From contig CM082596.2 of assembly GCA_040954595.2 (NCBI GenBank), positions 3,279,025 through 3,343,024 on the forward strand: DNA of 64,000 nucleotides. The letters run 5' to 3'. A program made the position numbers and the translations under genes. This DNA is from Balanoglossus misakiensis. Its lineage: Eukaryota; Animalia; Hemichordata. The notes under the pieces are model-generated. The model was not told the DNA's origin, did no database searches, and saw only the letters and a list, made by a program, of their open reading frames with translations. Shown here one piece after another: positions 1-64,000 of the stretch; positions within the stretch are counted from its first letter, which is position 1, and the number at the start of each line of letters is the position of its first letter.

Positions 1-155
1 AAGTTGGATTTTAGGATCCTCCTGTGTATGTATAATATAAACCGTATAATACAATATAGGGGTAACAACCATGCTTAAGCTTGTTTATAAAATACAAGGC
101 TGTGATTTAAGTTGATTTAATTATACGGCGGTTGGTGTCGCCATCCTTTTACTTT

Positions 156-1271
156 TTAGTTGCAAGCAGCTTCTGTTTTGTCAGTTTCGACTGAGGACGC
201 CCCTTTATTCATGTATACTTTTCCTGCATGAAGGATAACTTCGAGTATAGACAGAGCATTCTGCCTGCGATCGGGGTCCATGCCTGTAAAATCGTTGCGT
301 TCTTGGTCAAGGTTGGATATGGTGAAAATGTTGGCGCGAGTCACTGTAGTTGCTGCCGTAATGGCCTGGATTTTTTCCTCTATCTCGTCTTCTGTGCCTT
401 CTGCTTGATCGATATGTGTGACGACAACAAAGACCTTTAAACCACTTTCTGCAAGAAAACGTTAAACGTTATGGAAAAAAGTAACCGAAATTCACAGAGT
501 GTGGAATATGTAGACGTGTAAATCTAGGAGTATTAGTTTAAAACATTGACGTTTTTTAAAGTTTTAATTTTTGTCTGCTACGGCGTAACTTGAAAAAGAA
601 GACTTACTTAATTTGTATACTTCACCCATGAGTGGATCTATCATGCTGTCAACTTCTGCTGCCCACTTATGGATGAAAACTATTGCCGATGGTTTCTTAA
701 AGCCACTTCTCAGCTTGAATGCAGACTCTTCACCGACAGGGCTCCTATTGGCAGGCAATCTTCCGTTCAGTATTCTCCGAATTGCTCTCCTGGTTCTCTC
801 ATCTGGATCGTTTCCTGGGGTTGTGATCGTTTGTTTACACGAACCGGGAACATCACTCAGCCAGAACGGTTTATTATCTACAGTGACTTCGTATGGTTTG
901 TAAACAGCTGAACCAACACCACCTTGCATATATGCTTGGGCTGGCCCCTGGATGCCAGTTACAGCCTAAAAATGCAAAGATGTATGGTGTAAAAACTTGT
1001 GGCAATCAAATAAGCTGAACAAAAGAGAACAAACAAACAAACAGACGTACGTACATACATACATACATACATACATACATACATACATACATACATACAT
1101 ACATACATACATACATACATACATACATACATACATACATACATACATACATACATACATACATACATACATACATACATACATACCTACATACATACAT
1201 ACATACATACATACATACATACATACATACATACATACATACATACATACATACATACATACATACATACA

Positions 1272-1302
<31 letters not shown>

Positions 1303-3933
1303 CCGAATTGTTTGTCCAATGTAGGCCTTATTCATACAAAAAAAAAGTGAATTCTAAATTACTCTATACAATGAATTGATTGTTGATGATTTCCCTGTTC
1401 CAGGGGCACCGAAGAAGACAGTATTCTGGCCACAAATGCAGTCCTTGATATCACCTGGAATTGAATCGGAGAAAATCATCTTGGGATATGGAAATGGTGT
1501 CGATATAAAAATGCCTCCATACATTCAAATATAACGACCGTCATCGATTCGGAATTCTATTTACTTGAATTGTTGGGATTTGCTTGTAATCCGAATGTAT
1601 TTTACAAGTTGTAGATCAACGTGAAGGTTCAGGAAATATAACTTACTAATGGAAGTGGTTTTCCGAACTTTCTCGATCTCGAAAACAAACTTTTGGAGGC
1701 CGATATCTTCAATCGCTTTTGTAGAATCCAGATGGACGCTCTTTCCAGTAACTTTTGGGTATTCGTAAATTCTCATCTGACCTCCGTTTTTTATTTCATT
1801 CTGAAGGGATTTCATGTGATCCTCCGAAAAACGGAAGTCTGGCAGCCTTTTCAATATGTTTTTGGTCATTCCAAATACCGTCTCGTTTTTTCGGCATAGC
1901 ATGGCGATGTTATTGTCACCGTGGATAATTTGCACTTGAAGTAAATCTGCAAAAGAAGAATAGGTTCGAAGGAATGGAAATAATGTGGCGTTTTACATGA
2001 AATAACGCCAGTGATATTTTTATCAAACGTCATGATATTCACGTTAAACGTCATCAGTTTCTGCTGGGTCCTAGCCATAGCAATAAACGAAGCATGCCTG
2101 TATGCTACTTGTTGCATGCTTGGACCTGGCCTCGGACGGAACCTAGCTAAGAAATGATGAACAGGAAATTTAGGTAAAATGCTAACACATCATATTTTAG
2201 GTACTGATGGTTATTAAGGTTTAAGTTATTTATTTATTTATTTTGACTGACCTCAAGTGGGGTCATTTAATAGAAAACATCTCCGCGTGACGGGGGCGAT
2301 ACTGATCGCGGACCCACCCACTGAGGGAAACTTCGCGACACGGAGGTTGTCGCGCAGTTCATAATAGTTTCAAAAATGGGCCCAACTCTTCCCAATGTCA
2401 CAAAACAAAACATTTTGGGGTCAGTTTCGATTTAACTTCTTTTAAACGTCCATACTTCAGCAAAATTTACGAATAAATTATAAAAATGCATCCGTGTTGT
2501 CGACTTGCACTTAATATCGACCGTCCCGTTCCGAAGTGCAAAATACGAACAATTTCCATAATCAAAATTAAAGGTGTTTTTTGGATGTGCGAGACGGAGC
2601 AGACGGGCAGGGGATACTTTGTGCGACGTGTGTGCAACCATTTCCGCATATAGACAGTTAAAACCCTCACCATATCCCATTATCCGCGTCATGTGTACAA
2701 ATTGATGATCGCGTATCTAACGTCAACATCATAAACATTAGGTGCAATGATTGTAACGGGTGCTGCTAGGTTGAGTGCGAACACACCACTCAATCATTGC
2801 AGCTACATGAACATGGTCAAGTTGTTTACCAGGGCAATAAAATACCACGGTCACTACACAAGAAAATCCGTTTAATACAGGACATAAAATGTATTGCTAG
2901 AGTTCAATTATGCAAACGTTAGAGAGATATTGTAACAATTAAGTTATCACCCCGCACCCGAATCGATATCACCCCTTTGCTCTTCGTTGAGTGTATAGTC
3001 TGGTAGACGAATTTCCAAACTTTGATATTTTTCCTCACAAGGAAAATTTTTCACGGCGTACGCGAAAGTAGTAACCTCGCGTCTTTTTGCTAAAACCATT
3101 CGCAGAAACCTCGTGACAACAAATGGTTGTCGCATATCATAGCGTTGTTTTCATCGGCGCGTACCAATGACAGTGGTGCAAGAAATAGGCATAATTTCTC
3201 CAGAGTGTAGCAGCTGTTATGCGACCACAACCACACTTGTTGCAATATCTCATATTGTTTTTCTGTCTCTCATGTGGTACATGTAATTTATTAATATAGT
3301 CACATATGCTTTATTTGTGGTAGAATTGTCTTTTCAGAGTGTCAGATATCATGTCATCAGAGCCCTCTGAACTTCATAGCCCCAATGAATTCAGAATTAT
3401 TGGGATCTCAGATTCCTGGTCTTGAAACCCTTAATTTTTCTGAGATAACATGCATATACATGGATATTTACATGGATTTCAATTGAATGCATGGAGGCAT
3501 GATCGAGTAATTTGGAAACTATGACTTGTGCTGAAACAAGATAATTGCAACAAGCAAAACTTCAAAGTGGCCTATAATGGGCAATACAGGGCTGCAGCAA
3601 CAATGGCAAATACATGTACTCACCAATATCGAATTCCAATGAGAATTTTTTTATCTCTTCCAGCGGAGTACGAGGATGAATTACTTCCTTTCTCGTACCA
3701 TCATCCTGGACAGAATATATCGTGACATCGCCTGGACTGAGAGATGCATCGTCATGTAACTTTATCTTGAAATCTTCGGCCTTGTTTATTATCAATTCCG
3801 CTAGATTGTGTGTAACATCATTAAGAAGACAATTGACTTGGATTGGATTCTTCGGTCCGTATTTATAACGTAGATACAGAGGTAAGCTTGGTGCTGCTAA
3901 TTGTGGTAATTCTTGTTGAACGTTGTCAGCCAT
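156..3933 (-). CDS. IFI44/IFI44L-like P-loop GTPase with two N-terminal tandem repeats (possibly ubiquitin-like), ~450 aa, 5 coding exons
   Basis: Minus-strand exons 3933-3624, 1946-1647, 1454-1363, 965-608 and 448-156 join through GT-AG introns with matching phases (1,1,0,1); 1353 nt ending in TAA. Motifs: G1 FFGAPGTGKSSTINSL, G3 FWLSDVPG, RRILNGRLP, G4-like VFVVVTHID, IFTISN, and C-terminal helix ALSILEVILHAG. These parallel IFI44L as recalled (GPVGSGKSSFFNS, FMLCDTMG, HILKGCMP, VALLTKVD). The three 3' exons are firm; the link to the 3933-3624 exon is inferred from phase and from its similarity to exon 2. Confidence 0.75.
1052..1301. repeat. (ACAT)n tetranucleotide microsatellite, ~62 units
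   Basis: Near-perfect ACAT run with one ACCT interruption near 1188, preceded by a short (AAAC)n. It lies in intron 3 of the IFI44-like gene. Confidence 0.99.
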
Positions 3934-4895
3934 GTTAAGAAAATCAAAGCAGTGTGTCGGTACGACTTTGTCGAGGCACTTGTATAAACCTTTGAGCTGT
4001 GTGCAACTCTCAAATACTGAAGGAGTAAGGGGTAGTGATTTATAATGGGTGAAAGTTGTCTTATTTGGCTTGTGATTACTAAAACTCAAACCATTGTAGT
4101 AGTTTATGACCGATATAATTCTCCCAGGTAACAAATCTTTTGCCAAATACCTCACCTGTCCTCTGCCACTGTAGCTGTGTGGGAGTATTTGAATTACAGG
4201 ACATTCCTTTAGAGCTATTTGATTTCGGAGTGAAATAAAGCCTCTTGACATTCCTTATGCCAAATAAAATAATCCATCACATAATCAGACGACAGTTTAT
4301 ATCTTGTGGGCGTATTTTAGGCCTGGCAAACAATCAAATGTTTCTGACAAAAAGATAAGTAAACAAAGGCATGTTTTTTATAAAAAAGAAAAGTATCAAA
4401 TGGTTATCAAATGTTGAACATTTAAAAAGGTAATAAATCATGCAATCAGATGTAACTCAAACACATCCACCCCTACCAAACATAAATACATTTGTACGTA
4501 CCTCGAACTCATCAGAAGTGGAGTGCAAGTATGACGTTCTTTGATGAATGGGAAATCTAATGGTAGGTGATGATATATTTTAAAAGAGCTGTCATCACCA
4601 CCAGTTTTTGGTGGCTTTAACAACCATCAGCTACGCAGGGCAAGTCATACTTTTTCAAGTAAATTTTCCTGAACCTGCACTTTTCATACCCTAAAAACAA
4701 ACAAAACTTCTGGTACTGGAAATATTGATTTAAAAGGAGTAAAATTAAAAGGCTGAGCTTTCAACAATGAGTCTTTGGTTTTATACAAACAGAATATTCT
4801 CTTATTATTGTAGTGTAATACCTACTTAAATACATAATAATAATAATAAGCTTGATTAACACTACAGTACGTGAGTGAAGTGCAAAGTAGACACA

Positions 4896-4901
4896 TTTAT
4901 T
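4896..4901 (-). terminator. Candidate polyadenylation signal (AATAAA) for PITRM1
   Basis: TTTATT on the + strand, ~1.05 kb downstream of the PITRM1 stop and before the start region of the next gene. Confidence 0.4.
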
Positions 4902-5953
4902 CATATTGCTAGAATTACTATTAGTATTACACCATGCTAACACCATGGCTTCACATTCTGAAGTACAACACATCAAAAAACAGTGTAATGTAATGATCAA
5001 GTGATATCGAAAAATGGTGTATCTGGTGTGAATGAAAGCTACAGTGCAGTGCACTTCGTCTGCAATTGGAGTTTGTCAAGTAGCGACAAGATGGTTCTTG
5101 TTCCATCAAAGTTCAAGGTTCAGTAGAGATTCACATCCTTTGAGTGATCTACAATAGTCATCAAGCATACATTCCACAAAAGAAATCAAGCAGATCATAA
5201 GACTATTCTTCTTTTGTAAATACATTTACATTTACTCTTTAGCCACTTTTTGGGTTCACTGAAACACTGATCCAAACATCTATCCGACAATATATCCACA
5301 AGCTCACTTAGGAAACCATGATTGCTGTGTTGTTGATTTTAAACGATATAATCAGTGCCTGTTATTGTTGTGCACATTCTGTGCATGTTACATTTTTCTT
5401 TCTTTTTTTAATTTCATAGAAAATGCATTGTGTAATTTTCGAATTTTTATATGGAGCTTCATACTAGCAACCATAGTTTGGGTTGTACCCTAAGACATAA
5501 ATTATAGACATAACATCCTCTATGTAGCAAAATACAGCAGGTGAAGCTGCTGGTTTTTTTTACTAAACTTGCATTTGACATGTTTAACTTACTATATGAG
5601 AGTTCACTATTTCAAATCTAGTCAGATTTCAAGTTCAGCCTATAAATGACGTTGGTCTTCAGAGAGATATGTTGGAGTTGCCCTGCATCTGTGACTTTCT
5701 CTCTCCACCAAGAGCAGGTTTTCTGTAGTAGCAAAATTGAGATGAAATACTAAGTGTCAGCTTTAGATTATTCTCTCAACACTAGGAGAGACCAAACCAC
5801 TGTTTGTAGTAGTGCTGTAACTTTGGGCTTTTTGTTTCCTGTATTTTAGCTCTTTTTTCAACTACAGTTCCTTGTTCTGTTTCCTCACACGTCACAAGCC
5901 CAACAATTGGCTTGTCAGAAGTGAGCATTGGACTTAAAGAGTCATTTTACCGT

Positions 5954-8900
5954 TTACTTGTGTCTGTGGATGTAACTTGGCTGTCCATCCACTACTTTCA
6001 TCCAGTCATCATTGTCACGGGTGAGGGGAGTTTCGGGTCCTAGGAATGCTATGCCATTGGCCAGGTGGTCTGGTAGTAAATACCTACAAACAACACAAAA
6101 TGAGACTGGAAGCATTAAGAAAATTGGCTTTTTGTTGTAAATCACAAAACACAAAACCAGCACACTTTGTTTTCAATTTGCTTCTGGCTAAGTAGTGTAA
6201 CACTTACTTTTCTGCCACCTGTACCAAATCCTCTTTGGTAACAGCAAACAGTTGCTGACGGTGTGCTTGTTTCATGTCATCAGAAATGCCGCTCAGAAAT
6301 AGTGTGATTCCTCTGTTTGGGGGCGCTATAGGATAGTCGACCTGGGGAAAAAGAAAAGGATGTGACATTATATTTTCAGTATATGATTTTCACAATTTTC
6401 ATAACAGTAATATTGAGCAGGGTATAATAATATACTAGATACTCACAGTTTGAAAGACAGAGAGTTTAGCTTCATCGATGTCTTGATCCGAGAACTTGCC
6501 CTGACTGGCCCAGTCTATTGCACCGTCAAATGCCTCCATTGTTTCAAGGTTGTTTGGGTCCCTGGAGAAAATATGCGAGTTATGAACTTGTCTGGCCGAG
6601 ATAGATGGTCTATTGATGCCTGTGCATTGCAGTTACTCCTAAATCTGTATAATATGCTGATATAAATTTATTTGTAAAAACACAAATCAAATGCATTTTC
6701 AAAGTACCTGTAGGAATAGAATGAAAATATTCCGGATGTTCCCATTGATGCTCCTCCGCCATAAGCACCTCCCTTCTCCCTGGAAAAAAACAAACATTAC
6801 AATGTTCACCAGTAGTATTTTTAGGGTGGCCATTTTTATAACTCAAGTGATTCATAGATACAGAACTCACCTAATTTCTCTGTGTAGAAACTTGCTTGTC
6901 ATCAGTTTACCAAGAACTCGTAACCTGCATTAGGAAGAAGGGGGAGTGTTGATTTGCGATATGAGTTTAATTTTGAATCAGTACAGATAAACTAGACTGA
7001 GTCCGCATAAGCTGACTTGGTGTATGGTTGCCTCTACGGCCGCTAATCAACCCATGGAAATGTGACTTACTTTGCACAATCTGGATGAGTGTATGGCACT
7101 GTTGGTACACATCGTCCGACGTAATTCACTGGGAATGGCAGTGGGAAATGAATCCTCCTAGGTACTGGCTTGAAATTGAACACCTGAGACAGGAGAGATC
7201 AAAAAGTATTGATAAGCATGTATATGTATGTCATCTGCCCAAAGCACAAGCTGATAGCATTATGATCAATTTACATCACAAACCAAGGAGAAAATGAGCA
7301 TCAAAAATAATTGTTTTACATTTTTTGTCCCTTGACTGTATCTGTCTATATCAGCTGTATGTCCCTTGTCTAAATCTGTCCGTAATTGGCCATATGTCTT
7401 ACCTCAATCATTTTGACATGACTACCGGGAGCAGGCTTAGGTGGTGGCGCCACAGTCTTGATAAACTTCTCGAGTGTTTTAACAGCCGAGTCTATGTTCT
7501 CAGGTGTTGTATTCAATGCACATCTGATGAGACAATGTACATGGAGACTCATGAAACAAAAATGTCAGCAAACTTTCATGTACTACTAGTTTATCCATAT
7601 GATTAGAGACATGCCTACCTAAGGTGCTTCCTGTTAAACAGAATCTGCGAAATCATCTTCAAATTGTGAATGACTGGGTCCAAATCCTTCATTTCAGCAA
7701 TCTTCTTCATAATGGCTACCTGTAAAACAAACATAACAACAGCAGTGTTTGTATACTTCAGCGTCAAGGGGTCTAATTTCCATGGTGAAACATGAAATCA
7801 GGCATTTCAAATATTTCAGTTGTTCATACCTGCGTCATTCCACTAAACAGTTCCTTGATTTTTCCCAGTGGTGTCAGGGAGCTCCCGGCACACAACATGG
7901 CATAATGATGGCCATGGTGGGGTATGGAGTTGGCCAAATCGGCTGCTTCCATCTGGATCAGAGTTGTCAGGGTGTTTGTGTCATCAAAGCTTGCTCTGTT
8001 GAGAAATCAAACCAAAATTTAGCACCATCTAATATCATAACATATCACATTGTATCATACAGTATTGTACCATACCTTCTGTAAATTGTCTTTGAAGTAA
8101 GACCTTAGTAGAGTGAGGTACCTTCAACATTATCAGTAGTCATCGCGAATGAAACAAGTTAACATATACTCTTTTTAATTTACTGGCAGATGGAGCAAGT
8201 AACAGTCACAGCGCTGACCAACTGGTCGATGCTTTAGCGCACAAGATACATGTTTTACTGCATCATAGCTTTATTTGCGTACCTGTGAAAAACTTCTGTC
8301 CACAGATCAAACATATCTTGCAGATTGTGATCTAGACAGAATGAGGAGATTACCACACCCTGAAATAAAATGTCAAAATGTTGATGATCTATACAATGAT
8401 TTCAGAAGCAAAGTTTCCCACATGAAAGTACTGATTCTGATTAACAGTAAAGGAAACAAGGGCAGGTGTTTCTGTACTTGGTTTGAGTGGAACAATATTC
8501 CTTTCTCCTAGACATAACTGACCTGCTGTTTAAGAGTTTTAAAACATCGCTAGTTGAGACACAAACCTGTTCATGACCATTGATGTTACTGTGATGTAAT
8601 ACAGTGTGCGGTGTAACACTTAGACCTCCAGTTTTCAATTCTTCTCTCTGGGCAAATTCATGGTGATTCATCACTCCAGCACCAAGTCTGTGAGACAAGA
8701 CACAACAATGTTACTGGTGAATTGCAAGTATGGTTAATTACCATGTGATTCAGTTGACAGGCCTGTCTGATTTTGATTTGTTTGATGCAGGCAAATGTGA
8801 GAGACGGACACACACATCACTGTGGCCAGAACTTACTTTGTTATCACACTGCAAAACAATGGCACATATGTCATGAGTTCCTCTGGAAGTCTTTTCAGAT

Positions 8901-11900
8901 TGGCCACAGCTCTGAAATATGTGACTCCATTTGTTGGCTGCTCACACAACTGGATGGGTACGTACTCTGAAAAGAAGCCAAACACTTCAGAAAGGAGTCG
9001 CTGGATTGTCATCAGATGACATATTTTAACCATTTCATCCCTGTTTCCTTTTATGGAAGTCCAACTTTACCATAGAAAACAATAGATTTGGACCAAACCA
9101 TGGTGGTGAAAGGGTTAATGAAAACCACAAAACACAAAAATGATATCTGGACAATCTATAACTCACCTATAATTGCCTTTTTAATAGCTGTCCTTTTCAA
9201 GTCTGGATTGATGTCACTAATCTTCAGTGTTGGTAAACAGGACAAGTCTTCCTGTGCATTCTGTACTTTAGCAAGCCTAAGACCTAAAGCAGAAAAGAGT
9301 AACACAATTCTATTATTTTACAATCCTAGAAAATAGGATTCAAAGTTCACAACTGTTAGTGTCTCGTCACAGAAAAGCATGCATTTTTACATGTGACTTC
9401 CTCTGAAAAAGACACCAGTACTTCAAGTTCAACTGACCATGACTGTACACTTCTGCTCTGTCTTTTTCACTCAAAGCGTCCAACTTCTCTTGCAACAACT
9501 GTTTTTCCTCTTCCGCTTTGTTCTTCTCATAGTCCGGATCAGGACTCATTGTAAGCGTCAGTTTGTGGGGATTGTTCTTGAAGTAGGTCTCCATTTTCTC
9601 TTGCAAGAACCTGGGGTTCTCTGCCATGGCGTTCTTGAACTGCTCCACACACTTGTTGACTTGCAAGTTGGCGATGGGATCCCCTCCATGGTTCCAGCTT
9701 GGCATCAAAGACTGCAGATATATGACATTATATAACATGGCTGCCGTTATTGCAGTGAAAACTTCGTACTGCTCAATTTAACAAACTATTAAGGTACTCA
9801 TTAGTATGATAAATACAGTTGTTGTCGCTAGCGACAGATGCTTGTACTTACACCGATGAGTCCAAGACCAAACTGTGTTGTTTGATGTTTTATGGACAGT
9901 TCTATCTTGTGAAGCACAGCATCTATCCTCTCTTCAGGAAACCCCGTTCTAGAAAATGAAAATATAAATTTGACCCCAAGAGCAACATTATCCAAATCAT
10001 TAACACCCCAACCACCTCTGTTGTCATCATCATTATCATCGTCGCCGTCATCATCATTTTCACCCAGTCAGTTTCACAGTTCTCTGACAATACTTACTGG
10101 ATTACACTGTCTATTGTATCTTCAATGATCTTCTTCACAGTTTCGACATCACTTTCGCCGATATCCTTCAGTCCGACCGAGAAAACTGCCTCCTTAATTG
10201 AGCCATTATAACTAGCACCAAAGAGATAACAAATGTGAAGTTTGTATTTTGGTGTCATTTATACAATACTGTCAATTGTTTGTACTTTTTTCAACTCTTC
10301 ACCTACATAATGATTAATCTTACTGAAATTTCTGAGTCAATTATTGTCAAACATACGAAGAGAGTGTTGAAAGGATTATTTCCAATACTGAAGTATCTCT
10401 ACTTACCCGACAACAGGAGCATAATCCGATCCAATATTGGCATCCAACAATGCCTGATAAAATGGAGATGTTGGTCCAGCAGTCAACAGTGATCCAATGA
10501 TAGATGCCGTGAATGATTCAAAGGTGTCTGTGATGCTACAAATATAGAGAAATAATGTCAGTTTCAGCAAAAGCAGTGAGAGATTCTTCGATAGTGTTTG
10601 GACAGTCTGATTTAATGCCAGCCAACTAGCAACTATCTAGTGGCTGACCAATGTGGGACAAGCTACTGTACCAAAAACACAACCACTTACTCATTGAGAA
10701 GATAAGAAACAGACAGTGTCATCTGTTTCTTTGGATCGACTGCCATGGGATCCACTGCACAAGACACATGGTCTTCCCTCTGAAAATACAGAAATTAGAA
10801 TTGTTATTTCACTCCAAGACTGTTCTTTGTGGCTTCCCAATTTTTGTTTGACAGATGTTTAAAATATTAAACACTGTTTGTATTGCATGCGTGTTCATTC
10901 TACTTACAGGTTCTGTCCATCTTTCCTCTTTTGGTACCTCAGTATCAGGCTCAATTTTTGAAAACTTGCTCAGTGCGTTTTTTTGGATAAATTCTAAATG
11001 GTTCTCCATTGGCATGTCTCCATAGGTATAAAATCTGAGTGAAAAAAATAGCAACATAAAGTTGGTCATGATCATTACAGAGTGGTTAAAAAAAGTTAAT
11101 ATCTGATAACTGGTTGCATGAGATGCATTTACCTGGCATTACTAGGGTGGTAATGTGTTGCATGGAACTTCCGGAGTTGTTGCACAGTCAGTTCTGGAAT
11201 TTTCAAAGGATCCCCACCGGAATTCGTAGCATAGGTGTGGCTGGGAAGTATTTTGTTCTGTACGTGAATTCCAAACATATCATCCGGACTTGTCTGGAAA
11301 AAGGGGAAATAGAACATTTGAACTTCTCAGTACCATCGATACACAATCTGTTCATTATTAAAGATATCTGCGTAATGACAGCAATGAATTTGGGAAATGA
11401 TACAATTACTGATGTGCCCTAACTTAATCAAACTTAATTTCAACTTACCAGAGCCCCTTTCATTTCATTGAAAACAACACCTTTGAAAATGATTGGAGAG
11501 TTGGTATTATTGATATCTTCATGTTCTAGCCTCCATCCTTCTTGGCTGTTAAAATATAAAGGTTCAATCAATCAAGCAACCAATCAATCTAACAGTCAGT
11601 CAGTCAATCAATCAATCAAGTCAGTCAATCAATCAAGAATTCCACCACTGGTATTAAACTTATTATTAGCTGAGCACAACACAACTTACCTGAAGTCATA
11701 TTCTTGGAGTTTTGGAAAGAAGACAGCATCCAGGTACACTGACAGTAAATTCTCAAAGTCTTTATCATTCTGGCTCGAAAATGGATAAATGGTGTAGTCA
11801 CTTGCTGTGGACAAATCAGATGACATTTTCAATTCACTTTGGAATACTCACATACAAGTGAGCACCAGATCATAAATTGGCATAGCATTACCTGTCATGG

Positions 11901-12928
11901 CATTGAGGAATGTTGAGAGTGATCTGGTCAACATCTTGAAGAATGGATCTCTGATCGGATACTTGCCACTGCCACACAAGACAGTGTGTTCTAAGATGTG
12001 CGGCACTCCTGTATCGTCCATCGGGGTCGTACGGAAACCAACACTGGAATGAAAATATTTGAGTTTTACCAATGATGATGAGGTGTTGGATGTGGTGTCC
12101 ATCCTACGTATATTGCAACATTGTATTTCTTACAAACAAAAATATCAAATGATCTGGCCTACCTGAATACATTGTTGGCGTCGTCCCTAGCAACGTGTAG
12201 ATATTGGGCACCAGTGGCATCATGGGTAAGTTTCACTGCTGTTAAGTGCAGCTCTGATATCGTGTCCACCTTGTTTGAAATAGGACGTAGAAACCAACAT
12301 CATGAGATTATGATCGCCATAACAACTGGAAGGTGTTTTAATGACATTCACAATTACGCGGATCACAAATATCACTTTCAAACCTCACTTTGTCAACAGT
12401 GAAACCATGAATCTTTTCTCCCGGCTGATATTTCTGTGCTTCTTGCAACACTGCTGAACTTGAACTTGAGATACTGGTAGTACTGAAAGATCTTCTAAAG
12501 GGTTTTCTACATTTCCTGCTTAAGTTTAAGAAAAGAGGAACAATGTCATCTTCTCAGCTGATTATCAATATCAGGCCACAAGCTTGCACATTCAATATAT
12601 ACAATACTAGGCATAGCCTAGGAAATGTAGGATGTGCACTGGGCTAAGATATCACTGACTACTAATCCAAGAGCTGAATATCTATGTATATACGAACAGC
12701 CATTATATAATATACATGGCAGGATACTGCTTCCATGGTCACATGCATTGTACGGCAAGATTCCATCCATCATTGAATGATTCAATCCATTTGATTCATT
12801 GCACATTTACACATGCATCAGCCTGGTAAAGCCTCCGATCTCTGATATTTTTGTTTATTTCATCCTTACCTATTCTGTGCAATCGTCACCAGCCTCTTGA
12901 CATGCCTCGACGCTGCCGATCGCAACAT
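5954..12928 (-). CDS. PITRM1: Presequence protease, mitochondrial (pitrilysin metallopeptidase 1, M16C family), 1032 aa, 26 coding exons
   Basis: Exons (minus): 12928-12870, 12515-12389, 12269-12163, 12043-11892, 11804-11690, 11545-11449, 11293-11133, 11034-10908, 10779-10691, 10535-10407, 10211-10098, 9948-9852, 9711-9438, 9283-9167, 8966-8837, 8687-8567, 8359-8283, 7995-7830, 7719-7619, 7523-7403, 7183-7071, 6924-6871, 6779-6708, 6561-6447, 6341-6208, 6083-5954. All introns are GT-AG and in phase; total 3099 nt. It contains the inverted Zn motif [42 protein letters not shown] and [19 protein letters not shown]. The Arg/Ser-rich N-terminus ([13 protein letters not shown]...) resembles a mitochondrial presequence. 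Confidence 0.98.
9030..9114. mobile_element. Short TTAA-flanked MITE (piggyBac-like), in a PITRM1 intron
   Basis: TTAA at 9026-9029 and 9115-9118; imperfect terminal inverted repeats CCATTTCATCC / GGTGAAAGGG. Its reverse complement aligns over its whole length with 47159-47244. Confidence 0.75.
10025..10057. repeat. Degenerate (CAT/CGT)n microsatellite
   Basis: catcatcattatcatcgtcgccgtcatcatcat in a PITRM1 intron. Confidence 0.7.
11565..11636. repeat. Degenerate (CAAT/CAGT)n microsatellite
   Basis: caatcaatcaagcaaccaatcaatc...cagtcagtcaatcaatcaatcaagtcagtcaatcaatcaa in PITRM1 intron 5. Confidence 0.85.
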
Positions 12929-13430
12929 TTTAGAATGTCAGCCTTGCAGTTCAGCGATTGACGTGCTTGTAGTGATCGCCAGCTGACCTTGAATGAATTA
13001 TTTCACAACATGACCCCTGTGTGACCTTGTATGTTTGTGCAAAGCATCCATTCTCCAGTGAGTGTGGCCACACAGCTCTGCCATTATTTGCAACAGAGGG
13101 GATTTCTCTGTAAAACTATGAAGCAGCAGTACCTTGAATTCCACCAGAATTTTTTCATAGAAGATTTCTGTATAAATAACCCCACTTGATTACTGCAAAC
13201 CCCGGCGTATTAGTGTGGCATAAGGGTGTATTGTTTTGACAGGCTTCAAAATATTGTATCTAAAAGTTTCAAAGCTAGGCGGTCGTAAGTGAGTCTGTGT
13301 GTCAATTTAATAAAAAGCCAAGGAAAACAAACTTCTGGTCGAGTTTGATCGCAATTTTCTATGAGAAGGAGAGCGTTGTCTTTGATGTCATAGCACAGAT
13401 CGACTGTTTGGTCGGTAGACTCACAAATCG
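12929..13430. promoter_or_regulatory. Putative bidirectional promoter and 5' UTRs of PITRM1 and ASB8
   Basis: The two start codons face apart, 1.1 kb from each other. A probable ASB8 5' UTR intron runs 13431 (GTACGT) to 14030 (AACAG), leaving ~0.5 kb shared. ERR-type sites TGACCTTG occur at 12984 and 13022. Confidence 0.6.
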
Positions 13431-14040
13431 GTACGTTGGCATGTAGAAATAGGTGTTAATGTTTTTAGCAGATAGCAATTAGCATAACAACAAACGGTGG
13501 ATGTTTATCACAGCTGTTTCAGCTATGTGTACACCGGTGCAAAACAGTTATTCTGGAGCGGGGATGTGTGTTATGGCAGCTTGATTAGACTGATATTTTG
13601 CATCCCCAGCTCAGATTACCGAAATGGAATCTTGATTAAGAGACTGTCATTTGCGAAAATGGGGGGTGTCTGTTTCCCTTGGGTTTGTTTACTTTTCTGT
13701 GACGCATTTCTCATCCACCCAAGTCCCAACCCCGCCCCCATCACCTAGGAAACTCATGAACTACATCCAGTAGTGATGTGATGGCAATGTGTCTTCAGAC
13801 ACATTGTACCTCCACCATAGATTGGTGCTTATAAATTGATGTCACTGACCTACTCAACATTATTACAAAATACCCAATAATAAAGTTTCTGTGCCGTTTA
13901 GCGGGTCTTCTCCCAGAATGCAACGCTAGAGATCTTTTGATTTGGGGATCTTGTACCTTCCTACCCCATATAATCAATGCAAAGTCCTGCATCTCTACTT
14001 TCAGGGGTATGGTTGTGTTGTCTGGAACAGGGTCGGTAAG

Positions 14041-15950
14041 ATGTGGTATGTGATGGCAAGGCTGCAGCAAAGCTACAGTCTGCAGGAGCGCCTGGTTCGC
14101 ACCATTGCCGACTGGCGGGCGTACTCCACAGACGATGTGGAGGAGCTGTTGGACGAAGGGGCGGATGTCAACGGCGCCTCGGGCACTCTGCTACCGTTGC
14201 ACTGTGCGTGCATGGTGAGCGACAGCAATGTTCTCAAGTTGCTGCTAGACAGGGGTGCTGCAGTAAGTATTGGTACCTAAGAATTTAAGGATAAGGCTTA
14301 AAGGGGAAGCTTACCCTCTGTTGTAATTGCACAAAGTTGTTTAATAGTCACGTGACAAATGCCAATTTCACTAACTTTCACTCGTGCACAGCAAAGTAAT
14401 TTATCACCAATGATAAAAGACAAGAAGTGACAGAATTGACTTGTGGGTCGTCTGCTGCAGGGGCAAGTACATGTACAGTCACGTTGCTGTGTCAAGTCAC
14501 ACACACACATGAACTATGACATAACTATGGCAACAGATAATTTGGAGCCAGAGATCCCCCTCTAAAAACTGGAGATTGAAATAACACTGGACCGTACGCA
14601 AAGCGCAGTACTGCACGTCGACTGCAACACAAGTCGTGTACGTCACTTCTAGTTGCATTTTAAACACACACAGTGCACGACTGAGATCTAATCCATAGGA
14701 TATCTGACAATATAATGACAGGACTTTGGAAGGACTGTTGGTGAACTATGTAGTGACCTTCCATATTGATGCCAGGTCCCACCCAACATATACATGTACA
14801 TTAACCTCCTACTGCTTTGCATTCTGTTGTGTGACCTCCCTTTTGAGGGATTGCCTTGCGAGACAGAAAGAATCCTTTTTTTGTTTGCGGCTTGTAGTGT
14901 TCTGTTGTGTAGCTGTGAAAGTTCCAAGTGTAAAGCCAAAAATGGCAAAATGCATTTTTTTAAAATGCGAGAGGGATGACTATATGTATGTGTAATGAAA
15001 CTCGCCAACCCTGACTGTCAGTGAATAACAGAAAGAGTGTACTAACGGATAATGGAAAGAATGTACTAACACCAAGCTCTAGCGACAGCGCCCTCTAATG
15101 CCAATCGCGGAATCTATTGATCAGTTGTTTTTGTGTGCAGTGCAGTCTGTGTGTAATTCTATCTAATCTTAGGCAAATATAAGCTTCGGTAAAAGTTTAG
15201 TGAAGTTTAGAAAAAATCTAACTTGAAATTAATAAAATGTGGTGTGGACATAAGGTTTGATTTTTTGAAATTCAAGTTCAATCAAGTAAAACATGGAACT
15301 TTTTCAAACAGGTCAACGCTGTCGATGGCTATGAAAGAACTGCTTTGCATTATGCCGCGGAAAAAGATGACATTTGCACTGAGCTTCTCATACAACATGG
15401 TGCTGACCTGAACGCCCCCGACGGTAATCAGGACACTCCGCTGCACTGGGCTTCGTTTAAGAACAATGTGAACAGCGTCAAGATTCTGCTGCGCCACCAG
15501 GCCGCGGTCAACCTCGTGGACTACAACAACGACACGGCGCTCAGCTGGGCTGCGCTGAAATGCAACCAGGAGAGCATTCAGTTGTTGCTAGATTACGGGG
15601 CGGACCCGTCCATCACGAATTATAACGGGATGTCGCCTATTTTACGGGCGGCCATCATGGCGGCCTCCGGACTAGATAGCCGGGACGTGGAGTCTGTCCG
15701 GTTGCTCGTCAAAGCGCTTGGCATGTTTGACATACGCAACGAGCAGGGCTGCCTGCCCAATGAAATCAAGCGAGACGCGCACCTTCACGACATGCTCATA
15801 CAGTACTGCGAAAACGCCAGACCACTCAAGGAGCTGTGTCGCTTTGTTATACGTAGAAATCTCGGCCAGACTTATTTGCCTGAAGCTGTGACTAAACTGC
15901 CATTGCCTGCTGTGCTGCGGAGTTACCTACTGCTGCAAGAACAAAGATGA
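14041..15950 (+). CDS. ASB8: Ankyrin repeat and SOCS box protein 8, 286 aa, 2 coding exons
   Basis: Exons 14041-14262 and 15312-15950, joined by a phase-0 GTAAGT...ACAG intron. The N-terminus MWYVMARLQQSYSLQERLVRTIA matches the distinctive ASB8 start (MWYIMQSIQSKYSLSERLIRTIA, recalled). Ankyrin repeats PLHCAC, TALHYAA, DTPLHWAS and DTALSWAA precede a C-terminal SOCS box PLKELCRFVIRRNL...LPLPAVLRSYLL. Confidence 0.97.
15087..15104 (-). promoter_or_regulatory. CTCF-like binding motif
   Basis: The minus strand reads TTGGCATTAGAGGGCGCT, close to the CTCF consensus TGGCCASYAGRKGGCGCT. It lies in the ASB8 intron. Confidence 0.5.
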
Positions 15951-17500
15951 TCACAGGATATTCTTATACATTATAAGGATGCCTGTCTTTTAACACTGCG
16001 AAAAGTGCAGTTCAGAAACTTTTAAGTGGGAGTATGCATGAACCATTAGTGTACATAGAATATGACATTTACACAAAGACACACACTCATACTCATAATA
16101 ACCATAATACTGATACACGTATCTCTGTATGCACCACTGCATATGACAGATTCATCACTCACATTGACAATCTGGGCCAACTACCCGTGACATTTGAAAC
16201 GTGTACCTGGCTTGAATGAGTAAAGAAGTACCATATGACCGTGGGACGGCTTGCTCTAATACTCATCTATGATGTGAGCGGCTTAAATACATCTTGTTTC
16301 TGAATAATGCAACATGTGAAAAAGATATCATCTCGACTATGAAACTGCAGAAATTAATGCAGAGCGATACATGTAGTTTAAGATTAAGATATTATCTGGG
16401 TTTTTTTTTTGTTCACTTCATGAATAATGCATGATGTTCCGAGGCTGTAACTTTTTCCATTATTTTTTAATATTTTAATCTGGAACCAAGGTCGTCTCAT
16501 AATGCATTCATCGTGTGAGATGAGCATCTGCTTGTTATCACACTTTTACAGGAAAGTGTTGGGAGTGCAAGTTCCTAACAGTACCATCTCTTGGGTACGA
16601 TTAACCTATTTACTGCCATGGTGTGGTTTAACCTCATTCTTTCAGTGGTGAATTCGGAGTCATACATTTGGAAAGAGGGGTGACATGGTGAAAGAAAGTG
16701 CTCCCCTCAAATTTTAAACACACAACTACCTTGGGCAGACTTTTATGTTGAGATTTAAAGCATGTATAATTTTTTTATTATTTCATATTCTGACATAGTA
16801 TCGATTGAAATTAGACTTTCTAAACTGTGTCTTTATGAAGCCATCAGCGGATGTTACAATATGGTTAATATTATTTAATGGTATGCTGCAACTATTTAAT
16901 CAGGGCAGATAATAAAATAACAAGAGTTTATTAAACAACCCAAACTTTGAAAATATTTTCTACAATCAAGAGATAATGCAACATCAGAACCATTTACAGA
17001 TTCTAAATAAATCTGGATCTTTGCTTGAATTGAATTGTTAATTGTCGCAGTTGTAACTGTTTTATCATTTTCGCTTTATTTTTATCTGTCCATCTGTAGA
17101 CCTTCAAATATTTTATTCCTTTGAGAAAGATATTACAGCTGGTTGGTTTGTGCAGGAAAGTAGAAAATAAAACTTGTTTCTGTTTTGCTTGAAGAATCAA
17201 CCATAAACTAGGCTTCTGTGTTATTCTTTATAATTTAAAAATGAATTCTGTGTATCATGAATAAAACAAGCGAGTCTATGCTAGAAAGTACCCCAGGTTG
17301 TACAGTATTTATTCGCTGACATTCAGTTTGGGATGTGATGTGTAATTTACACGGTACAACGTGGCATAAAAAGATGTCATCTGGAAATGGCAAAGTTGAA
17401 TTAATCTCACTGAGACATATTATGTTATATTAGTATTTATTGCTTTAGCATGGGAAGCTCTCTTTAAAAGTATTGAATAAATCGGGTGATTAAAAAAATT
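15951..17500 (+). other. Probable ASB8 3' UTR with candidate poly(A) signals
   Basis: U-rich sequence after the stop, with AATAAA near 16911, 17260 and 17476; the last is followed by a GT/T-rich tract. The true end is unknown. Confidence 0.45.
16605..16692. mobile_element. Diverged copy of the short TTAA-flanked MITE family
   Basis: TTAA-CCTATTTACTGCCATGGTGTGG...GGGGTGACATGG resembles the copies at 9030 and 47159. Confidence 0.45.
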
Positions 17501-18368
17501 GTGTATTTTTCCTCTGCCATGCTTGTCCGTGCTTGCAGTTCCTCCCTGCAGCCATAGAGTATATATGCTTTGTTGTGTCTGTTCATTTCTCAGCAGTGCC
17601 GTAAATTAAAACTCATCATTAAACCCAGACACACACAGTGACCCACACTCCCGCAAATGTTGTCTCGCATTAAAACCTTGAACAGCGCCGCCATTGGCCA
17701 GAATGGACCGTTTTACGAACATGAGTGTAATTACATCCCCAGGCACTAGTTTTAATTACTCATTTTTTTCACACAGCTGTCCAGTTTAAATTCGTTATGT
17801 ATCAAAATATCATAAAGCATGGAGCTCAAATGCTGGGAAGTATAGCTGCACAATGTGTGTGCATGGGGGCTGGCAGGGTTGGGGTGATGCATATGGTTTC
17901 ATGTAGGTACTGCTGACCATGCATAGATACATGTAGTGTTGCTTTTAACATGTTGATGTTTGTCGGCTGCATGCTAGCTGTTGATTGGTCCTTCAAAGGT
18001 CAGAGTTCACCAGTTCACATGGCAGCACATGGCTCGGTTCAATAACCTTGGCATGCATCTTTGTATGCACTGTCAGATTTAGTGAAGGGTTTTAGAGGAT
18101 GATGATGATTGATGCAGCGGTTAGGTCACAGTGCAGATGAGTTCGAGCGACCACAAATGTCGTTTGATGGCAAGGATCTGTTTTATTAGCGTTGACATAA
18201 TACTGATGTAAAGTTATTTCTATATACCGGTATTAAATTGTTTTGGCGACATGCTGGATTTAACGCCTGAATGAGCAAGTACTAGTATGTAGATACCTAT
18301 ACTTCCGGCAGTCTTCTTGAATAAAGAATCAGACATACAGATTTATTCTTGTACGGCAGCCAATTTAA

Positions 18369-18427
18369 CCCTTTCGTTCAGACTAAACCCACTCTTTTTT
18401 ATGGTAAAGGAACTGGGGGTGAAACAG
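18369..18427. mobile_element. Internally deleted copy of the short TTAA-flanked MITE family
   Basis: TTAA-CCCTTTC...ATGGTAAAGGAACTGGGGGTGAAACAG-TTAA shares termini and the ATGGTAAAG core with the other copies. Confidence 0.55.
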
Positions 18428-20267
18428 TTAAGGATGGTGGCCAGGGGGTGTGGACTGTACCGTACGTATAAAACAATGGACTTGGGCCAAACTGTGATTG
18501 TGAAAGGGTTATTTGCAGTTTCACAGGTTTCACAGGTTTCTTGTTCGAGTATGAGGCTCATACGATGAGTTAATTTCTCTTCTAAATGTCCAATTGATTT
18601 CTTTTCTGACCACTGATGTCACAATTTAAGCTTTGGTAGTGATTGAATCTGACATAGAAAAAAGCATCTTGCCATCGTTGAATGAGGCACACTGATACAG
18701 TAACCCAGATCGAATAATTTCATTACAGTATTGCAGTTGCTTGGATGCATAGCTAATGGAATCTGCAGTTGTTTTGTAGATGATTCATGCGGTGCATGGC
18801 AATTGGTTTATATATGAATGTGTGTTTTGTGTCTGCGTCTGTGCCTGGCGGCAATTTCAGATGCCATATTTTTGCTTTTAATAAACACCCATCTTCATTT
18901 CTGAAACAAATTTAGTGCAGATTTGCGTAAATTTGAATGTTTTTTAAAAATATGTTACAGAAATCTTTAGTGGTTGTTAATTAAATGTACACGTATAAGC
19001 AATGTATTACCGGTAAATATTCTCCATTCATCACATCTGAATGCTAGACATACTTGTACCTAATTACACACGATGTGATGTTAATTCAGACTGAGCTCTG
19101 TCGTCACAGTTCCCTTGAAGTGTGTTGTTTTCAAAAACAGCCTACAACCACGGCAACACGCATTGTTTGTGTATATCTCAATGTAATGACACGTGTCACT
19201 TTCGCATAGCTGTCATCGCGATCACCCGAGCGTGTGATTCGTGAAACTGACAAGTGTGAGTAATGAAATTGACTCAGCATAGTCATGGCAATGACATTTT
19301 GAACTTGGTCTGATCAGACTGATATCGCATGACTAAGAGTGTGTTTGCGTGAATGTATCACTGTGAAATATATCAACAACATGAAACCTGCGGGGGAAAT
19401 GAAGTATAAAGTATATGCAGATATTGCATCGTTGTACCCTCAGTCCTGTCTGTTTTTATCTCACTTGACAATTCTTAGAAATCTCGTATTGTCTAGCCGT
19501 GTTTCATCATCTCTCACTTCAGGCACTTATTCAATATTAATATCAAATTGATGAATAATGTATAAATATCATAACAGGATAATCATTAAATAAATTGCGG
19601 CATTTTAATGCCTTATTTATGAAGATCAAAGAATGCAATCTTATACATTTTGACATACTTCTGATGTGTGACTAATACACGCTGGGATCCAGTCATCAGT
19701 GAAATGTATCTGTGTGGATGTCACAATATAATTATGAGAGCCGTCAACATTAAAAATTAGTGTTATCTTCCAGTATGTGTCACAGGATTGTATTCTCCTT
19801 GCGTGGTCCATGGCAAGATTCCAAATCCTGATTAATATTTTGTTTAAAAGGGGAAATTTGTAATATTGAGATCTGTCTCGTGTTTGATCAATAGTCTCCA
19901 ATGCTTGACAACATCTCATTACCAAGACCTGTTTATTCAGTCTCTTAAAGATGTGCTGATTTATTGCCTTCCTTTCCCATTTCCGTTAGACGAAAATGTA
20001 ATCGGAGATTTGTCGCCTCTAATATGCCAAGTTTTGAATATTTTATAAGATGAAAACAATATGTGTGATACTAGAAAGATTGCTTGATGAAATGAGCATT
20101 GCATAGTTGCCGGCAGACATAATGACGTCACAAGTGTCTTGCGTTGTGTGTGAACACTTTTTTGGGTTTGCAGACAAAGATTTTCGTATTATCATCAGCG
20201 AACAAATTACAAATCTTGAAGTTTATCGCAAAACATTGATCTGTCCAAAATGATCGCCTGGTGTTAT

Positions 20268-20285
20268 AGCGCCACCTATGGTCAA
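20268..20285 (-). promoter_or_regulatory. CTCF-like binding motif
   Basis: The minus strand reads TTGACCATAGGTGGCGCT, matching the AGGTGGCGCT core. Confidence 0.45.
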
Positions 20286-23200
20286 TATGTTCCCATCTTC
20301 ACACTGTACAGAGTTCACTGAACATACTGTCAAGTTTCCGTGGTGATGACACATAACCTCATTGTCCTTGTCTAGTCATCATGTAGTCATCATTAGTATG
20401 TTTGCTGGTTGGATTTTCTAGTCAAAGAATATCATAAATTTCAGTTATTCATAAAATAATTTATTAGTGAGAGATAAATTCTGAAATCACTGACATGTTT
20501 CATCTATCAAAAGGACCGAGTGATATTAAACTGCTAAAATAACTCCCAACATTGTACTGGTATTGATAATTTGCGTGTCTGTCATACATGTATCTGTATG
20601 CATTCCCTGTCATATTTATATGAATATCATGGATGTATGTCGTAAATCAAGGAAAGACGCAAGCTATCACTTGCATTGGTCATTCACTCATCCAATCAGA
20701 TATTGATTAAAGAAAAAATGTTTGACTTAATTCTGGCTTCATTTGCTCATCTCTGTTTAAGGACAGTTGTACATATTGATTCAATTGTTTATTTTCATGT
20801 ACAAGGAGCCAATTAATAACATTCTCTGCACATTCTATATGTGATTAAATTCTTTCTCATTTCCTCCCATCATGCTGCTGGGCCTCATATATCCACTTCC
20901 TTGTGAAATAGATCTTGAATTACCTTGAACTAGACCTACAATTTCCTGAGAGAGCGACCTTCCACATCATAAAGTGCCATCAAAACATACTGGCCACCTG
21001 TCTGTGGTGAAGTGCTGTTCTTGCCAAACAGAGAAGCATCAGTAATTCCAAACTCATTAAGGCTAAAACTGCCCAGCCATTAGTGGTTCTAAATTATCCC
21101 AGTCAGCAATAAATATGCCAGAATTAACATTTTAATGAACATCAAGCTGGATTCGGCCTTCTGATCCAGACAAGACAAGAATGTCTAATACCTAGTCGTT
21201 GAATTTTATTAGGGCTTATTGTAAATAATTAATCTGCTAATCTGACTTAGTGTATTGCTACCAATGTTAATAAGTCTGGAAAAATTGTTTCTTTGGATGG
21301 ATCATTACTAATGGTTTGTTCTGTTTCACACCCTTTTTATTAACTGTACTCTTTATTATATTTTTTGTTTCATAAATTTAACTGTACGTACATCACTCAT
21401 CAGTATGATTGATCGCTGTGGTATATATTGTAATTATATTCTTGTACTGTAAGTGAATAGAATGGTGTGGTGGTTATTAAAGTACCAGTATGTACAAGGA
21501 ATTTGTAGTGTCTTCGACATCCATAATATTCAGACTGTGTTGTTAAACAGCAGACATGGTCCTGAGATGTACATGTACATGTAGTATTAAAAATAAAAGA
21601 GATATTGTTAATCTTTCTGCATGCATATAGCATTAGTAAGAGTATTTTAAATAAACCAGGCACTTTGTTGCCTTTAAGTTGTAATTAACTCAAGCTATTG
21701 GTCTGAAAGTCTGTGGACTAATATGGAACTGTGGAAATCTGATGCTGGTCCGTTCATGGGAAATTTACTCTCACAAGTGAAACTAATATCTTGTGAGTTT
21801 CATAATGGGGGTATCTGTAGTGCATACCAATGGTGAGATCATTTTTCACTTCCTGCAGATTTGTTCAGGCCAAAAATAATGATATTCATAGACCCCTACA
21901 CAAGAAACAAAATAAAAGTAGCCAATCGAAGTGACTAGAACAACTGCAGATGAACTCTTCCCTGTCACCTCCACGTGTCGTTGATCGCGGTTGATCTTTG
22001 ACCCCACGCGGTAACGCTTCACTGGCAAACTCTGTGTGACCCCCAAGGCTAATGACAAGATATCATCATCAACATGTAATGTGTACACCACTTTTGCGGA
22101 ATTGTTGGCGCATTTCTCATTCCCCTCTTCTGTTTGAGTCACGAACGAATTTGAATCGTCTGGCAGATGTTTCAGATGTCAGCCGGCAACTGTGGTGATA
22201 TAACATCAGCAAACATGACAGAAGTCTTAAAATTGTTTTCCCAACATCACGAAAATATTTCAATGCTAGGCAACTGGTGAAACAATATCTTCTCATGATC
22301 AGAAGACTGAAAAGTGTTTTTGTCCAACAGCAATGAAAATATCATCACAAGATGATGTCGGAAATTAGCATCAAATGAGTTTTCTGAATGTAATTTTTCC
22401 AGTGCCTATAAATAACTAGGCAATGGCCATTTTGGTATTTAATATCGCAGAAAAAGTTAACTGATATTCGAGATTTGTTAATTAAGTGTTGAAAATACAC
22501 TTTTGATGATTAAGCAATCTTAAGACAATCTTAAAGTCTCAGCAGGTGGTAATTATAATCACTGACTGTGAGTGTATGATTATCTTGTCTGGTGATCATC
22601 GTTCTTGAAGAAATGAGGGACGGCACAGTAAATGGTCATTCTGATATTTATTGCCTTCATTTGCGTGCGAATCCAGGAGGGAGAAAACTTTGTTGTGAAT
22701 GTGAAATGAGTTAGTGCCTTCATTAGTTTGATGTGTTTGGATGCAGAGAATATCCCCTCCAAGGAGAGGCTGAACAAATCACTGCAGCTGTTTTGATTGA
22801 GGGGAATGGACTGGAGGAGATGCGTAAACATTCCCTTCTAGACATTATTGAATTTTCAAGGTTGGCATTGCAGACGTGCACGGTAACATGTGTGTCCTTC
22901 CTGTCAACTGTGACATTGACATCATCGATTTATGGGGCACACACCCTTGTGACATCATCAATTTTGATGCACGTGTGAATATGTTACCAGATAATCTTGA
23001 GTGCCAGTTTCTGCAAAATACAGTGTCCTCAGAATCTCCTCACTCCAAGGCATCATATACTGTGTTAACACAACACAACACATGTACTGTACGTAATTTT
23101 CATATATAGGAAATCTAATTTCATCCACCATGTCAAAATAATCATATAAAGAGTGCATTCGCATTGCCTGCCATACACAGCGGCTATCAGTGAATCAAAT

Positions 23201-26200
23201 CCATTCAGTGAGGTGGCATATATATTGACCTCCTGAACCCACCAATCACACTTGTGTGTGTGTCTTTCTCCCGGGCTTCTCTGACCCAATTCCCACAGAC
23301 AGACAATTAGGCCAAACCATTCTGGAGGATGGGGAGGTCTTCTCACATTCAAAAGCCAATTTACTTATATCAGTTATGATTTGAAGTGATAACTTAGAGC
23401 ATTATAATACAGACGCCATGGCAACACATTGGCAACGTATCACATTTTGTGACCTTTTTGTTAAGTAGATGTTTGCTAACAAGGAGAATGGTCATATTAT
23501 TCATTCCTGTCATTTTTCCCTTGAAATAATCACTGATCATAAATAATGGAATACTTGTAAATGCAAAAATCATAAAATGACTTTGGACAGGTTTATGGAT
23601 GGACCTGTTCTACAGTAGCTGCATTTTGCATGGTTGCCAAGCAACCAGTTAAAATACAGATGCCCACTTCGAAGCAACAGAAAACTCAAAGGAGTTCATA
23701 CCATTCAACTCTGGTAAAACAGACGCTCACATATCACGCTCGCTGTCTGTCGTGCATTTCTCAGCGCACTGTTTTTCTCATTACACCGTTTCGACTCCCA
23801 CATCCCCAGTTTCGCGGTTGCTCGAAGCTAATGGCGTTTCCACTTCCCGCTATCTGATTGGCTTGATCCCAAGGATTACACCTCGGAGGCAACACATGCA
23901 ATCAATCACTGACTTCTATAGCATTATTCCAAAATTACAAATCCCAGCAACTTAGATTTCAGTCGTGTCTTTCATGTCATGTGAGAGATATAAATTTAGT
24001 GCAGCAAATTCTGACTGTGTTTGCGCATTCAGATTATGTGAAACTCTCAATGTATTTTGGAATAAAAATAATTAGCACATGACAAATATGTTAATCGTTA
24101 TAACTGGCAGGTTAAATATATCTTTACAGCTGAGAGAAAGAAACTGCATGACATTGAAAATGCTGATGGGCTAAACATCATGCAGACATGACTCAGCAAC
24201 ATAAAAAGATATTACCATTGCACAGAAGCATGGCTGGTAATATTTGTACTATGTGTTGTGACGGTTATGGTAATATATCAAATGAACGAGTTGGGGGTCG
24301 ATCGGCAGTGCGAAAATGGCTGAACGAAGAGTGGCTTTAGGCAGGATATTCAAACTTCTCCATTGCATAGCTATAGTATACCTGAGAGAGTACGGTCGTA
24401 CATTTGCGGAAAAAATAGAGCAATGACCTAAATAGGTGTCCGGGTTGTATGTGGCCTTAGAAACAGTGTCAGGTAGCGGTCAACTCAACACTGAGGGTCG
24501 ATGACTGTGGCTGCAATAATTTGCATGTCATTCTAGTGTTTGTCAGACAATGTACAGTACAGTTAATGTAGCTCAATTTCATGATTTTGATGGAAAGGAA
24601 TTAGCTTGAAAGTTTTAAGCCATATTGTACTGCCTTTCAGCCCGATATCAACTGAATAATATTAATACATCTACTATACATGTATGTTGAAGACAATTGC
24701 ATTATGGGTGTAATTGACTCAATATAGAACCCTGCCATGATTGGATACTCGAGTTCTATAATACTCAATCATGACTAACATGTCTTCTGCACAAGATGTA
24801 TGACTGTACTTTTATTCAGCAAATTGGCAAAAGTATGATTCATACCTACCATAGGTTGTGACATAGGTCACCATGGAAACTGTGTTGTTAAATTGCATTC
24901 TTCAGTGAGTTTTTGTCTGTCTCTTGAACCTTATACCTCCCTCCCTCGACTCAATCTGAAACTTCAAATTAACGTGTTTCCCACAAGAAACTGATGTCTG
25001 AGTGTTTGCACGTGAATCAGATTGTACTTTTCGAACAAGTGTGGACAAAGTGTCAAGGCAATTATTTTTTTTTTAAAACTTGCCTGTCCATTTTTAAAAG
25101 AGATTCTGCACGTTCTCCTCACAACTTGAAAGCGATGTATTCACACTTGACGTGTTGACATAAAAGCAGTGCTTAGATGCCAACTGTGTGTCAGATGGAG
25201 TGACTGTGGCTTTAATATAAGCTTTGTTGATTGTGTGGGCTGTAAGCATTTCACAGGTTACCGACTGACAATGCAACTATTGTGTCGTTGGTGTGTTGCA
25301 AGTCAACAGAAACAAACACACTTCCACCTGTGTGTTGTGTGAACTAGTGGACATTCAATATACTACTGTATTCCTCTCTGAATGGGGCAATTGACATTTC
25401 AACACGTACATGCTCTGCGTGTATATTCTGTCGCATGGAACTTTACGTTTACTACATTGGTTTGTGATACTATGAGAAATGATATTGAAAATAAAATAAT
25501 TATAGTCTAATGGGTTAATCTACTTGCAATGGCTTGCTGGTGGAGTCAGTCTCAATGATAAAAAGAGTTCTAAGCAGTGTATGCACATTATGTCACTTTT
25601 ATTAAATGTACATAAGTTTGAGATCTACTCTGAATTGAAAATATTGTCATTTTCCTGATTGAAAATCATTACTTTTTTTCTTAATATACAGGGAGTTGTC
25701 ACCTGCATGTGCTGTTGGTTGCAGCTGACTGCCAGAGAGGAACTTCAGAAAATAATCAAGAGATGGGAAAAAAGTACAGTCGCAATTTCTGCAGTTTGCA
25801 CCTTGGAGCAAAACTGATCAGGTTTGAAGTGGATGGTCAGCTGATCGTTCTGTTAGATGCAGCTGTGATTTGATGGGAAGCGGTTACCATGGAAATGCAT
25901 TCGCAGGTATGGTTCAAATGCTCTGCATCTTCATACCTCTGTTTATTTGCAAGTTTAGTTTGAAATGGATATCTTAATTTGTGTCATCTATTGTATCATT
26001 TCCCTATAAGTTCTCCTCATCTCAGTTCCACATCTGCCACTCAATTTACCAGCTGTCATAACTGAACTCATACAGTGTACATGGGCATAAAACACTATGG
26101 TTTTGCCACAAACATTAAATTTGAAAGCAAATCTGCCCTCGTATAAAAAATATGTATTGCATGCATATATAATACTACAAATAGCATATCGCTTTACGTG

Positions 26201-26912
26201 GAACTGATGCCTGTCGAAAGCTTGTCATCGCAATTCAACATAATGATGCTATCATATGACATGATGTTATAGCCACATCATCTTTGCAGTATATCGATGT
26301 ACAGTTGTGATATTGAGGAGACCACACAAACCTTAGCTACTATAGTCATTAAATGGAAATGGCCACTGCTGTCTGGGGGAGTTTCAATATTTTCTCAGTG
26401 ACAGTATATTACTCATCGAGAGAGGCCGCTGTACTTTTAAGTGAAAACGAGAGGTCAGCGCACTTTATTAGTGGAGGTGCCAGCGTGACACACATCTGAA
26501 ACTGTGTCTTGCTTTCATGAATTTTAATCAGAGGAGAAATTATGACACTTCCATATGGCTCAGTACGATTTCCCTAGGTGAAAGCAATGTCAATTTCCAT
26601 GTTAATTACCAGTGGGGAATTTTGGGTGATATTGGCCAGAGAAATGATTATATGTTACGGCTAGGAGTGAATTTCCCCCAGAAATGGTGCAATCAACTCT
26701 TGTTAATAAGAAATCTATGATAAGATCTTGTGAACTACAATAGCGTCGAGCATCTGGCATTGATGTTTGTCAACTTCTGTTAAAATCGCCGAAATGCAGC
26801 ATTTCTGTATTTGCAGCAATAGTGCATGCACTTCAGATGAAAACTTAATATTTGGACAATTTAATGGTCATACACCTCAAGTGTTACTATAGCTTCCCTC
26901 ATTCCCAGCAGC

Positions 26913-26928
26913 GGTTGCTATAGCAACC
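26913..26928. promoter_or_regulatory. Perfect palindromic RFX X-box
   Basis: GGTTGCTATAGCAACC is a 16-bp palindrome matching the X-box consensus GTTNCYATRGNAAC. Confidence 0.55.
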
Positions 26929-29827
26929 AGTCTTCTACCTGTTCTGTCTCCTCCAGGCTTATGTAAACACTGTCTATATTGTAAGACACAGTAAACCTTA
27001 GGACTGAAAAATAAACCATTTTCTGAAGCAGTGATATCTAGAAAGTCATCTTTACTTTTCAAGATACTCTACAATCACTTTTGCACACACTGGTTCTCAT
27101 AAATACTGAGAAAAATATGAAACGTCACAAATATAAATAGTAAATGTAGTTGGTATTTTACGCTATCGTTTTTGAACCCTGCTTTTTGTCAGACACTGGG
27201 TTAATTGCCTCATTGGAAAATTGTCTCTGGCTCTGAGCCAATGTCGTATCCTGTCTGCTATATCCCACGTGCCTTCCTCATTGATGTTGCCCAGCGTGTG
27301 AAAAGTGCATGTACCAGTGAATATTCTTCCAAATCTTAAATTCATAAATTTATTAACACAGGTGTCGGATTCAGTTGGAATTATCAAACCAGCACAACAA
27401 CAGTTTCAAGTGCATCATTATGCAATTGCCTTCATGCAGTCTAGTGTGATACTTCTTGCATAAGTCCTCCATATGTCCTGCTGGAGGCAATATGATTTTG
27501 CCAGGCGGCCTCTTATAAAAGAGCGCCACCAATGCATCCAGCGTATAGCTGGCTGCCTGTGGTGATACAGTGTGTATCTGCAAGCAGCATGGGTCCAATT
27601 CACTCTGTGCTCAACTGTGGGGCAAGGTTGCTGATCGCGACATATTCTGCACGATTGGTCGATCGTAGTCCATCATAACTTTGGCTTGTGGGTTTTAAGA
27701 TTCTCGTTTTATTAAGTGCAACACTATATCCATGTTAAAACATGGGATCACGTTGCTGGTTGAGGAAATATGATGCAACTGAATGTTTCAGTACGTGAAA
27801 AAATGCTGAGTTTGCAATTATTCACCAGTGGTTTTATCTGCGGAAACAATTTTGATGAAGCTTAATTGCCTGAAAATTAAGCATTGCATTGCCAATAAAA
27901 TTCTACTGAACAATTTTATTTCAGGAACAGGAGATTAATTTTGAGGTTTGATAATTCTTGCATTTGATAAAGAAATCTGCAGTGTACAGATCAAATATCG
28001 CATATACTGCAATGTTGTTGTCACTGCAGGTTACAGGATATTAGAATATTAGATATTAGTAAATTCTCATAATTGAATCACTGAACATTTCTTGCAATGC
28101 AACGTGTCAGAAGTGAAATGTGTGTCATAGTCTGCAGTATGAATGTGACCTAGTTCACAGACATTGATGTACACGTTGAAGGAATTCGTACACGGTGACT
28201 TTGAAGATTTCAAGGCCACCACACAGTGTCGCCTAATCACACACATCTGCCTTTGTAATTGGCCTTGAAATTAGACACTTGCCCTCCCCAAAATTCCAAT
28301 GTGTGTTGAATTTGCAGAGTTTGGGCGGAGGGGGTTTGTTTTATTTTTGTGGGCTACCCTGGTATGTGCCCGAGTGAACTTTGACCTTCTAGTCACATAA
28401 AACAAGGCCGTGTATACAAGATGGAAAATGTGCAGAATTCCCAGGAATTGTTTATTGGACGTAAAATGTTGTAAGGCCTCAGAGTATTTACTGTCACAAC
28501 AGGTGTTTGGGATTTAGATGGCTGCCATTCTCTGTGATGAATTGCGATGCGACCTCGAGTTGACCTTGATGTGTTGGAGCTGCATCAGCTGTGAAGCATT
28601 AACAGTTGTCAGACTGAAATGAGATGTTTGTTTATACAGCTAAGGATCCTGAGAAAATAACTCTTCAAGAAATACTGAACAGAACTTGATAACCACCTTG
28701 CCTCCCCCTGTGTATGTGAAGTAGTCCAAGTCTTCCCCTGTTGAAATATTAATGAGATCAGCCACAGAGTTACAGGGCGATGTGACGAGAATAGTTTAAA
28801 AATATTATTTGATACAGTGAAAAAAATATATTAAAAGATTATTGTTATTATCACTCTGTGATGAAGGCAAACAGACATGCAAAAATTAGAAAATTTTACC
28901 TGGATTCAATTGGACCTACATTGTTTGAGTGCAACTTTTGCCAAAGTAAACGTAATTTGTAAATTACTGAGTATATTTTACGAAGGTTAAAGAGGAACAC
29001 CTGTATCTTGAAATCAAAGACGGTCAGTGGGAGTCTGCATGAACAGGTGAACAAATAGCCAAAATGAATGGGTAACTTGAGAAGTCACTGTTCTAGAGTT
29101 TCTGTGTGCATGTTGTACTTTAGTTTGGACCTGCATTCATCTCAAATGGCAGCGATCAACGATTTACGGGAACCCTGGCTAAGGGCTGTACAAACACATG
29201 GTGGGCGTAAATAAACACTGAGCTCAAGGAACACCCAACATATTATAAATATGTTGTAGAGCCCACTGGTATGCATTTTACAGGCAGTTTCTCAAGAGCG
29301 TGGATTGTTGCTAGTGTTAAGGTGAAAAAAATGGTCGACACAATTTCAAGATCTCTTGAATACTACAGTGAGTTGTCGACCTTTTACCCAGAATGCAACT
29401 ACTGTATTATAATGTGATTTGACCCCTATCATGAAGTAAAGACAGAATTACATCTGATATCATGCGCTGCAGAAGTGCTATAAAAGTCTGCATGTGCAGA
29501 TCGTGAGCTGAGCTGATAACGACTAAACAATATATCAGCATGAGGAGCAGCATCAATAATGCATCAAGGGAAACAAAAATAGCCAAAACGATGTCATCAA
29601 GTTAACCTTTTAAGAAGTTTTCCTACTCAGGAAATGAGATCTCTCCATTATCATTCAGTATACGTGTTAACAATTGGGTCACCAGACACATTCTCATTGT
29701 CTATTCGAATAGCTTGCGGAATTGATAAAAACTGACCTATATTCAGTTAAAGATAGCCATCCCATCGGGTAAAACAGTGTTTGAGTACCAGGAAATACAG
29801 AATAACCATTATCAGTTATGTACCTAT

Positions 29828-30075
29828 TAAAGTTAGGTATTACAAAATGCAAGGAAAAAGCTTCAATGAGAGCTAAAATCATCTCAAATTTTAAATTCAA
29901 AATGGCCGCCATTCTCTGTATACCGGTAGTCATTTTTATGAAAACAAGATGGTGCATGAACACCATGTTTTCTTCTTTAATTTCAAAAAGAAACCTCACA
30001 CTCTTTAATACAGCAAAGGTTTTTAAAGAACTGTAATTTGAAAAAAAATCTGTTCCAGAGGTTCATACTACCTTA
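29828..30075. mobile_element. Degenerate DNA-transposon (MITE) remnant, possibly Kolobok-like
   Basis: Bounded by TTAAAGTTAGGTATT and ATACTACCTTAA (weak inverted termini with TTAA). It contains TTCAAAATGGCCGCCAT, a word common in invertebrate MITEs. Confidence 0.35.
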
Positions 30076-33000
30076 AACCTCAAGAAGAACTCAAATACTG
30101 AGGCACTGGAATGCTGGTGACCTAGATTGCAGATATTTAGGTCACACATTATCAGTTAAACAATTAAATTCCTTTCTGACAAGTCAAATAAATCATGAGC
30201 CAATAATTCATCCGGTTGGCTCCACTTGAGCAACCCCATTTGCACAACATCAAATTGTTGATAAGATAGAAGCAGAAATAGGTCCCTCATTGATTCATTC
30301 ATTGTTTTATTTTCTCTCTCTATCACAAATATAGTAAACTGTTGGACCTTTCAACTGGATGATGATAAAGTACAAATTGTTTTAGCTGTGGTTCACGATT
30401 TGTCTCGCCACAGGCCTTTGTTACGTGACATCCTACACACATTCCCTTGTGATAAAGGGATTAATTCTGCCCAACTAACCATCCAAACCCTTACACTTGT
30501 CTCTTATCTTACAGATACGTGCAATCTCTCTCACCACCTATGGACTGCGACAAGTGTTGAAATGTGGTCAGCATGAAATCAGTTTGACGTTAATTTATTT
30601 GGACAAGGAAATCAGTAAAAATAACTTGGCACTCAGTCTGTGCTTTATACAAGCTTGGTAAGAGATTGGAAACATTTTCTCCGTACTGAGTGATGTGGCT
30701 GTCAGATTTGTTTTCCTCTTCAAGGGATGAAACCCGTCAAAATTGACTTTTTCCCCTCAACATTAATAAAAACCTTATCTTTAAAGTGAGCAAATTATGA
30801 GAATGGTTTTATCTCAACTCAGATCATTTTCCTGTTTAAATTTTTATGATTTCCGCCAATCACTAGACTGTGACTATAATATTACATCACAGTAATCAGT
30901 TTCTGTGTTGAAAGAAAGAAGTCAGAATTCTCTCTCCCCACTTTGTGTACTCTTAAGCCCTTAATCCTAATCCTTTCTGCTTGTGAAAAAAACAACTTTC
31001 ATGAGTTGAATTACATCAAGTCATATTGATGTTACTATAAAAAATACTTCATCTGTTTATCTCTGTTCCAGAGTCTTACACCTAGTACATCTGTCAGCCA
31101 TCTGAAATCGATTCCTGTATGGTGATAATCAAGAAGATGCTGTCTTCATCATTTCTGCATCCAGAGGTGGGTGAGACACTTTAGGTGAACTCTTGATCGA
31201 TATAAAGTCAGAGCTGACCCACTTTGTCGATAATCCTCAAAGTGGTTGTTCTGAAAGTACAAGGCTTAGACACATGAGGGGATTTTGTGAACTAACTTTT
31301 CGGAAAGCAGGTTGTTTGAAAAGGGGAAAGCCCTTCAGGTTTTCCAGGTCTTTGATTCACATGCATTGCTTTGTATCATCATCCAAGAACTTGCAGGAAT
31401 TGCAACCAATTCCAAGAAAATCAAAAGTCTCTTTCTCCAGTAGACTTAGTGAGATCAGCAATGAGTTTCTAGTGTTGGTAAAAGATTTGATTCTCCGACA
31501 TCCCAAAATAATTATGATTTCTTTCCCCCTCTTTAGCTATGTTGAAAGGAGAAGTATTTTGAAGTTACCTCGCATGTATACAATCAAGATCAGTTCTAGA
31601 TTTGATACCCAAAGGTAAGTTAAAGTACTAGATACTGTTTTGGTTTTGATAATTTATTTATTCGATTTTGTGAAAAGCTTTGTCAAACTTACATTGTGTT
31701 TTGGAATCAATGGAAAAAAAGATGATGATGTATGGGCAGGTAGGTACATTTGTAACAATTTGCCCCGAGACAGATCAATAGGAGTGATTCATGTCAGCCC
31801 CATATTATATTGATTTTGAGAGTATACAATGTACAGTGTATATCACCTTGACTTTCCAGACCATTGAAATTATAGACATCAAACTTTCATATGTATGAAA
31901 GATTAAACCCTGTGGGCGGAGAGAGTTTTCGCTGCAGCAAGCATGGAAACACATTGTACCCTAAGGTTAAAGTTACTTATATGAGTATAAGCCGGTGAAT
32001 TACAACTCGGCTTTGATATATTCAATTCACATGAACAACACAACCTGGGAGTCAAATTGTGACTTAGTTATTGCAGCTATTAATTCGGGGTATTCAATTT
32101 CCAATTACTTAAAGTCGAAGGTGGCCTTTATTTCATATCTGATGGTCTGTAAATTCCCTGTCCACAAGCCGGTCTGACCCACTTTCTCGTTTTAAAGCTG
32201 GTTTGTATATGAAACCCTGGAGCATTATTGCCACCATGTCAGGTTGTGTTTATCACATGCTGGTGTGGTGTTAACCTGCCCCAGTCAACTCGGATCTCTT
32301 GCACGCTACAGCCCCTCCCAAGACAACAAATCCAGATTGATTTCGATCTTTTCCCAGTGTCTGAACGCAGGTGCATCAAATCAAATCATACTGCAAAACA
32401 TGTGTTCCATTTGTGAAAAGAATTTCAGATACCGCATCAGAAACCAGATCTTGCAAGTGTAGAGTGACTGTACCGGTATATACAAGAGATTCAGTAAATA
32501 TGGGTCTTATTAAAGGGACAATATGTTGTATTAAAGGGACAATGCATGAGCACAATTCAGTAACTTTTCTCTTTAACTTGTTCTGTGTATCAACTACCAC
32601 TTCATTCATCCTCTACCTTCTAAAACACGATGAAACTCACAACTTACATGAAAAATGGAAAAACATTCTAAAACAAACTTTCAGACTTCCATTTCTTTAA
32701 GGCGGACAGGGAGCATACATGTATGATGTCACAGTGTCATGCACATATCCTTAAAAAGTACAGTAGCACCCACGCACACTAAACCTCTCATCTTTGCCGG
32801 ACTTAAAGTGGCATACCAGCAGCTATGCACGTATGTTTGCACCCAGTTAATTTGGTAACTGCAAACACTCGGTGAAATACTATGCTCCTTCTGACACCGG
32901 GACTACTGTCAAGGTCATAGGTCGCCACACAAGACTCTCAATCAATGTCATGTCGGTGTAACCATGGAAGCTTGTATATTGCCAATTAACCTACCCGCAT

Positions 33001-34427
33001 GTCCACACATACATGCATGGTGGACGCATTACTATGCAGTCTGTCATGACCTATACTTCACCTTTAACTCTGCATCTGTATTTTTTATGCATTATTGCAA
33101 AAAATGGCGGTACACGTACATTAAATCTAAACATGAGTATTATTGACAATTTTTGAGTCAATAATTGTAAGTCACTTTAGACTCAACATAGTAAATTTCA
33201 AGACCTTTTATTTTGAGATGTTGACGTGATGTGGCTATAGCTCCTAGGTCCTTGACACACATATAGATATGCGTCCAATGAATAGTTTGGTTGTGTTGAA
33301 AGCCTAAGCAGCTAGTATACACATGTATATGAGGCATTGGAAATTTATTGACCAATATCATCCATCTGATATTAATTACATTCAAAGTACATTTGAAGTG
33401 TATTGACCTGAAATTCAAGGATAAAATAAGCATGATATCACAGGAATATAACAAAAACATTATGAAATGAAATGTCATGTACAAACTGGTATTTGAAACT
33501 CAATTACACATTTTTGTCTTCAAAAGAACAATATGGCAAATACTTTTCTGTGTGCGACTCCTGTTTGCCACAAAGCACTGCATTTTTGCATGTGTGTCTT
33601 TGACCTACATTTTTCCCTCTGGGATATATACTTGTAGCTACATATCGGGCTTTACTGTGTCAAACTGACCTCAAGAATTTCCTTTGTGTATTTGCACACA
33701 TTGTTCAGACGTATTTTAATAGCATGTGTTCAATATGATTCCTGAGAGAAATCTCAAGAAGTGAAAAGAGAACTTGACAATAGGGCTTTAATTAGTATCC
33801 GTGACCCTATGAGGTGGTCAAGCTGACTTCTAAGAAGTTGGATCTTTCATGACCACAGTCAGCACAATGCCAAACCAAACATCCCATTGTAGTCTATCAA
33901 TACAGTGGGATGATTTTGATGCTGAGTGCATAGACATAAACTTTTCATTGCATTCTTGTGCAGTGAATAAGTAACTTTTAGCTCATGAAGAACATGAACA
34001 AAAAAGAAAAATATGTCACTGCGGCAGTGTGATTTCTTTGAAGTTTCAGGATTACAGTATATGCTTTGTTTGGCAGAGGTCATCATCCGCTGGGATAATC
34101 CCTTTCATTAAAGATGAAACGTCTTTCGACAGTGGACCCTTTCAGAATTTGACCATTCACTGGACTCCTCAAGACAGTTGACTTTTAATAATACCGCAAA
34201 ATTGGGGATGGGTGGAAGAATACACAGATAAACCTTGTAACAGGTCTTGACAAGTCCGCTTTACGTGACAATGCGGTGCGATTCATACTCAATGGTCTTG
34301 TTCAAATGTGGTTGAATCAACACTGCTGATGTATAGTCAGCTTGGACATATGTCGCCCACACAACGGATCCTCTTCAATGTAGTGATTACAGTCCACCGC
34401 TACCGGCACAGACTTGTGTGTACTTGT

Positions 34428-34440
34428 GTTGCTAGGCAAC
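34428..34440. promoter_or_regulatory. RFX X-box
   Basis: GTTGCTAGGCAAC, a canonical 13-bp X-box. Confidence 0.5.
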
Positions 34441-37400
34441 CAAACTGCCCATTGAGGTGGCAGTTGCAAGCCAAAGACTTTCAAGGTTGGAGAAAAAATC
34501 CCTAAAGTGTTGCAATACTCTGCATGCAGTTGAGGGGGCTACACTGTCATGCTGACAATTCGACGCATTTGGCAATTCCTAGCAACATGAAGCTATTATC
34601 GAGCTTTTCTGAAAAATATGGAATCTTCACAACTTGGTGTTAAACATTACTGGAATACTTATCTTTGATTGCTTCAGGTTGAAGTCGTGAGGATTCGGTG
34701 CATGTAGGTGATAGCTCAACATAATGATGTTTAAAAAGGTCAAAGAACTCTGATTGTGAGAATGTTAAAAAGTGAAGAACGTGTGTATAAAAATTGTTCT
34801 GAGTATCCAGAAATGCAGCGTAAAAATATTACACAACCAATAGTTTATCGTTTTTTTGAGACCTGACCAGGTGCAAATGATGCTCTTTATTGGGTGTAAA
34901 TTACATTCAGTATATAACTGTTTATAACCACATCTGATATTCCAATGTACATGGGCGATATAAGTCTTCCAAGTTCTTGGCCAATAACAGAGCTTACTGG
35001 TACGATGATCTGAGCTTCTTAATTATAACCATGCAACATTGCTTGGTGGACATGCCCACACATGCATGTAACTGTTTGTACGACTATTGAACCCGACAGA
35101 TGTTAATTCAGGACACGTCAATGGGCATACTTCATTAGCAAACATCCATCAGTCGTCGATTTTAAGCCTCAGATGTTGTTCTTGAGAACTGAAAGGCATT
35201 ACCTTGAATAGAAAAGGAACCTTGACATATGCGAGGAGCTCGCAAATATGCACTCACTGTTTGCATGAATTTGCTCTGAAGCACAGTTCAGTGTCAATCC
35301 ATGTATTAAGAAAAAAGGTTTCCAATAATTTTGAATAAACACGCTTTTCTCCCCTGTTTATTAAAGAACCGTCTACCGGTATAAACCAAACCTTTCTGCT
35401 TAGCATTCTCCTCAATCGTATCGCTCTCAAGTCCAGACAGGTTTTTACTCGAGTGGTCTCTTATAGCTGTCTCCCACTTTTTGAAATACAATATCAAGAC
35501 AACAAAGTTTGTCAAGTGCTTTAATCTCTCGGCATTTCACGGTCTTTGTCGGTGCACAAGTACTTCACAAAGTAGGCAACCGATCTCATTTAAAACGACG
35601 GGGCTTTTGTATAAGGCTCCTCAACTCTGGAATAAATAATGAATTACTCTGCCTATTTATTGCTGTCAATATTTTTTTTCATCGGCCATGACCATACATT
35701 GAACCAGGTGTATAATCCATTAACTACATGTGTGGAATAAAATCAGTTTGAACACTATGCCCCCCCCCCCCTCAACCAAATAATTTCTGGTGAAAATTTA
35801 TCAATAACTTTGTACATTGATATGATGCATCTCTGTTTGTTACATTCCTTCTTGCAAAAGAAAACAATTCCTGAAAGTGTCTTGTGGTGAGAGTACAAAA
35901 GTTGCACGTTCACACACAGTTGTTTTTAAATATTCCATCAGAAGGGCATTGATGACCATGTGTTGTTTTCTCCTGAATTGCAGGCATTGACGGTGCAAGA
36001 TATACTATCAAAATTGATCAAATGGCTATTAAAAAAGATATGTTTTACAGTATTTTGTAATCATCAATGCAAAGTTTAATGAACAATGACGCAGATAATT
36101 ATTTTGGTCCGAAAATCACAGTATGTCACCACATTTCATCTGACATGACTGTGCTATATACTTTCCAAATGCAGAATTCTTAACTGCTGCATTGAAGGAT
36201 GTTCAAAAAATGCTGAGTCATCACTTTTTGAGGTCACAGATTTCATGTCACACCGTGGGCTGTGTGATCTATCGTCACCCCAGTGTTGATTCATGCCTAG
36301 TGTGTAATATCAAACAATTTCCAATCAGCCAGTATCAGACCACATCCAGCGGTATCAGTTACTTTCAAAACAAAAACCGGGCCCCACCCTCTTGAGAAAT
36401 TATAAACACTACCCCGATTTACTTGTGGAGAGGGCTGGTCAAGATCTCACTGCTGGAAATCTGACCCCTGTAAATATGTAGGTCACCTCCCAGGGTAAGC
36501 GAAACAACACAGCGCTCCTTTCATTCCGTATGACCCGGCTGTTTCCCCTGGCCAGCTTTTAAAGGAAGATTGGGGGTCAAAGGTTACCCGGGTCTGTGGT
36601 TTTAAATACCCACTGTAGTCACAATCTGCAGAGTTCTCAGGCTTTTAACATTCCACTTCAGCGGTACGCAACAATTCAGACGTTACGTAAAGTTCAAAAA
36701 ATTTCTGCTAAAGCAAGTTAACTTTGAACAGCCTCCCTTGTTTATAACACAATCTAGTTTTTGTGTCGTTTTTTAGTCAATTATATATGTGGGTTTTATT
36801 TTTTAGTTCAACTACTACGTGCATGGAATCATGCATCTCCCAGAATGCCTCTCATTTCAGCCACAGTACGGTACATACTGAGCATAAAACCAAAGGCAAC
36901 TTTCAAGCTTTGACTTATATTTTGTGGAGTTCTGTAACGGCATGTTCTTTACAAGGGACTTGTTGTAACTTGCTTAATTCAAACAACTGAATCTTTTGAA
37001 CAGAGAAGATGTTGTCTTGAATGTTTCAAGGTTGAGTCTGCATCTACATGTAATATGTAGATTACCGAAAATAATCTGCTAAAGTGAGTTCTCACGTGGC
37101 TTGTAAAGAAAAAGTATGTTTGGCCAATCAGATACTACTTTGCATATTCTCAAGACCCCACTTAGAAGTTTTAGGACATGCATGTTCATGTATTGTGAAC
37201 AGACATCCTGTACGCACAAGGACAATTGCAACACATCACAAGCACCTGTGAAACGCCTATATACATGAATTCATCTGATATATTGCTTGTAACGATGCAT
37301 CTGAGATCCTCAGCCAAGGGTCATAGAATGGTGAGGGACAGTATATATTTTTTAATTCAGTGGGCAACTGACCTAATCTCAAAGCAGTTGTATTCTGTGT

Positions 37401-40095
37401 ATAGTAAACCTCACCAAATCCTGACTGTTGCATGCTGGGTAAGATTGGGTCCATCCCACTTGCAGAGTCCTTGAGTCCTCCTCCGCCCCCCCCCCCCCCC
37501 CCCCCCAATAAATAAAAATAAAATCAAAGGTCACATGCACAGATCGCCAACACGATAGCTAAACACCAACTGACATGCAGCAAATGGAGATCGCTTTCAC
37601 AGATAATAAGAGACTGTCTTGTACAGGTGTCAGTAACTCTTCAGATTGGATCAATGATGCTTATATACGCTGCATAATTTCCATATCCTTGAGAGAGAAA
37701 AATGCCATCAATTTTATTACCTGCGCCACTATCTTGTATACCTGTCACAAAAGGCTGAAGTGATTCCCCCATAGAATTTCGTATACCTCTCACAACTGCA
37801 CAATAGGCCCGTATTCTCATACAGAATTCATTCACTGTGTTAAGGACTGTTATCAGACTGGTGCTATTTATTTGTCAGGCACACCAGCGCTTTTGTGTCT
37901 GTGGCATTTTATGCCTACCTGGGGATTCGTTTGATGGTCTCTCGTTGCCTGTAAAAAATAATCAGAGGTATTCCCAAAACTGGTCGCACATGCCCCCATA
38001 TTTAAATCTTTGACAATCTGACACTTCTCCAAAACACTGACTTCTATGGGCAAGCTAAGGTCTAAATAAAGGTTTGTGACTATTGTTGGAGTCAAAGCAT
38101 TATCCGCAATAAAAGAGACCACAAAGAATGGCCCGTACAATAGGATTGCCTGCTCTTTTCTCTCAAAAACTTAAATAGTGACAGCTAAGGCACTCATCTA
38201 TGGGGTTATGTACTTTGCTTTATACATACTAAACTGCTCAATGAAAATTCCAACTATTTAAAGAGGTTTTATTTTTTACAGGAATCTGACTATACAGTTC
38301 TTTCATTTTTTTTTAAGTTCAAACTTTTGATGGTCAGTTGCAGTGTTTACCAGTTCAGTACAGGTGATTCACCTGTGTTTGCATGCATGTCTGTAGTTGT
38401 GCACATTGCACTCTTGAAGTACCCCAAATTGACCGTATCCTTTTTCTATTTTGGCAGAATCCGGAACTTACACAGCTATTTGAATTGGTTTAAAGTGTTT
38501 CTGTCCCGCATAATGCCTAAAAATATCGCTGCCGATTCTTCTTACTTGTAAAGAGCAGGAAAGCGATGGGGCAAAGAGGAGTTGAACGTAATGTTTGTTT
38601 GGAGTGGCCATAATTTACCGTGGGAAAATCACCGAGTTGCGGAGAAATGCTGTAAAAACTGAAGGACGGGTATTGTCTGCGGGCAAATGGTACCTGGGTA
38701 TGAAAAGCTATCCGTGATGTGTGTCCCACACTGTCAGGTTTTAAAAGGGGGAGGGGGAAAGTTGCTCAATTTCTTGTAATGTGGCCCTCTATCATCAAAA
38801 CTACATGTAAGTCCTATCATAGAGTCCTATCACTTTCCATGGTTACTGTGGTTAAGTTTGCTGAGGTGGCTGTGTACCTTTAATCATCTCTCTACATGGT
38901 TTTAATAGCTTTAAATACAATTCAGTCTTTTTTTGAAAAAATCGCCTATAATAGCATCTGAGTTGTAAACATGAAAAGCAACTTTGATGTACGTATGCAT
39001 GTGTACAGCTGCGTGATTCACCGTTGTTGTTTACCACTAATGTCTTGATTTCAGCAATCCCGTTCTTAACTCAATCTGAGACATATAAATCATTTAGTAG
39101 GTGTGACCATGACATTTACTAAGCTGTAATGAAGGTAAATAAAAAAAACATAGCATTAAATGTTGGTTTGTCATTAATAGAGAGTGCATTGACCTTTAAA
39201 ATGAGCTTATAACATTTCCCAAAATGTGGTTAATGCACATTCGCTAGAATTTACAAACTCCTCGCTCTTGCCATCCTCCATTCTGCATGATTTGGCCCTG
39301 ACAGAAATGTACTAGCATGGCTAGTGAAGATGAGCTTCTGCAAAACAAGTACGGGGAAAAATTCAAGTGTGGAAAATGTAAACAAGATTTTTTTGTGACT
39401 GGCCATGAACTGCTATACTGTACCAGCCTAATTAGAATATGACTGAGTGCAGAGATTCAAAGTGCAGTGTCATTGGTTGAAATCTTCACATCGCTTCTCT
39501 ATACACCTGATGGAGTGTGACTGATTGATTTACGTCAGGAAGTTATATTCCCTTTAATGCTTAGCCTACAAGGGGTGTTATAATTAGTGTAGGGGAGAGG
39601 GGGGACCCTGAGGAGGGATGTGAAATCAACAGGTGATAATTAAAAGGCAAGATACTGCAGCACAGGTTTCTATTGCAAGGTCTCGATTTATTTATCCATG
39701 CTGTGCTGCCATGCTGTTTGATTTTTATGATCTGCGGTCCCATGCCGCAGACCAATATATCACTCTCCGCCTTTGTGGCAATTTTGTGCGTGACCCATTT
39801 CATGTCCTGAAACGTACAGTGCATCAAAACTGAGTCCTGCAAAACTGTCACTAAATTTTTCAGATGTTACACACTGAACAGCTGTAGGGAAGCTTTGCAC
39901 AGAAAGAGGAATTCAAATATTGCCTGATCATAAATTAAAATATTATCAGTCGTAAACTTTTGAACAACAAAAGCATGCATTGATGAGAAGTCTATTAAGA
40001 TGGAGAACTATTCAAAATTGCATGAGGTTATTATATGATGTATGAGTTTGCCCCCTTCCTACTTTTTTTAGCGTAGATGGTCTCAAATCTGGGGT

Positions 40096-40116
40096 AAAGT
40101 GCTGAGTCAGCACTTT
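40096..40116. promoter_or_regulatory. Perfect T-MARE (Maf recognition element) in an extended palindrome
   Basis: AAAGTGCTGAGTCAGCACTTT; the core TGCTGAGTCAGCA at 40100-40112 is the textbook T-MARE. Confidence 0.55.
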
Positions 40117-43100
40117 TCCTATGGTGGAAATATCTGACTAGCTCTGTCAAAAATCAAGCATCGTCAGGTGGTTTCCTTTATTGGGTAAAACTTGTCTTTT
40201 TTGTTGTTGTTGTTGTCTTGGACGTGTAAAAGGAATGTTGACATAGTTGCCTTTGAAAAAAGAAAATGCATGGAATCTGTACATACAAGCAGGGGATGAA
40301 AAGAAAGCTGTCAAAATTAATGTTCCGTTAAGAGTTTAACTGTTTACAGGTGCATTTGCACACCAGGTTGACCATCCCACTTTTGTAGTGCTCGGTTAAT
40401 GTCTTATGAAAAAGAAAATTAAGCCAGTAAATTTTTCGAGGCCAATAATTGTCATCATTCTGTGTAGCTTGAGGAGTTTCTCAGCAAAATACTGTTAAGA
40501 GGCATTATGGTCCGTTTTGATGAAAGTAAATTCAGACTGTGAACTCTCTGAAAAATAAGACTGTACATAAGTTGCCATGGTATTAAAGCGTTAACTGACA
40601 AAGTTACAAGTAATCATCTTGTGAGCAGGTGGGTTTGGATGATTTTGACAGCTCTTGTCAGAGAGAAATCATATCTGAGACTCACAGCCTCCAAAAGGTA
40701 TACTCTGACTCTATGTTCTACAATGATTTCTCCTAGCTGGCTGAGTGCCTTAGCCTGGTGGGTTAGGAACCTAATACCCGGCTTAGTTCTACTTGACTTG
40801 TAAAGTCAGATTTAGGATTAGGGTAGTTGAGTTACAACCCTCCAGCATGGGAGCTGCAGCTATGTAATTTTAAAATTTCTTGTTTCTTTAATATCTGTAC
40901 ATGTACTTTAATATTCAGCTGTTGGCTAAATGCATGGATGATAGGCTATCCTTGGTGTACGTTCGATCAACAGTGTACAGTTTTGTTTGACCTTCGTGTT
41001 TTGTCGTGTGATTTCAAAGATTGGAACAAATTATCTGATCAGTTTTATATAAGTGGTTATGCTGAGCTCTCTGATGATGCCTAATAGCAGCCGGCCTTGC
41101 TCACTTCTTGCATTTTCTCTCTTAACCATTCCACCAAAACGTGACTTCTAGCCAACAAAATTGGAAAGGGGTCTCATGAAAGCACAGACGGACCTTTAAC
41201 TGTGAGTCTCACAGTCACATGGCCGTGGTGTGCGCACAAAAGGCACTTTGTGGATGCTTGGGGTCAACTCTTTTGAAAGATTTCGATTTTCTCTCTTACA
41301 CCTGTTATGTACGACAGGTTGGAGACCAACTCTGAATGGTGTGATCAATGCTGTACGCTGTCACACTTCAGTGGCATGGCCTTTTTTATCCGCCGATGGC
41401 CGTACTTGGCGACGCTATAGAAACTTTAACTGAACGACAATTTTAATTTAGTGCCGATGGCCGCTATCGAAAAGAATGCAGAGTTCGAGTCGCGATGTTT
41501 TGTTTTTCAATAAATCACACCTTCAAGCCCCTGCAGTCCGGGGTTCCACTCCACTTGGTTGGAATTTCAACTGCAGAGCACTTTTTAAGACTGCCACCAT
41601 TGTCCGAGTTCAGCCAACTGGTTGACCGGTGTAGCGTAAATAACATATTTCCACTTTTTAACCAACTTTTGCGGTAATTTCCGAAGTTTGATTCACTGGC
41701 AGAGAATTCACCACGATGCCACCCTGTAAATTAAAACCAATTGTTTGCTGAAAATAGCCACAATAGTAATAAAACTTGACAGAGTCATAAAAAAGTCACT
41801 GTTTCCAGTTTACTCAAGGAATGCCATTAAATCGTGATAATTGTACACTATAAACACAAAGGGCATGCAAGCAGTCAACACACTTTTTTCTTTCAATTTG
41901 ATGAGCATATTATACTGAAACAGGTTCCACATACCTGCTGCCTATTCCACCTGTAAGTGCTATCTATATGATGTCAACCTGACCCTATTGCGGCATCCCA
42001 TATCAGGTCTGACCACCCGTTGGCTGCACCCGTCCCAACACACATACAGTACCCAGGGACCACATTCAGAGCACCCTCCCCTCAAGCATCGCCTCAGGTG
42101 AAACCAGGTTGGGGTTCTGTGTTCGTCAGCCTCACAATGTCCTCTAGTTTGGCTCTTGGCCAATCCCCCCACCCCCTCCCGAGTTAATTATCTCAGATCC
42201 ACTAATTAAAACCCTAAACATCCAATCCAATTAAGCAGAGCTACAGTACCTGGATATGTCAGGAGAATGGGCAACACATTTCCCATCATGCCACAGTACT
42301 GCACATAGATACCTGATATACAGTTTGTTTATTTATCAGCTTTTGATCTGTATTTACTCTTCATGAAAATAGTATTTGTCTGCTATTGCAATTCAGCATA
42401 TCTGCCAATCATGGAAATATTCATGTTTTATGTCCATGACATGTGTTGTGACATTGAGTGTGGTTCAGTGAACACACAACAACATAAACAGCCCATCGTA
42501 AGAAACAAAAATAACAAAATAATGTCAAAAGTTGACGTCTTTGCCGTTGTATTGTATCAGGGATACACGTCTACTATCTTTCACTTCTTAATGCATTTCT
42601 GGCATACGTAGACTGACCGGTTCAAGGAGATGTCACGAGTATGTTGACGTCTGAAGAATCCATTCACACTTTATACTTTCCCCTCTGAGGTATGACGTGA
42701 GGATACACTGTTTTATGACGTCTCATTGTTATCATGGAGATGACGTGGAGACCAAGTCCGACCCCAGGTCAGAAAACAAGACCAGGAAAACAACACACAC
42801 ACAGCAAGGGTGTGTCAAATTTCCTCATCATACAGCGGAAGTCAAAGAGTAAGCTGTATCAGTACAGGTGACCATGGAATAATAAAATTATAAAATTTCT
42901 CTATAAGCTTTGTATTATATTGAAAAAAATACTTATTGAAATGCAATTTTATCTGAGATCAAATTTTAAATGAGTGAAACGTAAAAATTCATTAGAAGGA
43001 ACAGCATGTTGTTTCAGTACCTCACACTCAAATAAATTGGAATTGGATATAAGGAATAAAAACAGATAATAGAGATCACCTTAGCAACTGCAAAGGGCTT

Positions 43101-46100
43101 TTGAATCTTTGCCGGTTCTCTTTTATGTAACTGAGTGAACTTCCTGATTTTTGCACCTTTTTAGATCTCATACAACCTGGCCACTTCCTGATTTTTTGGC
43201 CTGTTTGACAAATCCGTATGATATTGTGGTGATGTTGTAAACACTTCATCAGGAAGTGAAGATTTGGCTTTGAACAACTTCCCTACTCCTTTTCCATTTT
43301 CCCCTTTTTTCCACTTGATTCTTGACCAACTGGACATTGTCCTGGTGATCCTGATCGAAAGTAACAAAAAATAAAAGTTGTGAGATCAATTTTGAGAAAA
43401 AAGACGACAACTTGGCTATGGCGTTGAAAAGGATAATTCACTTCATGCTGATCAAATCTGAACGCGTTCGCGAGAGAGCAATCGCAAAAGCATTCTTTAC
43501 ATACTGCAGGCAGAATCACAAGGCGGTTATCCCCAATTACGATAATAATTACGTGAATCGTTTGTAAAGACTCCACTTTAGTCGGTATGTGTCCACACAA
43601 TTGAGTTCCTCCCTTTTAATTGTCTGATCCTGAATAGATCACTGATTGATCCTGTCCACTGTAATTACCAGGTGTTGTCTTAACCTAATGAGGTAAATTA
43701 ACATGTCCCTCACTTACCTGTGCATAAATCTCATCCCTACCCTGACCAGAAGTGGCAGTATAAGCTGATGTTATCTGGTGAATGAAAGATTTAAAAGATA
43801 ATGCAGATAGTGGGGGTGAAGATAATTGCCATGGCGATTGATTAGGGATGAGTACATAGCTGTAACAGGTGTGTGATGTAATCGTTCTAAATGGTGCTGT
43901 AGGTTGAAAGGTCAGCATCTGACATTTACAAATATAGTGAGTTATTATATGGCTTTTTTTATGAGAAGGTTTTTTACGTGTACGTTAAATATATTCTCAT
44001 TCTCAGAACAGGTGTGATTGTTAATAACTCTATACTCTTTTGTTGAAATGGAAAACACACACTGATTTCTTACTATGTTTTAAAGAAAAGAGAATGTTCA
44101 GTGAGAATAATTTTTCAAATGGGCATTTTGGGTGTTTGAATTCACTCTGTGAAATTTGTAGCAGCTATAAGTTTCAATGTGGCATAATAAAAGCTGAAGG
44201 CAGAGAGATAAAAATGTCAGTTTTGATATTTTTTGAAGGATTTAAAATAATACAGATTTATTTATTTTCCAGTAGCATTTACCTTGAATTGGCAAGTGCA
44301 TACAGTATGGCAATGTGACTGTTTTGATAACACTTCAGAAGGTGACAAGACTAAAGCCACTCCTTTTTATGACTAATAAATGAAAAATTCATGCCTGTAA
44401 TTTTAAGATAATCATATCTCAAGTTTTGCAAATATTGTAACCCACTCCTGCCTGTTTACATACCTTGAAAAGAAAAAATGATAGTGAAGTATCAAGGTAT
44501 TGATGGAAAGCACGGTTGTTGTTGCTGTTGTTATTGTTGATAATGAATGTTTACAGTGAATTCTTCTGAGTCAGAAAGAGATAACATTAAATTGTTTGCA
44601 TTTTTGTCATTCTTAGGCCTCAGTGGAATTCGTAAGGGTGGGTTGTTTTTATTCGGGCCTTGAGCTGAATGAATTCAAAGGCCAATCTTATCTGGATAGT
44701 GTTATAAAATCTTGCCAAGGTCGACACCCCCTGTATAACTGCCAGTGCAGTGACACGTATACCCCAAACACTTTCTAAAGAATAACGTACAACTTGTTTG
44801 TGTCGCTGAGCCGAGCGGGCTCACCTTAACTTCTGTCCCGAGGACATACCATCTTTAATGCGCCTGTCTTCATTGACTGGAAATCCATACATTATACAGT
44901 TGCAGATCTGAGTCACACTTGTTTGAGCAAAAGGCCGCAATGTATTTTCTGAACTTCCGGAGTGAATTCTTTCGAAGGCCAGATCCACCTGACCATGACT
45001 TATCAGCGACAATCAAACGAGAATGTATCAAAACAACAACAACATACTTTATTTTCCTTTACCTCCCCCTCTCTCTCTTCCCACTGGGAGAAGTGTTTGA
45101 TATCATCTTGTATGCACGTGTGGTTCAACAGTGTTTTGAAATCATTTAGCTTTCACTGTGTATATAGGCCTGCAGTGAGATGGCCACCTTTGGGCAAGAT
45201 TTCCCACAAACAACCACCTTTCCCTGGGACAAATTTTCTGCCTGTGTGCCTTGTAATTATCACCAGCCACTCTCCCATTGTCGGAACTCTTTCCGTTTCA
45301 TTTCTGGAATATAATGCTCTGCTTTGAGATGAAAGAAATTTGCGATCACAACACGGAGCGAACTTTTTTTATGGTCACTTGAGACAGTTGCAGTTTCTTC
45401 CACTCGATTGAAAATTGAAAAGAGATGGAGTTCAGAAGGCCGTAATGAAAGAGTCTTGCTTTGGTCAACTCTTGTCAACTCTTAGCACTGTGCTGACTTT
45501 TTCCTCAACAGAAATTGATCATAATTTAGATTCCTATAATCAACATTTACTGATATCTCACAAGACATCTGTGTTTTGTCTGTCGTAGAAAACAAACATT
45601 GAAAAAAGTTTTATCTGCAGGCTTTCAATTGTAGAAGATTACATCCCAATTAACAGGTAAAAGAGTCCTTTCTTCTCGAAGATTTGTGACAAGCAATTTG
45701 AATTGGACCCCCAGTGCGGTGCGATTCAGCATCTATTACAATGGTGTTCACTTTTCTTTTTACGGTGCAGTACCAGTGCATTGCGGGGAGCACCAGTCGC
45801 CTGCTGAAAATGACATTGATCTGATGTTGTGTTGTTGTTGAAGGATTTTGTTAAAAATGATAGGATGATGATTGAGGCTTTAACTTTGAACTTCACAAGT
45901 TCAACACACACCACGACATCTGGGTGGCAAGGATGAAAACCAAAAATCCACACCGGACGGGGTCAGAATGGCAAGAATGTTAATCGTCTTGGAAACAAAG
46001 CAGGAATCCTCCAAAAAAGAGGCTTTAACAAGCTTAGATCAACTTTGATTTAGGGTTTTCCAGAAACCCTTTTAAGAAGTCAAATGGTTTGTCACTAAAT

Positions 46101-46405
46101 AATGACCTTGAACAACAGAAGGCCCACAATGGGAGCATTATCTAGGTATAATTGCAATGGTGTAAGGTTTTACAAACCTGCTTTTTAATATAGAGGATTC
46201 AATTATTCCTCTTGTGGCAGTTAGATGTTCTCAGTAACAAAAAGACATAAGATTTTCAATCTGGAATTTTGGAACTAATTCTTTCATGCACCTGATGACA
46301 GATCTGTGTATAGTGAGTCAATTAGGTAAAAGTTCCAATTGTTTTTATATAACAATACTCAATTGCACTACGATCGAAGAATCGTCCTATAGTGGTTGCT
46401 CATAC

Positions 46406-47127
46406 CATGGAGGTACTAGAGAGAAGGAGCGAGGACGCTATTGTTTCCTATGAACCCCATGTGCGTCTTAATCTGTTTGCAGATAACATTAGGCTCTCAA
46501 CCTTTTATCACCTGATAGGCGTTCATTCAAGCTGTGCGCTTGCGTAGATAAACAAATCATAGCTGGCGTTGCGTCTCTAAGCATAAACAACCGGACCAAA
46601 CTGCTGTGCCGAACGTCTCTACACTGACAATTACAATGGCGAATATCGGGCACTTCTCACCATTTCACACTAACAAGACAGCTTGCATCGGGAAGATTGG
46701 TTTTCAAATAAAACTTATGAACTTGTTGTTTTTTGCTGAACATTGCTACAAACTCAAAATATTCATTTCAAAATCATACTTTTTGGTTGTACAAACAAGA
46801 GAAATAACGCTACAAACCTTCAGAGACGTCCGCTTGACACGCCTCCGGTAGTGGTGACGCGCAAACTGTGACCCCTGGATGTTTTAAAAGTCACCGCGCA
46901 TATGTAGTACCCTCGTCCGCGATGTGCGCATAACGTTTTTAATATCATAGAAATATTACCCCGTAGATCTTGCAAACCTAACTGTAAAATCGACGGCAAC
47001 ACACAGTGGGTTCAAAGGACGCTATCGACACAGAAACACAAACACTTAAGAAGCTTATCACACTTCAGAAGAAAGGGATTTAATCCGCTTAAATCCGTCC
47101 TCGCTCCTTCTCTCTAGTACCTCCATG
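46406..47127. mobile_element. Non-autonomous DNA transposon (MITE), 722 bp, P-element-like
   Basis: Perfect 32-bp terminal inverted repeats CATGGAGGTACTAGAGAGAAGGAGCGAGGACG at 46406-46437 and 47096-47127. A 7-bp target-site duplication CTCATAC sits at 46399-46405 and 47128-47134. There is no transposase ORF, and the interior is CpG-rich. Confidence 0.92.
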
Positions 47128-47158
47128 CTCATACCAATAGCATGTGGTTTGTATCAAA

Positions 47159-47244
47159 CCTTTTAACACCATGGTTTGGACCAAATCCATTGCTCTCTGT
47201 GGTAAAGTTAGACTATTACAGAGCCGGAAACAGGAATGAAAGGG
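47159..47244. mobile_element. Short TTAA-associated MITE (same family as 9030-9114)
   Basis: CCTTTTAACACCATGGTTTGGACCAAATCCATTG...GGAAACAGGAATGAAAGGG-TTAA aligns with the reverse complement of 9030-9114. Confidence 0.75.
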
Positions 47245-48005
47245 TTAACTCTATAAGTGGTTCATTCAAATAATAGCAATTTTCAAGAAGACTGGTCGGT
47301 TTTTGTTGTTCATTGATTAAAAAAGGAAGTAGCAAATTGATCAGTCCAAATATAAACCAGTTGAATAGGAAGCGAGTGATTCACCGGGATTCCACGAAGG
47401 AACCACTTCAGATTTAAATTTCATTGTTTTGCTGTTGGCGTGACATAATCTAATTAAAAGTTTCTTTCAAGTGTTTTGAATGAGTTGAATTTGGAATGAA
47501 TCTATGCCGGAAACACCACCCGGCAGCGAAGTGAGCCAAATGTGTTTGATCTTAATTGTTTCCACTGTTAAGCCAATATCCACTCTTAAATATTCATGAT
47601 TTCAAGTCATTTCCATGCCCAATGTTGTTTGCTGCGGTTTTCTTTGGACTTTTAAATTCCTTGATGTACACACAGACATGGTGGAATTTATCCAACCTTT
47701 TTGTGAAATTTTCAGCTAAAAATTATTGTAGGAAGGATCAGTTTGTCTCTGCTAATGACTTCAATTGTCGTTATAGACCAAATAGCACAAAACAAATGCC
47801 AAAAGGAAGACTTAAAAAGTCTTTTCGAAATTGAAAAGAAAAGAAAGTGTATGGGTTCATCGAAATGACCAGGTCAAGGAACTGTATGACACCTTTAAAT
47901 CATTCCTGCCACAGATTTATGAGCTTGTGTGCGTACCTTCATTGATGCATGCAGCTACAATGTGCATGTGAAATGTACGTTTTAGTACATCACCACATCT
48001 TTCAT

Positions 48006-48095
48006 CTGTCCCTAAACACTGAGATGTTAAAAAAACCCTGATGAATAGGGGTCTTTGTGAGTGTGACTTGACTCATCTTAGTGTTTAGGGCACAG
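48006..48095. repeat. Short inverted repeat (~21-bp arms)
   Basis: CTGTCCCTAAACACTGAGATG ... CATCTTAGTGTTTAGGGCACAG; the arms differ by one substitution and one indel. Confidence 0.75.
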
Positions 48096-51000
48096 TTGGA
48101 CAAAAGGTGGTTTACCTGGGTTTTATACCTACATGTACACTACCAGCTCTATTATAAAGAAGGGTAGTCATGCCTGTACAAAGAAAGTCTATGTTTCTCG
48201 GGAGAAGGTAATGTCTTGTTTTAGAGCTGCTGTTTGTGGATCTGGTAAAATTGATCATTCTGAAAATGTAATTCGTAAATATTTTGATATTTTAATCTTC
48301 CATTGTGTGAGAGTATATATCTATTTGTTTATTTATTAATTATTTATTTATTTTCAAACAAAGCTGCTGATATAATACCATGAAAAGAAAAAAAATTCAG
48401 TCACCCATCAAGTGTTTGAAGCACGAGAGGTTGACTTAGTAAAGCTTCATGAAAAACACATCACTGTGTGTATTTCAGTTGCAGGTGTGCAGGTTGGATT
48501 GACAAACTGTACTAAAATGAGCTGATGGAAATGGCACATTAATATAAACACCTGTCTACAGGAAATGTTTGTCGAGTTTGACTGAAATGTCCAGCACATA
48601 TGATGACTGCTTTGCTAATGAGTTCTGTTTGTGATTTGCATTGATCCAGGGTGCATTGAAACTGATGTGTTCAGATTATCAAATTGTCAGTCTCATCCTC
48701 CCCCCCCCCCCAAACAGAACTATATCATATACACAGGTGAGAGGAACGATGGTTTGCAAGGGGATCTCACCCTGACTCCACACATTTAGTCGTCAGCCCC
48801 GACAAGTAGAATGGTTTCTTCCCTTCACTCGCCCTTCACTCGATCAGCATGCACGTTCGAGACGAACATGTCTTCTCACATCAATGTCTGTTCACATCAA
48901 TGCAGAGCACGGATTTCTTGTCTGGCAAATTTGTCTGACTACTGTCTGTACGTGTGACAGCTCAGGGAAAATGGATGATGTGAAGCTGAAAGTGTTTTTG
49001 CTGCTGTGTGAAAGGGTCGCAGAACTGCACGGACGGTTACAATGCAGGAGGGGAACAGGGTTATATTGATGGCCCAAACCACAGCAGAATTCCCTGGGGA
49101 AAAGCCCTTCACAGATTAAAAAAAAGGGGAAAGAGACCACTGCAATTATTTCAGCATTAAAGTGTCAACTCTGGGTGGAATAAATAACCTAAATATTGAC
49201 AAGGGACTGTTGTGTCTTGAATTCTCGAGTTCTTTATCGGGTGTACTGTGTGGGTGGATCAATGAATGGAAGATGCGGGCTATCTGTTATAACAAGTGTA
49301 TTGGGGGCACATTCCTTAGTGAACTTTATTTTCATTTTCAGGTTAAGTTTAAAAGACTGCATATGGAATTGACTTTGAAAATCTTTATACCATATGTGTT
49401 TTCAGATATGTTTCCCATCACCTTTCTAAAGTGAAAGGCACCGGCCGTCTGTGAGACTACTTTGATCTAATAGCTGCGACCCATATCCCGACAGAGCTTT
49501 TACAATCATACATTTTCAGATCAAAATTTACGATCTCTTTATCCTCCACCTTTATATCTCTCTTGTATTTTTGTCCATCTGTCAGTCAGCCCTTCCTTTA
49601 AAATTTGGTTATCTGAATTAGTCCACTGTATAGAAGTTCTCATTCTTTGCTGCTGGTGCATACAAACATGCATATGTGTATTTACACACTTTGCTAAACT
49701 GCACTACTCTATATATTTGCCTGTTACATATACAGTGTGAAGTTAAACATACAATACTTGTATACATATACATACAGTTGCATGTACACACAGCTACTCA
49801 TATAAGCTCCTGCATGTGAGCAGACATGTATACACAGATTGACACCAACACCCACACACATACACACTGATGTATTTGGTTTTTATGCCCCACTTTCTAT
49901 AACCCTGTGGTTTGACCTCTGACCCTGCCTTTATATGGAGGTGATCAAACTTTGCACCATGGTTTAACCAATCAGTGTGCTCTGCCCAGAAATGTTTAAA
50001 TGTCACAAATGGCCCACTGTGTTTACTTTTCATAAAATTTAACTGTCTGCAATGAATGTAAAAGTATATGACTTGAGACATTTATAGCTCAAACAGAATG
50101 CTATCAGGACAGACAGCCTGACATAGAAAAAAGGGAATAAAACAACATGCTTTGAATGAGATAAGCATTGATGACAGGCCGAGAAAAAAAATCTGGAATA
50201 AAATAACACTGAGAGAGATATGCATTTTTGTTACACCAGTGGCGACATGGGTTTTTGCTTTTCCATAAAAATGGGAAAAGAAGTGTTTGATTTTCCCATA
50301 AATATGGGAGAAATGATTAATCTAAAGTTCCGGATAGCACAGTTTTGAAATTTAATGTAGGCTTAAGTAGACTTGAAGACTCATAAATTCAGCGTTGGGC
50401 ATCAATCATGCCTTGGTTACTGTGAGTGTTTATACTCTCAGACATTCTCGGTGAATATGTTTTGTTGATAGAAATTTCGGTGTGTTTGTGAATATTTAGG
50501 AGAGGGTTTCGCCTGGTGTAAATTCCAGCATAGGGGTGCTTAACCGTGACCCAGATTATTCAGTGGAGCCACTCCGCTCTAGCTATGTTGACTGGAAGTA
50601 GATGAAATGCTAAATCAAAGTTTATGGGGCTTAACTGTGAAGAGAAAGAACGTGCAGGCCATGCTGAGGAAACTTTATGTTGAGATTAGAACCGGGTTGC
50701 TCTAGGAACGTTCAGTTTTGATTAATTTCTTGTTTATATGACAAAAAAACAAAAACCTTTTGAAAACATGAATAATCAACATACATGTACAGTATAAAGT
50801 GTTGTGTTTTCTTGTCTTGCGGTATTTATATGTGAACAAAAATATAGCGTACAAAATCGAGAAACTAAATTACTCAGTTGTTTGGCCAGAGCAGCTTTGA
50901 TGTATGGTAGGTTAGCAGTTGAAGTTTGGAGAAGGCAATTTGTCAAGCACTGGTACTGGTTTATAACAATGCTCTGTCACATATCCCACTGTAGTGTTAA

Positions 51001-51750
51001 GAAGCTTTTCTCTGCCTGTGTCAACTTGGGCAACTCATCAAATGACATGTTTGCCTTCCTCTGTTAAGCCATCGCAGAAAGATTAAAGTTGATTGCAGTA
51101 CTGGGTGAAGAGTTTTTACAAAGGCAATGTCAAGTCTGTTTGTAAGAAACATCAGTTCTGTCAAATTTTGTCACAGTAGACCGCTTACTACAAAGTTCAG
51201 CCATCAGAGAATTGAACTTTGTTGGTGAAATGTCATCCTCACCCAAGCTTTTATTGAGGAAATATAGCTTTCGTTCCATAAATAGTTCAGTCTCGTGACT
51301 TCTTGGTTTAACCTACATATCCTTTAAAAATATGAAGTAGGATATATCAATCAGGATTTAGACCAAACACACTGAATACTTAATTAACCAACAAACTTAG
51401 ATATCTCTCTTTGACCAATTGACATCAATAGGTGATACTTCACATATTCTTTTCATAATACAAATATTCAATGGAAAAAAAACCCTCTAAATATTTCATT
51501 TTGTCCTGCATATCAAGTTTTTTCAAATGTCAGATAGATTATATTACAGGATACTGAAGGGATACATTCACAGCAGACATAAATGTACCAAGCATAATAA
51601 AAGCGAGATATATTTTTCTTCTCGTTCAGTTGTACACTCTGGGACTAACTTAGGTTTATACTGGTATTTGAGGTTTACTGCCAGCAGACACTAGCAAAAG
51701 GTTTTTGGGTTCTGGTTGCAATGTCACGCTGACATCTGAGATGATGATCA

Positions 51751-51791
51751 GCCTGATACCATGACGATAATCCGCCTGATACCATGACGAT
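51751..51791. repeat. Direct duplication of 18 bp (23-bp period)
   Basis: GCCTGATACCATGACGAT at 51751-51768 and 51774-51791. Confidence 0.9.
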
Positions 51792-51826
51792 GAAAAAAGC
51801 AAAGCAAAATACAGTGATGTGTCTGT

Positions 51827-51987
51827 CTGTATATTAGGACACTGTCCGAGAACATTAAAAACTATCTGAGATACATTGTAGGTGTCAGTTATACTGAGAC
51901 AGGTGACATTTTATTCATATCATCACTATCTTGAAAAATCTGTCCTTTATATAGAGATGTCCTGATTACAGAGGTGTCCATAAATAG
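51827..51987. mobile_element. Degenerate Tc1/pogo(Tigger)-like MITE remnant
   Basis: CTGTATATTAGGACAC at the left end and GTGTCCATAAATAG at the right form weak inverted ends. The subterminal repeats (TATAGAGATGTCC, TACAGAGGTGTCC) are typical of Tigger-like MITEs. Confidence 0.4.
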
Positions 51988-54900
51988 TGAACACTCAGAT
52001 TTCTCATGAGATTTTTTTCCCCTTCTAAACGACTAAACACAAGGTTCAATTCAGCAACGAACGAAAATATTTCAAGGAGCTCTTACTGTCAACAATATGT
52101 TCCTTTAGTAGCAGAAGTCAGCCTTAAAAATCTGAAAGGTGCAAATTACAGTGTCCGGACATCTAAGGGTGAAGGTCCGCAATGTTTACACTCCACTGAG
52201 TGGTTGCACAATACAATACAAAAGTCTGTCGCTGAAAGAATGTTTGTGAAATGACCAGGCAGGACGTTTAACTTAAAATAGCTAGTATAAGTACCTGCAT
52301 AGCTCAGTTGAGTAACAACATCACGACTTGATTGATTTGTTACATATCTCGGTCTCTTTGCAGGAATTTGTAAAAAGTCGATCAATCTTAATGTGTTTGC
52401 TTTGCATACCTGTGTTTTTCCCTTTTGAAAACATGCCAAAGTAAATTCCCAGCTTGACGTATATATACCTTCTTGATTTTTTTTCTTCGCAGGAGTGGTG
52501 CCAATTGGTCACTTGTTGACACACAGAGTCTACTAGTCACTGATGCAACTAGGGAATTAGATCTGTATGACGTAGAAGATGAATATGTACTTATAGAAGC
52601 TGGCCCGAAACCAGAAAAAAAATCACAGGTACTGTGAATAATGGGTATTATAAGCAAGGTCAAGGGGAACTTTTTCCATGTGCTGTACTTGATATATAGA
52701 GCACAGCAAAACCTCTGTATAACTTGAAAAAATATTGAGTTAATACAGTTCTGTCAAGAATTCGCTGTCGTCACTAAGCCAATAATGTACAGTAACTGTT
52801 CTCTCCCAAAATGCACGCGGATTGGCCCACATACCTATGCATACCTATGCATATTGTGCTTACAGATAACCCAATATTGCACTCAGCGGTTGTGCAATAT
52901 ATCTCTAATGATAATCCAATCGACCCCTGTGGTTTCAGGACGGGCATCTATTCAGTGGTACAGCATTCATGGTCAGCATTCATTAAAGGTCTTTGAGGGT
53001 AGACATCTCTATTGTGTGCCGATAATCTCCCTGAATTGTGTTAATGAAAAGTAAACACTACGATTTATGACTTTCCAACAGTCAGGATGACATCACTCTG
53101 TTACGACACCTTGATCTGCATCTGTATAGTGTTTTGGCAGAGTGATAGACCCCTAGAATCAAAGATGCATAATTTCGGGCATAATTCGCCCCCTCGTCAT
53201 CTTTATAAAGGTGGGGATTAATGGAGAAAATCGCATTGATGATGATGATAATGTTATCAGATGAAATATCATGTTTGTTCATCGTCATCATCCACAATGA
53301 CAGCCACTCTCCGTAGCTATAAACCAGTAACTTCAAGAGCATTTCCCCTAGTGCCTTGTATATCCACCATGAAAATCCAAACATACATATACATGCATGC
53401 ATGTCTCGTCAGCTGAACAAAAAATCCAGTCACAGTAATCCGGCTTTGACTACAAAAACTTGTTAAACCATAGAAAGCAAGATCGCCCTAACACTCCTTC
53501 TGTCTGGCACGACAGTCTGAGGAAGAAAAGCTGATTACTGTCACTCACTTTCTTAAAGAGTTTAAGAAGAAAAAGAAATGTTCTTGCTGTTTTCCAGTGA
53601 CAAATCGATCTGGTCAGTGGCCTCATACTGAGTGATTGCCTTCAAGGCGCTGTGAAGTCTGCAAGACTCGACTAGTTCACTGTTTTTTCTGTGTGTCTGC
53701 CTAGAACAATAGCAATTCATTAGAAGACCTGATCATTACCAGTTGTTAGAATGCAGAATGAGAGAAAAAAGCCCAACAACTATACTTAGTGGACAGTTTA
53801 TTACCAATGTTTTTCAACATCTTGGCTCACATTGGTTGACCCATTGTGTGAACAGACATCATGGGGTGCCTGAACTCTTTGAGAACACAGTTGCCAAACA
53901 GGCAAGAAACAAGTAAACTTTGATTGTGGTGTCTGTTTATTAAGTCAAGTTTGATGCAAGCAAAGAAACACTGTTACTGAATTCTTTGTAACATGGATAA
54001 CAGACAAAGTTTTGCTTCCATGGGGGAAAAATGGTACTTTGTATATCTGTCTGTCACCCTCTCTTGAACTCTCCTCTCTCCTCCCCCCACGTACTGTCTG
54101 TCAATCCATCTGTTACAATCTGTCTCCCTCTCCCCTTCCTTTATCTCCCCCCCCCCCTCCTCCCTCTTGCAGACAACAAGCAACTCATTTTTTGTTGTGG
54201 AGTCCAATTTCATGTCTTAACAAAACAAATCTGACCCTAGTACTAAATACAACAGTGCATATAGGGTCACACACTGGTCCATGTGTTTGGGTGAACCCCT
54301 ATAAGCTCTCATGCTGGTCTTTGCATTCCAAGTTTTACTTCATCGTGATTTATGGGTCCACTTTCCATTTAAACCCAGAACCATGGTGTTTTAACCAAAT
54401 TCCATTACATTTGTTGTATATGAAAACAAAACAGTTTCCACCCCTAAAAAGGTTTAGTGTCAAGACCATAGATACTGTTGTAAAGAACCGAAATAATTAA
54501 CGAGCTTTAATTGGTGGGAACTGAACCAGGGCTCTGTAACTAAATTACTAAATTGCATTCAACATGCATGTCTCTGTACTGTTAATGAGTGTGTGGTTTT
54601 TAAGCGAAAAAAAATTCTTCGCTTCAAGTTGTAGTAGAGCTTAACTGGGACTAGATAAACATACCCAGGGGGGTATGCCATTGGTATGGAAATAAGTATT
54701 GTCACACAAATGAGCCAGTGTTTTGTGAACTATGCCTCAGCTTTGGCATTGCATGAATGAAACTTTCTCTTGAAATGACTTGCTTTGAAAAGGCCGGGAT
54801 CGAGGTTCCTGGAGATGTACTGGAAAAATCATCCAGGCACCTGCAGCTACTGTGTGTCCTGCAGTCAGTGACATCTAGGGTCTGTCACTGGAAGAGGATC

Positions 54901-57672
54901 TTCTGAAGTGTGTTTTCTGATGTCCAAATACCCTTCCCCTCTTCCTCACTGTTTTTTAACATTTGTGCAACTTGCTGTAAAAATACAGGAATTCATTGTT
55001 GATATAAAAAATGTGACAATCACAAGCCCCCCCCCCTCAATTTTGTAAAAAAAATCTCAGAAGTTCCTTTAAAAGTGCAGTGCTATTTTGAGAGGCACTG
55101 AAAACCATAATGCACCAGTTTGCCATTATTTTTGTACAACTCTATTATCTCATCACATTATATCGGAATTTGCTCAGCCACCAGAAGCAATCTGTGTTAG
55201 GGTATTTACTCTTAATTTTCCTCTCTGCAGGAAACCTAAACAATATAGCTTCAAACAAATCATTGATGTTGGAGAAGGGAAACAGAATAAGGACTTAATG
55301 ATCACTCTGCTGAATTAACCAGACTGGCATCTAATTGGCGAATAGTGTCTTTATAAAGTTTGCCTGAATCGATTCAGTTGTCTGTGGACAACTTGAGTTC
55401 TTGTCCTAGTTAAGCTCCGAAACTGCCCACCTGCTGAGATTGCCCAGAGACAGGATTCTGTAAAAGCTATTCACTAATATACTGAGCAGACTTCTTGCAT
55501 GTTGAGGGGATAACTGAAGTTTTGAAGCTACTGTAGCATATTTAAATGAAGTGGCCCTTTTAATTTTTCTCTGTGGCTATTTGATCGCCTCTGATATTAA
55601 ACCTTGTTGCAACATGTTGTGTGTTGGAATTGACATAAAATATGAGTGGTTGTGTGTGTAAAAACAAAGGAAATCTATCCAACACTTAGGTTTACTATTT
55701 ATACTGTGAATGCTGTTCGGAGGCTTTGTTTGGACTTGAATATCATTTTGTTTCCCCTAAAATTATCATAAATAATTGTCATCACTTTAAGAAAATATTT
55801 TCTTTTGTGTGTGATGTGGATTCTATCAGTTTTCTGATATAACAAAATCAATTATCTCCAGTACAAGTAACACCTGATGGATCCTCTGGCAGGATAGATG
55901 ATGGGTACATGTAGTGCAAATCACATTCAATTTCCCCCCATTCCACTGCATTGGTATATTCTGGCCATTTAATGTTCACAAACTGCACTTTTGACTTCGA
56001 CAGTCACTCTACCGTAAAGCCCCTGGATATTCTCCGGCCACCCATGGTCTGCTAAACCCACAACTTCTTTCTGCATGACTCACAGAGTTTACCCAAAGCG
56101 GACAAGACAAAAATAGATGGATGAAAGCCAGGCATGCATGTAATCCTGAATGGTCCTCTGTTCAGAAAAACACTTCTTTCTTTTTCCTACAAAAAAAGCT
56201 CCCACTCTGTGGTTCTGAATACCCTTCATTATTCTCTTACTGTCTGTGCGCCTTTAATAATACGCACACAAATACCTGCTTGTCTCTTTTGCGGAGATGT
56301 TTGTTCAGCTCTGTTTTCGTTACATTTCACTTGTCGGGTCACTTTCCAAACTAAACAAGTAATTGGGTAAAATCACCGCCAATAAAAAGCCTCGGAGAAA
56401 AAAAAACGGCTGGCAATAGAAAAGCCATTTCACCTCTCCAGTGCAATCTGTTTTCTTTACAACTTAACTCGCGTGTGTTTTCTCATTCTGTCATTGTCAC
56501 ATGGTCTTAATGGTGTCTTTTCTTTTCTGTCTTGCCCGTGTTACAAGTTTTAAAGTTTACGAGTGTCTCTGAACACTGAGTTTGGTATGCATCGCCAAGC
56601 TGCTAGAATTCTTCAAGACAACCTGTTGATCGTGTACATTCCTGAGCTCTGTTGGACCGACCAGTGAGTGCTTGACATGGCTGTATGATTCAAAACTTTT
56701 CAAACTCCACTCTAACACTGAGTGTCAATGATGCACATCCTAAAATGTGAGTGCATGATCAGAAACATGCAGGCAATGAAAGCTACCAATACTACATGAG
56801 ATACATATTAACATTCACACAGCATGCGTATGAACTATAAACCTTTTTGATCTGCAGTTTAAAACCCAGCAAGAAGGTACTGATTAAAAATCCATTAATC
56901 AATGGCTTATTGATGCGAATTTTAACATTATGACCCAGCTATTTTGCGATTGACCTTTTAAAGAGCACTCCAGGACAAATGTGTAAGGGCTATATATGTA
57001 CATGTGGCCACGTCCTTCACGAATTTAGAAAATTCCATGGAAATTTACTGGTAGGGAATTGTACGGAGGTCAGCCAGGTAACCACGCATTTGAGCAATAG
57101 TGCTTGTTGATATGCTGTCAACACTTCTGGGAGCTTTTTAAACGGTTGTCACACCTCAGTGACTCAGCACCAAAGAAACACGGTGTAAACAACCCTGTGA
57201 AAAAAAGGTCACTGAAATGGACCCCATGCGCCTGCACATCTCTGAGTTCAGGCCAAATGGTGGAAAAATTGGAGATCTCCATGAGTGGCTCTTGACAGGC
57301 AAATAGATGAGGGAGTCGCAGACCTTTTGGATGCGATGCACAGATCAGAAACAGGAAAATCTCACGCAATGTTTCCATGAGGCACTTGGGATATTAGGCA
57401 ACAGGCTGTGAGAAATTCTGGTTATCAATGTGCATGTACTCATAAGTGAATTTCCCATGAGCGCCCACCTACAACCCCCTGTTCGTCCCCACGTACCATC
57501 CACGTTACCCAGAATGCAAAGAATGGTGCAAGATGACAAACATCTTTAGTGGAAGAGTATAAAGAATCCCTGTGTTAAACACAAATAACCAGGATTCTAT
57601 ACCCCAAAAGCTAACAACTTCATCACTCACTTGGGATGTAATTACGCACACAGTTGCAACAAAACTTGGTGT

Positions 57673-57686
57673 GTTGCCCTGGCAAC
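57673..57686. promoter_or_regulatory. RFX X-box
   Basis: GTTGCCCTGGCAAC, one mismatch from GTTGCCATGGCAAC. Confidence 0.5.
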
Positions 57687-57990
57687 AGTAGGCGTGCAGT
57701 GGGTGATGGAATAAAAATAATTCCCTCTCTCTTTGTCTATGACAATAGCCGGCGAAAATGACAGCAAGTATAGAATTCTCTAGTCGATTGAGATTTTAAT
57801 ATTTCATTATCATAGCTGTTGCTATTGAGTGATTCAAGTCTTCACAACTCCCAACTGACTGCGACAGGTAGAATTGTAGTCGTGGATTAAATGGGATTAT
57901 TTCAGATTAATTGACACAATGTATCTTTCTGCGCTGACAACGTCAATGTCATTAACCTGTTGAGTTCAAGCGGCCTATAATGTCATCTGT

Positions 57991-58092
57991 TGTTCATGGT
58001 AGGTCGTGAATGACGTCAGTCAAAATGTGCCAGGACTTCACTGACTGCCCGTTCTTTTTAAAGTTGACGTCATTCACAGCCTACCATGAACA
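57991..58092. repeat. Inverted repeat / hairpin with ~30-bp arms
   Basis: TGTTCATGGTAGGTCGTGAATGACGTCAG ... TTGACGTCATTCACAGCCTACCATGAACA, with a ~42-nt spacer. Each arm holds a full CRE (TGACGTCA). Confidence 0.85.
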
Positions 58093-61000
58093 GTTTGTAA
58101 TTTGTTTTTCCTAATCAGTGAAGATAAATTTCCCAGAATTCACCTGTTGTCCTAAAAAGTTACAATTTAACCACAACACTTTTAGCAGTGCCAGATTACC
58201 AAGGAAACGCTGTTCTATAGTTGGATAAGTCTGTGTGTCACATGACCATTTTGCTTGCATGTGATTCGCTGGACACTTCACACTTGTAAACCATAGCTCT
58301 ATTTTTGTCTCAGTTATTTACCACTGCAAAACAAAGTTGCATTTTATAAATATTATTCTTGTGTCTTATTTTGGGCATGGATCACCCAGCAAAGAAATAA
58401 CTTTGAAATTCTCCGCTACCTATACTATCTTCAACATCCTTGTACTGTACCCATTTCCAGCAAAATATAAACAGATAAGAACAACAAAAATCATGTTTTC
58501 CTTATCTATCTGAATAATTAAAATTCCAGTTGGCCCTCAGTAAAGATTTCAGGATACAATACTTGACTACCGGTATGTAGAAATATTTTGCTGGTGTTAA
58601 GAATTCTTTACCTTGTTTCAACAAAACGACTGATATTTTGGTTAAGATTAAAACATACCAGAGTTGTCAAACATTAGCCACATACCTTGTTGGCACATTC
58701 AAACTCTTTACGCAATTCTCAGCATACTTGCGAAGGCTTTCAGATGCCTGGAAATGCAATTTGAAAGAGGGATTCTGATTGGGCATTGGGCTATGGTGAA
58801 TATTTTGTGTTAAAGATCTGTCAGTAAATTAAGGTACTTTATAGCCATTGCAGGAATTTAATAATCAAGTTCTGAAAAATTTGTTGGCAGTTTAATTTCC
58901 AATCACATCTTCCTTTTCCTGTTCCTACATAACATGTGGTACACTAATTGTAGTTTCTACGGTATGTCAACAAAAATACAGTGCAACTTTGTCAGTGGGA
59001 TACAACAGCGGTGATTTCAAACGAGCAGTTTTTGACATGTAAGGGAATGCAGAGAGAGGGACTTGGCACAATGGGTTCTATTCAGGGTTCCTGAGTTTTG
59101 AGTTTTTGGAAACAGGAACTCCATTGATAATTGTATGCTGTATAATTGTGCGTACCTTTTCTGTACTGCGATTGTCGATTGTGGCTCAGGTTTATTATAT
59201 GTTCCAAGGCATTTTATTGTGCTTGTGTCCAGATTTACAGTGTTTACATATATACTTCACCAAGGGGTTGAGTGATGCAACGAATGAAAATATATCACAG
59301 AGGAACTGTTCGCAGGACAAAGTTGCTATTCTTTGCTGGTATTTTCATCTGAGGATCTCTCTTTAAAATTTCCGGCTCTTTTATAGAGTCAATGAAATCA
59401 CTCGGTGATCGTCACTTTAAGTTCAGTTTGAACTGACCAGAGCAATGATGGATGGAAAAACCATTTGCAAAAATGCTGACTTGATTGTGATTTATTTTCC
59501 TTTTACCAGATATATTCACATCCCTATATCTTCCAAAACCAGTACAGATAATCCCTGCACTTTAATATTTAGATTAAATCACTTTATGCAGAGGAAAATC
59601 GTAAACTGTACAATTCAGAGAATGACATATTTAACTATCCTGAATGATCAATCATTTTGCTCTTTAGAGTCATATGTACATATAAAAACCATTTACTTCA
59701 TAATGATTCTGAACTCAGTTGTGTTAGCTATATAATAAGTCTTTAATATTAAGTTGCAGGCATAATCAGTTCAATTGTCAGGAATTTGCAGATAAAGCCT
59801 TTTGCATTTAGCAAGCCCATTCACTCTCAAATTGAATGTAATTTCACTTTAAATGACCAGATATATCAGATAGTGCGAAATTCCTTTTACTTTTTTTCAT
59901 TCTTATTCACTATTGTTACTGGCTGAAAAGAAATATGCATAACATTAATGAGCATGGAATGTGCTTTTCATTAAATATGACATGATAGTTGTCCGTTTAA
60001 TTCACGTGTAGATAACCGCAGTGCTAAATTTTGTGAATGGTCTGTATCAATGATAGGAATTTAAATAACAATTACCGCAGTGACATGTTGTGTGCTTGAT
60101 AAGTTTTGTCTGCACATGTTTCTAAATTTCACTTCAAGGTAACTTTATTAGCATGCGGAAGATTTTACTGATTATATAAATGGGTCTACACGCTACAGTT
60201 GTGTGTGAATTGAAGAATTTTGACCCTTTGAAAACACAGATTTACACATATTGCATGTACTTTGTTCATGTGCACAAACTCCAAATTGATGCCAAGTCTC
60301 TTTTAAAAACTCAAAGTATGGGAATCACCAAACTTATCTAACTCTGAAACAACTATATGGGGAATAAGATGCTGGTGAGAATTTAGGATGGAATTTGAAA
60401 TGCTGCACGAGTTTTAGAAATGTTTGAGAATGACAGAATGTGGGTTTGCTTCTAAGTGTTCGCTTCGTGTACACAGGGTGCCGGGCATTCCAAGATATCG
60501 TTTGGAATTTTATACCATTATGTATTTGCTAAGCTTCTCATTTTCTACTGGATGCTGCAATCAGAAATTAATATCTGTATGGTGAACATGATATAATTCC
60601 TAACACCACTGCATTTTATTCTACATACGGTCAGAGCATATCAGTGAAAAACAATGGAGTCTGATTGAATTCTTAGTATGGAGTTAGTTTCATTATATCA
60701 CAGCAGAGGTGCGTGTATTTATGAAATTTGACCCCTTAACAATATGAACATTAACAAGATCAAGTAAGCAAAGGTGACTTGAGAGATTTGGCATTCGATT
60801 GCCAAAGTTCAACAGGAATTTGCATACTATCTCACAATTTATTTGCATAGATATTTGATTACTAATGAAAGATATGATAATATGACGAACCAATAAGGAT
60901 GTTTTTTAACATATTTGTTTTTCCTCCCAAGTCCCTGTCTGAAGGTTAAGTGCTAGATCTTACTGAAAAGCCAAATATTTACACTTTGTATGCAGTTATA

Positions 61001-62146
61001 ATTAACTTCATTTGGGGGTAATTCGATAACTGAATTTTCTTTTCTGTTTTATCAGCATGTATCTGCTGAAATGTAATTTGGTCAGATGGGCTAATCAATT
61101 GATACAACTTGCGATATATTCTGCTGCAAAGTTAATCAGTGATCCTTTCTGTGATCAAGGGATGTTATTAGCATTGATTGGTCACTCGGTTCAATCTATA
61201 ATTAGTCGACTCGGACATCATAGAATAGCATTTAGCTTGTGTTGTGGTAAAATGCCGACGACGTCAAATACACATACTTGGCATGTTTTGTTTGCTGTTT
61301 TACCATCTTAAAATTGTTTTATTTCCATGGTCAAGTTGCTGATTGAATTGCTGATTGCATTGATGAAGTCTACGTTGGTTTTTGCACATGGCTGAAAAGT
61401 TGGAGTTGTTCACCACCTCAGACTACAGCCACTTTGAATTCCTCCAGAAAGGTATCCCCACCAGCTATGGACATGTTATACAATCTCAAAAAAGCCAAAG
61501 TTATCCAATCACATTTAGTGGACAGCCAAAGGGTCTTTTTCGCACAACAAAGGTTTGTCTTAACACCAACAGACCGCAATCGTTCCAGGGTATCTGAAAA
61601 TGAAGCTTGTGTTTTGTGCCACAAGCCCAGTGGTCGTGTGTATAGTGTGTTTGGAGAGGGGGCTGGTGATCTGGACATTTTTGTGCTGCTCATACTCGAG
61701 CTTAGCTCCTCTTTGTGAAAATATGGCTGACACACTTTACAATTAAGCATGTTTACAAGATTCAAATGATAAGCAAAATGGATAAATTGGCTTATGATTG
61801 TCATGGGGCATCATGGGTAATTTTATTGATATTGTACAGCTAGGCGACATTTTGCATGTTTTTAAATGAATAGGTAGCTGCCAGGTCAGTCTGTCTGCAA
61901 ACTGACAAAATTTGGCTCCATTGTTAAAACTTGAGTCCATATTTCAGAAAATGGCAGCAAAATTGTTATCAGTTGCACATTGAATCTGCGTGGGCATGCA
62001 GTCAGTCAGAAACCAAAGAAATGAGGATTTAGCTGGCACGAAACTTTCTTGATCATCACACGCAAAATGTCATTCCTCTGAAAGATGTGACTATTTTTGT
62101 AAGTTTTGTTTTCCGAGACTTTTTCAGGGTTTCCTGAAGCTCAAAA

Positions 62147-62174
62147 AATCTCACACACGAAATCTCACACACGA
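62147..62174. repeat. Tandem 14-bp duplication
   Basis: AATCTCACACACGA occurs twice in tandem. Confidence 0.85.
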
Positions 62175-62746
62175 ACAGATGACGACAGACACAACAGAGT
62201 ACATTTTAACATGAGAAATGAGTTTTTATTCATGTTTACTAAGACTGTATTTACACCATAAAATACCATCGGCTTATTATATACAAGATGTCAGTGGGGA
62301 AATAATGAACAATGGGTACTCTCCATTTTTTTAAACTTCTCGTGTAAGCTTTACATCATGCATCAAATATTACAAAAAGACTATCACTACAAGACCTACA
62401 ATCAAAGTACAAATATTTTACAATATTCGAGTTGACCACAGTATACACTACACTGGGGCTGTTACTCTACAGAGACTGGTACACTGAAAACATACAGGGC
62501 AAGATCTCCATAGCAACTTGTCATCGTCGTGACAGTTAAACGTCGGTTCATGAGCCCAGTGTTCACAGATTCAATACAATATTTTTGTTTACAGGTGTTT
62601 TATTCAACACTGACAATTATCATCGGACATCTCACGTATTTTGTACAAGAAAAAATTTGTTGTGTGAGTGAAAAACATACAAAAAGTGTTTTTTAAAGTG
62701 TGTTTGCAAAGACTTTGGTCCGTTTGAGGCACTTCAGATGTCTAAA

Positions 62747-62847
62747 CCTGTTCACCCCCGTTTATCCTGTGGTATGGTCCAATGCGGCCATTGGCGTTGC
62801 TAGTGGAACACTTCACCAAGCAGGGGTTTCGGGGGGTGGTAGGTCTT
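62747..62847. mobile_element. Probable diverged TTAA-type MITE
   Basis: TAAACCTGTTCACCCCCG...CGGGGGGTGGTAGGTCTTAG gives imperfect inverted ends similar to the short MITE family. It is a GC-rich island in AT-rich sequence. Confidence 0.4.
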
Positions 62848-63734
62848 AGTTGGCAGGCATAACTGCAGGGGGAGCAAAGTCTCCTGATCCAGAGAGATTA
62901 CTGGACAGAAATATTTCAGTTCCAAGCCTAAGATTGTTTGCTTCGGGACCACACGGATAAAAGTTGGAAAAAAACCTGTTTACAAAACAGCTATGGAGTA
63001 GGAAGTGCTATCGTTAACCCCTCTTGTAAACTTTTACAAATTTTACGACTCATCAATAAAGTAGAAAAAAGCGGAGGAAAATCCCAAAAATGTGAAATAT
63101 GATGGGTGCCCTGAAGTATTTGATAGGTGGGTTTAGGTTCCCAAATTGCTGTGACTTACAATTTAAAGAGTTTTTTTTTTTTTACGTCAAATCTACCAGT
63201 AGAGCCGTTTTCAACTAGAGAGGTCCCAGGGCAGTCAGCAGGTAAGCCTGGCTGATTCTAAAGAAAACTATTCAGCTATGTCAATTCTAGCCACTTTAAA
63301 TACATTCTCTCCAATGAACATCAGGAATGTTGGACTTTCACATTTAAATTAACTATTACAAAAGAAGCTCCCCAAATTGATAATAGAAAAAAATGACCTT
63401 AGTGTATATGTATATCAAGCAAAAAACTTTTTGGGAAAAGTAACAAAAATAGAATTTTTTTTTTGAAAATTTTTTCAACTGTTCACATGCTCTTGATTTT
63501 AAATTCCATGTTTATGGCTGAATATACTTGTTTTTTCTTGATTGAAATTTTTTTGAGTTGAAATTTTTAAAACCAACATCGGAATGACATTCCGTGATTG
63601 AAAAAAAAGGTTGTCTTCTTTATATAGATACTGTTATTAATCTGTCTTCAAAGTTTCTAAATAAATTGCACTGGTTAAACTAATACATGCAAAGTTTGTC
63701 TGTTCTAAAATACAAGAAAAAATGTTCTGTGTTA

Positions 63735-63752
63735 GTTCCCCTCTAGTGACAA
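63735..63752 (-). promoter_or_regulatory. CTCF-like binding motif
   Basis: The minus strand reads TTGTCACTAGAGGGGAAC. Confidence 0.35.
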
Positions 63753-64000
63753 GCTGCACTCCCTGTTGAAGGGAAATGGAATCTTCCATTCATTAATGTG
63801 GGGATATTGCATTTTGCAGCCAAGTGAAGAAGCACCTTGTCTGTGTGTATGTACTTCTCAAACTATTGCAATGCTTGGATTTCTTTAGCAGCATTTGTGG
63901 ATTTTCCTTAAGAAGAAACGAACAAATCCCCTCACAATCAAAAACAGTGGGAAAACTTTTACCCAAATAACAAATAGTTTGAATAAATGGTGTCTGATCT

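What the first reader, a model, noticed from the sequence alone, without database searches (positions are those of the whole stretch)
156..3933. IFI44-like GTPase with a tandem pair of ubiquitin-like-sized repeats in place of the usual TLDc domain
Seen: no single ORF shows this gene; the Walker A motif GAPGTGKS sits in a 92-nt exon (1454-1363) missing from the ORF track. The spliced product has G1 GAPGTGKS, G3 DVPG and G4-like THID. Established: vertebrate IFI44/IFI44L are interferon-stimulated antiviral proteins with an N-terminal TLDc domain and this P-loop domain, and the family is expanded in invertebrates. Di-ubiquitin-like modules occur in the antiviral proteins ISG15 and OASL. Inference: a two-repeat, beta-grasp-like N-terminus fused to an IFI44-type GTPase is an architecture I do not know from the literature, and it may be an undescribed invertebrate innate-immune effector. 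This is the best candidate for a new system in the window.
Basis: partly seen in the sequence, partly recalled or inferred. Interest (0 to 1): 0.8.

Follow-up and report, generated by a model that had tools for sequence, protein, structure and literature searches.

The report
Ubiquitin-headed IFI44-type GTPase of acorn worms
This five-exon animal gene, matched end to end by gene models from two acorn worms, is predicted to make a GTPase of the immune-related IFI44 type whose usual front domain is replaced by two ubiquitin-shaped domains that likely act as a docking handle; an immune role is likely but untested.

Summary
Five minus-strand exons with GT-AG introns give an open 450-residue frame. 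It aligns without gaps at all four junctions to a Ptychodera flava model (38% identity, E 9e-95). Ten relatives were found, all 'uncharacterized' proteins of two acorn worms, with one to three N-terminal repeats before the GTPase.

The repeats are homologous (HHalign 98.8%). In the closest relative they model confidently (pLDDT 90) as two beta-grasp domains, not TLDc. That relative's GTPase domain is nearest to IFI44/IFI44L in the ESM Atlas (TM 0.85-0.86); no direct IFI44 alignment was possible. The repeats lack a terminal Gly-Gly, so they are not ISG15-like conjugatable tags. Exon 2 is a symmetric phase-1 cassette, and repeat number varies across the family.

Best reading: a lineage-restricted IFI44-type GTPase with a swapped, ubiquitin-fold docking header. 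Immune function, partner and expression are untested; no RNA run was listed. IFI44-type GTPases already occur with TLDc, Ig or no front domain, so this is a new variant, not a new system. The scan had no look-alike on other DNA, but noted another IFI44-type fusion (to a Tec kinase) in this genome.

The parts
3624..3933 (-). Exon 1 (coding part): ATG, about 15-residue leader and beta-grasp repeat A (residues ~16-103); ends in phase 1
   Evidence: repeat profile built without window rows scores it E 8e-13
1647..1946 (-). Exon 2: beta-grasp repeat B (residues ~104-200); 300-nt symmetric phase 1-1 cassette, skipping it keeps the frame
   Evidence: E 3e-15 with the repeat profile
1363..1454 (-). 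Exon 3 (92 nt): start of the GTPase domain, G1/Walker A GAPGTGKS at 1410-1387
   Evidence: (19 of 31 residues identical to P0002)
608..965 (-). Exon 4: switch I (Ser at the family's G2 Thr position), G3 DVPG at 854-843, ILNGRLP segment
156..448 (-). Exon 5: G4-like THID at 419-408, G5-like ISNL, last helix, stop codon; no CaaX end
1029..1301 (.). (ACAT)68 microsatellite inside intron 3; source of spurious long ORFs, not coding
116..121 (-). ATTAAA, possible polyadenylation signal about 35 nt after the stop
   Evidence: motif match only

Best explanation
The locus is an intact five-exon gene, likely from an acorn worm, predicted to encode two tandem ubiquitin-fold domains followed by a likely IFI44-type GTPase, and the ubiquitin-fold pair likely serves as a non-conjugatable docking header that brings the GTPase to a protein target, probably in innate immunity. 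Shown: open spliced frame, G1/G3/G4 motifs, homologous repeats, no terminal Gly-Gly, a family with 1-3 repeats in two acorn-worm species. Predicted on the closest relative: beta-grasp fold of both repeats and IFI44-type GTPase fold. Inferred: the header replaced TLDc by exon shuffling at phase-1 introns and was later extended by cassette duplication. Also inferred: GTP binding works as the switch, with hydrolysis needing self-association or a partner because no catalytic Gln follows DxxG (0 of 11 sequences). The immune role is inferred only from family behaviour. Rough odds by step: real gene 0.95, folds 0.95, IFI44-type 0.88, external-partner docking header 0.65, immune role 0.55-0.6.
For: Gene model. 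Family: 10 of the 12 hits are real homologues, named only 'uncharacterized protein' from Ptychodera flava (6) and Glandiceps talaboti (4). Repeat fold: AlphaFold2 on an 11-row alignment, pLDDT 89.8, pTM 0.76. All 43 Foldseek PDB rows listed contain ubiquitin-fold chains (linear di-ubiquitin, talin F0F1, chicken OASL di-Ubl, ISG15, USP7 Ubls; best E 4e-8). VIA-align Z 8.1-10.0 for both halves. Best PDB sequence-profile hit is polyubiquitin, E 0.021. GTPase type: Atlas feature scores 0.95-0.97; structure TM 0.85-0.86 over 217-221 residues to four clusters named IFI44 or IFI44-like among the top eight rows. Header swapping: those Atlas clusters carry TLD, I-set Ig or no common N-terminal family. 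Exon 2 is phase 1-1. Third repeats group with type A in one protein and type B in three. Conserved repeat columns are mostly hydrophobic and core-like, and most polar columns vary, as expected of a fold-constrained binding module. Immune context: 2 of 10 homologues end in a CaaX motif. Homologues appear clustered: 4 of 4 Glandiceps and 3 of 6 Ptychodera proteins share a contig length. IFI44 homologues rise in cnidarian antiviral responses and are expanded in zebrafish and anchovy.
Against: No expression, induction or binding data exist for any member. Fold and family tests were run on P0002 (38% identical), not on the window's own spliced product; the window's exon 2 alone folded poorly (pLDDT 38.7) and gave only sub-0.9 Atlas leads. 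No IFI44-named sequence reached E 0.001 in the phmmer search (0 of 12 hits). The best named sequence-profile hits were EngB/YsxC (E 2e-7) and IRG GTPases (E 4e-4), so the IFI44 link is remote and rests on one Atlas call. Human IFI44 restricts RSV without its G1 region, so the GTP-switch step is unproven even in the known family. IFI44 can also dampen antiviral responses (title and abstract). The window gene has Ser for the G2 Thr and Thr for the G1 His seen in 9 of 10 homologues, and a branch twice as long as P0002's. It has no CaaX end and no paralogue in the window.
Confidence: 0.5

Rival explanations
1. The repeat pair is a poly-ubiquitin mimic in the manner of OASL: it occupies ubiquitin-binding sites of RIG-I-like receptors or other immune adaptors, or baits pathogen deubiquitinases, and so aims the GTPase.
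For: Top Foldseek rows are linear di-ubiquitin, chicken OASL di-Ubl and ISG15. The best single VIA-align row is Met1-linked di-ubiquitin, Z 10.0, rmsd 5.7, 136 aligned. Best profile hit is polyubiquitin. OASL's tandem Ubls are described as mimicking K63 chains (abstract of PMC6019448).
Against: Whole-pair TM-scores are only 0.30-0.45 with rmsd 6-15 A, so the two domains are arranged differently from those chains. Identity is 8-15%. Each repeat has an extra helical insert. By eye and with recalled ubiquitin numbering, the Leu8/Ile44/Val70 patch is not kept: the Leu8- and Val70-equivalent columns vary. No Gly-Gly lies at repeat ends.
Confidence: 0.15
2. The repeats work like Ras-association or talin F0 domains: they bind a GTP-loaded GTPase, either a host Ras/Rap protein or the protein's own GTPase domain, giving autoinhibition or head-to-tail assembly.
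For: The best single-domain VIA-align rows are RA domains (Grb10 Z 9.4, RalGDS 9.3, PLC-epsilon 9.2). Talin F0F1 is Foldseek rank 2. A basic residue ends strand 1 in 16 of 24 repeats.
Against: These Z-scores are tied within 1 unit with ubiquitin, UBX and other Ubl rows. The sequence pattern favours ubiquitin-like Ubls. Repeat net charge is mostly neutral or negative, +3 to -10. The Atlas model of whole P0002 has pTM 0.52, giving no sign of fixed packing between header and GTPase.
Confidence: 0.15
3. The protein has the same architecture but a non-immune job, for example in membrane traffic, stress or an acorn-worm-specific tissue; IFI44 ancestry does not fix function.
For: No expression data. 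This copy stands alone next to housekeeping-type genes (presequence-protease-like and ankyrin-SOCS-box). An apparent orthologue pair (window and P0002, repeat-B support 100/97) has been kept across a deep split.
Against: Fast divergence (28-42% identity among GTPase domains), variable repeat number and apparent clustering resemble immune GTPase families such as snail AIG/GIMAP.
Confidence: 0.17
4. The splice model is wrong or the gene is dead: the repeat exons and GTPase exons are separate, or the locus is an unexpressed relic.
For: No reads were available. The exact product was not retrieved from the protein collection. Supporting models are automated annotations. Two splice sites are weak.
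Against: An open frame over 450 codons with motifs intact at 62% divergence. Ten independent models in two species join the same domains in the same order, and no gap falls at any of the 4 junctions.
Confidence: 0.03

Closest known systems
IFI44 / IFI44L family (vertebrate interferon-stimulated genes; oyster CgIFI44L-1)
   Same: GTPase domain with G1, DxxG not followed by Gln, and G4 (passages of 10.1101/2020.02.24.963900); predicted fold TM 0.85-0.86 to IFI44-named clusters; multi-copy family.
   Different: No TLDc domain (human IFI44 has a putative one, PMC5614904; oyster IFI44L has TLDc plus MMR_HSR1, PMC11682996). One to three beta-grasp repeats stand there instead. Sequence similarity is too remote for a single-sequence search. 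Induction is unknown.
Fish 'IFI44-like' proteins with I-set Ig domains, and header-less IFI44-like proteins (ESM Atlas clusters, automatic names)
   Same: Same GTPase fold with TLDc replaced or absent, showing the header is interchangeable.
   Different: Ig or no header rather than ubiquitin folds; chordate rather than acorn-worm.
OASL tandem Ubls and ISG15
   Same: Two beta-grasp domains in tandem, on or as an antiviral protein.
   Different: Here N-terminal, with an extra insert, 8-15% identity, a different domain arrangement, no terminal Gly-Gly, and fused to a GTPase.
Crinkler/CR proteins with a Ubl header and GTPase C-terminus (Zhang et al. 2016, seen only through the review PMC5289972)
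   Same: An N-terminal Ubl header on an enzymatic conflict domain, GTPases among them; weak Pfam Crinkler matches in 2 of 11 rows, best E 0.0025 (below the curated cut-off).
   Different: These are mostly oomycete/fungal effectors. Whether their GTPase is IFI44-type could not be checked because the paper was not held.
Invertebrate AIG1/GIMAP expansions with shuffled headers (Biomphalaria, PMC7053062)
   Same: Expanded, clustered immune-type GTPases with variable added domains.
   Different: A different GTPase family; no ubiquitin or IFI44 mention in that paper's main text (0 occurrences).

Membership tests
IFI44/IFI44L family | P-loop GTPase motifs G1, G3 (DxxG without following Gln), G4 | tested here: met
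   GAPGTGKS, DVPG-S, THID in the window; 0 of 11 sequences have Gln after DxxG; motif description
IFI44/IFI44L family | GTPase domain closer to IFI44 than to other GTPase families | tested here: met
   On relative P0002 only: Atlas features 0.95 for an IFI44-like cluster against 0.88 for an AIG1-containing one; structure TM 0.85-0.86. One source, predicted models.
IFI44/IFI44L family | Direct alignment and phylogenetic placement within the IFI44 clade | not testable with these tools
   No IFI44 sequence was returned, so no alignment or tree with it could be made
IFI44/IFI44L family | N-terminal TLDc domain (canonical architecture) | tested here: not met
   No Pfam TLD match in 10 of 10 homologues at E 0.1 or 11 of 11 N-terminal rows at E 1; the region models as two beta-grasp domains
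IFI44/IFI44L family | Induction by interferon-like or viral stimuli | not testable with these tools
   No RNA run listed
Beta-grasp / ubiquitin-like fold | Beta-beta-alpha-beta-beta-beta topology with structural match to solved Ubls | tested here: met
   On P0002's pair: DSSP order; Foldseek E 4e-8; VIA Z 8-10 with rmsd 1.6-3 A per domain
Conjugatable ubiquitin-like modifiers (ISG15, FAT10, ubiquitin) | C-terminal Gly-Gly after the last strand | tested here: not met
   No Gly-Gly at the end of any of 24 repeats (alignment). The pattern scan found none before G1 in 10 homologues and one internal KNGG at residue 156 of the window protein
OASL-type poly-ubiquitin mimic | Binding to ubiquitin-binding immune receptors; ubiquitin-like surface patch | tested here: inconclusive
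   Fold match but whole-pair TM 0.30-0.45; surface columns vary; binding not testable
Ras-association (RA)/F0 domains | Binding to a GTP-loaded GTPase through strand 2 | not tested
   Fold rows tied with other Ubls; the complex prediction could not be queued
Crinkler CR-Ubl header | Pfam PF20147 above its cut-off | tested here: inconclusive
   2 of 11 rows match weakly, best E 0.0025; 18.3 bits against a cut-off of 24.6; window exons do not match

The most novel reading that the evidence does not exclude
Acorn worms evolved their own ubiquitin-mimic immune GTPases: exon-cassette arrays of one to three ubiquitin folds act as a variable bait or chain mimic that aims an IFI44-type, sometimes prenylated, GTPase at ubiquitin-coated pathogens or at pathogen deubiquitinases. 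This would join the OASL/ISG15 strategy and the GBP/IRG strategy in one polypeptide, and would show that the IFI44 GTPase is a portable effector whose target is set by its header.
Probability: 0.15. Interest if true: 0.75.

Novelty: new variant of a known kind. Interest (0 to 1): 0.42.

Why it matters
How IFI44 proteins work is still open: even the need for their GTP-binding site is disputed. A natural family that keeps the GTPase but swaps TLDc for ubiquitin folds, with one to three copies, allows a clean header-swap experiment separating what the GTPase does from what the header targets. It also names ten 'uncharacterized' acorn-worm proteins and adds a candidate to deuterostome invertebrate immunity. 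Its reach is limited: the family was seen only in acorn worms, header swapping is common in immune GTPases, and no function is shown.

Tried and rejected
RNA support: no RNA holder was listed for window 130-1000, so no reads could be laid; this is no evidence either way. No whole genome is held, so paralogues outside the window were not counted.

Word-seeded protein searches were unproductive. Exon 4 against longer proteins gave 0 of 169 candidates. The family profile gave 3 of 7994 and the repeat profile 3 of 7997, all already known; these do not show absence elsewhere. Two of the 12 hits (P0004, P0010) are long repetitive proteins that did not align to the spliced product and were dropped before all counts.

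Single-sequence folding of exon 2 failed (pLDDT 38.7). Exon 4 alone matched only antibody light chains at E 0.4-0.9 in the PDB. Viral contigs: 0 of 173 candidates. Metagenome contigs: 1 of 373, a remote GTPase without the repeats by eye. A hidden third repeat in intron 1 or a paralogue in the window: none among 2207 six-frame fragments. Diverged TLDc: rejected. ISG15-like conjugation: rejected. Fusion to the upstream presequence-protease-like gene: rejected, since it has its own stop at 5954, 2021 nt before the ATG.

A complex prediction of the repeats with the GTPase domain could not be run because the queue was full, so the self-docking rival is untested. A second VIA-align look was not run. 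Zhang et al. 2016 was not held; McDowell et al. 2016 was seen only as a citation.

Not in print as far as searched: searches listed no paper whose title or abstract start describes a ubiquitin-fold IFI44 or this acorn-worm family. The library lacks most subscription journals and supplements were not opened.
Full report
Observation. Exons 3-5 are richer in G+C (42-46%) than introns 2-4 (28-35%); exons 1-2 (39-40%) do not differ from intron 1 (40%). The ATG at 3933 has A at -3 and G at +4. The frame is also open upstream to an ATG at 4251, and a possible 5' intron would bring an ATG at 4204 into frame, but the homologues' short leaders fit 3933. G1 GAPGTGKS, G3 DVPG and G4-like THID are where stated. 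No RNA run was listed and no genome is held.

Relatives. A phmmer search of 1.84 billion representatives with exons 4-5, read through the in-frame intron with X at its stops, gave 12 hits. Two are unrelated repeat proteins. Ten are 'uncharacterized' RefSeq models from the acorn worms Ptychodera flava (6) and Glandiceps talaboti (4). The spliced product aligns to all ten (E 9e-95 to 7e-24), and to XP_070570359.1 over residues 17-440 at 37.6% with no gap at any junction. This is independent support for the splice model, though by annotation and not by reads, and it makes an acorn worm the likely source. The count is a lower bound (clusters at 50% identity), and absence from other phyla is only at this sensitivity.

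The header. From the window alone the two repeats are barely alike (33 of 2000 shuffles). With relatives, first and last repeats match at HHalign probability 98.8. Profiles built without the window rows score both window repeats above all 2000 shuffles in both directions. Members carry one (P0009), about one and a half (P0003), two (4 homologues and the window) or three (4 homologues) repeats. A tree separates type A (first) from type B (last) repeats with moderate support (93/93, not starred). The extra copy is A-type in one protein and B-type in three, which suggests more than one duplication. Exon 2 is flanked by phase-1 introns and can be skipped in frame, the classic geometry for exon duplication and shuffling (established knowledge); intron positions of the homologues were not available. 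AlphaFold2 on P0002's pair with 11 rows gave pLDDT 89.8. Foldseek returned ubiquitin-fold chains in all 43 listed PDB rows, led by linear di-ubiquitin, talin F0F1, chicken OASL and ISG15, with whole-pair TM only 0.30-0.45. VIA-align gave Z 8.1-10.0, with ubiquitin, RA, UBX and FERM-F0/F1 rows tied. So the fold class is clear and the subfamily is not. Pfam TLD never matched. No repeat ends in Gly-Gly. Conserved columns are mainly hydrophobic, with an Asp-Thr-Val-x-Asp-Leu helix start.

The GTPase. Pfam gives MMR_HSR1 in 10 of 10 homologues (9 above cut-off). PDB and NCBIfam profiles give EngB/YsxC and IRG as best named hits; no IFI44 entry appeared among the rows shown. The ESM Atlas, on P0002 residues 222-445, ranks IFI44-like clusters at 0.95 by features (AIG1-containing row 0.88). 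By structure it gives TM 0.85-0.86 to four IFI44-named clusters and to a TLD-bearing mollusc cluster. That is one source, on a proxy, using predicted models. The segments ILDG.LP, IHAIV, THID and ISN and the last helix also match my recollection of human IFI44; this is recalled and from no call. The same Atlas table shows this GTPase with TLD, with I-set Ig domains and with no common header. G motifs are conserved in all 11 sequences, none has Gln after DxxG, and 2 of 10 homologues end in CaaX. The window protein has Ser at G2, no CaaX, and a longer branch than P0002.

Mechanism. The most likely reading (0.5) is a cytosolic IFI44-type GTPase whose ubiquitin-fold pair is a non-covalent docking header, gained by exon shuffling and varied by duplication, serving innate immunity. 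The fold, motifs and family are shown or predicted; the docking role, GTP-driven assembly and immune role are inferred. Support for immunity is circumstantial: IFI44 homologues are induced in Nematostella and Stylophora antiviral responses (10.1101/2025.01.24.634691, passages) and expanded in zebrafish (10.1101/693333, passages) and anchovy (PMC13403563, passages). Against over-reading: G1 deletion did not abolish human IFI44's anti-RSV effect (10.1101/2020.02.24.963900, passages), and IFI44 is also reported to dampen antiviral responses via FKBP5 (PMC6712396, listing and passages). Rivals are an OASL-type chain mimic (0.15; PMC6019448, abstract only), an RA-like GTPase-binding or self-docking module (0.15; untested because the complex queue was full), a non-immune role (0.17) and a wrong model (0.03).

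Comparison and novelty. It works like an IFI44-family or other immunity-related GTPase with a swapped header. It meets the GTPase features of IFI44 but not the canonical TLDc architecture (PMC5614904 and PMC11682996, passages), so it is filed as an IFI44-type variant, not as IFI44. Ubl-header plus GTPase proteins are reported among Crinkler-type proteins (review PMC5289972, passages; the primary paper was not held). Header shuffling is documented for snail AIG GTPases (PMC7053062, passages). PMC9334734 only lists IFI44 (passages). Ten literature searches showed no description of this architecture in listings; subscription papers and supplements, notably McDowell 2016 and Zhang 2016, could bear on this and were not seen. 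Earlier scan notes had no sequence look-alike but record an IFI44-like GTPase fused to a Tec kinase in the same genome (unchecked), in line with a portable domain.

Verdict. A real gene and a real, apparently undescribed acorn-worm subfamily: new variant of a known kind, interest 0.42.

Noticed in passing
window 5954 to about 12000, minus strand: Multi-exon presequence-protease (PITRM1-like, Pfam M16C_assoc) gene; its stop at 5954 lies 2021 nt upstream of the finding's ATG on the same strand.
   Followed up: partly
window 13930-15950, plus strand: Ankyrin-repeat plus SOCS-box gene (ASB type).
   Followed up: partly
window 4155-4017, minus strand: Strong donor (CAG|GTGAGG) and acceptor upstream of the ATG suggest a 5' intron; if spliced, an ATG at 4204 would add 44 residues in frame, which the homologues do not support.
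   Followed up: partly
P0005 and P0009 (homologues), C-termini: Both end in a CaaX prenylation motif (CLVL, CTVI), P0009 after a basic stretch; the other 8 homologues and the window protein do not.
   Followed up: no
P0007 residues ~94-125: A hydrophobic, Trp-rich stretch lies between repeats 1 and 2 of this Ptychodera isoform; possibly a membrane-binding helix or an annotation artefact.
   Followed up: no
L001:2-1444: Intron-less open frame in a metagenome contig with a remote GTPase domain of similar motif layout and a hydrophobic C-terminal tail; no ubiquitin-like repeat evident by eye.
   Followed up: no
(predicted viral structures): Uncharacterised giant-virus proteins of 438-506 residues (Hyperionvirus, Harvfovirus, Edafosvirus) match the tandem ubiquitin-fold model over about 230 columns; their other domains were not examined.
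   Followed up: no
window 11564-11636: (TCAA)18 microsatellite.
   Followed up: no
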